From Promethearchaeota archaeon (GTDB lineage Archaea > Asgardarchaeota > Lokiarchaeia > Sigyniarchaeales > SOKP01): a stretch of DNA of 64,000 nucleotides. Within the stretch, counting starts at the first letter, position 1; every line of letters starts with the position of its first letter. Below the pieces are notes generated by a model. It did not search any database. It was not told where the DNA came from and worked only from the letters and a program-made list of their open reading frames with translations. Positions 1 to 64,000 of the stretch are shown here, piece after piece. Location: positions 1-64,000 of the forward strand of contig RDOA01000016.1 of NCBI GenBank assembly GCA_011364925.1, read 5' to 3'. The translations under genes and the position numbers were made by a program.

Positions 1-1014
1 ATAGTCTCTCGTTGTGGAAACATCTGTTCCGAATGCCCTTGGTCCATGTTCGTACGGCAGAAAATCGTTGAAGAAGATTGGGAAGAATATTCTCAGCGGA
101 TTAAGACCTACACAGGATATAAGCCAGTTAAATACGAATGGGAGGGATGTATTGGGTGTCACACACCTACGGACGAATTACCCAGTCACCCCTTTTATAA
201 TTTCTTAAAAAAATGTCGGACGAGAAAATGTGGGCAATATAACAAAGTTCCGAATTGTGCTTATTGCGGACGATTCCCATGTGCGAATACTGTAGCCAGC
301 GATAGGTTTTCTAGAGAAAAAGTCTCAAATAAGTTAGAAAAAGAGATTACCATTGAAGAGTATGAACATTATATTAAAATGTTTGATTCTATGACAAACT
401 TAAAAGAAATTCGGAGTAAGTTAAAGGATACTCAAATAAAGAATCCAAAGCCAGTAGATTATAAAAGGGAAATACCCGAGTCAATGGGAACATTTAAGGA
501 CGAAAGTTTCAAATTTGTATACGACGTACTAATTAAAATCGCTAATTCGAATTTGGGGATAAAAGGTATAGATACCGTTTCTGGTCTTGAATTGTATAAA
601 GAGAGGGAGGAATTCATTTGGAGATTTTTATGGCTTATTGGAACATTAGGTGATGTCAACGAACGTGAATTGAGCATTGATAGCGGTACTTTATACGATA
701 ATAGAAAACCGATCTCACTCCCGAATAACGAGAGAAGTTGGGAGGTTATTTTTGACATTCTAAAGGAATTTGGAATAGAAGCTGAATTAGAGATTAAAAC
801 TGATAAATTATACACACCTGGAGGGTATATGCGAGCCAAGGTTCCCAGTAGTAATAAGCCAGCATATCTTCTAAAGATGAAAACGAGCTCTAAACTTCAG
901 AAAATCCCCTTTTTTAAGACGCTAAATAAAATGCTCTTAGAATTGAAGAAAACTAGTGGAAAAAGGGCATTTTCAAATTTTAGAAAGTTTGATTTTAAAT
1001 CAATTATGAAGTAA
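1..1014 (+). CDS. DUF3795-domain (Cys-rich) protein with a C-terminal extension; 5'-truncated by the window edge
   Basis: Frame is open from base 1 (IVSRCGNICSECPWS-MFVRQ...). CG-x2-C-x2-CP, CIGC, CRTRKC and NCAYC...FPC motifs are typical of DUF3795. Confidence 0.75.
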   Translation: MVSRCGNICSECPWSMFVRQKIVEEDWEEYSQRIKTYTGYKPVKYEWEGCIGCHTPTDELPSHPFYNFLKKCRTRKCGQYNKVPNCAYCGRFPCANTVASDRFSREKVSNKLEKEITIEEYEHYIKMFDSMTNLKEIRSKLKDTQIKNPKPVDYKREIPESMGTFKDESFKFVYDVLIKIANSNLGIKGIDTVSGLELYKEREEFIWRFLWLIGTLGDVNERELSIDSGTLYDNRKPISLPNNERSWEVIFDILKEFGIEAELEIKTDKLYTPGGYMRAKVPSSNKPAYLLKMKTSSKLQKIPFFKTLNKMLLELKKTSGKRAFSNFRKFDFKSIMK

Positions 1015-1039
1015 AAAATGAAATTTTGTTGAAATTTTA

Positions 1040-2497
1040 CTAATTATTAAATCTCCTGGTTATCTCTTCAATAGCACTTAAGAAATCTTGCTTCTTTAGC
1101 TTAATATTGCCCAGTATTTCAGTAGAAATTTCATCAAGCTCGTTCTGGAGCTCCAGACTCTCTCTTTTCGCAGCATTAATCATCGCTAAGCGAACTACAC
1201 CTTTAATATCTGCGCCAGTAAAGTTAACTGAAATTTCAGAAAGTTGGCTTAAAGAAACCTCATCATCAATTATTAAATCTTTCGTGTAAAGTTGATAAAT
1301 TTTCTCTCTACTACTTACATCGGGTAGAGAGAGATGGATGATTATATCAAACCTTCCTGGTCTGAGCAAGGCAGGTTCTATTAGATCATATTTATGAGTT
1401 GTTCCTAATATAATTACATTCTTATATTCATACATCCCATCCATTAATTCCATAAGGAGAGTGACCATTCGGTGTTCAAAATACCAAGCATTACTTATCA
1501 TTCCTTTCTGAATCTGTGGAGCAAAAGATTCAATGTGATCGATAAAAATTAAACAGGGTGCATCATTTTCGGCCGCCTCGAATAGTTGTTTTAACCTTTT
1601 CTCTGAATCTCCTTGATATTTTTGAAATATATCTGTTATAGAGACATGCATAAAGTTATAATTAGTTTCATTCGCGATAACTTTTGCTAGGAGCGTCTTT
1701 CCTACTCCTGAAGGACCTACTAATAAAATTCCTTTGGGAGGATTAATCCCACTTTTTATATAAAATGAAGGATATGTAAAGCTTAATTCAAGTGCTTTTT
1801 TTATTTCTGCAATTTCATCATTTAAACCTATTATATCTTCATAACTAAGGATAATTCCTTCATAATTAAGATAAACAATTTTTTTGTTTATTTTAATTCT
1901 TGTATCACGAGTAAATCTAATTACCTCATCTCGAGGTTTTGTTTTTAAAACGATTAGCTTTAACGGTCCTACTGATGGTTTCCTCACTCTAGTTCTGCCT
2001 GCAAACATTCTCATAGATCCAATCACAGGATTATTGTCTTCTTCAACTTGAATGAAAGCTCCAGGAACATCAATAATGTCTCCAGTAGTAATAGGTTTAT
2101 CTATTAGTTTTCCTTTTATTATATCTGCCTGTTTCTTGATATCATACAATGGTTTAGTTGAAGCAAGCTCTATTTCTCTGGCTGGTGATGCAATACTAGG
2201 CAAAACTGTGACAATTTCACCTATAGTTGAACCCAAATTTTGTCTTTGAATTCCATCTATTTTTATACTATTTTTTCCTCTGTCCACAGAATCTACTACC
2301 ACAATACCCGCAGTTCTTTTTCTGCCGATAATCTCTATTATATCACCAGTAGATAATCCAATTTTTTCCAGTACATCTTGATCGATGTAACATAGACTTC
2401 TTCCACTGCGACTCGATTCTAACCTTTCTATTCTAAGTTTTGCTGATCTGTTTTGATTTTCTCTCAATTTTCCGTTATCATTTTTTTTATGAAACAT
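1040..2497 (-). CDS. CDC48/VCP-like AAA+ protein (CDC48_N + CDC48_2 + single AAA module), Walker B degenerate
   Basis: N-domain GDIIEIIG...[12 protein letters not shown]; Walker A GPSGVGKT; Walker B reads IFIDHIE; SRH region [11 protein letters not shown]; only one AAA domain in 485 aa. Confidence 0.85.
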
Positions 2498-2597
2498 GGG
2501 CGTACCTTTCTAATTTCTTGAAGAAATAAGTGCAATTAGGTATTTAATACTAACGCAAAAAGTTAATTCTACCCAAGGAACTGATCGAATTGAGAAA

Positions 2598-2640
2598 TGT
2601 AAAATAAAAAACAAAATTATATGCTAATATAATTAGCATA
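2598..2640 (-). terminator. Hairpin plus T-rich tract downstream of the AOR-family gene
   Basis: Perfect 9-bp inverted repeat TATGCTAAT-ATA-ATTAGCATA (2620-2640), followed on the minus strand by TAATTTTGTTTTTTATTTT. Confidence 0.55.
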
Positions 2641-2644
2641 GATA

Positions 2645-4561
2645 TTATTCGATTAAACGACCTGCTTGTGCTAGTTTTTCAGCTATGTCATTTAACCTTA
2701 GATTTTCTAGGGTTTCACGTGTTTGCCATCCAGTTTCCTTATCCCATCCATGGAGATCATAGAATTTATCTAACATTAAATTATATTTATCCAGATCTAA
2801 TTTCTCACCTTTATGGGGTCCAGACTGAATTGGATCTTCAAAAAATCTTCGATGCGGTAAATCGTCTTTCCGCGTGAATCCTACATGTAGTGTATTAAAC
2901 GCTTTTTCTATGTTATACGATTTTTGTCCAAGCAGCATAAATTCTTCTTCGTTTAAATTAGTTCCAATCGCTAAGTTAGTTAAATCAACGTAATCAGAAG
3001 GTTCAAGCGCATACACTCCAGACCATGTTCCCACGTACACGCATATTCCTATGATATCTTCTATTTCTTTTGAACGCAGCTCCCAAAACACCATTGGTGG
3101 CTGGTCTTCGTAAGAAAAAGGATTAAATTTAGCCCCTTTTGGTCCAAATGCTATAGGTAAATTAAGACTTCCTCTCATATGACGTCCAGCAACAGGGGAT
3201 GTCGCACAGGCAAGAGACCATCCTTTTGCCAATCTGTAAGGATCAAGAGTATCTTGATATTTTTGGTGGATAGCAAATTGTTCTGAACCTTTTCCGAGTT
3301 TTTTTGCTGCTTCGACTACGCCATCAGCAAGATAATCGCCGAAACCCTTTCGGAAAGCGATTTTTTCTTGTAATTCCATCATTGCCTCTGTATTTCCCCA
3401 ATTTAATTCTAGACCATCTGTATCTCCTTTCGTTAATAGACCCTTCTCATATGCCTCAAATGACCATGACATCACAACAGAAGAATCATCTCCGTCCAAA
3501 CCTAATTCATTGGCATGGAGGTGGTATTTTAACGAAGCTTCTGGATCGGTTACATCCATTTTGCCCGACCACATTACGGAATTTATCCAATATCCTAAAC
3601 CCTTAGCACCTTTATATTTGCCCTCGTTGATTTCTGAAAATGGTTGACACCCTACCGGGCAAGCGTAACACGCTTGAATTTTTTTGAAGTGCTTTCCTAC
3701 ACCTTCTTTTCCCATCATCCTCGATCTTTTTTCACGAGACCAATGGACATCTTGGGAATTTCTAACGGTGTGCATCATCTCCCAAAGCTCGTCAAATTGC
3801 TCAGAATCATTATAAACTAAACCTCCAAGAGTTTTCTTTCTGAACAATTTAGCTGTGGGTCGACTCATAATTTTTTGATACGCTTCATATGCTCTTTCAA
3901 CGAATTTTTCTGGAAACGCAACTTTAATCTCCTTATGACCTCTTACTGCGATTGCTTTTATTTTCTTATCTCCCATAACGCAACCAACACCTGAACCACC
4001 AGCAGCTCGACCACAATCAATAATGATAGAAGATCCACGCACAAGATTCTCTCCCGCGGGTCCTATTGATGCAACTTCAAGCTTATTATCTTTTAATTCG
4101 TTTTTGAGCATCTCTTCTGTTTCATAAGTAGTCTTATTCCATAAATGCCCTGCATCGCGAATTTCTGCTTTTCCATCTTCGATATAGAGATAAACAGGTT
4201 TTTTTGCCTTCCCACTAATAATGATTTGATCAAAGCCAGCGAATTTTACCTCAGGACTGAAATGACCTCCAAAATTGGAGGACCCTTTACCGTTATTGAA
4301 AACATTTAAAGTATCAATATTCATTCGGTTTGCGGGAAGAATTGTTCCTACTAGAACTCCTGCCCCAAATATCAAATAATTCTCTGGATCATCCCATTTT
4401 ACACCAGGCGCTACTTCGTTGAGAAGAATCCAACTGCTTATTGCTCTACCCCCAATCCATTTTTCAGCATATACATTATCTTCCACTTTAATAGTGTCAT
4501 TGTTTAAATTAACTCTAAGTATTTTTCCAGTGATTCCACCTCGAATATTAAATGTACTCAC
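2645..4561 (-). CDS. Tungsten/molybdenum aldehyde:ferredoxin oxidoreductase (AOR/WOR) family protein
   Basis: GKILRVNL, SIGPAGEN, GRAAGGSGVGCVMGDKKIKAIAVRG, CYACPVGC, NELGLD, DIIGIC, YDLHGWD-x3-G. Likely GTG start at 4561, immediately after the upstream stop. Confidence 0.92.
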   Translation of the reverse strand: MSTFNIRGGITGKILRVNLNNDTIKVEDNVYAEKWIGGRAISSWILLNEVAPGVKWDDPENYLIFGAGVLVGTILPANRMNIDTLNVFNNGKGSSNFGGHFSPEVKFAGFDQIIISGKAKKPVYLYIEDGKAEIRDAGHLWNKTTYETEEMLKNELKDNKLEVASIGPAGENLVRGSSIIIDCGRAAGGSGVGCVMGDKKIKAIAVRGHKEIKVAFPEKFVERAYEAYQKIMSRPTAKLFRKKTLGGLVYNDSEQFDELWEMMHTVRNSQDVHWSREKRSRMMGKEGVGKHFKKIQACYACPVGCQPFSEINEGKYKGAKGLGYWINSVMWSGKMDVTDPEASLKYHLHANELGLDGDDSSVVMSWSFEAYEKGLLTKGDTDGLELNWGNTEAMMELQEKIAFRKGFGDYLADGVVEAAKKLGKGSEQFAIHQKYQDTLDPYRLAKGWSLACATSPVAGRHMRGSLNLPIAFGPKGAKFNPFSYEDQPPMVFWELRSKEIEDIIGICVYVGTWSGVYALEPSDYVDLTNLAIGTNLNEEEFMLLGQKSYNIEKAFNTLHVGFTRKDDLPHRRFFEDPIQSGPHKGEKLDLDKYNLMLDKFYDLHGWDKETGWQTRETLENLRLNDIAEKLAQAGRLIE

Positions 4562-4562
4562 T

Positions 4563-4826
4563 TTATTCTTCACCCTCCTCAATTGTAATAGCATTATAAA
4601 AACAAAATTTCACGCATAATGGTTGTTCTTCCCCTTGACAATTATCGCAAGTATCGTTCAAAGTCCAGCGCCAGATCCCATTAATGTGATCTCTCTCAAC
4701 GGAAATACTCGACACTGAAGGTTGAAAAGATTTGGTGTGGTGAAAAGAACATATCAATTCACAAGTTTTACACGCATAACACTTCTCAAGAGAATGCTTA
4801 ATTTTAAATGTACTCATACTTGTCAT
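4563..4826 (-). CDS. Small 4Fe-4S subunit associated with the AOR-family enzyme
   Basis: CYACKTCELICS and CDNC...PLCVKFC motifs; abuts the AOR gene. Confidence 0.85.
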   Translation of the reverse strand: MTSMSTFKIKHSLEKCYACKTCELICSFHHTKSFQPSVSSISVERDHINGIWRWTLNDTCDNCQGEEQPLCVKFCFYNAITIEEGEE

Positions 4827-4885
4827 CTTTATTTCTACAATCTTAACATTTAATTTTTTTAATATTTTAATTTTTTAACAAAAAT

Positions 4886-5635
4886 TTAGGTAATAGTAGA
4901 AGATCTTACGACTCTCTTTTTTTCGGTTAATTTTTCTGAGATCTCTACAATTTTTTTCACTCTATTAATTTCCAAAACTCCGTTCCTTCTATCAGATTCG
5001 CTACACACGGCACCTCTAAATCCAATAATATCTGTTCCTAAATTATAAAGCGTACTTATATCGCTTGGTTTAATCGATCCAGCTAAAGCCGCTAACAATT
5101 TAAATTTATGCGCTTTATTAACGAACTTACTCAATTGCTCAGAATCGATAAAGTCAAACAATTTTCGACCATCTTTTATATAGGTATCTAACATTGCTAC
5201 ATCGGCTTCAGCTGAATTACATATTTCTGGAATATCCATGGGGTTGATACCGTTAAAAATCTTGGAATCTGCATACCCTGCTCCAACAACAATTATATTT
5301 TGGTCAACATTTTTTGTTGCTTTAACTACGCTTTTTAAAAGTTTTACTCCATCTTTGATCGAGTTAGGACCGAGTAGTCCTACTTTTACGATATCAGCAC
5401 CACATATTGCAGCCCCAGAAGAAGCAAGAGCTGCTGTACCAGGTAAATTCGGCATATCTCCAATAGCAACGCTTAGAGTAAAATTACTACTATAATTTCT
5501 GATTTCTTTAATTAGCCACGGAAAGGCAGCACCAAGTGAACCTTCATTTGGATTTTTTAAATCGATTATATCAGCTCCTCCTTCAATAGCAGGTAGCAAC
5601 TCCTCAAAGGAACGGATACTAATCAAAACTTTCAA
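4886..5635 (-). CDS. mfnB: (5-formylfuran-3-yl)methyl phosphate (4-HFC-P) synthase, methanofuran biosynthesis
   Basis: LIS...GGADIIDLKNPNEGSLGA, SVAIGD, IVKVG, MLDTYIKDG, ALAGS and GFRGAVC motifs. TTG start preceded by GAAGGAG. Confidence 0.9.
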   Translation of the reverse strand: MKVLISIRSFEELLPAIEGGADIIDLKNPNEGSLGAAFPWLIKEIRNYSSNFTLSVAIGDMPNLPGTAALASSGAAICGADIVKVGLLGPNSIKDGVKLLKSVVKATKNVDQNIIVVGAGYADSKIFNGINPMDIPEICNSAEADVAMLDTYIKDGRKLFDFIDSEQLSKFVNKAHKFKLLAALAGSIKPSDISTLYNLGTDIIGFRGAVCSESDRRNGVLEINRVKKIVEISEKLTEKKRVVRSSTIT

Positions 5636-5675
5636 AACTTCTTAACTCCTTCAATTAAAAAAAAAAATAAAAATT

Positions 5676-6746
5676 TTAATGAGATGGAATACCAATCGCT
5701 GCGCCACCTACAGGTAATTCTTCTCCTAACGCTTTTTGCACCAGCATAATTACATGATACGGCTCCATCCCAAAATCTTTTTTGGAAGGTTGTCTCATGA
5801 CAGCAGCACAGATAGGACAGAAGAAAATATAAGCTTCTGCACCTGCATCTTTAGCATCTTGTAAATTGGTATGAACCAAACCCATTGCTCGTTCACGTTG
5901 AGTTGGAAATATTCCAGAACTGCAACACATCGAATTCTCTCTTTCATATTTACGCTTTACAAGTTCTACTCCTAGTAGATCAAAGATTTCTTCGATCCAG
6001 TCATAGATCGTCTCATCCAAAGAACCATGCGGGTTGTACCTTGAAGTACAAGGGCGTTGATATGCCACTTTAAAATTTAGCGGTGTTATCTCGTCTTTAT
6101 GCTCTCGCAACCAATTTCGAATGTATTCAATATAATGAACTGGCTTAAATGGAACTTCAATATTCTGAGATAACGCTTCGGCAGTTAATAAACCATAGCA
6201 AGCATCATGGTAAAAAATTATTTCTTTATAACCTGTTTCAGCTAAATTCTTTACCAAAGTAGGAAGATACTTGAATGGAGGATCTCGTTCTCCCATATGA
6301 GTAGCACCCATTCGACAACAATACGATCCACCCATTATTATCGTTAATCCTTCAAATAATTTTCCTGTGAAAATCTTATCCCAAGGAAGGACATCCATAA
6401 ATCCTCCTAATGAGATTGCTACTTTATCATGATCTCCTTTGATAATTCGATCTTCTTTTGTAGCCCATCCTCTAGCAGTTGTTTTAGCTTTATCAGGGTA
6501 TATATACAATCCAGTTTTTTGCTGCATAAAATTAATTAACTCCCATGGATTTGCCCCGGTTGGACAAAACTCGTTACAAGCATAGCAAGTTACACATTTG
6601 GAGAGTATATCTGCTGGTTCTTGACGAATTAACTTAGTAATATCATCCTTTGCCTGTTTTTCGTCGTAATCAACGAAAAGACATTTCGATAAGCATTCAC
6701 CTTTGCATTTAGAAAAATCACACCTTCTTAAATCAAATTGTGCCAT
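5676..6746 (-). CDS. HdrD/GlpC-like Fe-S protein with CCG domains
   Basis: N-terminal Cys clusters (CxxCxxxCxxxC; CVTCYACNEFCP); YCC...HDAC; YQRPC...MCCSSG...CPIC. Likely start MAQFDL. Confidence 0.8.
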   Translation of the reverse strand: MAQFDLRRCDFSKCKGECLSKCLFVDYDEKQAKDDITKLIRQEPADILSKCVTCYACNEFCPTGANPWELINFMQQKTGLYIYPDKAKTTARGWATKEDRIIKGDHDKVAISLGGFMDVLPWDKIFTGKLFEGLTIIMGGSYCCRMGATHMGERDPPFKYLPTLVKNLAETGYKEIIFYHDACYGLLTAEALSQNIEVPFKPVHYIEYIRNWLREHKDEITPLNFKVAYQRPCTSRYNPHGSLDETIYDWIEEIFDLLGVELVKRKYERENSMCCSSGIFPTQRERAMGLVHTNLQDAKDAGAEAYIFFCPICAAVMRQPSKKDFGMEPYHVIMLVQKALGEELPVGGAAIGIPSH

Positions 6747-6795
6747 TTTTACGATTCTCTTTTTTTTAGTTCGAATATATATATTTTTCAAAACT

Positions 6796-7110
6796 TTATT
6801 GGAAAGGTTTTTTTGTCTTATATCTGGTCATAGCTTGGTCCACATAAGCTGTCATTTGGACAGCTGAGCTTTGACAAGCCTCTGCACATTTTGCACAACC
6901 AATACAATATTCCGGAGCATCTAACCAAGCACGAGGGACTTTTTCGTCGAGTCCAAACAATACAATACCGCCTTGTGGACAAGCTTTAACACAATCGCCA
7001 CAACCATCACACATAAAAGGCATAAACCAGGGCATTTGTTTTGGAGGCTTTTTAGGTTTCTTTGGAATTTTCTTTGCTTTCTTTTCTTCTTCGTTTTTAG
7101 TTTCAGTCAT
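6796..7110 (-). CDS. 2x[4Fe-4S] ferredoxin with Lys/Pro-rich N-terminus
   Basis: CDGCGDCVKACP and CIGCAKCAEAC. Confidence 0.88.
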   Translation of the reverse strand: MTETKNEEEKKAKKIPKKPKKPPKQMPWFMPFMCDGCGDCVKACPQGGIVLFGLDEKVPRAWLDAPEYCIGCAKCAEACQSSAVQMTAYVDQAMTRYKTKKPFQ

Positions 7111-7209
7111 TTTCTTTCTATTGTCCTTTCAATTATTTTATCCAATAAAATTTCAAGTTTAAACTTATACTAATTTCAAAAAAAAAATTATGTTTAATTA
7201 TTTTATATT

Positions 7210-7626
7210 TTATTTTGGAAGATCGGTCCAAAGACCGTGTTCCCATTCTTCACATTCTTGAGCAGGTTTGAGATCAAGTCTTGTTCCTGCATAGCATCCC
7301 GGTTTAGTACAATAAAGTTCAGACAATTTTACTGTTAGGTTATAAATGTCTCCTTCTTTATTCACAGTTCCTTTACCTTTGAATTGATAACAAGCACGTA
7401 TACCTCCCGCTCGGGATACTCCAAACGCAACCCAAGGATTTTCAGATAATGCAGATTCAATAACTGAATATTCATCCCGAGATAACGCAAAAACTACTTC
7501 ATCATCTGAAACCGACTTTACATTTCTTGCAACGGTAACGAATGGGACTCCCGATTTACTTGCCACATTTAAGTGGCAACCAATTTTTACCCAAGATTTC
7601 ATCCTATCAGTTAGTTTTACAGTCAT
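7210..7626 (-). CDS. Pyridoxamine 5'-phosphate oxidase-like FMN-binding split-barrel protein
   Basis: VASKSGVP, LSENPWV, YQFKGKG and LSELYCTKPG pattern; paralog of the next gene. Confidence 0.7.
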   Translation of the reverse strand: MTVKLTDRMKSWVKIGCHLNVASKSGVPFVTVARNVKSVSDDEVVFALSRDEYSVIESALSENPWVAFGVSRAGGIRACYQFKGKGTVNKEGDIYNLTVKLSELYCTKPGCYAGTRLDLKPAQECEEWEHGLWTDLPK

Positions 7627-7638
7627 TTTTTATCCCTC

Positions 7639-8124
7639 CTATTGTAATTTCTCACCTACTTTTCCTTTTTCAATAGAATAAATCTCTTCTACATGTAAGA
7701 CTACGACTCCACGCTGAGCTGGTACAGAATAAACGACATCTGGAGGAACCTCGTCTGGAGGTTCTTTTTGATGCCAGTCACCCCACTCATCTAAGATTTC
7801 CTTAGTTGTTACACCATACCAATCAAAGTCTGGGGGAAAACCATATTCAAAATCAATCGCTTTACCTTTAAAGACCCAATCTCTTCCAGAATCCAATGGA
7901 TGACAAATTGCTATAATGCATTCAGGATTCTCTTTAAGATTCGTTTTGGTTTTAAGTAAAAACATATCTGAAATCAGGATTTTGTCGTCTTTATATGTAT
8001 CTACGTAACGCATTGCAGCAATATTTGGTTTACCATCAGCTGACGAGGTTGCTAAATAAACCAAACTGCCCCCTTTACCCGGAACGCGCAATCCTTCCTT
8101 CATTTCATTTGTTAATTTTACCAT
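7639..8124 (-). CDS. Pyridoxamine 5'-phosphate oxidase-like FMN-binding split-barrel protein
   Basis: LATSSADGKPN, DMFLLKTKTNLKENP, FKGKA, VEEIYS. Confidence 0.8.
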   Translation of the reverse strand: MVKLTNEMKEGLRVPGKGGSLVYLATSSADGKPNIAAMRYVDTYKDDKILISDMFLLKTKTNLKENPECIIAICHPLDSGRDWVFKGKAIDFEYGFPPDFDWYGVTTKEILDEWGDWHQKEPPDEVPPDVVYSVPAQRGVVVLHVEEIYSIEKGKVGEKLQ

Positions 8125-8475
8125 TTTTTTATCTCCTTTTTTGATATAGATATATATTTGATATAAAAAATATTAAATTAATATTCAAAATTTTTTATAT
8201 GAGTTAATCTATTTTTTCTTTTTTATAAATGTTTCTGTATGACTAATGATTCAGAGCTGAAAATTAAGGTAAAAAGAAAAATAAATTCTCTTCAATCTAT
8301 ATCCAAAAACTTTAATTTAAACACTTTTTTTATATAGTAAGAACTTTACTTTGGATGCTTGGATCTATCTAATATAAACAGACATTTTTTTAAATGAAAT
8401 TCCAATATTCTAATTAATTACTGTAGAGTGCTAAAGTTAATAAAAAAAAAGAAATTCTTTGGTAGTGCATTAAGA

Positions 8476-10767
8476 ATGAATGAAATTTATGAAATTTTAT
8501 TTATTTCTAATTCTAAAGACGGAGAATCTCCAGTATTGCAAAAATTAAAAGAACAAAACTTTAGGGTACAATTAGAGTCCTTCGAGAATCAAATTAATTT
8601 ATGCTCAGTTGTAACTAGAGGAACAAGGGATCTTATTTTATCTGATTATGAGTCATGGGCACAAACAGGATTGGAAATATTAAGAATGATTAAAGAAAGA
8701 GATTTAATGGTTCCTTATGTTGTTATAGGTAAGGAATTAGACGAACAAGCAATGATTTCCCTAATAGAAACTGGTGTAAGTGATTATATTGAAGAATGTA
8801 ATCTGCATCATTTGATCCCTACAATTAAACGAGAGATAAGAAATTCTCTTACCGTAAAAAAACTTAAAAATATAAATTTTTCTCAATGTTTAACTGAAGA
8901 GAAATTCCAAACATTACTCAATATTTCGAAATTTATGATTTATACCTTAGATTTAAACACGGATCTTGTTGATATTAATAATGCTTTTAATGAGTTTTCA
9001 GGTTATGATAAGGATGAAATCCTGGATTCATCAAACATTTATGAATTCATCCATCCTAATGATAAAAAGATTCTTATCAATGGAATTCAAAAAGTTATGG
9101 ATGGTATGTTTGTTAATAATATTGAATTTAGGTTCAAAAGGAAGAATGGATCTTACATGCTATTATCTTCGAATCTAGCACCAATTTTTGATAATCAAAA
9201 TGAAATGATTGGTATCCTTTTTGTTTCCGAAGATTTGACGAAAAGTAAGGAAATCGAACAGTCTATTGAAGATCATATCCATAGACAAGCTTTAATTGCA
9301 CAATTTGGTTTGGAAACTATTACTGAAAAAGAAATCGATAATGTATTTATAAAAGCAACAACTTTACTCGCAAAAATACTGGATGTTGAATATACAAAAG
9401 TGCTTGAAATTCTTCCTGATAAAAAATTTTTGAAATTACGAGCTGGAGTTGGTTGGCATGAGGGATTGGTTGGAAACGCTACTGTTGAAAACAATAAAAA
9501 TTCACAAGCTGGTTTTACATTACTAACTACTGCTCCGGTAATCGTGGAAAACCTAAAAACTGAAACAAGGTTTTGTGCTCCAAAACTTCTCGCGGATCAC
9601 GATGTTATCAGTGGAATGAGTGTTATAATTCAGGGAAAAAATAACCCCTTCGGTATTTTAGGAATTCACACAAAAAAACATAGGATATTTTCTAAAGATG
9701 ATATTAACTTCTTACAATCTGTCGCGAATGTTCTTGCAGGAGTTATTGTTCGTGATTCCACTGAGAAAGATTTAAGAGAAAGTGAAGAAAAGTATCGAAT
9801 GTTGACAGAACAATCATTATTAGGAACAATTATCATATCCAATGGACAAATTATTTTTGCAAACAAAGGTATTTCTAACATTTTAGGATTTTCAATAAAT
9901 GAACTCCTCTCATGGGATATTAACACCATAAACCAGCATATTCATCCAGAAAATAGACAAATAATAATTGAAAATTATAATAAAATTTTAAATGAAGAAA
10001 TATCCTCGTTTCAATCCGAAATTCAAATGAAAAAAAAAAATAACAAATATCTGTATATTCAGCAGTATTCAAAAAGAATCCCGTTCCAAGGAAGTTCTGC
10101 CTTATTTATAAATATAATCGATATTGATAAACAGAAAAATAACGAATCATTGCTAGAATCTTCGCTAGCTGAAAAAGAAATACTCTTGAAAGAAATTCAC
10201 CATAGAGTAAAGAACAATTTGCAAATCATTTCAAGTTTAATTGTTTTACAAGAGCAATATGTAACAGATGACAGAATTCTTCATATTTTCAAGGATTTCC
10301 AAAATCGCATCAAAGTCATGGCATTAATACACCAAACATTATATAACTCCGAAAATTTAAACAAGATCCACCTCTCAAAATATATAAAAAACCTTGTTGA
10401 CAATCTTTTTAAAGTATATTCAGCAAGTTTTAAACAGATTAAGTTAGAATTGGATATCGAAGATGTTGATTTCAATTTAGACAATGCTAATGCTTGCGGT
10501 TTAATTATAAATGAACTTGTATCTAACTCGTTGAAACACGCATTTTCTCGAGATGATAAAGGGAAAATTATTGTTACTTTGAAAAAAACTGGAGAAGAGA
10601 AAATCTTATTGGATGTTTATGATAATGGGAGAGGTTTTCCTGAAGACTTAGATTATAAGAATTCAGATTCATTAGGATTAAAACTTATAACAACCATAAC
10701 CAAACAGATGAATGGGAAAATTTCCATTGAAAGAAATAAAGGAACTCATGTTAAAATCACGTGGTAA
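8476..10767 (+). CDS. Soluble sensor histidine kinase (pseudo-REC, PAS, GAF, PAS, HisKA_2, HATPase)
   Basis: EIHHRVKNNLQ H-box; NELVSNSLKHAF; DNGRGFP; SLGLKLI; two PAS domains (IHP motifs) and a GAF (DDINFLQSVAN). Confidence 0.92.
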   Translation: MNEIYEILFISNSKDGESPVLQKLKEQNFRVQLESFENQINLCSVVTRGTRDLILSDYESWAQTGLEILRMIKERDLMVPYVVIGKELDEQAMISLIETGVSDYIEECNLHHLIPTIKREIRNSLTVKKLKNINFSQCLTEEKFQTLLNISKFMIYTLDLNTDLVDINNAFNEFSGYDKDEILDSSNIYEFIHPNDKKILINGIQKVMDGMFVNNIEFRFKRKNGSYMLLSSNLAPIFDNQNEMIGILFVSEDLTKSKEIEQSIEDHIHRQALIAQFGLETITEKEIDNVFIKATTLLAKILDVEYTKVLEILPDKKFLKLRAGVGWHEGLVGNATVENNKNSQAGFTLLTTAPVIVENLKTETRFCAPKLLADHDVISGMSVIIQGKNNPFGILGIHTKKHRIFSKDDINFLQSVANVLAGVIVRDSTEKDLRESEEKYRMLTEQSLLGTIIISNGQIIFANKGISNILGFSINELLSWDINTINQHIHPENRQIIIENYNKILNEEISSFQSEIQMKKKNNKYLYIQQYSKRIPFQGSSALFINIIDIDKQKNNESLLESSLAEKEILLKEIHHRVKNNLQIISSLIVLQEQYVTDDRILHIFKDFQNRIKVMALIHQTLYNSENLNKIHLSKYIKNLVDNLFKVYSASFKQIKLELDIEDVDFNLDNANACGLIINELVSNSLKHAFSRDDKGKIIVTLKKTGEEKILLDVYDNGRGFPEDLDYKNSDSLGLKLITTITKQMNGKISIERNKGTHVKITW

Positions 10768-11603
10768 GCAAAAGTAAAATGGCACAATTAAAAGTCATGA
10801 TTGTAGAAGATGAGTTAATAACCGCTGAGGCTATAGCAATTCTTTTAAAAAAATTAAATTATGAACCTGTTGCTATCGTTTCTTCTGGAGAGGAGGCAAT
10901 TTCCAAACTCCAAAATTTAAATCTTGATTTGGTATTAATGGATATTATTCTTGCAGGAGCTATGGATGGAATTGAGACTGCGCAAATCATTAATGAAAAC
11001 TACAGCGTTCCCGTTATATTTATAACTGCTTATGGAGATAAAAATACCTTGGATCGAGCGAAAATTTCAGAACCTTATGGATATATCGTAAAGCCTATAA
11101 CAAATGAAGATGAACTTCTACCTCCAATAGAACTTGCTATGTATAATCATCAAGTAAAGAATAAGCTTAAAGAGGATCATGAAAAATTTGAGCAAATTAA
11201 GCAACTGGTTCAACCAGATGGTTTGATTTTACCTCCCAGAGTTATAGAATCTCCAGAAGAGGGAACTCCTCTCGAACGAGTAGCTAAAAATGTAGATCCT
11301 ATGCTTGAAATAGAAATCTCAGGCACAAGAATTAATTTAGTTGAATGGTTAAAATCGTTCTCAAATCCTGATCGATTTTTAATATTAGAGCTAATAAAAT
11401 CTCAACCTTTAAAATTAGACGAAATACAAACCTTTATCGGGAAATCTCAATCCACGACTTCACACCATATTAAGAGATTAGAAAAAACTGGATTTATTAA
11501 GGGTTGGAAGCGTGGAAAATATATATATTATTCATTAGATAAACAATATATGACGGAATTTGTGAATCTGTGGGAGAATTGGATTATAAGGCTCTCCTCG
11601 TAA
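10761..11603 (+). CDS. Response regulator, REC fused to a C-terminal ArsR-type winged HTH
   Basis: IVEDE, LMDI, ITAY and VKP receiver motifs; SNPDRFLIL...SQSTTSHHIKRLEKTGFI ArsR motif. Confidence 0.88.
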   Translation: MVSKSKMAQLKVMIVEDELITAEAIAILLKKLNYEPVAIVSSGEEAISKLQNLNLDLVLMDIILAGAMDGIETAQIINENYSVPVIFITAYGDKNTLDRAKISEPYGYIVKPITNEDELLPPIELAMYNHQVKNKLKEDHEKFEQIKQLVQPDGLILPPRVIESPEEGTPLERVAKNVDPMLEIEISGTRINLVEWLKSFSNPDRFLILELIKSQPLKLDEIQTFIGKSQSTTSHHIKRLEKTGFIKGWKRGKYIYYSLDKQYMTEFVNLWENWIIRLSS

Positions 11604-11644
11604 ATAAGTAATAAATAATAGAAATTAGAAATAAGAATTAAATC

Positions 11645-11992
11645 ATGAACAAATCAACAGAAAAGAAAATTAATAATATAATAAAAAATTTCAACGAAAA
11701 TCAATCGTATAAACTTTTACGAGAATCTATGGAAATTATAGGTAATGAAGAACGGTTTTTAATTCTCAATTTGTTAAAGGAGAAACCATGTCTACTCTCT
11801 GATATTGAACAAAGGATGAATAGAAATCAACCATCGATCTCTCATCATATCAGAATTTTAGAAGATCATGGATTTATTCACAGTTCAAAGGTAGGCAAAT
11901 TCAAAGAATACTCCATTTCCAAAGAAAAGTTTGGAGAATTATTAAAAGTCTGGAATCAATGGTTCAATATAATTCGATCCAAGAAATATTAA
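11645..11992 (+). CDS. ArsR/SmtB-family transcriptional regulator
   Basis: NEERFLIL...NQPSISHHIRILEDHGFI. Confidence 0.88.
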   Translation: MNKSTEKKINNIIKNFNENQSYKLLRESMEIIGNEERFLILNLLKEKPCLLSDIEQRMNRNQPSISHHIRILEDHGFIHSSKVGKFKEYSISKEKFGELLKVWNQWFNIIRSKKY

Positions 11993-12005
11993 ATTGAAAG
12001 AAAGT

Positions 12006-12554
12006 CTATCTATGAATTTCTTTTATTAAAGCATTAAAAGCTTCATCAAGCCCTTGACCTGTTTTTGCTGAAGTGATATAATAGCCAATTATGTTCAGCT
12101 TCTTAACAAGATTTTGAATTTGTAATTTATCTAAACTTTGTTCGTCTACTAAATCGACTTTATTAGCAAAAACAACAATTGGTATCTCACCGCAAAACTG
12201 TTTAACATCTTCATACCATCTTGTAATATGATTAAAACTCCGTTCTCCAAGATTGTTTCTTTCTAAACTATATACAATAATCGCTGCTTTACTAGCTCGA
12301 TAAAAAGAAGGACGTAAGAAATGAAAATCATCTTGTCCCGCAATATCCCAAAATATTAATTCAAATTTATATCCATCGACTTCCGTCTTATAGTTAGTGA
12401 GTTGAGCACCTATCGTTTTAATATAATCAGTTTGGAAGGTTCCTTGAGTAAATCTTTGAAGTAACGACGTTTTCCCAACGCTCCCATCTCCTATAATAGT
12501 AACTTTAATTTTCAATTTCTTCTTTGTAGGTTCTTCTTCCAAACTAAAACACAC
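12006..12554 (-). CDS. Rab/Ras-like small GTPase with canonical G boxes
   Basis: G1 GDGSVGKTS, G2 YIKTIG, G3 WDIAGQ, G4 NKVD, G5 TSAK. Confidence 0.93.
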   Translation of the reverse strand: MCFSLEEEPTKKKLKIKVTIIGDGSVGKTSLLQRFTQGTFQTDYIKTIGAQLTNYKTEVDGYKFELIFWDIAGQDDFHFLRPSFYRASKAAIIVYSLERNNLGERSFNHITRWYEDVKQFCGEIPIVVFANKVDLVDEQSLDKLQIQNLVKKLNIIGYYITSAKTGQGLDEAFNALIKEIHR

Positions 12555-12615
12555 ACATATAAATTCCTTTTACTTTCAAGTATAATTAGGTATTTCTAAA
12601 TATAAAGCTTTAGAA

Positions 12616-15090
12616 TTAGGAGCTTTCAATATCTGTCAAAAATATGTCCGCAATAATTAACCACTTCTTTTTGAGTTCGTAATCGCTGAAGCATTTGTTT
12701 GTATATTCTTTTCCTTTCTTTAGATATTCAGTAGCTTGTTGGAATTCACCAACCTCCTTGAAACAAATACCAAGTTTAATGTATGTTTGATAGATAAACC
12801 ATTCGTTACTACTTAATTCAATTGCTTTTTGAAATTGTTGAGCTGCTTTTTCGTATTCTTCATAATTCATCAAAATTTCTCCATAAGAATCGTAAAATGC
12901 ACCATTTTCTTTCTCGGTTTCAATAAGTTCCTCAAGAAGTTTCAGTGCCTCTTCTTTCTTGTCTACGTATTGATACCAATAAGCTTTAAAACTACGTAAC
13001 TCATTATCCTCAGGATTTTTATCAAGTAATTCCTCAACTATTTTAAATCCTTTATCTAAATCTCCTAACAATTTGTACACCGAGGCTTTCTTCATCTGAA
13101 GGTCCTTCTCAATTTTCGGAAACAACTCTAACATCTCATCGAGCAAATCGAGCAGCACTAAATATTCGTTAAAATACAAAAGGATGGCACTCTTGGTTTG
13201 ATAGAACTCAACCTTATTTGGTACGATATCAATAGCTTTATTAATTAAATCGACCGATTCTTCGTATTTATTTGACTCGAGTAATACCCTACTTTTTAAC
13301 ATAAATAATAATGCTCTATTAACATTATAGGAATCCATTGCTATCGCTTTGTCAAGATCCTTTAAGCCTGGATCTTGATTTGCTTTTTCAGCGTCAAATT
13401 TGTATATAAAGTTATACGCAAGTACGATCCCCCTAGTCGCGTGAGAAAGAGCGTGTTCAGGGAACTTCCAGATAATTTCGTTCCCTATCTCTAATGCATG
13501 ATTGAAATCTCCAATAGTAAGGCTTGAAAATGCTGCAAGTAAGGAAAAGAGAACTAAAAGTTGGTCTTCATCGCGCGATAATTCTAGTTCTGCGTTTATC
13601 AATTTTAACACATCTTCATGCATGTTCAAAAAACCCAAAATGGTCGCTTTAACGATTATAAGAACACTATCGTATTCAGATGATTCAATGGTATCTTCTA
13701 TACTTTCGAGAGCTTTTACATATTCTTTGTCGTCTATTAGTCTTTGGCATTCTTCATTTTGATTCACTAATTTCTTTTCGTAGTAAGGTTGGAGTAATTC
13801 TAATAACACGGTATCTAACTGATAATTTATTTCACTCTGTCCTATGAATTGATATTGTAAATCTTCGGGACTTCTTGATTGATATACATCTATCATGTTC
13901 TGCCATATAATTGCGTCTAATTTGTCGTAAGTTTCTTTAAGTTCCTCCTTTTTCTCGATTTTGTAGGCTAAATACTTAATGTAACTTGGCAAGAATCGTC
14001 TTAAAGAATCTCGAAGAGCTTCCTTGAATATATATCCACATATATCGTCTAAAACCGCCTTTTCGACGTTTAAGGCGTTAAACTCTCTTGAAAACAACCT
14101 ATTGAGGTAAGTTAGCTTAGTAATGTGGTTTTCCGTTATAGTTCGAAGCATTGATTCCACCTTTTCATCCTCCTGAAAAAAATACACTACATCTGGTGAG
14201 GGTTCCAATGTGAAGAATTTAATGGGATAAATTTGGTTCTCTACAATCTCATCGATGTAATACTCTAGTTTTGATTGTTTTATTTCATAATTGTTCGCAA
14301 AATCTTTAAGAGATATAAATTCAGGGTAGTGATCGGGGTGGTTAATGGAAAGATATAAAATTATTTTTTCAAAATCAGTTTGGTCCGTTAACATAGACTT
14401 AACTCTCTCGTAATCAAGTTTCAAGATTGTTTCAAGATATCGAAATTGAATGTTTTCATCATTCACATGATAATCAGTAAAAAATTTTATTGTCTTTTTA
14501 GTAATTTCGTCAATCCGTTTACTTTCTTCCTCTAAAATTGACTGTCGATCTAAATCATAGTTTTGTAGCATTTTCGAATATTCAATTTTACCCGCATTGG
14601 TTATCTTGTACTCTTTATTCTCTCTTATTATCAATGCTTTATTGAGTAGGATGTTCATTTTTTTTGAAAGTGATGATTGATTTATCGCTAGAGGAGGCTC
14701 AAGAAAATTTGACCACTTACACACGCTATTGTTATATACCATGTAAAGAATCCAATCTTCATAGTTTCTACGTCGCGTAATAACTCCAGGAGGGTAGTTC
14801 AATTTTTTAGGCTTTCCATGAGCCCTAGAAATTTCATTAAACCGTTTTCGCCCTTCCTTTGATATTTGATAATGTCCGTATTTATATTTTATGACATAAT
14901 TCTTGCTTTTTAACAGGGTTAAGTGTTTAGAAAGAGTAGATTCTGTAATGTTTAGTGGATCTTGCGTAAAATCAGACCATTGACAATGCTCATTATTAGC
15001 TAGCATCCATAGGATAATGTGTTCAAAATCTTTACGGTGTATTTTAAAATCTTTATAAAGTTCTTCGGGAGGATAATTAGTATAGCTCAT
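12616..15090 (-). CDS. Protein with tandem N-terminal winged-HTH repeats and C-terminal TPR repeats
   Basis: Two ~80-aa repeats (NYPP...IL.M..NN..C.WS.F...PL.I..S.LSK...Y.I...G). C-terminal TPR-like helices (YDSYGEILM...AAQQFQKAIEL). Likely start MSYTNYPP. Confidence 0.78.
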   Translation of the reverse strand: MSYTNYPPEELYKDFKIHRKDFEHIILWMLANNEHCQWSDFTQDPLNITESTLSKHLTLLKSKNYVIKYKYGHYQISKEGRKRFNEISRAHGKPKKLNYPPGVITRRRNYEDWILYMVYNNSVCKWSNFLEPPLAINQSSLSKKMNILLNKALIIRENKEYKITNAGKIEYSKMLQNYDLDRQSILEEESKRIDEITKKTIKFFTDYHVNDENIQFRYLETILKLDYERVKSMLTDQTDFEKIILYLSINHPDHYPEFISLKDFANNYEIKQSKLEYYIDEIVENQIYPIKFFTLEPSPDVVYFFQEDEKVESMLRTITENHITKLTYLNRLFSREFNALNVEKAVLDDICGYIFKEALRDSLRRFLPSYIKYLAYKIEKKEELKETYDKLDAIIWQNMIDVYQSRSPEDLQYQFIGQSEINYQLDTVLLELLQPYYEKKLVNQNEECQRLIDDKEYVKALESIEDTIESSEYDSVLIIVKATILGFLNMHEDVLKLINAELELSRDEDQLLVLFSLLAAFSSLTIGDFNHALEIGNEIIWKFPEHALSHATRGIVLAYNFIYKFDAEKANQDPGLKDLDKAIAMDSYNVNRALLFMLKSRVLLESNKYEESVDLINKAIDIVPNKVEFYQTKSAILLYFNEYLVLLDLLDEMLELFPKIEKDLQMKKASVYKLLGDLDKGFKIVEELLDKNPEDNELRSFKAYWYQYVDKKEEALKLLEELIETEKENGAFYDSYGEILMNYEEYEKAAQQFQKAIELSSNEWFIYQTYIKLGICFKEVGEFQQATEYLKKGKEYTNKCFSDYELKKKWLIIADIFLTDIESS

Positions 15091-15275
15091 AATTTGTCTC
15101 CTTTTTCTTTTCCATGTTGAATTGCTCAAATAAAAAATAGGCATCGAACTATTTAAACTATTCCATACTTGCTAAAGTATTCGAACTTTTCTTAAAGTTT
15201 CGCAATAAAAACTATTTAATCAAGTTTATTATATTTTCTAGTAACAAACAAAATAGGTTATGAAGTGGAAAAATC

Positions 15276-16004
15276 ATGCAAGATGTAGAAAAGGTCTATC
15301 AGGGTGCGTATTACAAGTCAAAATGTCTTGAAGGGTTATTCATTCACGATATTTCAAATCTATTCCAAATCATCAGTAATTCAATCGAACTATGCGGGAT
15401 GTTACTAAAAGAGGAAGGAGCATCAGAAAGTATTGCTGAGTATTTCCAAATGATCTCACAACAATTAACCCGAGGTAAAAAGTTGATTAGGAATGTTAGG
15501 AATATTTCAGACTTGGAAGAATATGAAATGCGTTTGGAGCCAATAGAAGTTTTTTCTGAACTAAAAAAAGCAGTGAATTTTTCAAGGAATAGCTTCCCTA
15601 AGCGAGAAATTGAGATTAAAATTACCTCCGAACATACGATCCTTTACACCTTAGCAAACGAAATATTATGCGAAGTCTTCGAAAACATCATTATTAATGC
15701 GATTAAGTATAACAAAAGCAATCCTGTTCAAATCGAAATCATCGTCTCTAAAGTAGAAGCTCGCTCCGAAAACTGTGTACAAATTGAAATCAAAGACAAC
15801 GGTATAGGCATCGATGACGAGAGAAAAGAAATGATCTTTCAAGAAATCCATTTAAATCGCGAACACTCTAAGGGTATGGGAATTGGATTATCATTAGTCG
15901 CTAAGTTAATAGGAATATATAGCGGTAAGATTTGGGTCGAAGACCAAATTAAGGGAGACTCATCGATGGGAAGCAACTTCATAATCCTACTTCCGTTTGT
16001 ATAA
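15276..16004 (+). CDS. Histidine kinase core (HisKA + HATPase) without a sensor domain
   Basis: HDISN H-box at about residue 24; FENIIINAIKY; DNGIGI; GMGIGL. Confidence 0.88.
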   Translation: MQDVEKVYQGAYYKSKCLEGLFIHDISNLFQIISNSIELCGMLLKEEGASESIAEYFQMISQQLTRGKKLIRNVRNISDLEEYEMRLEPIEVFSELKKAVNFSRNSFPKREIEIKITSEHTILYTLANEILCEVFENIIINAIKYNKSNPVQIEIIVSKVEARSENCVQIEIKDNGIGIDDERKEMIFQEIHLNREHSKGMGIGLSLVAKLIGIYSGKIWVEDQIKGDSSMGSNFIILLPFV

Positions 16005-16027
16005 AAAAAAAAGGTAGGTGATGTTAA

Positions 16028-16873
16028 ATGGTATATAGTTATGAAAACATGAAAAATGGTAAGTTAAAGAAGGATATAAAATGGTATACATATGTAGACT
16101 CACGCCTTGATTCAAAATTACAGGAATTCATGGATGAATACGAGATCACAAACCAAGCGAAAATCATTAGGACTTTTGTAGATTATAGTATAGATTATAT
16201 AAAAGCGATTGTTGAGAAGAAAGCGTGCTACGATATCCAAAATTACAATGAATCTGAACTTGATGCTTTAATCAGGAAAGCAATAGAAGAATATGAAATT
16301 GGGAATAATTTTTACGAAGAATTAAAACAGAAAATCTCGCCGCTTAAGGTTTCGCTTTTAATGCTAAATAATTACATTAAAGATCCAGATAAACTAACAG
16401 AAGGCATTCAGAACGCAATTGACGCTTTAAAGGAGCTCGAAGATATTGTGTCGCGTCATTTTGAAGAACCAAATATCGTTAGGTTTGTGAGGAAAATTGA
16501 TATCCTGTATATTGAAGACAACGAGTTAGAACGAAGAACGATCGATCATTTCTTCAAATTGAAGGGTGTAGAAATTAAATCAGTTGAGACCTCCGATGAA
16601 GCTTTGCAGATTCTTAAAACAGTTACGCCTCGAGCCATATTGCTTGACATTAATTTAAAGACGAGCAATATAAATGGAGATAACTTCTGTCAAATGCTAA
16701 AGTCAAAACCTCAGTACGATTCGATTCCTGTAATATTAATATCCGCAGCTGTTTCCGAAAAAGAGAGACACGAAGTTTTAGCAAGAACAAAAGCAGATGA
16801 TATCATTTTTAAACCCATTGACAGGTTGAAAGAGTTAGACATCATGTTTAAGCATCTGAAAGAGAAATATTGA
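16028..16873 (+). CDS. Response regulator with N-terminal RHH-like region and C-terminal REC
   Basis: C-terminal ILYIEDN, ILLDINL, ISA, FKP. N-terminus has a beta-alpha-alpha pattern (YTYVDSRLDSKLQEFMDEYEITNQAKIIR). Confidence 0.8.
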   Translation: MVYSYENMKNGKLKKDIKWYTYVDSRLDSKLQEFMDEYEITNQAKIIRTFVDYSIDYIKAIVEKKACYDIQNYNESELDALIRKAIEEYEIGNNFYEELKQKISPLKVSLLMLNNYIKDPDKLTEGIQNAIDALKELEDIVSRHFEEPNIVRFVRKIDILYIEDNELERRTIDHFFKLKGVEIKSVETSDEALQILKTVTPRAILLDINLKTSNINGDNFCQMLKSKPQYDSIPVILISAAVSEKERHEVLARTKADDIIFKPIDRLKELDIMFKHLKEKY

Positions 16874-17011
16874 AGCGAAATCAAATAGGACTGGATTTAG
16901 TGCATATTTCTTGAAAATGTAAAGTATGATACCCAGAACAGTTATTGCGGAGAAAATCGACAACTCTGTCATTAAGCTTAAATTGAAGTTTTTCTCTTTA
17001 ATATATTAAAA

Positions 17012-17683
17012 ATGTTAATTTGCGAAAGTTATCTTTTAATTTACCTTGAAAAGTGGAAAGATAGAAAATCTATAGCGATAGGCCAGGATGCAATCGTTTG
17101 TTTAGCAGGAGCTGGGATAATAGACTTAATTCTTAGAGAAAAACTAACGCTAGATGGAAAAAAGATAAAATTTATTGATACAAACCCAACCGGAGTTGAG
17201 TTTTTAGATGAGATTCTTACCATGGTAAAAGAATCAAAGAAGGTTCGTAAACTATATAGTTGGATCACTCGAATTGCTGGTAGACATAATGTGGACCGTA
17301 TAAATCTAGTTTTTAAAAGTCTTGAAAATCAAGGCATCCTACAATTTGAAAAAAGAGTGGCAGCTAAGATTTTTTATAAATGGAGTTATAATTTTATAAA
17401 ACCAGAGCTAATACAATCGTTATTACAACAAGTTCAGAACGCTTTTATTGAGAGCAGTATTGAACCTGAAATCGAGCTATTATGCTTATTGAACTTATTG
17501 CAACAAAGTAGACTATTTAGTGTGTGTATTTCAAAAGAATACAGAAATTTAGTGAAACATCGAATGGAGCAATTACTTCTCTTCGGAAATTACGATCCTA
17601 GCCATTTAGAAATGATAAAACTTGTAAAAAAAGCTATTAAATCAGCTCTAACAGAAGTAGGGGTAGAAGCAATCCCCTTTTAA
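17012..17683 (+). CDS. GPP34 (GOLPH3/Vps74)-family protein, copy 1
   Basis: ESYLLIYL...LAGAGIIDLILREKL...DTNPTGVEFLDEIL...WITRI...LENQGIL pattern. Confidence 0.78.
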   Translation: MLICESYLLIYLEKWKDRKSIAIGQDAIVCLAGAGIIDLILREKLTLDGKKIKFIDTNPTGVEFLDEILTMVKESKKVRKLYSWITRIAGRHNVDRINLVFKSLENQGILQFEKRVAAKIFYKWSYNFIKPELIQSLLQQVQNAFIESSIEPEIELLCLLNLLQQSRLFSVCISKEYRNLVKHRMEQLLLFGNYDPSHLEMIKLVKKAIKSALTEVGVEAIPF

Positions 17684-17708
17684 ATATAAAACGAGGTTTA
17701 AATTATCC

Positions 17709-18371
17709 ATGTTGATATGTGAAAGTTATTTATTAATTTATCTTGAAAGATGGAAAGACAGAGATACTATAACAATAACTAATCCTGCAGGTGTGTGTCT
17801 AGTAGGTGCTGGAATAATGGATTTAATCCTTAGAGGAAAATTAATGATAGAAGGAAAGAAGCTAACAACGCATGATACATCTCGGACTGGAATTGCCTTT
17901 TTAGATGAAATCCTTACTATGATAAAGGATTCCAAGAAGATTCGTAAGTTAAATCGTTGGGTAATTGGTATTTCAGGCTATCATAGCCTTCAACGTTATA
18001 ATTTAATTTTCCAAAGCTTGGAGCGTCAAGGAATTATAAAATTTCAACAAATTGTTTCTGGCAGAATTTTTATCAAATGGAAGTATGAATTTACTAATCC
18101 AGAGGTAATACCATCGTTATTGGAGCGAATTGAGAAAATATTTATTGAAACTATTGACCCTGAAATTGAGTTATTCTGCTTATTGAATTTGTTGAGAATC
18201 AGTAGATTATTTAAAATCTCTGTATCTGAAGAATATAGAAAAACGGCTAAATTTCGGATGGAGCAATTACTTCAAGCTGGTGATTACGATCATAAACATT
18301 TGGAAATGATTGTAAAAATAAAAAAAGCTTATAGAGCCGCTGAGAGAAATAGATATCAAAGCATCGTATAA
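17709..18371 (+). CDS. GPP34 (GOLPH3/Vps74)-family protein, copy 2
   Basis: Collinear tandem paralog of 17012..17683 (MLICESYLLIYLE.WKDR start shared). Confidence 0.78.
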   Translation: MLICESYLLIYLERWKDRDTITITNPAGVCLVGAGIMDLILRGKLMIEGKKLTTHDTSRTGIAFLDEILTMIKDSKKIRKLNRWVIGISGYHSLQRYNLIFQSLERQGIIKFQQIVSGRIFIKWKYEFTNPEVIPSLLERIEKIFIETIDPEIELFCLLNLLRISRLFKISVSEEYRKTAKFRMEQLLQAGDYDHKHLEMIVKIKKAYRAAERNRYQSIV

Positions 18372-18398
18372 AAGTTATTGATTATTAATTAAGTGTAT

Positions 18399-19814
18399 TC
18401 ATATTTTAGAATATTCCATCTGCTTTTTATCTTCTAGATATTTAATGTAATCGAGTTCTTTTTTGTTATGAATTTTAATCAATTCTGTTTTTTGTTCAAG
18501 CCATTCAGGACCATCTAAAGGATAAAATAGCATTATAATCGAGCTAAATATTAAAAATATAGCTGGAATAAGTGAGAATACAATCATGAGTCCCATTTGA
18601 GCAGAAAATGTTTGAGTAGTTTGTTGCTCAACGAATCCAAATCTGTCTATTATTACCACGAACAACCAATTTGCTACGGATATTGCGGGTTTCGTAATTA
18701 GTGCGTTTATTCCTGAATATGTAGTTTCTCTGCGCTTTCCTGTCCTCGTTTCGTCGTAGTCAACTATATCAGCGATTACTGCCTGGTTCGTAATCATGAA
18801 CCCTGAAAATCCAATACCAATAAGAATAAACCCAATAAGAGCAAAGCTAAAATTCCATCCAATAAAAAATGTCAAAAGGAAACTTGTTCCCGACAAAAAC
18901 AAAGCCAATACATAAGATTTTTTCACACCGTATTTCCTTATTAGTCTGTTGAAGACTATAAAGAAAACGAATATCATTACAAAAACCAATAACAATGGAA
19001 GCGTAGTTAGAAATCCAGTCAATTTTAACACAGATGATACATAAAAAAATATACCTGTGGTGAGCATCGTCTGAGCTAAAGTGAAAGAGAAATTGGAAAC
19101 CTCGTAAATCAAGAATGGGGCGTTTTTGAAAGTCTCTATAAATCCCTTAATCACGGGAAGACTATCTTCCATCTGCGTATATTTATTTTCTTTCAGATAG
19201 AAGCTACTTACGAATAATATTATTGCACAGATAACACCTACAATAATCATTGCGATGAGAAATTCCAGATATGCATTAGGCGATCCATTTACCGGTAAAA
19301 GTAAAAGGGGCAATACATAAGCGATAACATAAGAAACAGAAGATATTCCTGCTCCATATAATAATAAATTAGCTCTTTCCTTGGCCGTCAATGCCATTTC
19401 AGCGGGGAGAGTGAAATTTATAAGCCCTAATATTGTAAATAAAGTGTCAAAAATAAAAAGAACGGCAATTAAATTGAAAAATAGAGCGAATTGATCGTTA
19501 ACATCAACGAGAGGAATCCAGCAAAGAATAAATACAATTCCGTAGATTGGAGCACCAAAGCGAATATATGGAATTCTTCTGCCGTATTTCTCTGACTTTG
19601 TATGATCTTCGATAAATCCAAACAATGGGTCGTTGATCGCGTTCCAAAAGGAAAAAATTAACCAAGCGAGACCGGTTAGCTCAAAACTCAAACCCAGGGT
19701 CCTAGTGTAAAAAATTGTAAGAACTGAAAACGCAATTTGAGAGGGTAAACCGATACCTCCACCAAGACATCCATATGCGAGCTTCGATTTCAAGGGTAAT
19801 TTTTCATTTATCAT
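18399..19814 (-). CDS. MFS transporter, glycoside-pentoside-hexuronide (MelB-like) family
   Basis: WNAINDPLFG, YGRRIPY, ADIVDYDE.RTGKRRE; about 12 TM segments. Confidence 0.9.
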   Translation of the reverse strand: MINEKLPLKSKLAYGCLGGGIGLPSQIAFSVLTIFYTRTLGLSFELTGLAWLIFSFWNAINDPLFGFIEDHTKSEKYGRRIPYIRFGAPIYGIVFILCWIPLVDVNDQFALFFNLIAVLFIFDTLFTILGLINFTLPAEMALTAKERANLLLYGAGISSVSYVIAYVLPLLLLPVNGSPNAYLEFLIAMIIVGVICAIILFVSSFYLKENKYTQMEDSLPVIKGFIETFKNAPFLIYEVSNFSFTLAQTMLTTGIFFYVSSVLKLTGFLTTLPLLLVFVMIFVFFIVFNRLIRKYGVKKSYVLALFLSGTSFLLTFFIGWNFSFALIGFILIGIGFSGFMITNQAVIADIVDYDETRTGKRRETTYSGINALITKPAISVANWLFVVIIDRFGFVEQQTTQTFSAQMGLMIVFSLIPAIFLIFSSIIMLFYPLDGPEWLEQKTELIKIHNKKELDYIKYLEDKKQMEYSKI

Positions 19815-19989
19815 GGTCTAATGATAGTTACATAAATAAATGCAAGTTGATAAAAAATAGAAAAATAGGAAGTTTAAATATTTTGTTCGATCTAAAATCG
19901 AATCAAAAACGGAAAGAAGTATTGGAAACACTATAAAGACTAGTTAAAAATTACTAAAGTAAATTTTTCTTAAACCATTAATTCAAATA

Positions 19990-20640
19990 ATGATGGATAT
20001 AGCAGTTTTCCTTATTACATATGGAATTTTATTTATTGGTGAATTAGGTGATAAAACGCAATTAATCGTGTTTAACCTTGCTTTAGAGTATAAAAAGTTC
20101 TATAAGGTAGGAATCGGAGCGACTTTTGGGTTCGCTGTCATCGTAACTATAGGAATTCTTTTTGGATCTCTAATTACAGAGTTTATCCCTTTACAACTAA
20201 TTTCACTCATTTCTGGGCTATTGTTTATAGCAATTGGCCTATATGAATTGCGAGATATTAAATCGCTTTATATAAACGAGAGGAGACTGAAATCCAAAAC
20301 TGATTGTGTTTCTCAAGATACTAATGAACAAAAAGAAACATCGAAAAAAGCAAAAAAAATTGAATGGCTTAAGAGGAATCCATACCTTGCCGGGTTTGGT
20401 TTTATATTTATTATGGAACTAGGAGATAAAACCCAGCTCCTTACAATCACTTTGGCTTCAATTTATGCTACTCCTATCGAAGTATGGTTAGGTGCCTTTT
20501 TAGCTCTCATTAGTGTTGCCTGGATTGGAATATTTGCTGGTGGTTTTATAGCTAAAAAAGTTCCGAAATTTCATCTCAAGGTGATTGCGGTATCTATTTT
20601 TATTATTGTAGGTATACTGGTTTTATTAGGAGCTTTTTAG
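19990..20640 (+). CDS. TMEM165/GDT1 (UPF0016) Mn2+/Ca2+ transporter
   Basis: Two ELGDKTQ signature motifs. Confidence 0.92.
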   Translation: MMDIAVFLITYGILFIGELGDKTQLIVFNLALEYKKFYKVGIGATFGFAVIVTIGILFGSLITEFIPLQLISLISGLLFIAIGLYELRDIKSLYINERRLKSKTDCVSQDTNEQKETSKKAKKIEWLKRNPYLAGFGFIFIMELGDKTQLLTITLASIYATPIEVWLGAFLALISVAWIGIFAGGFIAKKVPKFHLKVIAVSIFIIVGILVLLGAF

Positions 20641-21431
20641 CTTTTTGACTTATTTATTTTTTTCCACTTCCAAGCGTATTTTATAGTATCCTGATTACAT
20701 GTTGCTACGCAAGTCCCACATAAGATACAATCAGCAGCGTACATATCTCCCGAATTTACTAACTCTTGGACATCCAATCCCATCACGCACGCTTTAGAGC
20801 ATTGTTTGCATTGAGTGCATTTCTCGGGATCAGCCTCTAGATGTAATGATGGATATCTTAGAAGGTTCATTATTTTAGTTCCGATAATTCCTAAAACACC
20901 CATTGGACAGGCGTAATTACAGAATGAACGATTGCCTCCAACTAATCCAAAAAGGATAACTACAGAGCTAATAATTCCGAAATAAAAAACTAATTGACCG
21001 ATTTGAAGTTCATTCCACGATACTATACCAGTTGGGTCTCCCGGTGTAGGATAATACGGGCTAAAACCATTGATATACCCTAACGATAGAATAGGACCTA
21101 GAGCCACAAAGACAATCCATATTATAAACACAATGTATTTTATTTTTCTTCTTTTATTTTTCTTAGACGCATCTAATTTTTTTGGTACCGCGTATCCTAG
21201 AAGTTCTTGAGTCGCTCCCCATTGGCATCCATAGGCACAGAAAGCTCTTCCTACGAAAAATGAAGATATAAACCATATTCCAAAGATTAAAAAGCTCATT
21301 GACATATAACCCTCAAACCCTCCCATAACTATAAGAACGGGAGACATCCAGTTAAATGTGATTGGTAATACAAAAAACCATAAGAAAGTTAGAAGCTTTC
21401 GAAATCTAAGCAATCTCTTGAATTGTCCCAA
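20637..21431 (-). CDS. Membrane-bound 4Fe-4S protein (NapH/YccM-like)
   Basis: GRAFCAYGC and RSFCNYACPMG motifs; two C-terminal 4Fe-4S motifs; TM helices. Confidence 0.85.
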   Translation of the reverse strand: MGQFKRLLRFRKLLTFLWFFVLPITFNWMSPVLIVMGGFEGYMSMSFLIFGIWFISSFFVGRAFCAYGCQWGATQELLGYAVPKKLDASKKNKRRKIKYIVFIIWIVFVALGPILSLGYINGFSPYYPTPGDPTGIVSWNELQIGQLVFYFGIISSVVILFGLVGGNRSFCNYACPMGVLGIIGTKIMNLLRYPSLHLEADPEKCTQCKQCSKACVMGLDVQELVNSGDMYAADCILCGTCVATCNQDTIKYAWKWKKINKSKS

Positions 21432-21954
21432 TTGAATTGCCTCCGTTTAAATTTTCTAATAATTCTGATGCCCAAGCTTTGACCCTAACTTTATTTCCAG
21501 TGAATTCTTGTTCTGCCTGATCTTGTGAAGTAAACTGAAATTTTATTTGTCCAATAACATCAGAACCTTTTAAAGCTTTCTTGAATCGTTCCATTGCCTT
21601 ATCACCTGATCCAGCGCTACAAGTTAAGAGCGCTACTTTTTTCTCGACTAGATTAAACATCGATAAAAAGGAACGTATTGGTGGGGTGATCGTCCAAGCC
21701 CAAACCGGAGTCCCTATAATCACTAGGTCATATTCCAATGGATTAACTTCAATAGGTTTTAATTTAGGTTTTATTTTCATTGTAGCTTGAGCCCCTCCCC
21801 ATACAAATTTCATCCCACTGTCGGGATTTAATTCTTTAATGGGCTGTATTTCAAGCAGGTCAGCTTCCATTGCATCTTTTAAGGTTTCTGCAATAAATCT
21901 CGTATTTCCCGTAAGGGAATAATACACTATCAATACTTTTTTCATTTTTAACAC
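21406..21954 (-). CDS. Flavodoxin
   Basis: YYSLTGNT phosphate loop; IGTPVWAW. Confidence 0.9.
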   Translation of the reverse strand: MLKMKKVLIVYYSLTGNTRFIAETLKDAMEADLLEIQPIKELNPDSGMKFVWGGAQATMKIKPKLKPIEVNPLEYDLVIIGTPVWAWTITPPIRSFLSMFNLVEKKVALLTCSAGSGDKAMERFKKALKGSDVIGQIKFQFTSQDQAEQEFTGNKVRVKAWASELLENLNGGNSIGTIQEIA

Positions 21955-21960
21955 CTCAAT

Positions 21961-22644
21961 TTATTTTTCTCTTGGTTTTAAACCTTCAGCTAAAATTTCG
22001 AAAGTAAAATCTATTATTTCGTCGAAATCCAATCCACGTCTTTTTACCATTTCAGAATTCTGCAATAAATCACTAATTATACCGCTTGTAATCGTTGAGA
22101 GGATATATCCGATCAAATTTGGATCTTTATCTATTCTTATAGCTTTAATTTTTATTGCGTCTCCTAAAATCTTGACAAATAGATCACGGTATTTATAATT
22201 TGAATTTAAATATTCCTTTTCTATTTGCGAAAGGCTTTCCTTAGGTTTAAAACTTACTTCAGGAATCTTTACGGCAATATCGTGGAATATAGACGAATAT
22301 GCGGGATAATCCTTGGTAAATTCATAAAACGCATAACCAATTGCCATAAGTTGGCTCAACCCAGGTTTCTCTTTGCTTGTAAATCTCTCAGTATATTCAC
22401 AAATTAATTCATAAGCTTTAATCCCTATAGCTAGATACAATTCGTCTTTAGATTTAAAATAATTATATAGCGTGCCTTTACTAAATTCAGATTGACGAGC
22501 TATCTCATCCATCGTAGTTTTTTCATACCCTTCAGAGAGAAAAAGCCTTTCAGTGGCCTCTAATATGATTTTTTTTCTTAATTCGGTTTCTCTCTGCTTT
22601 CGACTTTTTCTTATCTGCTTTTGATTATTCAAATTAATCACCAA
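21961..22644 (-). CDS. TetR/AcrR-family transcriptional regulator
   Basis: GYEKTTMDEIA...SKGTLYNYFKSKDEL. Confidence 0.92.
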   Translation of the reverse strand: MVINLNNQKQIRKSRKQRETELRKKIILEATERLFLSEGYEKTTMDEIARQSEFSKGTLYNYFKSKDELYLAIGIKAYELICEYTERFTSKEKPGLSQLMAIGYAFYEFTKDYPAYSSIFHDIAVKIPEVSFKPKESLSQIEKEYLNSNYKYRDLFVKILGDAIKIKAIRIDKDPNLIGYILSTITSGIISDLLQNSEMVKRRGLDFDEIIDFTFEILAEGLKPREK

Positions 22645-22672
22645 AATAAATAATGACTAATAGTTCAGTTTT

Positions 22673-22747
22673 TGACCAAGAGTCATTTAATTAAAATATA
22701 GTTAATTTTCTATTTAAACTTTTGGTTCAGAAAATGACCATCGGTCA
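22673..22747 (-). promoter_or_regulatory. Two TGAC-N5-GTCA palindromes flanking a TATA box; candidate TetR operators
   Basis: TGACCAAGAGTCA (22673-22685) and TGACCATCGGTCA (22735-22747); minus-strand TTTAAATA at 22718-22711. Confidence 0.65.
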
Positions 22748-22777
22748 AATATCATTAAAACATTAAAATTAGGAGAA

Positions 22778-23428
22778 TTAGTCGATTTTATAACTGTTTT
22801 CTTCCCAAGCTTTTCTCATTATGGAATTCTGTTTTAAATATTCATCAATCACTTCTTTTGAGACATTGTTTAATGGGCAACTAAAATTAGGACATTTTGA
22901 ACAACTTAAGAAGTGCATTGAGATGAGCCATACTACCGTAAAAATCAAAGATACCGCAAAATAGATGTACAAACCCACAAAAAGGAAAAGAGCTAGAGGA
23001 ATCCCCGCAAACAAGGTAATACCAATTATAAACTGAACCCTTTCAGAAACAGTCATGGGAGCGGGATTATACTTCCACGCTTTATAAAGCCCATAATTAG
23101 CATAGCATTTTAATGATTTTTCATCTTCAAAAGCATAATAAGGACAGTGACTACAGAGGATTTTATTCTCCCATACCTGGAAAAAAAATATTAAGAATCC
23201 AATATAGGCTATAGAGAATATAATTAACAGCGGAAAATCAATTTTACCAATAATAAAACCAAATGCTAAACCTAAAACCAACGTAACCCAAACGCCTAAA
23301 ACAGGAAGTATAAAGTACACAGTATCTTTAATGTTAAAGGTGCACATCAATTTACCATTTACAGTGCAATCAGAACATGCTGATTCGTCAAGGTTGCAGA
23401 TATTTCTTCTTGCATTTTTTTCTTTCAT
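22778..23428 (-). CDS. Cys-rich 4-TM membrane protein of unknown function
   Basis: CSDC, CSHCPYY and CSKCPNFSCPLN flanking hydrophobic segments. Confidence 0.65.
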   Translation of the reverse strand: MKEKNARRNICNLDESACSDCTVNGKLMCTFNIKDTVYFILPVLGVWVTLVLGLAFGFIIGKIDFPLLIIFSIAYIGFLIFFFQVWENKILCSHCPYYAFEDEKSLKCYANYGLYKAWKYNPAPMTVSERVQFIIGITLFAGIPLALFLFVGLYIYFAVSLIFTVVWLISMHFLSCSKCPNFSCPLNNVSKEVIDEYLKQNSIMRKAWEENSYKID

Positions 23429-23449
23429 AATACATTCTCTTCTTTATTA

Positions 23450-23923
23450 CTAAGATAAATAAACAATCTTCCTTGCTTTCATCGGATCTCTCATTTTTAG
23501 CAAGGGAACGGCGACGCCATAAGTTGAAATTTTATTAGGTATTTTAATACATATCCAAATATAATCCTGTGGGAGGTCCCTTTTATCAGAATGTTTCATG
23601 TATTTGGAATAAATCATTCTTGCTTGTTCGTTATCTTTAGGTTTGATCTCTGCTGTTGTTGTGAAGTATATTTCCGCTGGAGGAGCTGGAATGAGTTTGT
23701 GGAAAAGATTTTTTCTTATAGGGATTGTTACGGCGACTAGCTTATTTTTCCTAACATTATTTGCTTTTAAGGTATTTTCTCCCGTTTGACAAATGATAAG
23801 ATTACCGTCGCTTTGATAAACCATAACTGAACTGTTGGGGATATTCTTTTCGTCAGCTGTAGCTAATACTAACCACATATTTGATTTTATGAGCTTTTTA
23901 ACTTCTTGTTTTAAATCTTTCAT
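23450..23923 (-). CDS. Pyridoxamine 5'-phosphate oxidase-like split-barrel protein
   Basis: VLATADEKNIP...TLKANNVRKNKLVAVTI. Confidence 0.72.
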   Translation of the reverse strand: MKDLKQEVKKLIKSNMWLVLATADEKNIPNSSVMVYQSDGNLIICQTGENTLKANNVRKNKLVAVTIPIRKNLFHKLIPAPPAEIYFTTTAEIKPKDNEQARMIYSKYMKHSDKRDLPQDYIWICIKIPNKISTYGVAVPLLKMRDPMKARKIVYLS

Positions 23924-23952
23924 GTTTGAGATCCTTCGTTATTTCACAGAGC

Positions 23953-24573
23953 TTACTTGATCCTTTTTCTCTTGTTTTTCTTCTTCTTTCCAGGGCTTTC
24001 ATGTTCTTTTTCTTTTCGCTTGCTTTTAGGAAGTGTAGGCTCAAACGAGGGTGGACAGCACTCTAACATTATCTTCGAGAGCATTTCAAACATTTTTTCT
24101 ATGTCGCTCCTTGAAGTGATGCTGCACTCAACAAAGCCATTTAAACCGTGTAAATTAGCAAGTATCCTCCCCTCTTCAGAAGTAGCTTGTCTTTTAACTA
24201 CTGAATCCGGAGTAAGCCCAACCGCAATTATAGGGAATTTCTCCTCGTCACCAAGTTCTTTCTTAACTAATGAAAGCCAGAATTCAAGGTTAGTTAGTGA
24301 TGATTTCTCAGTCACATCGTAAACAAATAAACCTCCACGAGCGTGGCTGATATACTTAGGGAGCAAATCTCTAAATCTTCTTTCTCCACTAATGTCCCAG
24401 ACTTGCAATTTCACTTTAAAATTATCTACTGAAAGACTTTTCACTTCGAAATCTACGCCAAGTGAATCTGTTTGTCTAGAAGAAAACAAATTAATCATAT
24501 AATTGTTAGTGAGTGTCTTTTTTCCTTCAGTTTCGTCGCCAAATAATATGATTTTAAAATTAGCATCATACAT
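23953..24573 (-). CDS. Degenerate Rab-like small GTPase with a CC motif and polybasic C-terminal tail
   Basis: FKIILFG, LGVDF, KLQVWD and RFR Rab signatures; G1 GDETEGKKT; G4 and G5 degenerate; tail ...LECCPP...PGKKKKNKRKRIK. Confidence 0.85.
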   Translation of the reverse strand: MYDANFKIILFGDETEGKKTLTNNYMINLFSSRQTDSLGVDFEVKSLSVDNFKVKLQVWDISGERRFRDLLPKYISHARGGLFVYDVTEKSSLTNLEFWLSLVKKELGDEEKFPIIAVGLTPDSVVKRQATSEEGRILANLHGLNGFVECSITSRSDIEKMFEMLSKIMLECCPPSFEPTLPKSKRKEKEHESPGKKKKNKRKRIK

Positions 24574-24667
24574 CGGTTTGGTTACCTCGAATGTATAATA
24601 AATGTATCTTCTTAGTGTATATAACTTTTTATGAAAAACAGTTAATAAAAAAAAAGATATTTAATGT

Positions 24668-25174
24668 TTAAGCTGGATACGATTCTATCCATAGTGAAGA
24701 TTCTCTGATAAAGTTACCCAAATACTCTGTAAGGACAGTGACAGTAATATTATATATCCCTGGTGTGGTTAAGATAAAATAATGCTGTAGTGAGACAGTG
24801 GAATATTCATAATTAGTGTTGCTTTGATAACCACCAGTTCGAGCCCAAGGCATATTAGTTTGACGTACATCATTTATCATAAAATAAAAGATGAGATCAT
24901 AAAAACTAAGAGCATCACCGAGACATCTTGCGCTACAGGTAAATAATAGATGAAGTGAAACTGGACTATCTATTTCAAACACAATTGACAAATTTGGAAT
25001 CGGTATATAGACTAAATCAGGATTAGGTGTAAATGTAGCATCTTCATAGACATAATATGTTGTAGGTCCAGCAGGTCCTGTAGGTTGGTTGATATAGTTT
25101 ATTATTCCAAATCCTAATCCACTCGCTCCAACTAACAAACCTATTAATCCAAGGATTACTCCTCCTTTTCCCAT
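24668..25174 (-). CDS. Hypothetical protein with N-terminal membrane anchor and beta-rich domain
   Basis: Gly/Leu-rich N-terminal TM, PTGPAGP linker; 168-aa ORF with an upstream GAGG. Confidence 0.6.
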   Translation of the reverse strand: MGKGGVILGLIGLLVGASGLGFGIINYINQPTGPAGPTTYYVYEDATFTPNPDLVYIPIPNLSIVFEIDSPVSLHLLFTCSARCLGDALSFYDLIFYFMINDVRQTNMPWARTGGYQSNTNYEYSTVSLQHYFILTTPGIYNITVTVLTEYLGNFIRESSLWIESYPA

Positions 25175-25344
25175 AATACTATTACCTCATTAAGAAAGAA
25201 TGAACTTGTTTTTATTTTTAGTAGATTATACGATTCATTTGACTGTCTACAAATATAAACCTTTAGCTCATAATGTATAATAGAAAAAGGGTTTTTTTTA
25301 TAGAAAACTAAATAGGTTAAGATTTTAAACAAATTATTAAATAA

Positions 25345-25748
25345 CTATTGGTCCAAGCCAAATCCATTCTCGATTAATGTTTTTAACATCGCTGAAAACC
25401 TAGCTGCTGGAGCACCGTCTATAATATCGTGATCGAATAAGATCACTGTGTGAAGAACTTCTCTGATTTCAATTTTGTCTTCAATTACTCTGGGTTTTTT
25501 TGTAATAGCCCCTATTGGACTGCTTGTCCAATACATTTCAGTATCCAGCCAGTAAAGGATAAAGACATTCCTTTTTTTAATTTGTACTCTTTTAACAATT
25601 TTCTTCCATCAGTAACATCGAACTCTACTAAACCCTTAACATAATGCTTTTTAATTCCCTCTTCCATAATATCAATAACCATTTTACGATTTTTGGGGAA
25701 CTTTGTTACTTCGTATCTACCAATTGATTTCTTTGTTTTTCTAGCCAT
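25345..25748 (-). pseudogene. 2-oxoacid dehydrogenase E2-type acyltransferase catalytic domain, internally deleted and frameshifted
   Basis: N-part (EFDVT...SLSFTGWILKCIGQAV) joined out of frame to the C-part (IGAITKKP...FDHDIIDGAPAARF); the central part of the domain is missing. Confidence 0.8.
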
Positions 25749-25817
25749 TAAGATCCGCCTGTTGATAATTAATCTTGAAGGAATGATAATATCTCTGTTC
25801 AGTTAAATATCTCGTTT

Positions 25818-26300
25818 TTAAATATCAAAAATAAGAAAAAATTGAATGAACTTATTGGAGTAATCTCTAACTGACTTAAATGCGTTCTTCTCCAAGGTAA
25901 ATCCTCCTTCTTTCAATTTTAATTGAAGTACTGGTGGAAAAAAAGCTAAAGAAAACTTATATTTTCGGAAAAAATTAATCCAATCGTTGTTGGCATGAAT
26001 TTCTGTAGAACTTACGAGGTAACTTGATACAGAATTAATAACTAGCTTATTTTTATTGCATAATTCCGAAAATCTATCAAGCCAGCCTTGAATTTCCGGA
26101 CTTGGTATATTATTATTTTCGATATCATCTCCGATTATGAGAAAATCTAATTCTTCTTCAACCAGAAAAGCAGGATCAATCTTATCAACATTTCCTATTG
26201 ACACTTCAATATAGTCATCTAAGAATTCTTGGATGATTTCTGCTATTATCCTTGAAAATCCAATCCCTTCCTTGTGAATTATCCATAGTTTAATATTTAT
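25818..26300 (-). CDS. Degenerate flavodoxin-like fold protein (apparent ATA/ATT start)
   Basis: Frame stays open 32 codons upstream of the tracked GTG, giving INIKLWIIHKEGIGFSRIIAEIIQEFL...LDFLIIG, which parallels the flavodoxin beta1-alpha1...beta3 pattern. Confidence 0.55.
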   Translation of the reverse strand: MNIKLWIIHKEGIGFSRIIAEIIQEFLDDYIEVSIGNVDKIDPAFLVEEELDFLIIGDDIENNNIPSPEIQGWLDRFSELCNKNKLVINSVSSYLVSSTEIHANNDWINFFRKYKFSLAFFPPVLQLKLKEGGFTLEKNAFKSVRDYSNKFIQFFLIFDI

Positions 26301-26351
26301 TCACGCAATTCTATTTGAATTTCTTTCAATTGAAAATGATCGTTAAAAGAA

Positions 26352-27020
26352 CTATTGATTTGAAATTAAAAAAAAAAATTTTGTATTTTTGACCTTAATT
26401 TTAGGTTCTTCTCTGATGAGTGAGACAGACAGTATGAGAATCCATGATTGATAACCATATATCGTAATACGCTCAAACAATCCAAGTAATTCAATACCAT
26501 TCATCATTAGAACAGAAGTTAAAGCTCCAAAAGTTCCCATAATTAACACTACAACTATTGAGTAGATCAAAAATGATTTCCACTTCTTTTGCTTGTTAAA
26601 CCCTATCCCAATCATTAGTATTCCAAGGACAACCAATAAGATATTTACATATGTAAGATACTTATGCATCTCACCTGCGAAAGTTGCTGCCTCACCGAAA
26701 GGATCCATTGGAAAAATTGTTCCAGTTAGCGCCGAAAATATCCCTAAAAGACCAATAAAGATTCCTCCAAAAAACAGTAATTTACTCTTTCCAAAGCTAT
26801 AATGTAAAGCGATTCCAATAGCAAATAAAACTAACCCTACTGCCGCTATTAAAAATAACAAACTCAAAAGGATGCTATTTTCCGCACCTCTTTGAGTTAA
26901 TTCACTCACCGCATTGATAATTGGACTATATCCTGGAGTTATAATACTTCCAACAATATCATTTATTAAAAATACAATAGGACCAAAAATACCTCCTAAG
27001 TATAGATGTTTTTTATTCAT
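26352..27020 (-). CDS. DUF998-family membrane protein
   Basis: PGYSPIINAVSEL, FPMDP...MH, GLFERI. Confidence 0.8.
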   Translation of the reverse strand: MNKKHLYLGGIFGPIVFLINDIVGSIITPGYSPIINAVSELTQRGAENSILLSLLFLIAAVGLVLFAIGIALHYSFGKSKLLFFGGIFIGLLGIFSALTGTIFPMDPFGEAATFAGEMHKYLTYVNILLVVLGILMIGIGFNKQKKWKSFLIYSIVVVLIMGTFGALTSVLMMNGIELLGLFERITIYGYQSWILILSVSLIREEPKIKVKNTKFFFLISNQ

Positions 27021-27284
27021 TTTTTTAATATCACCACTTTTTTATTATTAAATATTATACAGATTGGGGCTCTAATAAGAGGATGTTCACTAATATGGAA
27101 AAAAAGACTAATACTAGGGATTTTCAAGAATTAATTGTTCTGGATAATTGAAATCTTAAGTATAAAAATTATAAAAATACATAAAATGGAGCATTTTAGA
27201 CTGATCTGGATATAATACAAAACAAAATTTACTGAATTTTTTCCTATCTAGTTGAAATTAGAAACAAGAATCTTATTCACCTAG

Positions 27285-28169
27285 TTATTTAGTTCTAAGT
27301 AATTGATCCACCCAACAGTCGTAATATTTTCCGTATAAAACAATATGTGGAACTACATCCTTAAATCCTTCGTCTTGTATCGTTTCCTGAATAGTTTGAG
27401 AGTCTTTGGAACTTTTTGCCCATGTGTGCATTGTAATAAAATTGGGTAAATTACTATAACTTAACACATAGGCAATATTTGAGGAGTATTTTTCGGTAAT
27501 ATGTTTTATAGTAGAATTTATATCAGTTCCCTCATGTAAAAATAGGTGAAAAACTGTTATAAAATTATTTTCTAATCTTGGAGTCCATTCAATAGTAAAC
27601 GAGGCTAAACTATCCTCCTTCATCCGATCCAACCGCTTTCTAGCAGTTTTTGGCGAGATTCCAACCTCTTCGGCGATATCCGCTATAGATTTCCTTGCAT
27701 CTCTATTTAAGGTCTTTAGAATTTTAAAATCAACACCAGTTAATGTTTCTGGTACTGTTAAGTAAGGAACATTTAAAATTCCTACAGTTGGATCACTGAT
27801 GTGAGCCGTACTTGACACAAAACTGTTAAAATCTTGAAGTTCTGTTATATTTCTTAGATATGCGACTATGTAGAGAAATTTACCGCCCGCAATTGCAACG
27901 AAATATATACTCTCATGTTGCCCTAACTCTTTACTAACATCATCCATCGATTTTGCATTAGAAGTACCAAAAGTAGAAACCCATAGACTTTTTAATGCAA
28001 CTACACTTGGTCGCGCAATAAAGGCATTGATAGACTCATCTTCTACGAGTTTCTTTATACGCTTATGTATTGCGCTGACTGTCATATCTGTAATCTCAGC
28101 CAACTCCCTGTAGGTCAAGCGAGAGTTTTCCATAAGTTTTCGAAGAATGATTAAATCTATCTCGTCCAT
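27285..28169 (-). CDS. Lrp/AsnC-family regulator with duplicated HTH-RAM units
   Basis: MDEIDLIIL...NSRLTYRELA...HKRIKKL and VDFKILKTLNRDARKSIADIA...RKRLDRM. Confidence 0.88.
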   Translation of the reverse strand: MDEIDLIILRKLMENSRLTYRELAEITDMTVSAIHKRIKKLVEDESINAFIARPSVVALKSLWVSTFGTSNAKSMDDVSKELGQHESIYFVAIAGGKFLYIVAYLRNITELQDFNSFVSSTAHISDPTVGILNVPYLTVPETLTGVDFKILKTLNRDARKSIADIAEEVGISPKTARKRLDRMKEDSLASFTIEWTPRLENNFITVFHLFLHEGTDINSTIKHITEKYSSNIAYVLSYSNLPNFITMHTWAKSSKDSQTIQETIQDEGFKDVVPHIVLYGKYYDCWVDQLLRTK

Positions 28170-28345
28170 AATAATTACTAGAAGACTAATTGTTCTTGAT
28201 ATTAAGAATTTTATCAATTATGATCTTTTCTGTTATAAATCCATTATTATATTAAATTTTCTGCTGATTTCATCATAAAAATTTCTAGCCTAGATTTTTA
28301 TGAATATAAGAATTCTTCAAGGTGTTTCCTATAAAAGTAAAAAAA

Positions 28346-29308
28346 TTAGATATTGTCTAATGTAATTACTACCTGTCCTTTCTTCTGCCCCGATTCGACA
28401 TACTTGTGAGCTTTAGCAATTTGCTCCAACGAAAAACGCTTATCTATGACTGCTCTTATTTTTCCTCCCTCAATAAGCTCTTTAAGGAAAATTAAATCCT
28501 CAGATCTCTCTTCTAAGAGACCACTTATAGCATTCTTGTTGAATGCTATCCGAAAAGCTCGTCCTAATCCGAATGTAGCAAAAACATAGAAACCTTCTTC
28601 CTTTAACGATCTCTTACTAGCTAAAAACGGACTCTTGCCTATTGTATCAAAAATTAAATCGTATTTCTCACCGTTTTTGGTAAAATTCTCTTTAGTATAA
28701 TCAATTACCTTATCTGCTCCAAGAGATTTCACTAATTCTAATTTTGGGGTACTGCACACCCCGGTAACTTCTGCTCCAAAATACTTGGCAAGCTGAACGG
28801 CATAAGTACCTAACCCTCCAGAAGCGCCAAAGATAAGAACATTTTGTCCACTCTGGATATTGCCTTTTCTTAGGAAATATAGTGATGTTAATCCCCCATA
28901 AGGAATAGCGGCGGCTTCTTCATAAGCTATATTGGAAGGTTTTAGTGCTACCGCACCATCTTCAGGTATACATACGTACTCAGCATTAGCTCCTAAATTC
29001 TCTCCCGTGAATCCAAAAACCTTGTCTCCTTTTTTAAAAAGATTTACATTTTTACCTATAGATTCAATTTCCCCAGCAAACTCCGTCCCAAGTATTTGTT
29101 TCTTTGGCCTACTGAACCCCGATGATAATCTTACTAGAAGTCCAAATCCTGGAGGGCCTGTGCAAGCTCGCCCCCAACAATCGTACAATGTTACTGTTGT
29201 CGCATGTACTCTTATCATTACATCATTATCCTTCGGAACTGGTTTTTCTACTTCCTTGATCTGGAGAACTTCTGGAGGTCCGTATTTTGAGTAAACAGCC
29301 GCTTTCAT
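28346..29308 (-). CDS. NAD(P)-dependent MDR-family oxidoreductase (quinone reductase-like)
   Basis: YGPPEVL, LGTEFAG, GASGGLG, LGADKVIDY, GQKKGQVVI. Confidence 0.9.
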   Translation of the reverse strand: MKAAVYSKYGPPEVLQIKEVEKPVPKDNDVMIRVHATTVTLYDCWGRACTGPPGFGLLVRLSSGFSRPKKQILGTEFAGEIESIGKNVNLFKKGDKVFGFTGENLGANAEYVCIPEDGAVALKPSNIAYEEAAAIPYGGLTSLYFLRKGNIQSGQNVLIFGASGGLGTYAVQLAKYFGAEVTGVCSTPKLELVKSLGADKVIDYTKENFTKNGEKYDLIFDTIGKSPFLASKRSLKEEGFYVFATFGLGRAFRIAFNKNAISGLLEERSEDLIFLKELIEGGKIRAVIDKRFSLEQIAKAHKYVESGQKKGQVVITLDNI

Positions 29309-29448
29309 AAAAGATTCATATCGAGAATCACCGAGATTCTCTTTTAATACTTTATTTTGTGTAATTTTTATCACTTTTTAAATAAATTTTATTTCTGATT
29401 TTTCTATTTATATTTCTCTTATTTACTATTAAAAAGGATTTAAGACTT

Positions 29449-30324
29449 CTATTTTCTTCCTTTCCGCATATAAATGTAGAATACTATTTCAGCGAGCAAA
29501 ATAACAGCTAATCCGATAAAAATAAAATAATATTCGTCTGGAACGCGTTCATGTTCTGGAATAAATTTTCCTGGCACGAAGTCAAGAAGGGTTTTTCCTC
29601 CATATGAAAACTTATAACTGGAAAGAACTCCCTTAGAATTATATTTTACATTTATATTAATAGCAGCGCTATTGTTTTCAAATCCTAAAGCTGGGATGTC
29701 TATTGAATAGCCATTTGATTGCGCTGTAGCCACTATATTTGTGTACAATCCACCTTTAGCGGTCATCTCTGCAAGGAATTCACTCACGAGTGTTGACCAG
29801 CTCATCGTTGTAGGAGCAATAAAAACACTGAACATAGTATAAAAACTGAACGAGTAACTTAAATTCACTGTTTGCTTTAAGAAACTTGATGTATCATTTA
29901 CTACGTACCATGTTTCATCCCATTCATCACTATCAAATAATGAAAGTATCCATCCAAAAGTTCCGTTTACAGGTGTATATGTAATTGTCGAATTATCACT
30001 TGGAGAAAACAATAACCCACTTTCCTCAACGCCTATAGAGGTAACTTTTAAAGGCCAATAGGATTGTGGTGGAGCAAAGTTTTTCCAGTCATTGAAAACT
30101 CTTGTTAAGTTAGATGCTCCTAATGGTACGAGATTTTCTAAAGTAGCTCCTAAATCATCATTAACATATGTGTTCCAGTTCTCTCTATATATACTAAGCG
30201 CCCATTCATATTCACCACCATTTTGTATTCCAACATACGATCCTTGTGCATTCGAAATTCTTATAAAAGGTATTAAGAGAAGAATAACAAGTGTTATAGA
30301 ACTTATACATTTCATTTTCTTCAT
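29449..30324 (-). CDS. Secreted/cell-surface protein with C-terminal TM anchor
   Basis: Signal peptide, YVGI..G.EY.W start of the mature region, C-terminal TM followed by RKGRK. Confidence 0.7.
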   Translation of the reverse strand: MKKMKCISSITLVILLLIPFIRISNAQGSYVGIQNGGEYEWALSIYRENWNTYVNDDLGATLENLVPLGASNLTRVFNDWKNFAPPQSYWPLKVTSIGVEESGLLFSPSDNSTITYTPVNGTFGWILSLFDSDEWDETWYVVNDTSSFLKQTVNLSYSFSFYTMFSVFIAPTTMSWSTLVSEFLAEMTAKGGLYTNIVATAQSNGYSIDIPALGFENNSAAININVKYNSKGVLSSYKFSYGGKTLLDFVPGKFIPEHERVPDEYYFIFIGLAVILLAEIVFYIYMRKGRK

Positions 30325-30363
30325 TTTTCATCATCTCTTTGTTTTGTTTATTCAAATAAATTT

Positions 30364-31134
30364 CTAAGCCCTGCCGTACTTCTTGAATAATAGGATTCCT
30401 GCGATAATTAGTACAAGGCTGAAAGCTACAAGGATTAACAAATCCCACCAAATCCTTAAATTACCTAAATCGACACCGAAGAAGAGAAGAGATAAAGCAT
30501 CTGAAGCGTAATACAATGGCATAAACATAGTAACTATCTGGGTCTCCGGGGGTAAAGGGTATAAATTCGATGCAAGCAGCTGCTGCGGTAAGAGAAAAAT
30601 CCAAACTAAACCTCCAGCAGCTTTGGCGCTCTTTGATACAGTTGCCGTAATCAATCCAAAACCAATAGTGGATAAGGTAAAAATTATCATAATCACAAAT
30701 GAAAGGAGTATCCCCGTGAGCGTTATGTACCGCATCGCCCCCATTAGAAATGTAAGAACGAAAATTATTGCCACTTGAATAATCGCCATGAATATATTTG
30801 ATATTATATGACTTACCATGAATTCTGCTGCGGTGGTTGGTGTTGTGTTGATTCTTTTTAATAATCCTTGTTCTCGATCCTCTGAAAACGATAAAGCAAC
30901 GGGTATCGCTATGAAAAGCCCGCTAATGGCAATGAATCCGGGAACCATGAATTCGAACAAATATCCATCTTGTCCTGTCCATCCATAATCTTCTACATAT
31001 ATCGATCCAAACGCAAAGCCAAATATCAATATTAGCGCAACGGGAAGTATTAATATTATAAATAGTGCCGTTGGTACCTTGATTAAGCTTTTAAGTTGTA
31101 TTTTGACAAAAGCAAAAATTCGCTGTCGTTTCAT
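30364..31134 (-). CDS. ABC-2 type exporter permease
   Basis: FMVPG, DREQGLLKRINTTP, six TM segments. Confidence 0.9.
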   Translation of the reverse strand: MKRQRIFAFVKIQLKSLIKVPTALFIILILPVALILIFGFAFGSIYVEDYGWTGQDGYLFEFMVPGFIAISGLFIAIPVALSFSEDREQGLLKRINTTPTTAAEFMVSHIISNIFMAIIQVAIIFVLTFLMGAMRYITLTGILLSFVIMIIFTLSTIGFGLITATVSKSAKAAGGLVWIFLLPQQLLASNLYPLPPETQIVTMFMPLYYASDALSLLFFGVDLGNLRIWWDLLILVAFSLVLIIAGILLFKKYGRA

Positions 31135-31136
31135 CT

Positions 31137-31970
31137 TTAGAGCCCCTCCATAATTCTTCTTCCCGTAATTTTTAAAAATACTTCCTCCAAGTCTTTAGCA
31201 CCATGCTTTGCGATCAATTCTTTTGGCGGTCCTAATGCGACCAATTTACCGAAATCAATAATGGCAACGCGATCGCAGAGTACCTCTGCTTCTTCAATGT
31301 AGTGCGTTGTCAAGATTACAGTTTTATTTGTATTCTTTAACGAATTAATGAAATCCCAAGTCGCACGTCGGACTCTTGCGTCCATTCCGACTGTTGGCTC
31401 GTCCAGAAACAAGATTGCTGGGTCACTAATTAATGCTACAATAAGATTTAGTTGTCTTAACATCCCACCGCTATATTTTTTTGCGGCTCTATTAGCGGCT
31501 TTTGATAATCCCAATAAATTCAGGAACTTCTCCATCCTTTCGTTTATTACTTCTTTTTTCACAAGATGTAAATTCCCAAAAAGTTCGATATTTTCTTTAG
31601 CATTGAGATATTGATAAACCGATGCTTGCTGAGGACACACTCCAATTAATTCTTTGATTTTGGGAAGGTTTTTTTTAACATCGTAACCTCCTACAAACGC
31701 CTCTCCTTCGGTTTGATCCAACAAGCCAACCAAAATGTTAATTGTTGTCGTCTTTCCCGCTCCGTTTGGACCCAAAAGCCCAAATAACTCTCCCTTGTTT
31801 ACTGAGAAAGATATTCCATCAACAGCTCTAACTTCTTCTATAACTTTTCTTCCCGTATAAATCTTCACTAAATCCCTAACTTCAATAGCATTGGGATTCT
31901 CAGGACCAAATTTTAATTTAAAATCTTCTGTTTTTGATTCTGACATTATATTCATTTCACATTCTTTCAA
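31137..31970 (-). CDS. ABC exporter ATP-binding protein (DrrA-like)
   Basis: GPNGAGKT, YSGGM, LFLDEPT, TTHY. Confidence 0.95.
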   Translation of the reverse strand: MKECEMNIMSESKTEDFKLKFGPENPNAIEVRDLVKIYTGRKVIEEVRAVDGISFSVNKGELFGLLGPNGAGKTTTINILVGLLDQTEGEAFVGGYDVKKNLPKIKELIGVCPQQASVYQYLNAKENIELFGNLHLVKKEVINERMEKFLNLLGLSKAANRAAKKYSGGMLRQLNLIVALISDPAILFLDEPTVGMDARVRRATWDFINSLKNTNKTVILTTHYIEEAEVLCDRVAIIDFGKLVALGPPKELIAKHGAKDLEEVFLKITGRRIMEGL

Positions 31971-32068
31971 ATTTAATTTTTTTAAAATTGGTTTTTTTTT
32001 TCAAAATTTATTCTGGTTGATTGAGATTCTCTCTATTAATAGTACCTCTATTAAAAAAAAGTACTGAA

Positions 32069-32431
32069 TTAATTGATAACTTCTTTATTATTAGCGCTTA
32101 ACTTAATAAATCCTCCAGATAATACTCCAAACAATATAGTAAGGGAGATCGCAACAACCAGAAACAACATATCTCCTGGAGCGATTAGGGCATAACATAC
32201 CCACACAACTGCTATAGATGCACCAAATAACCAGCCAAGAACTTCTTTCAAAACATTTTTCTTTTCGCTTATGGCAATAAGTCCTCCAGATAACGTACCT
32301 AGCAGAATCGTAAGAGAAATTGCAACAGCGAGAAAGACTCTATTATTTGCTCCAAGAAAAGCAAAAGCAATCCACACTACTGCTATGCCCGCTCCTAAAA
32401 TTTCAGCAACTAATCTTTTTGAATTATACAA
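32069..32431 (-). CDS. Small 4-TM membrane protein made of two internal repeats
   Basis: GAGIAVVW...FLAVAISLTILLGTLSGG is repeated as GASIAVVW...FLVVAISLTILFGVLSGG. Confidence 0.7.
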   Translation of the reverse strand: MYNSKRLVAEILGAGIAVVWIAFAFLGANNRVFLAVAISLTILLGTLSGGLIAISEKKNVLKEVLGWLFGASIAVVWVCYALIAPGDMLFLVVAISLTILFGVLSGGFIKLSANNKEVIN

Positions 32432-32653
32432 TCATGTCACCGTTTAAATTAGAGTTAATATTTAGTTTAATATATTTAGTTTTATATACTTTAACCAATT
32501 GTTTAAAGAGTTTTTATAAACTATGAATAATAATTCATTTCTTTGATTTAATAAATTGTTTGGTTTTAAAATTGGAATTTTATCAAAGACTACCAATAAG
32601 TTTATCATTTTACTCTTAAAAAGTAAATTCTGTTCCTTAAAGGTTATATCTCT

Positions 32654-33301
32654 TTATGAAAATATTAATAACCATCCTCCTAAGATTATTTCAAAAAACA
32701 AAACCAAGAGACCTCCAATATTCCAAAGGATTTTAAAGTTGGACTTTCTCTGGAATATCATGTTACCAACACCATAGAGAATGCTAGCAATAATTCCAAA
32801 CCACCCGATAATTATAGGTATGACTTCATATATAACAAACAAGAGTGAATATGCAAACGTACCGATTGAGAATAAGATCTGGGCAAATGCGAATCTAGAA
32901 GCTTTTGTTTTAAGAATGCTACGACCTAAATCAATTAACACATCTTTTTCGACACCACTAGTATTTGAGTACTTCAGTGCTGTATCTAAGAGTCTCCAGT
33001 AATTATTTTTGTCATAAATTTGTATCGAACCTTCTCCTATCCGAGCGACACACCAGATGATTCCAAGTATTATATTATATTGACCAAAAGCAATAAGCAA
33101 TGTTATAGCAAGAGAAACTATGCTAATGTGCTCTAAGAGGATTAAAATCACGCCAATCTTAAATTTCGTAGGATTATCATTGATCTTCTTTAGTTTGGCT
33201 TCTGAGTCCAATTCTCCAATTGTTTTATACCCAAATATACCACTTGCAATATTTGAAATTATAATAAACAGGAAAAGGAAACCAGATATTTTATCAAAAA
33301 T
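32654..33301 (-). CDS. DUF4386-like membrane protein (apparent ATT start)
   Basis: ARIGEG, IPIIIGWFG, FEIILGGWL. Frame extends upstream with an extra TM (ISGFLFLFIIISNIASG); AGGTG lies 7 nt before an ATT at 33301. Confidence 0.65.
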   Translation of the reverse strand: MFDKISGFLFLFIIISNIASGIFGYKTIGELDSEAKLKKINDNPTKFKIGVILILLEHISIVSLAITLLIAFGQYNIILGIIWCVARIGEGSIQIYDKNNYWRLLDTALKYSNTSGVEKDVLIDLGRSILKTKASRFAFAQILFSIGTFAYSLLFVIYEVIPIIIGWFGIIASILYGVGNMIFQRKSNFKILWNIGGLLVLFFEIILGGWLLIFS

Positions 33302-33458
33302 TACAATGCACCTATATCTTACTATTTTTAATTAAATAAATTTGTTTCTTTGATTTTTACATTTATTTCTAAGAATTTGATACTCTTTTGTAGATATTCT
33401 AATAAATTAATTAAAAACCTTAAAATAATAAAAAGGGTTTTATTAAGAAATTATCTAC

Positions 33459-33713
33459 TTAATCTTTGCCTCGAATCAGTTTAACTAAGAAGATTATTAG
33501 GAATATTGCTCCAATTGTAACGCATATAATAGGAATCGCTTCAGTGACGATCCCTACCATAAGTACTTCGGGTGTACTAATAGAATCTATGAAATCTTGA
33601 TAACTTAAAATATCAGGGTAATACTAACCAAATAACGGAGGTATTACAAACATTGTTACTATAAAAATAAGAACTAGAATTATTCCAATAGTAAATGCTG
33701 TCCATTTTTTCAT
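33459..33713 (-). pseudogene. Unannotated 84-codon two-TM ORF with an in-frame TAG at codon 30
   Basis: MKKWTAFTIGIILVLIFIVTMFVIPPLFG*YYPDILSYQDFIDSISTPEVLMVGIVTEAIPIICVTIGAIFLIIFLVKLIRGKD; TAG at 33626-33624. Confidence 0.6.
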
Positions 33714-33788
33714 TTGAATTAACTCTATTTTTTAAAATTACAAATTGATACCAAATAATATAATGATTATGCATTAAATAAATAAATA

Positions 33789-34571
33789 ATGATTAGGCAG
33801 ATTAAAGATAAGGAATCTCTTTATAACTTTTTTAAAAAAGATGTGTTTTTATTTGCTTACCACATAGGGGATCTCGACGATTTTTACTTTTCAGATTGTA
33901 AATGGTTTGGAATAGAAGAAAATGGGCAGATTTTAGAAGTAATATTGTTATATTCAGGTTTAAAGGTTCCAACCCTTTTGTTGTTTGGTTCAGTCGAAAG
34001 GATTCCATATCTGGTCAAAAAAATGATAGATAAACTCCCAGATCGTTTCTATTGTCATTATCAAGGTAATTTTCACGAGTTATTTAGACCAGATTACAGA
34101 ATGACCTCTTTAGGAACCCATTTGAAAATGAAATATCAAGGAGCGGTTTCTAAAATCTCCAATATTAATACGTGTGAAATAATTCAGTTAACAGAGAAGG
34201 ATATACCAGATCTTCTTATACTATATCAACAAGCTTATCCAGAAGGTTATTTTGTACCATATATGGTAAAAACAGGGAAATATTACGGAGTTAGAGTTGA
34301 TAATAGAATTATTTCCGTAGCGGGGGTTCATGTTTTTTCTACATCATATAATATAGCTGTTTTGGGAAATATTACAACTCATCCTAAATATCGTGGAAAA
34401 GGACTGGCGAAAAAATGTACAGCGCGATTGTTAAAATCGTTTAACGGAGAGATAGACCGAATTGGTTTGAATGTTAAGAAAGACAATATTACTGCCTTAA
34501 AATTATATGAAGATTTAGGCTTTATCGCCCAATCTACCTACAAAGAAGCCTATTTTGAAAAAATTAGATGA
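33789..34571 (+). CDS. GNAT-family acetyltransferase (FR47-like)
   Basis: LGNITTHPKYRGKGLA; NITALKLYEDLGF. Confidence 0.88.
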   Translation: MIRQIKDKESLYNFFKKDVFLFAYHIGDLDDFYFSDCKWFGIEENGQILEVILLYSGLKVPTLLLFGSVERIPYLVKKMIDKLPDRFYCHYQGNFHELFRPDYRMTSLGTHLKMKYQGAVSKISNINTCEIIQLTEKDIPDLLILYQQAYPEGYFVPYMVKTGKYYGVRVDNRIISVAGVHVFSTSYNIAVLGNITTHPKYRGKGLAKKCTARLLKSFNGEIDRIGLNVKKDNITALKLYEDLGFIAQSTYKEAYFEKIR

Positions 34572-34613
34572 AAATCTATGTAACTTTTAATTCTAATAAG
34601 ATTTAAAATACCT

Positions 34614-35222
34614 ATGATATTATATCAAATTCTAGCGATTTGTGGTATGCTCAGTCCAATTGTGTATACTTTAATGTGGATATATGTTGGTAGCTTAGAT
34701 TCAGAATACAATCACATCCGAGACGATATTAGTTCGCTGTTTGCGATTGGTGCTCCTAAAAGACGCCTAGCACAAATTTTTATAATAGTGTCCAGCGTTC
34801 TACTACTGCTATTTTATCTCGGACTACACGAGGGTTTAAACGATGGAGGAGGGTCAGTTATAGGTCCATCTTTACTGGTTGCTAGCTCAATTTTAGGAGT
34901 TTTTGTTGCGCTCTTTTTTCCTCTTGATGAAGGTGGAGAAATAAAAACTTACAGGGGAAAACTGCACGTAATCCTCGTGGTGGCGTCTGGAATATTGACA
35001 ATCATAGGGATGGTTGCTCTGTGGCTTCGATTACAGTCAGTAACCTTCTGGAATGGATTTGCTATATTCTCACTCGTTTCTGCTATAGTTTCAGCAATCC
35101 TTATAACAATTTCAGGTATCTTCGCTCGAGGAAAATACCGAGGTATACTCGAGAGATTTGGCGTTACCCCCTATCAAGTCTACTACTTTGTTCTAGGTCT
35201 GATGGTATTTTTAGCAAATTGA
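34614..35222 (+). CDS. DUF998-family membrane protein
   Basis: YNHIRDDISSL.A.GAP, FFPLD...LH, GILER. Confidence 0.8.
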   Translation: MILYQILAICGMLSPIVYTLMWIYVGSLDSEYNHIRDDISSLFAIGAPKRRLAQIFIIVSSVLLLLFYLGLHEGLNDGGGSVIGPSLLVASSILGVFVALFFPLDEGGEIKTYRGKLHVILVVASGILTIIGMVALWLRLQSVTFWNGFAIFSLVSAIVSAILITISGIFARGKYRGILERFGVTPYQVYYFVLGLMVFLAN

Positions 35223-35460
35223 CTTAATTATTTTTTTTTATTTTTCCCCTAATGCAGAAATCCTAGTTTCATTATTTTGCCGTGATCTAACAATAAAATA
35301 TGATCATTACAATTATTAGTTGTGCCATACAAGTAAATCCCGTAAGTAAACCACCAAATTTTAATGGGAAAAAAATCGGTAATAATAAAAAAATAAAAAT
35401 TAATTAAGTCTTATTATTCTATAATTTTCTGCTTAATCAACATGATTGCTAATATAATCA

Positions 35461-36249
35461 TTATTTGGTATCAAATTTTTTATCAAAACCTCTTGAAGCT
35501 AAGCTGAGCATACGCTTAGCAACAAAAGTCTTCAGTGGGTTCACCTTTGTTTCATAAAAGAAATTTTCCTTGTCCTTATAGAAATTATAATCAGCAGAAA
35601 AATGATGTTTGTTCCTTTCCGATGTGGTTTTAAAGGCTTGAAACCATAAGACATTCCAAAACGTGGGTGGAAGCGGTTTGTCAGACTTGAGCGCCTTATA
35701 GAATTTATAGGACGCTATTTGAATATCTCGAGTAATCTTTTCTTCATATTTGGGCTTGTATTTAAATGGAGGTGTTTTTACGGCCAGTTTAGACACCAGA
35801 TAACCACCGCCCATGGTATTAGAAAGAGCTTTAAGTGTCGGTTTAATTCCAACTTCACCAGCTGTTACTAGCAACATGAGCTTTTGGTTGATGTATTTTG
35901 GACGGTGAAGTGTGTAAGCAAATCTATCCATAAAGTTTTTCATCAGCCATGGTACATTCACCGAGTAAACAGGTGAAGCAAGAATAACACCGTTAGAAGC
36001 AAGAATTCTTTCCTCGATATCGGCCCGAGAATCCTTCAGGGGACATTTATCCTCACCACGTGGAATACAAGCGAAGCACCCCCTACACAATTCGAGATTG
36101 GCATCCTTCAGGAAGAGATAATCGAATTCTAAATCCAGTTTTCCCTTTTTATCGCTATTGGCAAAAGATTTCAGGTGATTTTCTACCTGTTGAGTAATTC
36201 TGTAACTATTTCCTTTTTTCGGGCTACCGATTATGGCTAGAACTTTCAT
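35461..36249 (-). CDS. NADPH-dependent FMN reductase / iron-sulfur flavoprotein family
   Basis: IIGSPKKGNS, CRGCFAC-x7-CP, ASPVY, MKNFMDR. Confidence 0.85.
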   Translation of the reverse strand: MKVLAIIGSPKKGNSYRITQQVENHLKSFANSDKKGKLDLEFDYLFLKDANLELCRGCFACIPRGEDKCPLKDSRADIEERILASNGVILASPVYSVNVPWLMKNFMDRFAYTLHRPKYINQKLMLLVTAGEVGIKPTLKALSNTMGGGYLVSKLAVKTPPFKYKPKYEEKITRDIQIASYKFYKALKSDKPLPPTFWNVLWFQAFKTTSERNKHHFSADYNFYKDKENFFYETKVNPLKTFVAKRMLSLASRGFDKKFDTK

Positions 36250-36401
36250 TATCTCCTCATCTTTTTCAACATCTTCTGTCTGTTCATTTATCATAGACAT
36301 GCTAGCAAAAGAATTCATGATTTATAAGTATAAATAGTGCCCCTTTCAAGTAGACTTAATTGTAAACAATATAAAAAAAAAAAATATAATGAGAACTTTT
36401 T

Positions 36402-38795
36402 TTAAGCATAAACTGTATATCTTGCAATAAGACCATCATCAATTGCTATGAATCCTATCCCTTGATGATGAGGGACCCAAACTTTATAGTAACCCATTGC
36501 AGTATTTCCGGATGCATCTGTTACTTCAAAATTAATGGTGTATACTCTTCCATTTCCTCCACCACAACGTTCAGCTCTTAGTTTGACTGTTTGGGGATCA
36601 ACAATAACGATATCGTTCAATGTATTCCCATCTCCACGACCGTTTTCAGGTTCATCGCTACTTACTGATGTGATTACTACATCTTCTAAACCGACATCTG
36701 CATCACAAATATCAGAGACATCTAAGATGAAATCAGAGACCGTTATATTGTGATATTTATGGTTTGGAGGCCACAATATTAGATTAAATTCTATTATTGA
36801 TATTTCTGGAGGAGTAGTATCGATTATAGTAATATCAACAGTATCAGAATCCGTGTAAATGCCATCAGAGACTGTAAGAGTAACAGTAGTAGTTCCTAAT
36901 GGAAAAATGACTGGGGCTGGCGTCATACCCGTAGTTGATCCACCCGCCCAATTCCATGTATAAGTTAACTCATCACCGTCAGGGTCACTAGATCCAGATC
37001 CATCGAGGTATACTTCTGTTCCTGCATGGCTCGTTTGTTCCAGAGTTTGATCTGGACCTGCATCTGCTATTGGTGGTTGATTTCCAATTTCAACCGTAAG
37101 GTCCTCAAGGATTGGTGATACATCCCCTTCTAATATCTGAAGGGTCGATTCAATTTGTAAGTATCTTCCATTTGGCGTAGAGCTGAGTAATTCACCATTA
37201 GTTACCGTTTCCCAAGCTGACCATGTGGATTCATCATCTGAGGACCTTACCTTTACAATTATAGAAGTTCCTTCAGGTTCTTCACCATTCCATGAGACTG
37301 TCCCCCATGGTGTATCAGATTCATCACTATCAAAGGTAATTGTCCATGTTCCTGTTTTTGTAGTAATTGTCCTCGATAGATACCCTGTCATGTCACTATA
37401 ACCATACTGGCCACCACTTCCAATGATGTACTTTTCAAGATCTACACCACCAAGATTGTCACTACCAAGATTTGGATCTATTCTCATAATAGATTCTAAA
37501 CCCGTACCAACTACCCAAACCTTACCATTACTATCAACCGAAACTCCAGTTGGGTCACGAGCAAGTCCGTCCCCGAGCCAATCAAGGGAAATTTCCTTCA
37601 ACAGGACACCATCGTTAGATAATCTATAGACTTTATTTTTAGTGGTTGAAGCTACCCAAACATCGCCATCACTTGTACATGCTACACCTCGCATATTCCA
37701 GTAATAATCTACAGAAGGGAATATTCCAGGTTTACTCCACTCTATTATATTTGATGGGAATGAACTCCCTACCTTTCTATTTATATCCAGCCGGGAAAGT
37801 ACATTATCGGTCCATCCTGAGGCAAAGAGATGGTCGCGACCATCTAAAGTTATTCCATAACTCATATATCTAGAATTTGTGAGAAATATTTTTTCAAAGG
37901 TTAAATCAGTGGTATTCAATCGCAGAATATGAGGTGTACCAGCACCTGTTGGTCTGTTTGAAGACCATAGGGTACCATTTGAGTCAATTACCGCTCCATA
38001 AGCATAATGACCAGGTACGTCTAAACTAACTTCAATTGCTCCTGTTTCTCCGTTAATACGATGATACACACAAGACATAGAGTATGGATAACCCCTGTAA
38101 TCTGTTGGACATGTTCCTGCCCATAGGTTATTTTCAGCATCAATTGCTAATCCTCTTGGAGAAGTTCTCCAATGGCTTGTATCATAAGGTCCATGATAGT
38201 CTCCTGGTGCAAAAGTGCCTTCATGACCTTTATACAAAACGACTTCAAAAAGGACACATTCATCTTCTCCCCAAGGAAGAAGTTCTGTGCCATCAATTAT
38301 TCCATTTCCGTTATCATCAGATGATGTAGTACAAATTCCATCTCCATTTCTATCATCCCAAATACCCGCTTCAAAAAGACCTATCTTAACCACGGTACCA
38401 GCATCTCTGTTGCCAACCCAACAATTTCCTTGAAGATCAACTGTAGTTCTGGAAGGGCTTGACGATTTTCCAATGTAATCAGGATTTTGAGGGTCCGGCA
38501 TTACCCAATAGCGTCCTAATTCGTCCCCCGTATCAGTATTGACCTTAGAAACTGTGCCTTGGCCAGTATTAGGAACCCAGATGTAGGGTAATGTAATCTG
38601 TTCTGTAGAGAGCTGTAGTTGATCGTGAACAGTATCGTGTTCTAAATTAACGAGGGTACCCTCATCGAAATCTGCATCAAAAGTATAAGTACGAGATGAG
38701 ACAAGTGGATTTCCAAGTGAGGGTTGAATAAATACGAAGCTACTACACAATAGGAATAGTGATAAAAGTATTAATTTTAAAATTAGTTTTTTCAT
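36402..38795 (-). CDS. Large secreted protein: beta-propeller (Vgb/NHL-like), PKD/Ig-like domain and LWPPNHK-type C-terminal domain
   Basis: Signal peptide; repeated GLAID..NNLW / G..VDSNG.VW blades; DxNGDG Ca-binding-like loops; NQPPIADAGPDQ...LDGSGSSDPDGD; LWPPNHKY. Confidence 0.78.
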   Translation of the reverse strand: MKKLILKLILLSLFLLCSSFVFIQPSLGNPLVSSRTYTFDADFDEGTLVNLEHDTVHDQLQLSTEQITLPYIWVPNTGQGTVSKVNTDTGDELGRYWVMPDPQNPDYIGKSSSPSRTTVDLQGNCWVGNRDAGTVVKIGLFEAGIWDDRNGDGICTTSSDDNGNGIIDGTELLPWGEDECVLFEVVLYKGHEGTFAPGDYHGPYDTSHWRTSPRGLAIDAENNLWAGTCPTDYRGYPYSMSCVYHRINGETGAIEVSLDVPGHYAYGAVIDSNGTLWSSNRPTGAGTPHILRLNTTDLTFEKIFLTNSRYMSYGITLDGRDHLFASGWTDNVLSRLDINRKVGSSFPSNIIEWSKPGIFPSVDYYWNMRGVACTSDGDVWVASTTKNKVYRLSNDGVLLKEISLDWLGDGLARDPTGVSVDSNGKVWVVGTGLESIMRIDPNLGSDNLGGVDLEKYIIGSGGQYGYSDMTGYLSRTITTKTGTWTITFDSDESDTPWGTVSWNGEEPEGTSIIVKVRSSDDESTWSAWETVTNGELLSSTPNGRYLQIESTLQILEGDVSPILEDLTVEIGNQPPIADAGPDQTLEQTSHAGTEVYLDGSGSSDPDGDELTYTWNWAGGSTTGMTPAPVIFPLGTTTVTLTVSDGIYTDSDTVDITIIDTTPPEISIIEFNLILWPPNHKYHNITVSDFILDVSDICDADVGLEDVVITSVSSDEPENGRGDGNTLNDIVIVDPQTVKLRAERCGGGNGRVYTINFEVTDASGNTAMGYYKVWVPHHQGIGFIAIDDGLIARYTVYA

Positions 38796-38970
38796 TTTAT
38801 TCCTCTTAATTAATTAGTTTTTTTGAAATAAATTTCACCAAGTAGTAAGTTTGTTACCACAAGAAACAAAATTAGATAGGTTTGTATTTAAACTTTTACA
38901 CAAATATGTCAAAAATTTCTTAGTAAATAGTAAATAGCTACAAAAAAATTGAACATCAATAGGGTTAAGA

Positions 38971-39711
38971 TTATTTGTTTTTATTCTTCCACCAATATGG
39001 GTTATTTAACTTGAAAAATTTGCCATAATCTAGCAATAATATATGATTTTCCATAATCGAAAACGCAAAACCTCCAAGGTAGTCCACCCATCGTTTATCG
39101 GGAGGAATAGCGAACCATCCAAATCTGAAAATCATAATATGAAAATCGTGAGTAACAAAAATATTGATACCACCTTCAGGAATGTTTTCTACTTCGCTCC
39201 AAATTTGTCCGCCACTTCTTTGATAAAAAGGTTGCGCTAAAGGCCATAGATCTGGCGAATAAACACCCGCTAAATAACGAAGGATCACTTGATAATTTTC
39301 ATTTTTGTTGAATTCGTCTAAATACGATTGATTATTTATTCCAATTCCATATAAAGCATTACACACTCCAATGTAATCACCCTTTCCGTTTCTTCCTGTG
39401 AATCCTTGGCATATTTTTTCAGCAGTCACTTTGCAGCGGCTACGAGGGCTATGAAGCAATCGAATAGGTCTTTCTATTGGCAAATTCTCACCAAATTTTA
39501 CTGCAATTTCTTCTCCTAAAGGTGTTAACTCCATGTTCGCGTCCTTTAATTCGCTTTCTTTAACTAACTTCGGTTCATATCTTTGCGAATGTCTTAGTAC
39601 TATAGTGATTTTCGAAGTTTTAGGAAATTCATCGAGACCTCTTAGTAGTTCCCTCGCATGGTGTGTCCAGGTGTGTTCTTTCCAGATTTGATCATTAAAT
39701 CCTTCTGCCAT
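38971..39711 (-). CDS. Histidine phosphatase superfamily protein
   Basis: LRHS, LT..G, SPRSRCKVTA, VTHD. Confidence 0.82.
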   Translation of the reverse strand: MAEGFNDQIWKEHTWTHHARELLRGLDEFPKTSKITIVLRHSQRYEPKLVKESELKDANMELTPLGEEIAVKFGENLPIERPIRLLHSPRSRCKVTAEKICQGFTGRNGKGDYIGVCNALYGIGINNQSYLDEFNKNENYQVILRYLAGVYSPDLWPLAQPFYQRSGGQIWSEVENIPEGGINIFVTHDFHIMIFRFGWFAIPPDKRWVDYLGGFAFSIMENHILLLDYGKFFKLNNPYWWKNKNK

Positions 39712-39725
39712 AATAAACCCTTTCC

Positions 39726-40505
39726 TTACTCCTTTTGGCAAGTTGGACAATAAAAGCCATGTCGCCCTGAAATTTCAAATCGAGTGATATCGTTGTTGCA
39801 AACTGGGCATTTTTCTTCTTTCTTACGATGTGGAATCAGAAACTCGTCGGGGTATGAGCTTAAATCTCCTTCTTTCTTGATTCCAAACTCCAGCACATCT
39901 ATAATATTGCTATACAATTCTTTTAATTTATTATCACTTAAAGTATTAATATTAGTTTTTGGATGTATTTTAGTTCTAAACAAAATTTCGTCAGAATAGA
40001 TGTTACCAACACCAGCGATAAAACTTTGGTTCAGCAATGCGTTTTTAGCGATAGCACTTCTTCTCTGCGCAGCTTCATGGAATTCTTCGAAAGTCATTTT
40101 ATAAGCATCTGGTCCTAATTTTTTATTTTCGACAAATTCTTCAAAGGAATTTACGATAGATACTTTTCCAAACATTCTAACGGATATATAAGCCAAGCTA
40201 AAGCCGTTATTAAATTGGAATATCACCTTACTAAACCTAGGAGGATCATCCTTGCTGTTGTAATACTCTAAATCTCCACTCATCCCAAAATGCATTACCA
40301 GAAATTGGGGATTGAGATATACGAGTAGATACTTTCCATGACGTATTGATGACTCGAATTGTTTACCCTTTAAGGCTTTTCTTAAATAAGCTTCTTCTGT
40401 GTTTAATATTCTATTATCAGTAATATGAACTTCTTTAATTAATTGCTTTAAAGATGTTTTATCTAAGTACCGTTTGAAAGTTTCTACTTCAGGAAGTTCT
40501 GGCAT
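39726..40505 (-). CDS. mutM: Formamidopyrimidine-DNA glycosylase (Fpg/Nei family)
   Basis: N-terminal MPELPEVE, RHGKYL, HFGMSG, LLNQ..IAGVGNIYSDE, C-terminal CPVC...CPTCQ zinc finger. Confidence 0.93.
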   Translation of the reverse strand: MPELPEVETFKRYLDKTSLKQLIKEVHITDNRILNTEEAYLRKALKGKQFESSIRHGKYLLVYLNPQFLVMHFGMSGDLEYYNSKDDPPRFSKVIFQFNNGFSLAYISVRMFGKVSIVNSFEEFVENKKLGPDAYKMTFEEFHEAAQRRSAIAKNALLNQSFIAGVGNIYSDEILFRTKIHPKTNINTLSDNKLKELYSNIIDVLEFGIKKEGDLSSYPDEFLIPHRKKEEKCPVCNNDITRFEISGRHGFYCPTCQKE

Positions 40506-40574
40506 TAATCTAATTTGATATGCTTCTTTTTAATAATTAACATTATAATGCAAACCTTATGAAGATTTTTGTCT

Positions 40575-40991
40575 TCATTGATATTGCCTTTTCATATACT
40601 TAACTGATTCAGAAACAAGTTCTTTTAGATTGTCAATATCAATATCTTTAAGCTTATTTATGTAAAGACAAGATTTCCCAATCTTAAATTTTCCGAGTTT
40701 ACTTAAAATTTCATCATATCCTTCGAAACCTGACATGATATACAAGGTTAAATTTTGCTTTCGAGGAGAAAATCCTACTAAAGGCCAATCTCCCTCGCGA
40801 CCACTCGCGTATTTGTAGTGATAACTTCCAAATCCAACGATGCTATCTCCCCACATCACAGGCTTCTCATTTGTAACCTTTTCCATTAATTTTAAAATCT
40901 TAAAACTGTCTTCTCTTTTAGTTGCATTTTCGACTTTCTTGAGAAACTCATCGACATTTTTCTTGGTTGGTTTTGTTTTCAGCTCAGTCAT
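40575..40991 (-). CDS. DUF1801-family protein
   Basis: MWGDSIVGFGSYHYKYASGREGDW, GFSPRK, GKSCLYI. Confidence 0.9.
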   Translation of the reverse strand: MTELKTKPTKKNVDEFLKKVENATKREDSFKILKLMEKVTNEKPVMWGDSIVGFGSYHYKYASGREGDWPLVGFSPRKQNLTLYIMSGFEGYDEILSKLGKFKIGKSCLYINKLKDIDIDNLKELVSESVKYMKRQYQ

Positions 40992-41100
40992 AGAATTTAA
41001 GGATGCAAGAGAGTATTAAAATGTTTTTGATTCACTCAGATTAAAATACTTGATTGTTCTAATAATATTTAACAAAATTTTTCAGAAAAGGTTAAAGAGT

Positions 41101-42450
41101 TTGAGTAAAAAAAAATCTGTTTTAGTCTTCTTAATGATAGTTTTAATGTCTACAACACTAACGTCAATTTCGTTTTCTGACAATTTTCCGAAGTCGAGTG
41201 GATCCACTCCTATGGAGGGTGTTGTGGTCGATGGTACAATTACAGAGTCAGAATGGGCTGGTCTTGATTGGAAAGTTCCATTTTACTTAGATATTGATGA
41301 TGTTGGAAATCCCCCCGATACCGATGGATATAATTACCTATATTTAGGAGAGGATTTATCCAATCTTTATATTGGATTGGATCTATGTAGCGATAAAACG
41401 GGAGGTACTAACGGAGAATGGGTAAGCGTGTGGTTAAATACTAATAATCGCACATTCTCAGATGCTTATGATTGGCAGTCGTATTATAACGACGGTGTAG
41501 AATCGTTAGTTTACGATGTAGAAAGAGATCAAGAATGGGACTTCCTTTCGAATAATATAGGAGGCTTTCAATCTACTATAAACGACGATTCAGAATATGC
41601 TGCTGTATATGGTACTATTGAGGGAAATAAAACTTGTTTGGATCATTTAGATAATTTGGTTTTTAATGTGACATCAGAATTTGTTGCTGGTAGTTATATG
41701 AGTAGAGTCGAATTTATCGTTGATTTACGCGAAATGTTTGGTGATTTTTTTGACCCAATTTTTGTAGATCATATTCAATGGATCCAATTTCAGATTTACA
41801 CTAAAGCAAACACGACTATTTCGGATCATTATCTCTATCTTGCGTACGACGATGGGACAGTAAATCCTAGTGATAAAGATCAAGTTCGGCAACTTAGCAC
41901 AACTACCACCAGGGAAGTGCTCCAATTTACGTACGGTCCTGGGAACATTTCCGTAAATCACGAAATGAAGTTCGTATTATATGCTAATCATACCTCTCCA
42001 TTCACGACGTTAATAAATAGCCTACACATAACTCCTTACTCTAACATGACAAATAGCGTAGCGACAGTAACTTACCCATATACTTCTATTAACAATTATG
42101 ATATTGAATGGTCCTTCGGACCAAGCGCCAACAACGCATCTAGTCATCGTATGTATGAAATACGAATTCCAAAAAGCGAACTAGAACACTACGATCCTAA
42201 CGAAGCTTTAGGGATACAAGTAGGAGGGTATGGCACGATGGCATTTCCTGGCAGCAATTATTGGGTATTTTCAACAACACCTGTAAATCTAATACCGGCT
42301 TTAAGCTTTAGGTATCTATTTTACGATATGGGTGGTTGTCAAACACCCCCCAGTCCTGCTATTCCTGGATACAATTTGTACATTCTTCTTGGTCTTATCG
42401 GATTTACATTGACAATCTTAATAAGAAGGAAAAATCGAAATCTTAACTAA
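41101..42450 (+). CDS. Cell-surface protein with CBM9/DOMON-like segments and a Loki-CTERM-type anchor
   Basis: Signal peptide; VDGTITESEW...LYIGLD...YEIRIPKSEL; C-terminal PAIPGY-TM-RRKNR; many N-x-S/T sequons. Confidence 0.72.
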   Translation: MSKKKSVLVFLMIVLMSTTLTSISFSDNFPKSSGSTPMEGVVVDGTITESEWAGLDWKVPFYLDIDDVGNPPDTDGYNYLYLGEDLSNLYIGLDLCSDKTGGTNGEWVSVWLNTNNRTFSDAYDWQSYYNDGVESLVYDVERDQEWDFLSNNIGGFQSTINDDSEYAAVYGTIEGNKTCLDHLDNLVFNVTSEFVAGSYMSRVEFIVDLREMFGDFFDPIFVDHIQWIQFQIYTKANTTISDHYLYLAYDDGTVNPSDKDQVRQLSTTTTREVLQFTYGPGNISVNHEMKFVLYANHTSPFTTLINSLHITPYSNMTNSVATVTYPYTSINNYDIEWSFGPSANNASSHRMYEIRIPKSELEHYDPNEALGIQVGGYGTMAFPGSNYWVFSTTPVNLIPALSFRYLFYDMGGCQTPPSPAIPGYNLYILLGLIGFTLTILIRRKNRNLN

Positions 42451-42488
42451 TTTTTTTTACTTTTTCAAATTTTTGTGTTAAATTTAAT

Positions 42489-43376
42489 TTATTTTGCAAG
42501 TTCTTCTTTTATTTTAAGAGCTAATGCTTCGCTTTCTTCAGAATCAGTAAGGAATTCGATATCACTGGGTGTTTTTATGCCTAAGTCTAATTCAATTGCT
42601 CTCTTAATTTGATCTTGCCCAAAAATTGGACCGTTAGATACTTCTGGTGTGGTTCCAAGAGTACGCAATATAGCAACCCCAATAGCATCAATAGCAATTT
42701 TGTCAGTACCAGCAACGAACACATTTGCTTCTACTCGTGTACCTTCCATTGGGCCTCGATCTACAAATGTTATAACGCCATCCATGATAATCAAATCTGG
42801 TTTATAAGCGCAGTTAATCTCCGCTATCATTTCTCGCTGATGTTTTGATGCGTGTAATTCTGACATATTTTTCTTATTAACCGTTCCCACCGCATTCTTT
42901 AACGACATGGTGAAGTGTCCTCCATACATGTGAGTCTTCAAGCAACATGTCTCTACAATACATTCTGCTTCGTCGTAGATTTTAGCAAATAGGAATCCGT
43001 TATTCCAGTGATTGCTTTCTGGGTCTTTGAGAACATAATTATCATCGGGAATTCTAGTTAAATCGACTAAATTCACATCCATTTCTTCTGCTAAACGATC
43101 AACACCTAATTTTTTAAAAACTTCTGATGTTTTCGCTGGACCAGCTCGTTCTGCAATTGTAATACTTTCCACCCCCATTTCCTTTAGCTTTAGGATTAGC
43201 TGCTTAACAGTTTCCATAGAACTTGAAGCAGGAGGAGGATCGGCAGTATTAAAATTAGGTTTAAAAATTATGTTTTTCCCCTTCACGGGATTGATATCCA
43301 ACAACTCTAAAGCTTTATTAACACCATATATGCGATCGTTTGTTGAAACAACTGCTACCTTAGTCATAATGTCCAC
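42489..43376 (-). CDS. DUF362-family protein
   Basis: KPNFN, LKTH, TMSLKN..G, PDL.IMDG, D.IAIDA. Confidence 0.88.
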   Translation of the reverse strand: MDIMTKVAVVSTNDRIYGVNKALELLDINPVKGKNIIFKPNFNTADPPPASSSMETVKQLILKLKEMGVESITIAERAGPAKTSEVFKKLGVDRLAEEMDVNLVDLTRIPDDNYVLKDPESNHWNNGFLFAKIYDEAECIVETCCLKTHMYGGHFTMSLKNAVGTVNKKNMSELHASKHQREMIAEINCAYKPDLIIMDGVITFVDRGPMEGTRVEANVFVAGTDKIAIDAIGVAILRTLGTTPEVSNGPIFGQDQIKRAIELDLGIKTPSDIEFLTDSEESEALALKIKEELAK

Positions 43377-43465
43377 CTTGTGTTAGGTACAATTGGACGG
43401 ATAAAAATAAAGTTTATTGTTAAGATTCTTAGGCAAATTTAATCCTTTTCAGATTGAAAATAAAA

Positions 43466-44323
43466 TCAACCTAAGATTTTATTAAGCTTATTCCCTAGAA
43501 TTTCAGGGAGTTCACCTAAATAAGAGTTAAAATCACAAATTAACAGGTAAAGATAAGGCTCGAATAGCCCTTCTATACTCGGACCTATATCTGATTTATA
43601 GATATAAACCCATATTTCCTCACCATTAAAAGTGGATTGGCGATAGACCCAATTCAATGGAGGAATTTCAGGAATGTTTCCAATGTTTCTCAATACCCTG
43701 TGGATATCGTCGAGTGAATACTTTTTACCAAGTATCATTATAGGAGAAAGATCGAAAGATGTTATGCATATCTCGTGTAAACCGTAATGCTTCATTTCCT
43801 TCATGAAATCGTTTCCTAATTTTTTTAATTCAGCTTTATGGTGGTTAACACGGGCTCTCGCTTCAAAATCAGTCAAAATATTGTAAATTTTCTCTTCTTG
43901 AACGGGTAATATTTCAATAGCAGTTTCTAAAGGTACCTTATAGGAGAGAAGAACATCGTATATTAATTTAATTTTAGCATAAACAGATTTGTGAAAAAGA
44001 TATGATTCCGTTTGGCAAGTAACGAGAACATCGCCTGAATAATCTTCTTTATCCTTATGAAACTCCTCGTGATCAGTTGAATTGAACTCAAGAATGTTAA
44101 TATTTTTGGACATTGCACGTGCAAATTTAAATAACGCTGAAACTAGTCCAGCATTTAACTCAAAAGAATCCGCAATCTCAAAATTTGTTTTAGCTTTAAA
44201 ATCTTCTTTTGAAAAATCGAAAAATCTAAGGTATTGCTTTATACCATTAGGAGCATCTTTTACTTTTAGCTGATAATAAGGGAATCCGTTGCTGGTTATA
44301 ACTGAAAATGTATAAATTGTCAA
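43466..44323 (-). CDS. Hypothetical protein with a possible longin-like N-terminal domain
   Basis: IYTFSVITSNGFPYY...LNAGLVSALFKFARAM resembles the longin beta1-beta2-alpha1 pattern. Confidence 0.5.
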   Translation of the reverse strand: MTIYTFSVITSNGFPYYQLKVKDAPNGIKQYLRFFDFSKEDFKAKTNFEIADSFELNAGLVSALFKFARAMSKNINILEFNSTDHEEFHKDKEDYSGDVLVTCQTESYLFHKSVYAKIKLIYDVLLSYKVPLETAIEILPVQEEKIYNILTDFEARARVNHHKAELKKLGNDFMKEMKHYGLHEICITSFDLSPIMILGKKYSLDDIHRVLRNIGNIPEIPPLNWVYRQSTFNGEEIWVYIYKSDIGPSIEGLFEPYLYLLICDFNSYLGELPEILGNKLNKILG

Positions 44324-44445
44324 TTTTTAAGAGATTTTTAGTATTAATATATTCTATTAATTACAAATGTACTATTATACTTAATTTTTATATAGTTATT
44401 GAATTCCAAAAAGTAATTATATAAATTTTGAAAACTTTGTTCTTT

Positions 44446-45849
44446 TTAAGCGATCCTAACTCCTTGCCTTTTAAGAGCTTCCTGTACTCTTGGAATGCTT
44501 ACTTGCCTGCACGGAACATTCTCTTTAATAGAAACGGCAGCAACCACTCCTGCACCCTGCCCTGTAACCATACAACAGCACATTTGGCGAGTGGCAGCAT
44601 GAGAAATCTTGTCTCCAGCAACACAACGACCCGCTACCAAGAGATTTTCCACTTTTTGAGGAATAATAATACCAATGGGAACTTGAAAATATCTGCCCGT
44701 AGTGGGCATTACAGCTATACCATAGCCATCGATAAATTCGGGACAAATCCCAATAGAGTCTTCGAAACGAGCTTGATTTCTTATATCGTTTTCAGTTATT
44801 TCGTACTCGCCAATAATTTTTCTTGATTCTCTAGTACCTAAAGATGAACCAATCGTTCTGAGTCTTGCTTTTTTGAAACCCGGGGTATATTTTTTCAACG
44901 CTTTGATAGCCCATAAAACGCGCTTTCTTCCATCTATCTCCGCTTTAGTGAGGTCCCATACATCCGTAGGATCTATATTTTTCATATGAATCCCGTTGAA
45001 AGAAGTTATTTCTCCTGCATCTGTATAATTAGTCCAAAAACTTTCAATATCAACATTTTTAGGTATCTCGCCTGCTTCTTTAGCTTTTTTAAAGGGTTCA
45101 ACTAGGTAAGTGGTAAAAGAGTCTTCTTCCTTTCCAGAAGTCTCTCCCCAATCCCCTATGCGACTCGGATTTAAGTATACATACATTAAAAATTTACCGA
45201 TATTAATGCCACTAGCCCCAAAATTTACAGTTACCTCCATTAATTCGTTCTTTGGGCTTTTTCGAAATGGAACCCCTGACAGATACGCAATGTCTGCATC
45301 ACCCGTGGCATCTATAACTCGTTTAGCCAGAATCGCTCTTCTTCCAGATTTACTTTCAGTTATTACTCCTTTAATCGTATTGTCTTCCATAACAACATCA
45401 ACGGCAATGCAATGAAGTAATGGTGTGATACCGGCTTCTTGAACTAACTCATCTGCAACATGCTTAAATACTTCAGTTTCAAGCACTTCATAGGTAGGTT
45501 CTCCATTTACCATCAACCCTTCTTGTTCGAGTGTAGCGATCATATCTTTATTTTTGATATTTCCGAGGATGTTTATGCTACCATTCATTTCTTTTGCTCG
45601 TTTTTCAAACTCTAATCCTATTCCACCAGCGTCAACTGTTTTAGCGTAGCGATACCAAGCAATGGTACCAATCATTGATTGCGTTATCACTCCTCCAAAA
45701 CAACCAAATCTTTCTACAAGAATTGTATCAACACCTTCTCTTGCAGCGGCTAGAGCGGCAGAGAGACCTGCTGGTCCACCGCCTAAGACTAATACATCAG
45801 TTTCTCTTAAAACAGGTGTCATTTTTGGAGATTCTTCAACAAACTTCAC
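44446..45849 (-). CDS. FAD-dependent oxidoreductase (FAD_oxidored family)
   Basis: DVLVLGGGPAG, VIDATGDAD, GTRESR, NLLVAGRC. Confidence 0.9.
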   Translation of the reverse strand: MKFVEESPKMTPVLRETDVLVLGGGPAGLSAALAAAREGVDTILVERFGCFGGVITQSMIGTIAWYRYAKTVDAGGIGLEFEKRAKEMNGSINILGNIKNKDMIATLEQEGLMVNGEPTYEVLETEVFKHVADELVQEAGITPLLHCIAVDVVMEDNTIKGVITESKSGRRAILAKRVIDATGDADIAYLSGVPFRKSPKNELMEVTVNFGASGINIGKFLMYVYLNPSRIGDWGETSGKEEDSFTTYLVEPFKKAKEAGEIPKNVDIESFWTNYTDAGEITSFNGIHMKNIDPTDVWDLTKAEIDGRKRVLWAIKALKKYTPGFKKARLRTIGSSLGTRESRKIIGEYEITENDIRNQARFEDSIGICPEFIDGYGIAVMPTTGRYFQVPIGIIIPQKVENLLVAGRCVAGDKISHAATRQMCCCMVTGQGAGVVAAVSIKENVPCRQVSIPRVQEALKRQGVRIA

Positions 45850-45969
45850 GATTTCTTCCCTAGATTCAAATCTTTAGTTTTTAATTAAGAAATCTTCAAT
45901 GAGATTTTAATTGTAAGAATATATGATATATATATAACTTTTTTATATTCAATTGTTTTAAATTAATTT

Positions 45970-47130
45970 ATGAGTCTTTTAAATGTTCTAATTGAAATTA
46001 ACTTAAAACTTAAGCAATATAAGGCACAGTTTACATTTTTGATATTATTTTGGTTCGTAGGATTCTTAGTTTTCGTAATTATCGAACCTAATCATTCTTT
46101 CGTAGAATATATATTGTTTTCGTTAACTATAAGACTTCCTGAAAAAGTAGGAGATTTTACTAATTTTTACGCGTTAATCTGGCCAATATTATTAGAAGTA
46201 ATCGTCATTGGTTTTCTTATGGGTGAGCTATTAGAGAAATACAACCCATTAATAACCAGTAGAATTCTTGCTAAACACAAGCGAAATCATACTGTAATTA
46301 TAGGATTTGAACACATAACAGAACGAATTATCGAACATTGTATTATGAATAAAGAACCCTTTTGCGTCCTCGAAGATAATCAAGAATTAGTAGAAGATTT
46401 AATCAATGGAGGTCATGCAGTGGTTGTCGGAGATCCTACAGAACCGATTAATCTAGATTTTACGAGCGTGAAGAGAGCAAAAGAAGTCTTTATTGGCGTC
46501 AATGATGCGAGAATTGCAATTATATGTTCAGAAAAAATTCGCAATGTGAACCAAGATTGTCCTATTTATGTTCGCGCATTTGAGGATCACCTCCAAAGCT
46601 ATCTCCAACAACCTCCACTTAATGCAAAAGCATTTTCCACCTCAAAATGGGCAATGGACGATATAAAAAAATGGACTCATGGTAAGAAAGGAATCGCCAT
46701 CGTAATCGGGAGAGATAGCTTAACCCATCGTATTGCATATACTTTATCTTTACAACCAGAACGGGAAATATATCTGTTTGATGACGAACATGATGGCATT
46801 GAGTTTCCAGAAAATGAACAATTACATATAATAAAAGAATACACGCGTTTCTTAAGTGATTTACGTGATCATCTAAAGTTAGAGGAAGTTACCCAAGCTT
46901 TCATTTGTTGGAAACGAGATTCGGAATTTACCGAATCACTTTATCTTGCTTCAAAATTATTCTTACGTTATCCTCGAATAGAGATATTTGTTCGAATTTT
47001 TGACGAAGAACTTATTGATTTAGTTAAAAATTACAACGCTAAAACTTTTTCAACTTCCTCTAAAGCGTTTAAAATGCTTCAAAATCTTGTTCCACCCGAT
47101 TCGGCTATTTACCCTAAAATTAAGGAGTGA
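45970..47130 (+). CDS. 2-TM protein with two TrkA_N/RCK domains (K+ channel-like architecture, no GYG filter)
   Basis: Two TM helices; NHTVIIG...VVVGDPT and a second AIVIG...IFVRIF domain. Confidence 0.72.
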   Translation: MSLLNVLIEINLKLKQYKAQFTFLILFWFVGFLVFVIIEPNHSFVEYILFSLTIRLPEKVGDFTNFYALIWPILLEVIVIGFLMGELLEKYNPLITSRILAKHKRNHTVIIGFEHITERIIEHCIMNKEPFCVLEDNQELVEDLINGGHAVVVGDPTEPINLDFTSVKRAKEVFIGVNDARIAIICSEKIRNVNQDCPIYVRAFEDHLQSYLQQPPLNAKAFSTSKWAMDDIKKWTHGKKGIAIVIGRDSLTHRIAYTLSLQPEREIYLFDDEHDGIEFPENEQLHIIKEYTRFLSDLRDHLKLEEVTQAFICWKRDSEFTESLYLASKLFLRYPRIEIFVRIFDEELIDLVKNYNAKTFSTSSKAFKMLQNLVPPDSAIYPKIKE

Positions 47131-47139
47131 TTGTAAAAA

Positions 47140-48072
47140 ATGGACGAAAATTCTATCATCCAAAAGTTTTATGAATCATTAGAAGCTAAGGGGTATCAAG
47201 GTAAAATCGTTTCAGCTAAATACATTCCAGAATTACAAAAAGCAATTAAATCCCTTCACGAAAAGAAATTAATCGATCCCAATTTTTACGAAGAATATAG
47301 ATATTATTTCGAATTTAAACCAAAAGCAAATTTTGAAGAGATAAAATCGCTTTTTATTATAACCGTTCCTCAACCGCAATACAAAATTATTTTCCATTGG
47401 AATAAAAAGGAAGTGCCTTTAATTATACCACCAACTTACCTTTACAGCAAGGCTGTAATTGATAGTAATTTGGAAGTGTTAGCCAAAATTTTGAACCCAT
47501 ATGGATTCAATGTAGAATTTGCTCTTGTTCCTCAAAAAACTTTGGCTGTGCGTGTTGGATTAGCTCAATATGGAAGAAATAACATAACATATGTACCTAA
47601 TATGGGTAGCTTCCATCGCCCTTCTACTTATTATTCAGACTTTCCATTTGATGAAGATAGTTGGCAAGAACTCCAAGTAATGGATTTGTGCAAAGACTGT
47701 GATGCATGTCGTCGGAATTGTCCAACCGGGGCCATTCCCACAGATCGCTTCCTTTTAAGGGTTGAAAAATGTCTAACTTTTCACAATGAGCATCCAGCAA
47801 ATGTTCCCTTTCCGGATTGGATCGATCCCGCTTGGCATAATTGTTTAGTTGGGTGTATGCGCTGTCAAAATGTATGCCCTGCAAACAAAAAAGTGCTGAA
47901 GTGGATAGAAACAGGGCCTTCCTTTAGCGAAGATGAGACCAAAATGTTAGTAAGTGGGAAAGCGATGGATGAGCTTCCCGAAGAGACTAGAAAAAAAATA
48001 GAACAACACGATTTAGAAAATTATTTATATGTTTATCCAAGGAATTTGGGCGTTATCCTAAAAAGATTTTAA
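47140..48072 (+). CDS. Epoxyqueuosine reductase (QueG)-like 4Fe-4S protein
   Basis: KTLAVRVGLAQYGRNN, CKDCDACRRNCPTGAI, KCLT, GCMRCQNVCP.N. Confidence 0.8.
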   Translation: MDENSIIQKFYESLEAKGYQGKIVSAKYIPELQKAIKSLHEKKLIDPNFYEEYRYYFEFKPKANFEEIKSLFIITVPQPQYKIIFHWNKKEVPLIIPPTYLYSKAVIDSNLEVLAKILNPYGFNVEFALVPQKTLAVRVGLAQYGRNNITYVPNMGSFHRPSTYYSDFPFDEDSWQELQVMDLCKDCDACRRNCPTGAIPTDRFLLRVEKCLTFHNEHPANVPFPDWIDPAWHNCLVGCMRCQNVCPANKKVLKWIETGPSFSEDETKMLVSGKAMDELPEETRKKIEQHDLENYLYVYPRNLGVILKRF

Positions 48073-48080
48073 AATCTAGA

Positions 48081-48515
48081 CTATTTTTTTTCTCTACTTT
48101 TTTCTTTTAAAGCTAATCCTAGTATTCCACCCGTTAATATTAAAACAAGGTCAATATATCGAAATGTGCTACTAGCGAAGTAAATATGTGTAAGAATCCC
48201 TCCCGCTATAGAAACAAAAATAGGAGAAAATGTAGCAATTATCCCAATTATTCCCACAATTAGTAGGCATAGGTATCCATATATGTTCTCTTTAAAAGCT
48301 AAAATTGCACCAAATATCCCGTGAGCGCTAATAATAATCGTTATTACTGCTTGCATATATGGTAAAGAACTGGGATATTCTGGATCCAGAAAGCCTGGAA
48401 AGCGAGCATCTAAAATTATCGATAAGCCAACCGAAAGTAATATCATCGATCCTATCAGTCCGAAAATTGCTCCAATTTTATTAATCTGATTAGTCATTAT
48501 TCCTTCATGATTCAC
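48081..48515 (-). CDS. 4-TM membrane protein (one copy of a repeated module)
   Basis: GAIFGLIGS...GIFGAILAFK...GIIGII.T..PI...IDLVLILTGGILGLAL.EK; homologous to both halves of the next gene. Confidence 0.65.
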   Translation of the reverse strand: MNHEGIMTNQINKIGAIFGLIGSMILLSVGLSIILDARFPGFLDPEYPSSLPYMQAVITIIISAHGIFGAILAFKENIYGYLCLLIVGIIGIIATFSPIFVSIAGGILTHIYFASSTFRYIDLVLILTGGILGLALKEKSREKK

Positions 48516-48651
48516 TTTATTTTTTTGATGATAAATATGGATTACAATTTATTAATATCTAAAAATGACTTTGTCAGTAATAAAGTTATTTAAGGAATCG
48601 CATAAACAGTTTCTAATTGAATCTTCTCTTATTTTCCCGAATTAAAAGCAA

Positions 48652-49488
48652 TTACTCCTTTCTCTCCACTTTTTCTGTTAAAGCAAAACCAACAACTCCG
48701 CCCACCACCATTAGAATCAAGTCTACATAATAAAATGTGCTTACTAAGTAAAATGTATGAATGTAGGGTGGCCAACCCCAGGTTGATTCACTGGAAAAGA
48801 TCGGAATAAATGTACCTACAAATCCTATTACTCCAGCGATTAATACGGATATATATCCTTTGGGGTCATCTCTTATAGCTACTAATGATCCATATATACC
48901 GAACATGCTAATTAATAGCGTAACAATCCCGATTACGAGGATCTCTTGATAAGAATTATATAAATTATAGTGGAAAAACGACATGTGGAACAAAGCAATG
49001 ATGAAAAGAATTAATGAACCAATCAATCCTAAAACTGCTCCTAAATACCAATATTTATTGATGTATTCCTTTTTCTCTTTTTTTTCTGCTAGGGCTAAGC
49101 CAAGCACTCCACCTATTACCATTAAAATTAGTTCAAAATAATAATTTGTGACAACTAAATACAAAATCTGAGGATATGAGGGAATAAACAATGGATATAC
49201 AAAAATCCCTATTGGAACCAGTGTGCCTATAACTCCTATTGTTCCAGCTCCTAATAAGTATTTATAGCCTCCAGCTTCATTCTTAAATGCTAAGACTGAT
49301 CCATACATACCAAGCGCACTAATCAATACCATAATGAACCCCCTTATATAATTAATAAATATCAGATAAAAACTAAAATAGAGACCCATAAAAGCTCCAT
49401 ATGAGATAGCCGTTAGCCCAATCATAAATTCAAAAAATGAACCAATCGTTCCTAAAATTGCTCCTAAATGCTTATAATTTACGACCAT
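48652..49488 (-). CDS. 8-TM membrane protein (two copies of the same module)
   Basis: Internal duplication, each half GA.LG.IGS...GMY/IYGS..A...LILMV.GGV.G.AL.EK. Confidence 0.7.
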   Translation of the reverse strand: MVVNYKHLGAILGTIGSFFEFMIGLTAISYGAFMGLYFSFYLIFINYIRGFIMVLISALGMYGSVLAFKNEAGGYKYLLGAGTIGVIGTLVPIGIFVYPLFIPSYPQILYLVVTNYYFELILMVIGGVLGLALAEKKEKKEYINKYWYLGAVLGLIGSLILFIIALFHMSFFHYNLYNSYQEILVIGIVTLLISMFGIYGSLVAIRDDPKGYISVLIAGVIGFVGTFIPIFSSESTWGWPPYIHTFYLVSTFYYVDLILMVVGGVVGFALTEKVERKE

Positions 49489-49512
49489 TTTTCAGATATA
49501 TTTCCCGAATTC

Positions 49513-49923
49513 TCAGAGGGAATTTTTGATTTCAAATATTGAAAAGGTCCCTATAGCTTTCGCTACAGTTTGCCCGGCGTTGATTATTTCTGAGTCCAAT
49601 GCAACAATTCTCTTGCCTTGGTGTATTACTTTTGTATTACAAATAAGGGTACCTCCTTTAACTGCTTTAAAGTAATTTATTTTAATTTCAATTGTCGCAC
49701 AAAGCTCACCCTTGCTCAAATTAGTATAAGCAGCAGCACCCATGCCCGTATCTGCCATCGAATACATCACACCTCCATGGACTACCTTGTGAGGATTTAA
49801 CAATTTATCAACGACATCTAATGTGCATTGAGAATATCCTTTTTCGATTTTTGTGAACTCTAAACCAATCAAATCACCAAAAGGATGAAAATCTTTCGTG
49901 TTCAGCGGAGTTTTTTTTGACAT
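49513..49923 (-). CDS. PaaI-family hotdog thioesterase
   Basis: LNPHKVVHGG...MADTGMG, ATIEIKINY. Confidence 0.92.
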   Translation of the reverse strand: MSKKTPLNTKDFHPFGDLIGLEFTKIEKGYSQCTLDVVDKLLNPHKVVHGGVMYSMADTGMGAAAYTNLSKGELCATIEIKINYFKAVKGGTLICNTKVIHQGKRIVALDSEIINAGQTVAKAIGTFSIFEIKNSL

Positions 49924-50014
49924 ATTAATGAATAATCAAATAATATTTATGAATTTTATAGTTAGTAATAAATCAGAACTAAGAAATTTTTTTGCCTATT
50001 TCCCAACAATAACA

Positions 50015-50059
50015 TTTAAATAGTACTATATCGTATTAGATAGTACTATATCGAACATT
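50015..50059 (+). promoter_or_regulatory. TATA box overlapped by a tandem repeat; candidate MarR operators
   Basis: ATAGTACTATATCG at 50020-50033 and 50040-50053 (20-bp period, palindromic core ATAGTACTAT); TTTAAATA at 50015-50022. Confidence 0.65.
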
Positions 50060-50086
50060 TTTCAAAAAATATAAAAAAATAACTAG

Positions 50087-50434
50087 GTGAATGTTTTGGG
50101 TAAAATATTATCATATTGTGGTATTAATTGTGCTGAGTGCCCAGCATATTTAGCTACTCAAAAAAATGACGCAGAAGAAATAAAAAAAGTTGCGAACGAA
50201 TGGTCAAGCGATGCAATGAAATTTGCACCAGAGGAATTATATTGCGATGGGTGTATTAACGATGGAAAACTTGTTAGTTGGGCTCCAAAATGCGATATCA
50301 GGATTTGTTGCAGAGAGAAAGGCTTAGAGAATTGCGCCTATTGCATTGATTACTTTTGTGACAAACTAAAAAATACTTTTGATAAATCTCCAAGCGCTAA
50401 AGAAAATTTAGAAGAAATTCGTCAAAATTTATAA
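50087..50434 (+). CDS. DUF3795-family protein
   Basis: CGINCAECP, CDGC, CDIRICC, NCAYC..Y.C. Confidence 0.85.
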   Translation: MNVLGKILSYCGINCAECPAYLATQKNDAEEIKKVANEWSSDAMKFAPEELYCDGCINDGKLVSWAPKCDIRICCREKGLENCAYCIDYFCDKLKNTFDKSPSAKENLEEIRQNL

Positions 50435-50455
50435 CTAATATTAAAGTACTCAAAT

Positions 50456-50926
50456 GTGAAAAAAATGGAAATAGAAGAGGCTAAAAAGTCAGGACTAAAA
50501 TTAATGGAAGAATCTAAAGCAGCAATTTTGACAACTATAGATGCAAATGGTTTTCCAATAACGAGAGCAATGTTTAATCTAAGAAATAAGGAGCAATTCC
50601 CAGAATTTTCGGAGTTTTTTAAGTTCCAACAAAACCGATTTACAATCTTTATTTCTACTAATACTTCTTCGAGTAAAGTTTCTCATTTAAGTAAAAATCC
50701 TAAAATGAGTGTGTATTATTGCGACCCAGAAGATTTTAAAGGCTTTATGCTTGGAGGTTCGGTAGAAATTGTCGATGACATGAAAGTAAAGAAAAAAATC
50801 TGGTTGGATTGGTGGACGCGATACTATCCAGAAGGATTAGAAGATCCGGATTATACACTCCTACGGATGGAACCAACAAACGCGAGGTTTTATTACAAAT
50901 TGAATCAGGTAAATTTTGAGTTATGA
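50456..50926 (+). CDS. Pyridoxamine 5'-phosphate oxidase-like (general stress protein 26-like) protein
   Basis: LTTIDANGFP.TRAM, STNTSSSKV, YYPEGLEDPDY. Confidence 0.85.
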   Translation: MKKMEIEEAKKSGLKLMEESKAAILTTIDANGFPITRAMFNLRNKEQFPEFSEFFKFQQNRFTIFISTNTSSSKVSHLSKNPKMSVYYCDPEDFKGFMLGGSVEIVDDMKVKKKIWLDWWTRYYPEGLEDPDYTLLRMEPTNARFYYKLNQVNFEL

Positions 50927-51375
50927 GCGAGAGAATGCAGGATCAGCGTGAAGGTGGATTTCTTATAGCAAAAATTCACCAAATCACCAATCGAATATTT
51001 AAAAAATTATTAAAAGAATATGGAATCAAGGAGTTAAATCCGGGACAAGGACGAATATTATTTGCGCTTTGGCAGAAAGATGGGGTCCCAATTCATGAGC
51101 TTTCTAGAAAAACTCAATTAACAAAATCTACACTAACAACAATGCTTGAAAGACTTGAAAGCGCAGACTTTTTAAAGCGTGAACCTGACGAGACTGATGG
51201 AAGAATTATAAATGTTATCCTTTCTGAAAAAAGTAAGGCCCTTCAAAAGAAATATATTGATGTATCTAAAAAAATGACAGAAGTCTTTTATGGAAAGCTC
51301 ACCGAAGAAGAAATAGACGAATTCGAAGGTTATCTAAGACTAATTTTAGATAACCTATTGAATGCAAATAAATAG
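50923..51375 (+). CDS. MarR-family transcriptional regulator
   Basis: QGRILFALW, KSTLTTMLERLE, DETDGR; ATGA overlap with the upstream gene. Confidence 0.92.
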   Translation: MSERMQDQREGGFLIAKIHQITNRIFKKLLKEYGIKELNPGQGRILFALWQKDGVPIHELSRKTQLTKSTLTTMLERLESADFLKREPDETDGRIINVILSEKSKALQKKYIDVSKKMTEVFYGKLTEEEIDEFEGYLRLILDNLLNANK

Positions 51376-51552
51376 AATTTTTATGTCCTTCTTATTTTAG
51401 CACTTTACTACTCCTATGAGAAGTTTACATAGATTTTTATACATTATTCCAGAAATTTTGGAGCTTATTTCCAGATTTAATAAACTTTAAAAAGATAAAT
51501 ACTATTATTGTAGGTTAAGGAAGAAAATTATGTTCTCAGAATAAGCTTAAAA

Positions 51553-52557
51553 ATGACAGAAAAAGAGAATAAAAAAGAACCAATTGAAAGTATATCTATC
51601 AAACATATAGCAAATCTGTCTATTGTAGATATGGTTATGCTCCAATTATTACAAAAACACGAAAAACCTGTAATTAGGCATCTCTTATACAATGAAATAT
51701 CTCAATTTCTAACTCGGGAAAGAAAAAAAGTCGCTCGTTCAGTAAAAGTTAAAACAGAAGCTGCTGGGGCTAAACAATTTTATAATTGGCTAGGAGAACC
51801 AACAAGATTTTCGAGCTCAAGTCTCTATTATAGTTTAGACCAGTTAGAATCTAAAGGACTCGTAAAGTACAATCGAGATGAGAATGAAAAAGTAATCTCA
51901 GTTGAAGCAACACAATACACAGAAATTCTTATCAATACTATTTTAAAACACGTAGTAAAATTTGGTTTGATCGATCCTGAGCAAAATAAATTTCTTCCAG
52001 GGATAATTAAAGAAGTTATTGACGATAAAATTTTCTCCACTCTAGAAAAGAAAAATTTCGGAACTCTCTTATATATTTGGTTTAGTAATCTTATTAATGT
52101 GAAATGCATGAATCTATTTTCTTCTTTGTCGGATAATCTATTTGTTTTATCGAGTCGATCGGCTTTTGAAAGCGTGCAAAAGCTAGATATCGAAAATGTT
52201 CAATACACCTCAATTTTCAATAGCACAATTAGAGAATCAGACAGATTTTTTGATGCTGTAATTTTACCTTACCACTTTAAAAACACAAATTTTGAAAAGG
52301 TATCAAAGGCAGCAATCTTAAAAGAAGCTTTTAGAGTTGTTAAAGACAACGGAGTTGTAATAATTCATAGTTATACAGAGATACCTAAAATTGACCATGC
52401 CATCTTTAACATCTTTATTAAATGGGTAGAAAATATCTACGAAGAATTAGAATTCTATACAGAAGAAATATTTAAAAAAGAGTTACTTATAGCAGGTGCT
52501 AAAGATACTGAAGTTTTTGTTTACAAAGGCCATTTGTTTGGAATAGGTAGAAAATAA
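51553..52557 (+). CDS. PadR-like winged-HTH fused to a degenerate class I SAM-methyltransferase-like domain
   Basis: SSSLYYSLDQLESKGLV wHTH; FFDAVIL...ILKEAFRVVKDNGVVII; no GxG SAM loop. Confidence 0.6.
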   Translation: MTEKENKKEPIESISIKHIANLSIVDMVMLQLLQKHEKPVIRHLLYNEISQFLTRERKKVARSVKVKTEAAGAKQFYNWLGEPTRFSSSSLYYSLDQLESKGLVKYNRDENEKVISVEATQYTEILINTILKHVVKFGLIDPEQNKFLPGIIKEVIDDKIFSTLEKKNFGTLLYIWFSNLINVKCMNLFSSLSDNLFVLSSRSAFESVQKLDIENVQYTSIFNSTIRESDRFFDAVILPYHFKNTNFEKVSKAAILKEAFRVVKDNGVVIIHSYTEIPKIDHAIFNIFIKWVENIYEELEFYTEEIFKKELLIAGAKDTEVFVYKGHLFGIGRK

Positions 52558-52782
52558 ATATTAAACTGCTTCTTCATTACCAGCAAATCCATCTCAATAC
52601 TAAGCACTTTAAGTTTTTTCTTTTCAATTTTTATAATTCCCAGATTTGGAAATGGGATATTTATTTCTTGTAATTAGTATGTTACAGAAATAAATAAATC
52701 TTTATATAATTGAAAAACATAATATTTTATAATAAAAATTTTTAACAAAAAGTCATAATAAAAAATTTAGTGGAAAGTTAAA

Positions 52783-53589
52783 ATGAGCGGAAGAAATGTA
52801 TTAGGATGTATTCTCTCTTTAGTAGGTGGCTTAATGGGCTTATTGCTTACACCATACTTTTTTATGCTACAATATACTGATCTAATAGCGGCGGAAGCTT
52901 CTTTAGGAGGCTCGGGATTAGGGTGTGCGTTAGTCGTTCAATTCATCTTTCCTTTCATATCTGATCTTGGTATGATAGCTGGAGCGATGTATATCGTAGC
53001 AGCGATTTCCTTTGTTTCAAAGAACGACAAATACGCTTTTAAAATTGCTGTTGTAGCTAACGTTTTAGCTTTACAAGCAGCTTTCTGGCCTATTATTCCC
53101 TTACTTGTTACCCAAATGATACCGACCTTCGCGATAATGTTTTTAAGTAATCTCGTAATTTTCTTTCTTTTGCTGTTAAGCGTAGGAAGAATTTCTGGGA
53201 AAACCACTCTAATGGCTTTACTTACTGGGATGGCTTGGGTGCTAGCATTTATGAACGGGGTCGCTTCAACAAATCGTATCACTGTTCTCATGGGATCAAA
53301 TCCACTTTGGGTACTTTATACAACAATGCAGCGCGTAAATTGGGTTGCGAGTCTTGGTTGGGGGGTAACAACTGTCTTAATCATTCTTGAACCAAAGGAG
53401 TTGGTTCGAAAACTCGGTTTAGGTTCTGCGATTCTCGCAATAGTAGCAGGGTATCCGTCTGGGATGATCTCTCCTTTCGGAGGAGGGTTCTCTATGTTTT
53501 TATTGGGTCCGATGCTATCTACATTATTACTGCTATTATTTATATCACCTAAGCTATGGGAGAAGCTTGTAATATCTCGAAAGGAATAG
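52783..53589 (+). CDS. Polytopic membrane protein of unknown function
   Basis: About 8 hydrophobic segments in 268 aa. Confidence 0.65.
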   Translation: MSGRNVLGCILSLVGGLMGLLLTPYFFMLQYTDLIAAEASLGGSGLGCALVVQFIFPFISDLGMIAGAMYIVAAISFVSKNDKYAFKIAVVANVLALQAAFWPIIPLLVTQMIPTFAIMFLSNLVIFFLLLLSVGRISGKTTLMALLTGMAWVLAFMNGVASTNRITVLMGSNPLWVLYTTMQRVNWVASLGWGVTTVLIILEPKELVRKLGLGSAILAIVAGYPSGMISPFGGGFSMFLLGPMLSTLLLLLFISPKLWEKLVISRKE

Positions 53590-53676
53590 ATAATTTTCTT
53601 TTATTTTTTTTCTTAACTTTTTATTCTATTAAGAATCTTAATATAGAATATGTGCTGATATACAAATCTTACATTT

Positions 53677-54714
53677 TTAATCTAATTTTTGCGAGATAAT
53701 ATCCCAAACTTCATTTACTTCCAATTGTTTAAAAGGTTTTTTTTGGAACTGAACTTTACAAAGCTCGTAAATTGTATCATTATAGGGGGAGGAAATTCCT
53801 AGTTTTTTTGCGAGTTTGACAACATATCCGTTTAAGTGTTCAAGTTCAGATTGCGCTTTCTGGCGTATGATGATATCCTGAGCCATACTATTTGGACCTC
53901 CAGCTTTGACCTGATTTAGGATCATTGTTCCAGAATCTTCGTCTGAACCAAGAGCCATGGCTTTTATTACGCTCCAAGGAACCAATCCTGGTAATCTATG
54001 TTCTTTAAAACCTGCGTGTTCGAAAATTTTAATACCTTCTTCTAAAGTTTTAAAGTAAATTTTCCCAAATCTTGATAATGATTCGTCAGTGATATCTGTC
54101 TGGTTCATTAATGTTATAATTGAGTTTGAAAGGTTGAATAACAATTTTGTATGGATTGCGTCCTGAATGTTTTCGGAGATTCTAATTTTAAGACTTCTGC
54201 TAAACCACTCTTTTATGTTTTTCATCTCGATTTGAAGTGTATTATCTAAAGTACCACACATAATATATCCTTTAACAGTGTGGCCAAATACGCCGGGTTC
54301 ATCTCTCCAGGCAGAAATCATGATTACTCCGTATATAATCTTGGAGAAATATTTAGGCAAAATGACTTGGTTCTCAACCCCATTTTGTAAAGCAAAAATT
54401 AACGGTTTATCTCCTAGCTTCGTACGAATATCTTTCGCTACTTCTTCAAGGTCGTAGTTTTTAACGGTTATAATAACTAACTTAGCATTTGGTCTTTCAC
54501 TTAAATCTTCAATAACATTCACTTTAACGACCTCTTTATTGTCAAGCGAACTTTGATACAGAATTAATCCCCTAGATTTAATAGCTTGAGCATTCTGTCC
54601 TCGTGCTAATAAATACACATTTTTATAGGACGGAGTTAACCAGCCACAAATTGAAGCACCAATTGCACCAGCACCATAGACAACTATATCGGGGGAAGTA
54701 ATTTGATTTTCCAT
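53677..54714 (-). CDS. Ketopantoate reductase (PanE/ApbA) family protein
   Basis: YGAGAIG, ITVK, LQNG, KLLFN, SMAQD, SELEHLNG. Confidence 0.85.
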   Translation of the reverse strand: MENQITSPDIVVYGAGAIGASICGWLTPSYKNVYLLARGQNAQAIKSRGLILYQSSLDNKEVVKVNVIEDLSERPNAKLVIITVKNYDLEEVAKDIRTKLGDKPLIFALQNGVENQVILPKYFSKIIYGVIMISAWRDEPGVFGHTVKGYIMCGTLDNTLQIEMKNIKEWFSRSLKIRISENIQDAIHTKLLFNLSNSIITLMNQTDITDESLSRFGKIYFKTLEEGIKIFEHAGFKEHRLPGLVPWSVIKAMALGSDEDSGTMILNQVKAGGPNSMAQDIIIRQKAQSELEHLNGYVVKLAKKLGISSPYNDTIYELCKVQFQKKPFKQLEVNEVWDIISQKLD

Positions 54715-55073
54715 TGAATTATAAACCTCGTTCTTTTACCATCCTTACTTGATAATTAAGAATTAGGTTATATATCTAATTTATGATAAGATTAAGAATA
54801 TCTGATTTAATAATTAAATTCAATACGAAATCGGCTAGAAAAAACTGGAAATGTTATACGATTTTCGGTCATAATAATTACAGTCCCGTGAAAAAAGGGA
54901 AAAAATATGTGATCTAAGCCCAATTTCAGATAATTTTATAAACTGTAAAACCATTGAATGGATAAGAAAGTATAGTATATTTATTATTAGACTTTCTTAG
55001 GTTTTTGGTATAAGAATATTGCAAAGAAGATTCTTTACAACTTGTCGTATTAATTAGGTAGAGTAATAAGCTT

Positions 55074-55625
55074 ATGGAGAAACTTAATTTAGCTTTCAAA
55101 ATGTGTGTATTTGGAGATTCAGGCGTAGGTAAATCCACAATGATTAAACGCTTTATTACTCAAAAATTTGAACACGATTTAAAGTCTACTATTGGTGCAG
55201 ATATTCTAATGAAGTTTATTGAAACGGAATCCGCCCGTATAACACTCCAAATATGGGATTTTGCAGGCGAATCTCGGTTTAGCTCTCTTTTACCTAGTTA
55301 CGCACAAGGTTCATCAGCGGCGATCTTTATGTGCGATATTACTAATGGTGATAGTATTAAGAATATAGATAATTGGCTTTTAACTTTTAATGAAGGTCTC
55401 AATAACCAAGACCCAAATTTTCCATTATTGGTGGTTGGCGGGAAGTTGGACCTTAACGATCAAAGATCTATCACTAGCCAAGATATTGGAGCTTATCTAA
55501 CAGTGCGGAAAACATTTGATTATCTTGAATGTTCTTCTAAAACTGGAGAGAATGTTGATGATTTATTCCAATTTTTAATTAATAGAATGCTAGAATACGC
55601 AAATATTCAATTAATAACAAGGTAA
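55074..55625 (+). CDS. Rab-like small GTPase
   Basis: GDSGVGKS, STIGAD, WDFAGE, G4 variant GGKLD, ECSSKTG. Confidence 0.9.
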   Translation: MEKLNLAFKMCVFGDSGVGKSTMIKRFITQKFEHDLKSTIGADILMKFIETESARITLQIWDFAGESRFSSLLPSYAQGSSAAIFMCDITNGDSIKNIDNWLLTFNEGLNNQDPNFPLLVVGGKLDLNDQRSITSQDIGAYLTVRKTFDYLECSSKTGENVDDLFQFLINRMLEYANIQLITR

Positions 55626-55644
55626 AATTTGAAGCATAAAGGAA

Positions 55645-56058
55645 CTAAAACTCGAACCTACATTTGGTGCAAACTCTCTTTTTCTTGTAAATCCTTCTCG
55701 GCGTGTAACTGATTACTTGAGTTCGATCATCGACTTCTTTTATGGCAAAACCCATAGCTCCGCAATTTGGACACTTTCTTTTGTTTTGTCTTAAACTGGT
55801 GTCGACAGGAGTAATAGTAGGGATAGGTTCTCGTGATACCTTTCTAGGTTCTACTTGAGGGCTCTTATATTGAATCGGCTTTGACTGTTGCTCCAATTTC
55901 CTAATTTGAGCTTTTAATTGAAGATTTTCGTCCTGCAATTGACTTATCCGCAGCTCACTTTTTTCCAGAAGTGAGAATAATTCTGAAATTTTGATTTCTA
56001 ATTGTCGAAGATGCTGTTCGTCTTCAGGCGATAAATCATTGATATCATTATGCATCAT
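55645..56058 (-). CDS. Coiled-coil plus zinc-ribbon protein
   Basis: Heptad-rich N-half; CPNCG...CTKC. Confidence 0.65.
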   Translation of the reverse strand: MMHNDINDLSPEDEQHLRQLEIKISELFSLLEKSELRISQLQDENLQLKAQIRKLEQQSKPIQYKSPQVEPRKVSREPIPTITPVDTSLRQNKRKCPNCGAMGFAIKEVDDRTQVISYTPRRIYKKKRVCTKCRFEF

Positions 56059-56334
56059 GTTATCGTATACCTCGTTTCGTTTGCAGAAACCTATTTCTAA
56101 ACCTAAATAAAACTTATGTTAAATAGAAATATATAGTTTTCCTATCTAAGAAAAAAAATACTAAAATCTCCCTCCAAATTTAAAGAGCTCTATGAGACTA
56201 AACGATTTAAGGTAATGAAAATCTTTCTTCTCTGTTGAAAAATTTCTTGATTTTCTTTTATGTTGTAATGAAAATCTTCATAAAGAGGAATAAATTGTAT
56301 CAACTTACATAAGTATAATTAAAACAGAATAAAA

Positions 56335-57702
56335 ATGGAAATTAATAACTCAACCAAGATACTCCCCTTAATTGATGAATATCCAAAAGTTTTCGACGAG
56401 TTGCTAAAGCTTTCTTCTAAAGCGAAAAGATTTAAAAACCCAATAGTAAGAAAAACGATTGGAAAAAAAGCAACGCTCGAAATGGTCAGTGTAATATTGG
56501 AAGTTCCCTTGGAACAGATTATAGCAACCGTTAAAATTGCTATTGAGACTAGTGCTACTATTCCCCCTGAAAAAAATCGAAAAGAGATGCTAAAAAAGTT
56601 ACTCCTTGATATGCATAAAGGTGTCGATGTTGAAATTCTCAAGGTTCAGTTCAAAGAAGCTGTTGGAGACATTACATCTTATGAAATTGGTCAACTAGAG
56701 CAGCAGCTTATAAATGAGGGTTATCTTGATCCAAAAGAAATCACAAAATTAAGCGATTTGCATGTTGCATTATTTAGAGAATCTTTAGATCTTAAGGAAG
56801 AGTACGAAACTATCCCCGGGCATCCCATTCATACATATTTACAAGAAAACTTGAAGATTGCAAATCTCATTAGACAGATCAGATCGGCACCTGAAAAAGA
56901 AAAAATTGAACTATTTCAAAAATTAGGTGAAATCAATATCCATTATACCAGAAAAGAAAATCAATTATTCCCAATTCTTGAGAAACATGGCATTTCTGGA
57001 CCCCCTCAGGTTATGTGGGCGGTTCACGATGAGATCCGTCCGTTATTAAAATCGTCACAACCAGAAGAGATAGACTTAGCTTTACAAAAAATAGAAGATA
57101 TGATATACAAAGAGGAACACATCCTATTTCCTATGACGCTGGAGTTTTTTGACGAAGCAGATTGGGTAAATGTTCGGGATGGAGAAAAGGAAATTGGTTT
57201 TGGATTCGGTGTTTTACCGGGAGGCCAATGGAAACCAGTAACAGTTGCTGATATTCATAGACCTCTGCCAGTGGAACTCACGAAAGAAGAAGGTGCTCTT
57301 AATTTAGACATTGGCAATTTATCTATAGAACAAATTAATGTCATGTTAAAAACGCTCCCAGTTGATCTAACTTTCGTAGACGAAAACGACGAAGTTGCGT
57401 ATTATTCTGACACGGAAGATCGTATCTTCCCAAGAAGTCGTGGAATTATTGGTCGAAAGGTTCAAAAGTGTCATCCCCCTAAAAGCGTAGATATTGTAGA
57501 AGATATCTTAAAAAAATTTAAGTCAGGTGAGAAGAAAGTAGCAGAATTTTGGATTCAGGCTGATGGAGCTTTTATAATGATCCGATATTTTGCGATGCAC
57601 GATGATGAAGGAAATTACGTTGGAACATTAGAAGTATCTCAAGAGCTCTCACGGTTGCGATCCTTAGAAGGTGAACGACGTTTGGTTCAATGGGGAAATT
57701 AA
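56335..57702 (+). CDS. DUF438 / hemerythrin-like / PAS-domain protein
   Basis: GHPIHTY..EN, HYTRKENQLFP, VMWAVHDEIR, KEEHILFP, DLTFVD...IIGRKVQKCHPPKS. Confidence 0.88.
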   Translation: MEINNSTKILPLIDEYPKVFDELLKLSSKAKRFKNPIVRKTIGKKATLEMVSVILEVPLEQIIATVKIAIETSATIPPEKNRKEMLKKLLLDMHKGVDVEILKVQFKEAVGDITSYEIGQLEQQLINEGYLDPKEITKLSDLHVALFRESLDLKEEYETIPGHPIHTYLQENLKIANLIRQIRSAPEKEKIELFQKLGEINIHYTRKENQLFPILEKHGISGPPQVMWAVHDEIRPLLKSSQPEEIDLALQKIEDMIYKEEHILFPMTLEFFDEADWVNVRDGEKEIGFGFGVLPGGQWKPVTVADIHRPLPVELTKEEGALNLDIGNLSIEQINVMLKTLPVDLTFVDENDEVAYYSDTEDRIFPRSRGIIGRKVQKCHPPKSVDIVEDILKKFKSGEKKVAEFWIQADGAFIMIRYFAMHDDEGNYVGTLEVSQELSRLRSLEGERRLVQWGN

Positions 57703-57730
57703 TATCGACTAAAAAATAGAAAGAGCAGTT

Positions 57731-58759
57731 TCAATTAATAGTATCCCTTCCACAATAAGGACAGATAATAGCGCCATATTCAATTAAGTTATCACAAAAT
57801 CGACACTTAACTTTTAATCCTCTCCGCGATAAAATGTTTGTTTCTGTGAACAAATCGTTAAGGAAAGCCATAGTAGTTTCTTCATTGACAATTAAATAAT
57901 CTCCATCGATTATAAAGTTAAACTGCTTAGCCCATTGAAAGACCTTTTTATCAAATAGTTTTTCTTCCATCTCTAATGCGGTTCTCATCATGTCTAGACG
58001 AATCTTTCTCGAAACCTGTATCATCGATTTAATCCGGTCAATCTTTTCCTTTTCTTCCTTTTGTAACCTCGTTTGCTCTGTTATTTTATATGTTTTTGCT
58101 TGATCAATTAGTTCAAGTAGGCGTTCTGTTTTTATTTTATCTGTAGTATATCTCCCAATATGCTTTTTAAAAGCTACGAGTGTAAAATGATTATCGTCTT
58201 TAGTTTGAATAATCACAGCTGGATCCGATTTTAATTCGCCTTTTGAGATGTCTTTAATGTTTAAAATTAATGTTTGAGTAATTGACTTTTTAATAAATGG
58301 CTTAAACGACAAATAATCTTCGGTTAGAAAAATTACTCCCGTCAAAATCTCAGGTGACAAATTTCCTTCCTCTGAATTGTATTTACAAAAGCCCCCTATT
58401 GTCTCAAATAAAATAGGATTTTCGCGCTTAAAAGTACTACGCGTCAACTCCCAAAATAACTCTTCGGTTGCTTTCTTTGATGTAGCAAAAGAACTTTTCT
58501 CTTTTTTGTGTGGGTAAAAAGTGTAATTAATTCCCTGAACGCTTATCAATTCAATGGTAGGAAGATTAAACCGATTCTTTATTGAGAAATTTTGAATGTC
58601 TTTCCTTCTCAAGTTAAACAAAATGCTGTCTTTTTCGGTTTTAAACAAGAATTCTTTGTCGGTCAATGTAATCTTCCCTCTGGACTTTCTTGACACCAGA
58701 GCTTTGTAAGATGTTTGACCAGATGTAAAATTCCCGAACGATTCGAAAAGGACTACCAT
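57731..58759 (-). CDS. Two PH/GRAM-like domains, a winged-helix (PCI-like) domain and a zinc ribbon
   Basis: RGKITLTDKEFLF and TGVIFLTEDYLSF repeats; IKSMIQVSRKIRLDMMR...WAKQFNF.IDGD; CRFC...CPYCG. Confidence 0.5.
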   Translation of the reverse strand: MVVLFESFGNFTSGQTSYKALVSRKSRGKITLTDKEFLFKTEKDSILFNLRRKDIQNFSIKNRFNLPTIELISVQGINYTFYPHKKEKSSFATSKKATEELFWELTRSTFKRENPILFETIGGFCKYNSEEGNLSPEILTGVIFLTEDYLSFKPFIKKSITQTLILNIKDISKGELKSDPAVIIQTKDDNHFTLVAFKKHIGRYTTDKIKTERLLELIDQAKTYKITEQTRLQKEEKEKIDRIKSMIQVSRKIRLDMMRTALEMEEKLFDKKVFQWAKQFNFIIDGDYLIVNEETTMAFLNDLFTETNILSRRGLKVKCRFCDNLIEYGAIICPYCGRDTIN

Positions 58760-58968
58760 TTCACTTTCAATAATAGAAATTTAGTCATTTATAATTTTAT
58801 ATTATATTTTGGAATTATAAATAATAAGAAAAAAAAGGGGAAAAATCAAAAACTAATGAAAAGTAAAATTCTCCTCCCGTGAGCATTTTATGCGTTTCTA
58901 TTTTTCTGATGTTTCCTTAAATATTTCCTACTCTTTACTACGTTTTAAATTAACTACAAAATTAATTT

Positions 58969-59220
58969 TTAATAACGTTTTTCTGATCTAAAACTCTGAC
59001 GAGGACCTTTCTCAACGACGGTTAGATTAGTTGCTTGAGGCCCTTTTTGACCTTCTGTTACTTCGAATTCTACGATGTCTCCTTCGTAAATGATTTTAAA
59101 ATCACCTTCTTCTCCTTTGATAGCGGAGTAGTGAACGAAGATATCGCCAGAACCGTCTTCTCGAGTAATAAATCCATAGCCTTTTCGGCTATCAAACCAC
59201 TTTACAGTTCCTTTAACCAT
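58969..59220 (-). CDS. csp: Cold-shock domain protein
   Basis: [14 protein letters not shown] (RNP1), DIFVHYSAI (RNP2), KGPQATN. Confidence 0.95.
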
Positions 59221-59481
59221 TGAAAAAACCTTTGAAGCATATCGAGTATTATAACTCTATTAATACTCTTCATCAAAGATGTAGTAATCATTTATAATAA
59301 ATATTGTTAAATTTGAAAATAAGAAAGCAACAGAAATGGATTTAAAATCATGTTCTCAAGCAACTTCGAAATTCATAATAAAAAATTTTTAATTTAAGAT
59401 CAAAAAGTTATATATGAGATTTGATTTAAAATAATAACTCCCTAAACTCAGAAAATACAATTACAACTTAGATGTAGTCCT

Positions 59482-60027
59482 ATGGCAAGTTTGGAGAATC
59501 TAACTGTTTCCTTATTGGATAAGTTAGCAAAGGAGATTGGAATAAAATTTACTAAAAAGGATAAAAAAATTGATAAAATTACGAAAATTAACAATGTTGG
59601 TCTGAAAGAACTCCAACTTAATCAACTCATTCAAAAGTATCAAGAACAAAAGTCCAAAATTAAAAAGACTAGTAAAGACGAGATTTCTGAACTAAAAGGA
59701 AGAGTAAAACTTCTCGAAGAACAAGTGAGGTTCTTAATATCAGAAATTAATGTCTCAAAAGTCTCGTTAGTTAACAAAGACGACCATGATATTATAACGG
59801 TGACAACTGACTTGGCAGAGATTAAGAAATTCCTTAAGTCTCTCATATCTTCTGGAGAATCGATTACGATCGATGAGTTAATAGAAATGACAGAAATTCA
59901 AAAAATACCTTTAATCACGTTAAAGCACTCTATATACGATCTAATTGACGAAGATGTGTTTGATGTTGCGGAGGGTAAATCAAGACAGAAAATCGGTGGA
60001 AAAATAGGAGTGTTAATAAGAAAATAA
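59482..60027 (+). CDS. Hypothetical protein (helical N-terminus, coiled coil, C-terminal wHTH-like)
   Basis: 181-aa ORF; ISELKGRVKLLEEQV coiled coil; SITIDEL...SIYDLIDE. Confidence 0.5.
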   Translation: MASLENLTVSLLDKLAKEIGIKFTKKDKKIDKITKINNVGLKELQLNQLIQKYQEQKSKIKKTSKDEISELKGRVKLLEEQVRFLISEINVSKVSLVNKDDHDIITVTTDLAEIKKFLKSLISSGESITIDELIEMTEIQKIPLITLKHSIYDLIDEDVFDVAEGKSRQKIGGKIGVLIRK

Positions 60028-60092
60028 ATAATTATCAAGATTTTATAATTAAGTAATAGAATTTCTTGTCTGTAAAAAAAGAGGTTTTTATA

Positions 60093-60596
60093 ATGAGCGA
60101 ACACCCTGGAATTAAATTATTAAAAGAAAGACGGAGTATTAGACGATTTGACTCTCGTCTTATAGAGAATGATGTCCTTACTCAAATTTTCGAGGCTTCT
60201 CGGTGGTGTTGGAGTGCAGTAAATCGCCAACCTTGGAAATTTTATGTTATCCGAAATAAAGAACTTATCTCAAAAGTAGCTAAGGAATGTACAACTGGAA
60301 CTTTCGCAGCTGAAGCGCCAGTATTGGTGGCCTTAGTTGGAGATGTTGAAGCACAGCCAAACTGGTATGTTCACGACCTTAGTTTTGTATCACTACAGAT
60401 GGCTTTAGCTGCGTGGACATTTGGGATTGGAACGTGCTTTATTGGTAACATTAACCGAGAAAGGGTTAAAGAACTACTAAATCTTAGAAAGGAGGATTAT
60501 TTACTAACTGTTCTACCGTTAGGGTATCCATATGGAGAAGTTCCTAAGCCAAGACCTCGAAAATCCGTAGAAGAACTCGTTAAATATTTAGATTAA
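60093..60596 (+). CDS. Nitroreductase-family protein
   Basis: RRSIRRF, SAVNRQPWKF, GIGTCFIG, LPLGYP. Confidence 0.92.
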   Translation: MSEHPGIKLLKERRSIRRFDSRLIENDVLTQIFEASRWCWSAVNRQPWKFYVIRNKELISKVAKECTTGTFAAEAPVLVALVGDVEAQPNWYVHDLSFVSLQMALAAWTFGIGTCFIGNINRERVKELLNLRKEDYLLTVLPLGYPYGEVPKPRPRKSVEELVKYLD

Positions 60597-60603
60597 GTTC
60601 TTG

Positions 60604-60628
60604 GCTGAATATTCAGCTTATTTTTTTT
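60604..60628 (+). terminator. Palindrome plus T-tract after the nitroreductase gene
   Basis: GCTGAATATTCAGC (60604-60617) followed by TTATTTTTTTT. Confidence 0.5.
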
Positions 60629-60695
60629 AAAATGTAAAAGTTGCACCTTTTTTTTTATAATAAAAAAATCTTTTTTCATTAGCAAGTTAAAAAAA

Positions 60696-61517
60696 ATGTA
60701 TAATATGGATTTAACTGAGGATCAAATCGAGAGATATTCCCGTCAAATAGTATTAAAAGAGGTTGGCGGAATAGGACAGAAGAAACTACTTAATTCCAAA
60801 GTCTCACTTATTGGCCTTGGCGCGTTAGGGTCCTCCACAGCTTACTATTTAGTCGCAGCAGGTATTGGCTCTCTACGAATAATTGATTTTGATTTAGTTG
60901 AGATTTCAAATCTGCATCGACAAATACTCCATTTTACTAAAGATATTAATAAAATAAAAACTAAAAGTGCAGCTGAAAAGTTAAACGCATTAAATCCTGA
61001 TTGCAATATTGAGATAATAAATGATAGAATCTCTTCTAAAAACTCAAAAGAATTTCTTAAAGGCTCAGATTTTGTAATTGAGGGTTCAGATAATCTTCCA
61101 ACGAAAATGTTAATTAATGACACCTGCATTAGTCTGAAAATACCTTTCACAATTGCTGGTGTATTAAGATTTCACGGGCAAATTATGACAGTGGTTCCCG
61201 AAAATAAAACTGCATGTTATAGGTGTGTGTTTGGGGATAGGACAGAGGGTGATTCGAGTATGTCGTGTTCTCAAGCCGGGGTAATCGGATTTGTTCCCGG
61301 TGTTTTAGGTTGCTTAGAGGCAAATGAAGCTCTTAAATATATATTAAATGTTGGAGAGCTGCTTACAAATAAAATATTATATGTGGATCTTCTAAGGTAC
61401 AGTTTTGATTTTATTGAAGTCCATCGAGATACTAATTGCTTAGCTTGTGGAGATCAAGCAAAAGATTTAGTAGAATCTTTAAACTATGGGGGTTTGGATG
61501 CTTGTAATGACCAGTAG
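60696..61517 (+). CDS. moeB: MoeB/ThiF/UbaA E1-like adenylyltransferase
   Basis: RYSRQI, GLGALGS, SNLHRQ, CYRC, SCSQAGV, CLAC. Confidence 0.92.
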   Translation: MYNMDLTEDQIERYSRQIVLKEVGGIGQKKLLNSKVSLIGLGALGSSTAYYLVAAGIGSLRIIDFDLVEISNLHRQILHFTKDINKIKTKSAAEKLNALNPDCNIEIINDRISSKNSKEFLKGSDFVIEGSDNLPTKMLINDTCISLKIPFTIAGVLRFHGQIMTVVPENKTACYRCVFGDRTEGDSSMSCSQAGVIGFVPGVLGCLEANEALKYILNVGELLTNKILYVDLLRYSFDFIEVHRDTNCLACGDQAKDLVESLNYGGLDACNDQ

Positions 61518-61770
61518 AAGCAAATCAATACATAAAGATAGCACACAAATAGATATTCGAGGTAAAATGTGTCCGTTAACATTCGTTTACACCAAATTAA
61601 CCCTTGAAGAACTTGAGAAGGGAGATATTTTAGAAGTATATTTAGATTTTCCCCCCGCTCTTAAAAATATCCCAGAAAGTTGTAAAAGGCAGAATTTAGC
61701 GGAATTATTAGAAGTAATAGAGAATCCCTCTGATAAACCGGAATGGATTATGATTTTAAAAAAGCTATAA
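61507..61770 (+). CDS. tusA: TusA/SirA-family sulfur carrier
   Basis: DIRGKMCPLTFV...GDILEV.LD. Confidence 0.88.
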   Translation: MTSRSKSIHKDSTQIDIRGKMCPLTFVYTKLTLEELEKGDILEVYLDFPPALKNIPESCKRQNLAELLEVIENPSDKPEWIMILKKL

Positions 61771-62807
61771 ATAGCGGAGGGATAATCTTTACTGAAGACA
61801 CAAATAACAAACCTATCGGTCTTGGTTTGATTTCTGGAGGTCTAGATAGTCTAATTGCATGTCTAGTACTAAAGCTTCAAAATATTGAAGTAGTTGGATT
61901 AAATTTCAAATCTCCTTTTTGCATATGTGAAAAGGCGTATAAAAACGCTGAATGTGGTTTAAACTTATTTTACGATAAATTAGGAATCAAAACACATTTC
62001 CTTCAAAAGGAAGACGATTACTTAGATATTGTTAAAAATCCCAAATTTGGTTATGGTAAAAATTTAAATCCATGTATCGATTGTAGAATTTACATCTTAA
62101 AAAAAGCTAAAAAATTTGCAAATCAGATTAAAGCTGATTTCATCTTTACGGGAGAGGTTCTAGATCAGAGACCTAAATCTCAAAATTTGAAGGCTTTGAA
62201 GATTATTGAAAAAGAATCTGATCTTAAAGGAAAGTTATTAAGACCCTTATCTGCATTACTATTAGAACCTACTACCTTAGAAGAAAATGGATTAATTGAT
62301 AGAACCAAACTATTAGGAATTAAAGGACGGAGTAGAAAAAAGCAACTAGAACTTGCAAGGAGCCATGAACTTTTAAACGAATATAATGCTTGTGGGGGCT
62401 GTTTACTTACTGAAAAAGAATTTGCAAATAGAATGAGAGACTATCTTAAATTTAGCGAACATCCTACAATGGAAGAAGTTAACTTTCTAAAATTTGGAAG
62501 GCATTTCCGTTTTAACGGTGCTAAAATTATCGTTGGTAGAAATGAATTAGAAAATAACTCTTTGCTTTACCTAAAAGGTCCAGATGATGTTATCATGGAG
62601 GCTCTTTATGTTAAGGGACCCCTAACCCTTATTCAAGGGAAAATCGAAGAAGAAGTCATAAAATTTGCTGGAAAATTGACATTAAGATATTCAGATCTCT
62701 TAGAATCTTTAGGAAAGGTCAGATATGGTAAAGATTTCAACGAATTATCTAAAAGTATTATTATTGAAAAAGCTACACAGGAAGAATTAATTCCATATCT
62801 ACTCTAA
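61743..62807 (+). CDS. PP-loop tRNA thiolase (ThiI/MnmA-like, no THUMP) with DUF814-like C-terminus
   Basis: SGGLDS, GYGKNLNPCIDC, TGEVLDQRP.SQ, GGCLLT, GRHFR, IVGRN..EN. Confidence 0.8.
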   Translation: MDYDFKKAINSGGIIFTEDTNNKPIGLGLISGGLDSLIACLVLKLQNIEVVGLNFKSPFCICEKAYKNAECGLNLFYDKLGIKTHFLQKEDDYLDIVKNPKFGYGKNLNPCIDCRIYILKKAKKFANQIKADFIFTGEVLDQRPKSQNLKALKIIEKESDLKGKLLRPLSALLLEPTTLEENGLIDRTKLLGIKGRSRKKQLELARSHELLNEYNACGGCLLTEKEFANRMRDYLKFSEHPTMEEVNFLKFGRHFRFNGAKIIVGRNELENNSLLYLKGPDDVIMEALYVKGPLTLIQGKIEEEVIKFAGKLTLRYSDLLESLGKVRYGKDFNELSKSIIIEKATQEELIPYLL

Positions 62808-62834
62808 AAGTATAATGAAGTAAGAGCTTGCTCG

Positions 62835-63122
62835 TTAACCTCCTGCAATAGCAGGTAAAAGCAATAATTCATCTTGATGATGAACAACGGTTTCAAGATT
62901 ATTTAGAGTACGTATATCTTTCCCGTTTAATCCTAAAATTATGTATTTACTTACGGAATCTTTAGAATCTAATATCGTTTTCTTAAAATGCTCTCCGAAT
63001 TTAGCGATAAGTTTATCTAAAATCTCCTTAATTGTAGTGTTTTCCTCAACTGATAGCTTTAATTCTTTTATTTTTGTAATATCAGCTAACAACGATAAGA
63101 AATTTATTTTTATGTCAATCAT
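62835..63122 (-). CDS. MoaD/ThiS/SAMP ubiquitin-like sulfur carrier
   Basis: Beta-grasp pattern; LNGKDI; C-terminal PAIAGG. Confidence 0.9.
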   Translation of the reverse strand: MIDIKINFLSLLADITKIKELKLSVEENTTIKEILDKLIAKFGEHFKKTILDSKDSVSKYIILGLNGKDIRTLNNLETVVHHQDELLLLPAIAGG

Positions 63123-63262
63123 ACGATATAGTGAATTATTTTTATATTATCAATATTAAATTCATTAAGTTAGAAAACTTAAAAGAAATTAATAATTTTG
63201 GTTATAAATTCTAAATATGTTGCTGTTTGTTTAAGTTTTAATTAATAAATTTGGTGCTTTAA

Positions 63263-64000
63263 ATTAGAAAAAATAAATTGCGAATTGGACATCTCTCCAC
63301 AGCTTATCATGCTAATTTCGTATTGATGGGTAATAACGACCTTCAAAGAGATTTTAACTTGGATATCAAGTGGAAACTATTCGGAACTGGTCCTGCAATG
63401 GTTACAGCTTTTCAAAACAAAAAATTAGATATCGGGTATATGGGACTACCTCCCGCAATTATTGGTATTGATAAAGGGGTACCAATTAAGTGCGTAGCAG
63501 GTGGTCATGTGGAAGGGACAATAATGGTAGCTAAAAAGCATTATTTAACTATGGCTGATGTCAATAATAATTTATCTGAAGTTTTTTCTCAGTTTAAAGG
63601 ACACATAGTGGGGGTTCCAAGTAAAGGATCGATTCATGATGTAATACTCAATTACTATTTAAAGAAGTTAGGCTTGATTGATGATATTAAGGTAAAACAT
63701 TACAAACAAGCAGAATTTATTGCTACAGATATGAAAAATGGAGTTCTGGAAGGAGGAGTAGGTACCCCTGCTTTAGCAGTTTTTTCTTCAACTATTTTTG
63801 AATCTCGTTTGATAATTCCTCCCGAGTTTTTATGGAAAGATAATCCTAGCTATGGTATCTTCTTTCACAAGGAACTAATAGAAAATGAACCAGAAATTGT
63901 TTTAAAATTCTTAAAACATAATAAAATTGCCTCATCAATGCTTAGAGATTTTCCATCCAAAGCAGCAAAAATAATTTCAACTACATTTGAAATACTGACT
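63263..64000 (+). CDS. NitT/TauT (SsuA-like) ABC substrate-binding protein, 3'-truncated; not in the ORF track
   Basis: Read directly: LRIGHLSTAYH...FGTGPAMV...LDIGYMGLPPAIIGIDKG...GHVEG...PSKGSIHDVIL; runs off the window. Start at ATT 63263 or TTG 63278. Confidence 0.82.
   Translation, partial: MRKNKLRIGHLSTAYHANFVLMGNNDLQRDFNLDIKWKLFGTGPAMVTAFQNKKLDIGYMGLPPAIIGIDKGVPIKCVAGGHVEGTIMVAKKHYLTMADVNNNLSEVFSQFKGHIVGVPSKGSIHDVILNYYLKKLGLIDDIKVKHYKQAEFIATDMKNGVLEGGVGTPALAVFSSTIFESRLIIPPEFLWKDNPSYGIFFHKELIENEPEIVLKFLKHNKIASSMLRDFPSKAAKIISTTFEILT

Follow-up and report, generated by a model that had tools for sequence, protein, structure and literature searches.

In the 64,000-nucleotide stretch of DNA analysed here (the window), seven genes on the minus strand (2645-8124) join a spare copy of MfnB, MfnB2, to a set of redox proteins, and the arrangement recurs in related Asgard genomes. 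We propose, tentatively, that this operon encodes an inducible, ferredoxin-linked redox side-branch that may act on the furan aldehyde 4-HFC-P. In methanofuran biosynthesis MfnB forms this aldehyde from two molecules of glyceraldehyde-3-phosphate. The literature searched held no description of such an operon, or of a methanofuran-pathway enzyme tied to low-potential redox proteins.

All seven genes run in one direction, in the order two split-barrel genes (g1 and g2), a ferredoxin (g3), an HdrD-like CCG protein (g4), MfnB2, a small Fe-S protein (g6) and a WOR/AOR-family enzyme, here called WOR (Table 1). The intergenic gaps are, in that order, 12, 99, 4, 40 and 59 nt and the last gene pair overlaps. 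If g4 starts where its relatives of 354-356 aa do, the 4-nt gap between g3 and g4 becomes about 49 nt; the true start of g4 lies probably near 6746. GGAG is found 8 nt ahead of the g1 ATG, and a hairpin with a T-tract directly follows the WOR stop codon (2647-2645). A reading made earlier from the sequence only had described seven co-directional genes ending in a hairpin terminator; the open reading frames matched its coordinates exactly and the hairpin was found. That sequence-only reading had also stated that the window has no other mfn gene (mfnA, C, D, E or F), which was borne out for MfnA, MfnE and MfnF, none of which had a match on the contig. In one relative, MfnA (421 bits, above the cut-off) was located directly upstream of the CCG-MfnB2 genes. 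No transaminase, kinase or furan-coupling enzyme was present among the operon genes.

Table 1. Features of the operon, its terminator-like element and the divergent regulatory genes, with positions in the window.
Feature	Position	Strand	Description
Terminator-like element	2601..2640	-	9-bp perfect hairpin 2640-2620, T-rich run 2619-2601; read from sequence
WOR/AOR-family pterin enzyme, non-canonical clade	2645..4594	-	649 aa; AFOR_N 220 bits, AFOR_C 270 bits
g6, WOR Fe-S subunit ("mini-WorS")	4563..4826	-	87 aa, 8 Cys; weak Fer4 and YdhY-like matches
MfnB2, accessory 4-HFC-P synthase paralogue	4886..5635	-	249 aa; PF04476 248 bits
g4, HdrD-like CCG Fe-S protein	5676..6791	-	371 aa; Fer4 and PF02754 (41 bits, residues 242-332)
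g3, 2x[4Fe-4S] dicluster ferredoxin	6796..7110	-	104 aa, 8 Cys; Fer4_9 and Fer4_7; Lys-rich N-terminal tail
g2, divergent split-barrel partner of g1	7210..7626	-	138 aa; no Pfam/NCBIfam match
g1, split-barrel (PNPOx-like) protein	7639..8124	-	161 aa; PNPOx_N PF01243 33.3 bits, cut-off 28.1
Hybrid sensor histidine kinase	8428..10767	+	Pfam REC-PAS-GAF-PAS-HisKA_2-HATPase; divergent from operon
Response regulator fused to ArsR/MarR-type HTH	10761..11603	+	280-aa ORF
Stand-alone ArsR-type HTH regulator	11645..11992	+	115-aa ORF; third divergent regulatory gene

A search of 400 Asgard species genomes recovered the block and its divergent genes for a sensor kinase, a REC-ArsR protein and an ArsR protein in 17, which belong to four genera of one family. 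The synteny, whose uniqueness to this genome the sequence-only reading had named beforehand as speaking against it, is therefore not unique. As the same gene order was seen again in 17 species, across four genera and at protein identities as low as 55-80%, we concluded that the arrangement did not arise by chance, with the caveat that related genomes are non-independent samples. All seven operon genes are under purifying selection. The sensor kinase was kept divergently in related loci (71-82% identity), and so was the response regulator (73-78%), whose homologue in the related locus L013 comprises Response_reg and HTH_5/MarR. The stand-alone ArsR protein lies beside the block in 11 related loci (69-78% identity), with HTH_5 detected in L013.

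MfnB2 covers positions 1-227 of the 228 in the PF04476 TIM-barrel profile and matched the MJ1099 structure 4RC1 with 235 bits and about 50% identity. In the alignment to 4RC1 the catalytic residues D25, K27, K84 (Mj K85) and D150 (Mj D151) were intact, in agreement with the sequence-only reading, and the four were kept in 69 of 69 aligned MfnB sequences. The alignment showed 26 invariant columns (D25/K27/K85/D151 included) and only a single clade-specific site in MfnB2. In a quick tree the MfnB2 sequences grouped separately from the MfnB of methanogens and the housekeeping copies (SH-aLRT 94). It scored below the NCBIfam equivalog cut-offs (NF002573, 286 against 341 bits; NF002575, 264 against 304 bits), and since the housekeeping MfnB also fell under both, we consider these models narrow. 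This housekeeping copy, which the sequence-only reading had suggested looking for, is located elsewhere in the genome (C44), beside a HisA/HisF-related gene, and the operon mfnB is thus not the only one in the genome.

A spare mfnB could be simply a co-regulated isozyme or hitchhiker that tops up methanofuran synthesis, placed in a generic ferredoxin-linked system (for detoxification or the oxidation of an anionic substrate) unrelated to furans. In keeping with this, the whole block occurs without MfnB2 in one Asgard species (genomes G151 and G803), six copies of MfnB2 are located away from the block, and MfnB2 is the fastest-evolving operon gene (dN/dS 0.13-0.25). The WOR and the core genes g1 to g4 are also each found elsewhere without MfnB, and as the genome holds 16 WOR paralogues, the adjacency of mfnB to one of them is less surprising. 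Against it, mfnB is internal to the operon with the CCG and Fe-S genes on either side, adjoins the block in 16 of the 17 carrier genomes, and has kept its linkage through two independent rearrangements. In one of these (locus L031) the block is split into halves that both retain an MfnB2, the copies being 63% identical and from different subclades; in the other (locus L038) the gene order is rearranged. A methanogen-type core is likewise paired with a paralogue from the one-carbon pathway, as described below. We therefore hold the hitchhiker explanation to be unlikely. The conserved synteny, the linkage surviving both rearrangements and the separate housekeeping copy support a functional link between mfnB and the redox genes, as the sequence-only reading had supposed.

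What the WOR does in this partnership is less clear-cut. Its best solved relative is PfAOR (328 bits; BamB, 223 bits), and the CxxCxxxC...C motif for [4Fe-4S], the pterin motifs and His448 are retained. The g6 gene is directly upstream of, and overlapping with, the WOR gene in all copies, bacterial orthologues included; with its eight Cys, g6 presumably carries two clusters. Aldehyde-oxidising WORs conserve the second-shell residues Thr243, Glu313, Tyr427 and His448 (PfAOR numbering; PMC12096430), and Tyr312 as well (PMC12096430, PMC13328260). In the operon enzyme Thr243 is replaced by Gly, Tyr312 by Ile, Glu313 by Asn and Tyr427 by Leu, so that only His448 remains of the second-shell set, while the Glu313 position is kept in the other 15 paralogues. 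A conserved GRH[ML]RG and a K/R ahead of the G[YFW]W motif are found, among the 16, only in the clade of the operon WOR.

The sequence-only reading had the AOR oxidise the MfnB aldehyde. In its explicit form, the WOR would be a furan-aldehyde:ferredoxin oxidoreductase converting 4-HFC-P to 4-(phosphooxymethyl)furan-2-carboxylate, and the other proteins would only take electrons away. In every copy of the block that has mfnB, the gene directly precedes the FeS-WOR pair, which fits this, as does the L031 half that consists of MfnB2-FeS-WOR alone; the cofactor motifs and His448 are present, and the clade-specific basic motifs would suit an anionic substrate. With three of the four second-shell residues replaced, however, direct aldehyde oxidation is doubtful. 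Moreover, bacterial orthologues that are 56-58% identical and share the active-site motifs occur in genomes without an MfnB family gene, related FeS-WOR pairs are present in five genomes without a PF04476 match, and the furan carboxylate product has no known use. Together with the mfnB-less Asgard block, these observations weakened the claim, and we judge this role of the WOR improbable. The active site of this clade is altered and its partners are unusual.

The remaining four genes form a portable core. The most conserved subunit is g1, with 81-92% identity among Asgard copies and 69-74% to the methanogen-type ones; its fold is a split barrel closest to HupZ, Rv1155 (F420) and the FMN-binding protein, at 14-22% identity to solved members. 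The g2 protein has a weak likeness to g1 (25% identity, E 1e-5) and belongs to a rare family, for which a search of 1.84 billion proteins gave just 19 representative clusters. Structure prediction supports a g1-g2 heterodimer (ipSAE 0.86, against 0.00 for the best of three controls; contact agreement between runs of at least 92%; partner pLDDT of at least 87). Solved complexes reach this mark in 58 of 80 cases and mismatched pairs in 2 of 110, counts that hold only roughly here because our own alignments were used, and the pass may reflect the likeness to split-barrel homodimers, since such homodimers have been solved. In the Asgard, methanogen-type and Lar-linked loci the ferredoxin gene g3 comes after g2 without exception. 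In g4 an N-terminal dicluster ferredoxin domain precedes one degenerate CCG motif (CC and one C only) and one complete motif (C248...C289C290...C325xxC328).

The core exists also in methanogen-type genomes, where it has neither AOR nor mfnB and adjoins a second Mch. All 12 methanogen-type genomes with a second Mch had the core next to it, and no full-length second Mch was detected in the other genomes searched in the same order. PAS/GAF kinases flank this version of the core too. Some of the core-bearing methanogen genomes appear complete and are probably from cultured organisms. If the core acts alike with Mch there, the idea could be tested genetically and biochemically in methanogens, despite the uncultured Asgard carriers; we know of no cultured Asgard carrier.

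The proposed side-branch would be an accessory operon under a two-component-system switch, made of three separable units: the ferredoxin-linked core with the HdrD-like CCG protein, the g1/g2 heterodimer and the 2x[4Fe-4S] ferredoxin; a tungsten/molybdenum-pterin oxidoreductase with two subunits, from a non-canonical clade; and the spare, catalytically intact MfnB2. Upon induction MfnB2 would turn glyceraldehyde-3-phosphate into 4-HFC-P, and the core, the WOR or both would carry out a two-electron conversion of this compound or its formyl group. Electrons might pass from the WOR pterin to its [4Fe-4S] cluster, the 87-aa subunit, the ferredoxin and then g1/g2 and the CCG protein, or in the reverse direction. 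Overall this would be a branch off one-carbon-carrier chemistry of the methanofuran type, and not furan catabolism; the furan utilisation or detoxification pathway suggested by the sequence-only reading is unlikely, because the operon would make a furan rather than import it. A broader reading, possible although we lean against it, is that the core is an undescribed oxygen-independent formyl-level system on one-carbon carriers. In Asgard archaea it would recruit a spare MfnB, with the non-canonical WOR as electron partner, and in methanogens of the Methanomicrobiales type a spare Mch. In concrete form, by analogy, g1/g2 would be a ferredoxin-linked counterpart of PNP/PMP oxidase interconverting the 4-HFC-P aldehyde and the F1-P amine, which resemble PLP and PMP, and the MfnC transaminase would be bypassed. 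The operon may also bear on formyl-carrier synthesis in these Asgard archaea, as neither MfnE nor MfnF was found in the lineage.

Among known systems, the class II benzoyl-CoA reductase BamBCDEFGHI likewise combines an AOR-family subunit in which the aldehyde residues are missing with a small Fe-S subunit and an HdrD-like protein. With putative flavoproteins also present in the operon, the likeness to BamBCD (PMC13328260) would allow a machine in which flavin-based electron bifurcation through g1/g2 and the CCG protein powers the dearomatisation of a furan or other aromatic ring by the WOR. However, no Cys of the BamB Cys322/YdhV Cys336 type was found within 30 residues past the cluster motif, the position being Gly, and the operon thus differs in having no W-ligating Cys. 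Homologues of BamE, BamF and BamGHI, with the HdrA-like, MvhD-like and NuoEF-like subunits, are absent from the block, the flavoproteins differ, PfAOR is closer to the WOR than BamB is, and the methanogen-type core occurs without any WOR. The analogy drawn by the sequence-only reading is accordingly loose, and we regard such a reductase as very improbable.

Class II WORs (WorL and WorS, as in PfASOR/WOR5 and CbGOR; PMC13328260) also combine a pterin subunit with [4Fe-4S] and a small Fe-S gene upstream, and for them, as for the operon WOR, ferredoxin is the likely carrier. Their WorS has four [4Fe-4S] clusters, whereas the 87-aa g6 with 8 Cys would have two, and the operon WOR differs further by its lack of Thr243, Glu313 and Tyr427 and by its linkage to the CCG and split-barrel genes. 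MfnB (MJ1099, PDB 4RC1/4U9P) shares the PF04476 fold family, the catalytic residues and the 26 invariant columns with MfnB2; in contrast, MfnB2 represents a separate accessory clade, encoded in a redox operon instead of beside mfn genes and accompanied by a housekeeping copy. The known split-barrel proteins (PdxH, Rv1155, HupZ/HutZ and the D. vulgaris FMN-binding protein) have the same fold and form dimers that bind FMN, F420 or haem at the interface, whereas g1/g2 is a predicted heterodimer of diverged subunits whose genes stand beside those for a ferredoxin and a CCG protein.

Calling of open reading frames reproduced exactly the seven minus-strand genes proposed in the sequence-only reading. 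They are separated by 4-99 nt, apart from the last two, which overlap. A GGAG stands upstream of the first ATG (g1), and the terminator proposed earlier was found as a perfect 9-bp hairpin followed by a T-run after the stop codon of the operon. Judged by its cysteines, the CCG protein has two CCG motifs, of which one is complete and the other degenerate. The ferredoxin carries a Lys/Pro-rich N-terminal extension of about 25 residues, which was not conserved in relatives. A scan for sigma-70 promoters and terminators gave 16 sites against 21.8 expected and was uninformative, because the model is bacterial and the host archaeal. The source genome, G000, is an Asgard genome (Promethearchaeota) of 3.9 Mb with about 33% GC and an estimated completeness of 100%. 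Assembly contamination was rejected, as the flanking genes are of Asgard type and the same block recurs on many Asgard contigs.

Features of the block in the window and of related loci in other genomes or contigs
Feature	Source	Position	Strand	Description
g1	window	7639-8124	-	PNPOx_N (Pfam/NCBIfam)
g2	window	7210-7626	-	138 aa; no Pfam or NCBIfam match
Ferredoxin	window	6796-7110	-	dicluster ferredoxin (Pfam/NCBIfam); Cys count fits two clusters
CCG protein	window	5676-6791	-	ferredoxin-type domain and CCG domain (Pfam/NCBIfam)
MfnB2	window	4886-5635	-	full-length 4-HFC-P synthase domain, 248 bits
FeS	window	4563-4826	-	87 aa; weak Fe-S match; Cys count fits two clusters
WOR	window	2645-4594	-	AFOR_N and AFOR_C
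Regulatory genes	window	8428-11992	+	sensor kinase, REC-ArsR, ArsR
AAA protein	window	1040-2497		single-ring, CDC48-like; downstream of the operon
Decayed block relative	L111	4544-8747		
WOR-clade fragment	L053	9303-10406		Archaeoglobales MAG contig
g1-g2 with Lar genes	L063	1110-6812		
g1-g2 with Lar genes	L113	1003-7106		

A second mfnB, whose possible presence elsewhere in the genome had been raised earlier, was found on contig C44 next to a HisA/HisF-related gene and proC. It was 46% identical to the operon gene by BLASTP and 44% in an alignment of 69 MfnB sequences. When 400 Asgard species genomes were searched, nearly all genomes in the family of the window (122/134) had a copy with about 45-52% identity to the query, and about 22 genomes had a second one with 55-79% identity to the operon gene. 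In a quick maximum-likelihood tree the MfnB2 clade, containing every operon copy and some unlinked ones, stood apart from housekeeping Asgard and methanogen MfnB (SH-aLRT 94). The catalytic residues, described earlier as intact, were kept in all 69 aligned sequences (D25, K27, K85, D151). The alignment had 26 invariant columns and a single site distinguishing the clades, A57 vs T. MfnB2 was the fastest-evolving of the seven operon genes, with a dN/dS of about 0.13-0.25, indicating purifying selection. The retained catalytic residues, a single clade-specific site and this selection together argue that the product of MfnB2 should still be 4-HFC-P or a very close compound.

We compared the proteins of the window by tblastn with 22 loci around MfnB2 copies. 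The linkage anticipated from the sequence alone was borne out among Asgard archaea: all loci of sufficient length had the order g1-g2-ferredoxin-CCG-MfnB2-FeS-WOR, and the block was also accompanied by divergent genes for the sensor kinase, REC-ArsR and ArsR. Marked by the rare g2 gene, the block was present in 17/400 Asgard genomes, from one family and four genera. The genes beyond it vary among genomes, which argues that the block is an accessory island.

Several loci departed from this arrangement. In L031 the block was split into g1-g2-ferredoxin-CCG-MfnB2 and MfnB2-FeS-WOR, with the two MfnB2 copies belonging to different subclades. L038, a metagenome contig that also carries an integrase, had all seven genes but in changed order. 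In L052 (genome G151/G803) the block was complete except for mfnB, and the sole mfnB of that genome is the housekeeping copy elsewhere. The decayed relative in L111 comprised MfnA (421 bits), a 320-aa CCG protein, MfnB2 and a 111-aa AFOR_C fragment, a WOR remnant. Near it are genes for a class III aminotransferase and an FAD-linked oxidase, neighbours that also flank the unlinked MfnB2 in L112. The CCG gene of the window was mosaic, with 90-92% identity to two relatives (L017, L023) and about 72% to others (L018-L025), whereas the neighbouring block genes of the latter were uniformly 80-90% identical; this difference suggests allele exchange by recombination at the CCG gene. CCG homologues about 40% identical in Deltaproteobacteria and Dehalococcoidia had contexts unrelated to the operon and gave no lead.

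The g2 family is very small, with 19 representative clusters among 1.84 billion proteins, and g1 is extremely conserved (Asgard and methanogen-type copies are 69-74% identical). The g1 model (pLDDT 72.6) was a split barrel nearest to HupZ, the F420-binding Rv1155 and an FMN-binding protein; the sequence search against solved structures gave marginal matches only, to HupZ/HutZ, and a language-model atlas only the generic PNPOx label. Structure prediction supports a g1-g2 heterodimer, with a score of 0.86 (best of three controls 0.00), contacts agreeing by at least 92% between runs and a partner pLDDT of at least 87. The mark applied was attained by 58/80 solved complexes and 2/110 mismatched pairs, counts that are only approximate here because we used our own alignments. 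As split-barrel homodimers have been solved, the pass may partly mirror that likeness. Elsewhere (L063, L113) g1-g2 are followed by a gene for a roughly 590-aa protein without known family and by LarB, LarC and LarE (LarE-like) genes, associated with the nickel-pincer cofactor; a ferredoxin comes after the 590-aa gene in L063, and L113 continues with a Prismane-family gene.

The core, in the order CCG-g1-g2-ferredoxin, was also found in 9/401 sampled genomes of the phylum holding an Archaeoglobales MAG, with neither WOR nor MfnB within 9 kb of these nine cores. The gene convergent to this methanogen-type core is Mch, a second copy in the genome. A full-length second Mch (389-401 bits) was detected in 12 genomes (GC 0.42-0.66) of a 121-genome sample of that order and adjoined the core in 12/12, a count that overstates independence since the genomes are related. 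Both archaeal groups thus share a core beside a spare copy of a methanofuran/H4MPT-pathway enzyme. Other pathway genes in G000 (contigs C40, C26, C11, C101, C44) were FwdA, two Ftr, MfnA and two MfnB. The models for MfnE (NF040622) and MfnF (TIGR03123) had no match in this genome, rated 100% complete, and both matched both control methanogens. The later steps towards methanofuran may use enzymes not yet described in this lineage.

The earlier proposal that the AOR-family enzyme acts on the MfnB aldehyde stood in part. The linkage of mfnB2 to the redox genes is conserved, but residues of the WOR associated with aldehyde oxidation are replaced. It retains the Fe-S cysteines, the pterin motifs and His448 and carries the substitutions Thr243 to Gly, Tyr312 to Ile, Glu313 to Asn and Tyr427 to Leu. 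Among the sixteen WOR/AOR-family paralogues of G000 the Glu313 position is canonical in the 15 others. Its motifs G[YFW]W[IVM]N and GRH[ML]RG recurred in orthologues of Deltaproteobacteria and Dehalococcoidales, which are 56-58% identical and have the same small Fe-S partner; in Bathyarchaeota and Pseudomonadota there were more distant relatives, which had in common with it only the Fe-S partner and Asn in place of Glu313. A PF04476 match was found in 0/5 genomes with these related FeS-WOR pairs, genomes whose completeness is unestablished. The altered residues and the orthologues in genomes without a PF04476 match argue that the WOR forms a clade of its own and need not have 4-HFC-P as its substrate. 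The bacterial orthologues had no consistent neighbours: isochorismatase, DUF169 and nitroreductase genes in one case, a convergent TRAP transporter in another and housekeeping genes in a third. The fragment in L053, only the C-terminal 367 aa at 72% identity, is probably a remnant of transfer.

The operon combines three units, each of which also exists apart. Given this and the core beside a spare one-carbon-pathway enzyme in both groups, we favoured a redox step that is linked to ferredoxin and acts on the product of MfnB2, with the WOR as a possible catalytic or electron partner; a simple furan-aldehyde oxidase and a catabolic pathway were both less preferred. Furan utilisation, also suggested earlier, was rejected, since MfnB works in the direction of synthesis and there is no transporter or CoA-ligase. 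The literature searched contained no mention of MfnB together with AOR or with Asgard archaea.

The best solved relative of the WOR was the P. furiosus AOR (328 bits), with FOR, the A. aromaticum AOR and BamB following at lower scores. A 2026 classification of the family (PMC13328260) leaves CCG, furan and Asgard unmentioned. According to this work and a review (PMC12096430), the residues replaced in the operon WOR are conserved in aldehyde-oxidising members, and the only clades without them are BamB and YdhV, which have a Cys ligand instead. The operon WOR resembles these two clades in being without the aldehyde residues, but they carry the Cys ligand, and in the alignment no such Cys stood at the expected place in the operon enzyme.

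Follow-up and report, generated by a model that had tools for sequence, protein, structure and literature searches.

Rab-like GTPases of Asgard archaea, such as Thor-Rab (7EZB), display RabF-type motifs on a small-GTPase fold, bind nucleotide and have no C-terminal cysteine. Surveys describe archaeal Rab-like proteins without a C-terminal extension or polybasic region (PMC4915359, PMC10933270), no polybasic region being found in the archaeal Rab-like family (PMC4915359), and whether Loki GTPases reach membranes by another route was left open (PMC4917890). Among eukaryotic proteins, the class i pseudoGTPases, which include p190RhoGAP pG1, CENP-M, the fungal dynein LIC and AAGAB, combine a GTPase fold with several degraded G motifs and have been shown to be nucleotide-free (PMC5593906, PMC12490416). 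RIT1 and RIT2, which are active Ras-family switches, carry a 35-residue, 42% basic extension without CAAX that binds anionic lipids, and that of RIT1 suffices for membrane localisation (PMC13565119); the tails of K-Ras4B and eukaryotic Rabs have a Pro-rich linker and a Lys run after helix α5, together with CAAX or a terminal CC/CXC. Mutations at the positions of G15 and S17 in Ras, among them the engineered G15A and S17N, lower nucleotide affinity and are used as GEF traps (PMC4905258).

Here we describe a family of Lokiarchaeia proteins that shares the fold, the RabF-type motifs and the missing C-terminal cysteine of the Asgard Rab-like GTPases, but in which G1, G4 and G5 are degenerate and a basic tail of 35–44 residues is conserved. 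Our literature search, outside which most subscription papers lay, returned no paper describing the family, nor any on Rab-like pseudoGTPases of Asgard archaea. The family is a conserved counter-example, in sequence, to the tail-less archaeal Rab-like proteins; it offers a small, directly testable protein and would allow a test of lipid-free anchoring with an origin separate from the eukaryotic one. Its weight is limited by its being accessory, present in part of one genus, and convergent rather than ancestral, and it says nothing direct on the origin of eukaryotic hypervariable tails.

The gene lies in the window, the whole 64,000-nucleotide stretch of Promethearchaeota DNA analysed here, and its product, P0001, matches the Pfam Ras family with E=5.7e-31. 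An earlier sequence-only reading had described it as a Rab-like pseudo-GTPase, and each motif on which that description was built was found: GDETEGKKT at G1, Ser37 at G2, DISGE at G3, LTPD at G4 and SIT at G5, the RabF-type signatures LGVDF, KLQVWD and RFR, a CC pair (172–173), a Pro-rich linker, and 9 Lys or Arg among the last 11 residues. By alignment, the F1–F3-like stretches are kept and the F4-like stretch is changed at 75–77. The P-loop lysine K18, the G3 residues D60 and G63, and the G4 aspartate D123 are retained. An AlphaFold2 model built from 63 homologs shows six strands and five helices, with low confidence at switch I (31–39) and pLDDT below 50 for tail residues 179–206, which are predicted to be disordered. 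The model aligns with Rab43 over 161 residues (Z 18.4, rmsd 2.6), and the nearest solved structures are Rabs and the Thorarchaeota Rab 7EZB, the latter being the top Foldseek match. A protein search returned 73 further near-full-length clusters, 62–97% identical, which with P0001 make 74 family members, and some fragments; close relatives are labelled Promethearchaeota or Lokiarchaeota.

Features of the pseudo-GTPase locus and of a related remnant; positions are those of the window unless a locus is named
Feature	Coordinates	Strand	Remarks
Rab-like pseudo-GTPase gene (P0001)	23953..24573	-	206-aa ORF; Pfam Ras match
G domain, residues 1-171	24061..24573	-	small-GTPase fold complete; AlphaFold2 pTM 0.76
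Degenerate P-loop, residues 12-20	24514..24540	-	acidic residues in the middle; K18 invariant; K/R in place of the Mg-ligand Thr
Interswitch and switch II, residues 39-74, with triad F42/W59/Y74	24352..24459	-	surface common to canonical parent; candidate partner-binding face
Degenerate G4, residues 119-123	24205..24219	-	Asn and Lys gone, acid kept
Cys172-Cys173, end of helix α5	24055..24060	-	15/74 members; not a prenylation motif
35-residue C-terminal extension	23956..24060	-	Pro-rich linker, then 14 K/R; net +10
Shine-Dalgarno-like GAGGT	24584..24588	-	11-15 nt before ATG; consensus match only
Upstream gene, 168 aa, N-terminal hydrophobic helix	24668..25174	-	co-directional; directly upstream in 16/33 loci
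Downstream PNPOx-like, Cys-rich membrane protein, TetR and flavodoxin-like genes	21406..23923	-	usual neighbours; combinations vary
Broken 3' pseudo-GTPase remnant	L128:1301-1548 (G146:C44)	-	frameshift and stop; 5' part missing; adjoins PNPOx-like gene

Phylogenetic trees nest the family, on a long stem with 100/100 support, inside a clade of tail-less Lokiarchaeia Rab-like GTPases, here termed the parent, which are 174–177 residues long, have a canonical P-loop and are found across the family of genomes. The family falls in the same place when the trees are restricted to the first 110 residues, a span that excludes G4 and G5; deeper forks have moderate support only. Constraining the family to group with eukaryotic Rabs lowers the log-likelihood by 64.8 units and is rejected by the AU test (p=0.00055; LG+G4; 43 rows, from which mosaic and some redundant sequences were excluded), which rules out descent within, or as sister to, the eukaryotic Rab clade. 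On this placement, the pseudo-GTPase stems from a recent duplication, confined to one genus, of a very strongly conserved Rab-like GTPase of Lokiarchaeia; the nested position and the AU rejection thus mark the tail as gained recently and by convergence rather than as a precursor of the eukaryotic hypervariable region. The canonical parent already has the Gln-to-Glu change seen in G3 of P0001, and it does not count as a lesion. The family points to duplication as a source of pseudo-GTPases in Asgard archaea, as in eukaryotes. Folding the parent from its single sequence gave a poor model (pLDDT 46), which was left out of the comparisons.

We tentatively propose that the family members are nucleotide-free adaptors resembling class i pseudoGTPases, with their tail on a polyanion, most likely a membrane, an account that we consider plausible while placing it somewhat short of probable. 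The nucleotide site would be empty, with K/R19 possibly paired with D60 in the Mg site; the conserved Rab effector/GEF face would bind a protein partner constitutively, as a scaffold or as a decoy for partners of the parent; and the disordered tail would hold the protein electrostatically on a polyanion, without lipidation. The sequence-only reading had likewise suggested a nucleotide-independent or non-guanine scaffold, and the family alignments favour a probably nucleotide-independent one with a polybasic tail that is under selection. Against the mechanism stand the absence of the gene from 35 of the 42 genomes of the genus and its decay in G146, a close relative. A predicted complex with the canonical parent, GTP and Mg scored 0.01 and carries no weight either way.

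The tail is a property of the family. It has a median length of 38 residues, a net charge of +12 and a Lys:Arg ratio of 4:1, and 67 of the 74 members contain at least 7 Lys or Arg within 11 residues. Such tails are rare in the genome: of the 3287 ORFs that are 100 residues or longer, only 3 have at least 8 Lys or Arg in 11 within their last 25 residues, and none of the 56 other matches to the family profile in the genome, all GTPase paralogs, has such a tail. Searches of the ESM Atlas with the tail returned unnamed low-complexity look-alikes only. With 40% basic residues and no CAAX, the tail of P0001 resembles the RIT extensions in length, composition and the lack of a lipidation motif; kinship is not implied, the RIT proteins are active switches, and lipid binding of the P0001 tail is a prediction. 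It also resembles the tails of K-Ras4B and eukaryotic Rabs in its Pro-rich linker and its Lys run after helix α5, but their CAAX or terminal CC/CXC is absent from the family and the origins are independent.

A Lys-rich tail binds any polyanion. By analogy with RIT1/2, the target may be the anionic lipid head groups of the single cell membrane, a suggestion on which we are evenly divided; a hydrophobic patch of 2–4 residues precedes the Lys run in 51 of 67 full-length members, but its absence from P0001 counts against the proposal. The same pseudo-GTPase could instead place its tail on nucleic acid (DNA, RNA or the ribosome) and so tether a partner from a GTPase pathway to the nucleoid or ribosome. 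A tail rich in Lys, disordered and mostly polar is what one would expect in that case, P0001 has no hydrophobic patch, and the parent gene (G000:C20:37973-38503, or L125:1574-2104, in the genome studied here) adjoins a winged-helix-like gene in both genomes inspected. That neighbour, however, is convergent with the parent and not co-transcribed, and its HTH matches are weak, below the cut-off; the excess of Lys over Arg and the patch found in most members would fit a bilayer better. We regard a nucleic-acid target as unlikely, yet as the strongest of the competing explanations.

An acidic protein surface would be a third kind of partner for the tail, either the protein's own G domain, in self-association or autoinhibition, or an acidic partner, with no membrane role. 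The family G domain has a median net charge of −7 (−13 to −4), compared with −3 for the whole parent protein, so that the tail faces a domain of opposite sign, and the P-loop is newly acidic in the family. The model shows no contact between the disordered residues and the domain, though, and many paralogs are mildly acidic too, which leaves this explanation rather improbable.

The nucleotide site has been altered at several places. P0001 departs from the G1 consensus GxxxxGK[S/T], reading GKK; the Thr that serves as Mg ligand, position 19, is Lys or Arg in 72 of the 74 members, and the P-loop glycine G17 is Ala in 27. At G2, Thr occurs in 47 members, Ser, as in P0001, in 16 and Ala in 9. The G4 Asn is replaced by a hydrophobic residue in all 74 and its Lys is kept in 2, while the acid at 123 persists as Asp in 28 and Glu in 43. 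The G5 Ala is Ile or Val in the common variants, and the family retains the G3 consensus DxxG and has lost the consensus [N/T]KxD of G4 and SAK of G5. Positions 17 and 19 are those changed in the engineered Ras G15A and S17N, here altered naturally; S17N introduces Asn, whereas the family introduces a basic residue, and no cognate GEF is known for it. In a comparison of 72 family members with 24 parent sequences, the positions invariant in the parent and variable in the family include the nucleotide and metal contacts G17, T19, T37, K121, D123 and S151–K153. Judged by these replacements, the family probably binds GTP and GDP weakly or not at all. IFT22 is a GTP binder that lacks G4, and IFT22 complexes co-purify with GTP.

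A residual capacity for phosphate or nucleotide is possible because K18 (74/74), D60 (73/74) and G63 (invariant) are kept almost without exception and 71 of 74 members have Asp or Glu at 123. These residues, the Thr that 47 members keep at G2, and the recurrence of a related replacement G4 in a Lokiarchaeia group of 49 rows would suit an atypical G protein of class ii/iii that binds GTP weakly and independently of Mg, or a non-guanine phosphate ligand, with K/R19 in place of the metal. Several independent lesions occur together, however, G17A among them; conservation within the family is lowest in the G4 and G5 loops (0.72–0.74); and acidic P-loop residues would be expected to repel phosphate. 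We accordingly hold such an atypical ligand binder to be improbable, on a par with the acidic-surface explanation, and, from the modelled small-GTPase fold and the degraded G motifs of a conserved protein, assign the family provisionally to class i, for which a role as scaffold or adaptor would be expected, noting that, unlike the eukaryotic examples, it keeps the P-loop Lys and DxxG.

The opposite pattern is seen on the switch side. G39–L47, K55–Q57, W59, D60, G63, R66–R68, L71, P72 and Y74 are invariant in parent and family alike. Rabs use an F/W/Y triad for effectors and exchange factors, and from these Rab surfaces we infer that the switch face would be the partner-binding site; AAGAB, in contrast, uses the opposite face. 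Twenty differences between family and parent are fixed, including I61, S62 and I75–S76–H77 in switch II; they argue against a pure decoy and indicate, at the level of sequence, that the surface is also retuned relative to the parent. In a specific version of the adaptor, an archaeon would have independently evolved a natural dominant-negative Rab-like protein on the membrane: lacking nucleotide, it would capture the parent's exchange factor or effector at the cell membrane, where its lipid-free basic tail would anchor it. We see this as an unlikely prospect. If true, the family would provide a ready-made bait for regulators of Asgard Rab-like GTPases and would mean that Asgard archaea organise their GTPase circuits on membranes with no need of prenylation.

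Selection on the gene is purifying but relaxed. Over 26 coding sequences, median pairwise Nei–Gojobori dN/dS is 0.27 in the G domain, rising to 0.45 in the tail. Within the same six genomes, dN/dS is 0.285 for the pseudo-GTPase, 0.027 for the parent, a tenfold ratio that is approximate because parent dS is near saturation, and 0.14–0.27 for neighbouring genes. The G domains of the 26 sequences contain zero stops. The tree carries about 5 substitutions per four-fold site, from just 37 sites, and each tail has about 5 positions prone to nonsense changes, so that a neutral tail would be expected to accumulate about 26 of them; about 2 truncation events are seen, one in the lineage L009/L039/L040, which lost the distal Lys run, and one in L022.

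These figures bear on the possibility that the gene is a slowly decaying duplicate of little or no function, read through a lost stop into A-rich DNA, and on the private read-through or neutral decay that the sequence-only reading had named as its own refutation. The raised dN/dS, the patchy presence, the broken copy in G146 and the many other degenerate copies of the parent speak for decay, as does the tail DNA, whose A-richness gives Lys in all frames (0.54, 0.46, 0.39) and for that reason makes a reading-frame test of Lys content weak. The tail may at first have come from such DNA. Yet dN/dS, taken over about 5 substitutions per synonymous site, stays far under 1 and close to the values of neighbouring genes, the tail is kept in orthologs with its length held and few truncations, and in-frame read-through yields at least 14 Lys or Arg in 35 codons for only 6 of 2892 genes. 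At nearly all the ortholog loci inspected, the GAGGT motif is kept and an A/T-rich box precedes it; a scan for sigma-70 promoters, a model unsuited to archaea, gave chance-level results. Private read-through and neutral decay are ruled out on these grounds, and decay more broadly is largely refuted and very unlikely.

The proposal that P0001 bears a Cys-lipidated K-Ras- or Rab-like anchor, a "proto-hypervariable" forerunner of the eukaryotic region, is scarcely credible: CC does occur in 15 of the 74 members, on more than one branch, but the position is RS in 47, it ends helix α5 33 residues before the C-terminus, none of the members has Cys among its final 10 residues or a terminal CC/CXC prenylation motif, a prenyltransferase-alpha repeat was not found in the genome, which is scored 100% complete, in agreement with published surveys (PMC4917890, PMC10933270), and the family, nested among tail-less paralogs and excluded from the eukaryotic Rab clade, occurs in 7 of 400 genomes, all of one genus. 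A search for DHHC enzymes gave zero matches in the genome and equally zero in control genomes, and so carries no information.

Family members were found in 7 of the 42 genomes of their own Lokiarchaeia genus, and a profile search of 400 genomes of the phylum found the family in none outside that genus; many of the genomes searched are incomplete, and kin are not independent. The search left a clean gap, members scoring at least 318 bits and the next paralog at most 232. G146, scored 100% complete, has only the broken 3' remnant, at the same site. From the patchy presence and this remnant, the gene is therefore accessory. For several genome pairs (loci L039-L044 versus L120-L125), synonymous distances of the pseudo-GTPase gene are well below those of the parent (0.54 versus 1.55 for G126-G125), hinting at exchange of the region within the genus, with saturation noise as another possible cause.

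The neighbours of the pseudo-GTPase gene point to no pathway, and no regulator or partner gene was found in the gene neighbourhood. The 168-residue protein encoded upstream matches unnamed, mostly Promethearchaeota clusters in the ESM Atlas and has a dN/dS of 0.27, similar to that of the pseudo-GTPase. Elsewhere in the window, positions 25354-25772 (minus strand) hold an internally deleted remnant of a 279-residue gene, in which residues 1-86 are joined to 225-278 of the intact L033 homolog; its C-terminal piece is similar to the 2-oxoacid dehydrogenase acyltransferase motif. At 12006-15144 (minus strand), an 842-residue winged-helix/TPR protein is followed by a canonical Rab-like GTPase, and G127 has a similar pair (L042:9033-12120) about 2.4 kb downstream of its pseudo-GTPase gene.

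Degenerate Rab-like domains are also seen beyond the family. A wider set (P0083-P0187), of about 36 rows at the 50% cluster level besides the pseudo-GTPase family, comprises Lokiarchaeia-type domains with eroded P-loops and a replaced G4 consisting of Gly, two hydrophobic residues, often Pro, and then an acid. Together with the pseudo-GTPase family, these are G4-degenerate copies of one parent, and several look mosaic. The N-terminal halves of the mosaics group with different canonical paralogs (P0161/P0172 with C59, P0159 with C92, P0121 with C78), while from G4 onward they are like the degenerate type, which suggests that paralogs have recombined; a tree of the C-terminal halves gave no clean resolution of this. 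At G000:C108:2914-5627 (L126), two adjacent Rab-like paralogs of 547 and 259 residues have altered P-loops and C-terminal extensions. P0231 (L127:1203-1826), on a single 2-kb contig, has canonical G motifs and a Lys-rich 35-residue extension and groups with Lokiarchaeia paralogs, and P0182 and P0105, other Asgard-like GTPases, combine eroded P-loops with basic ends; basic tails may have arisen more than once.
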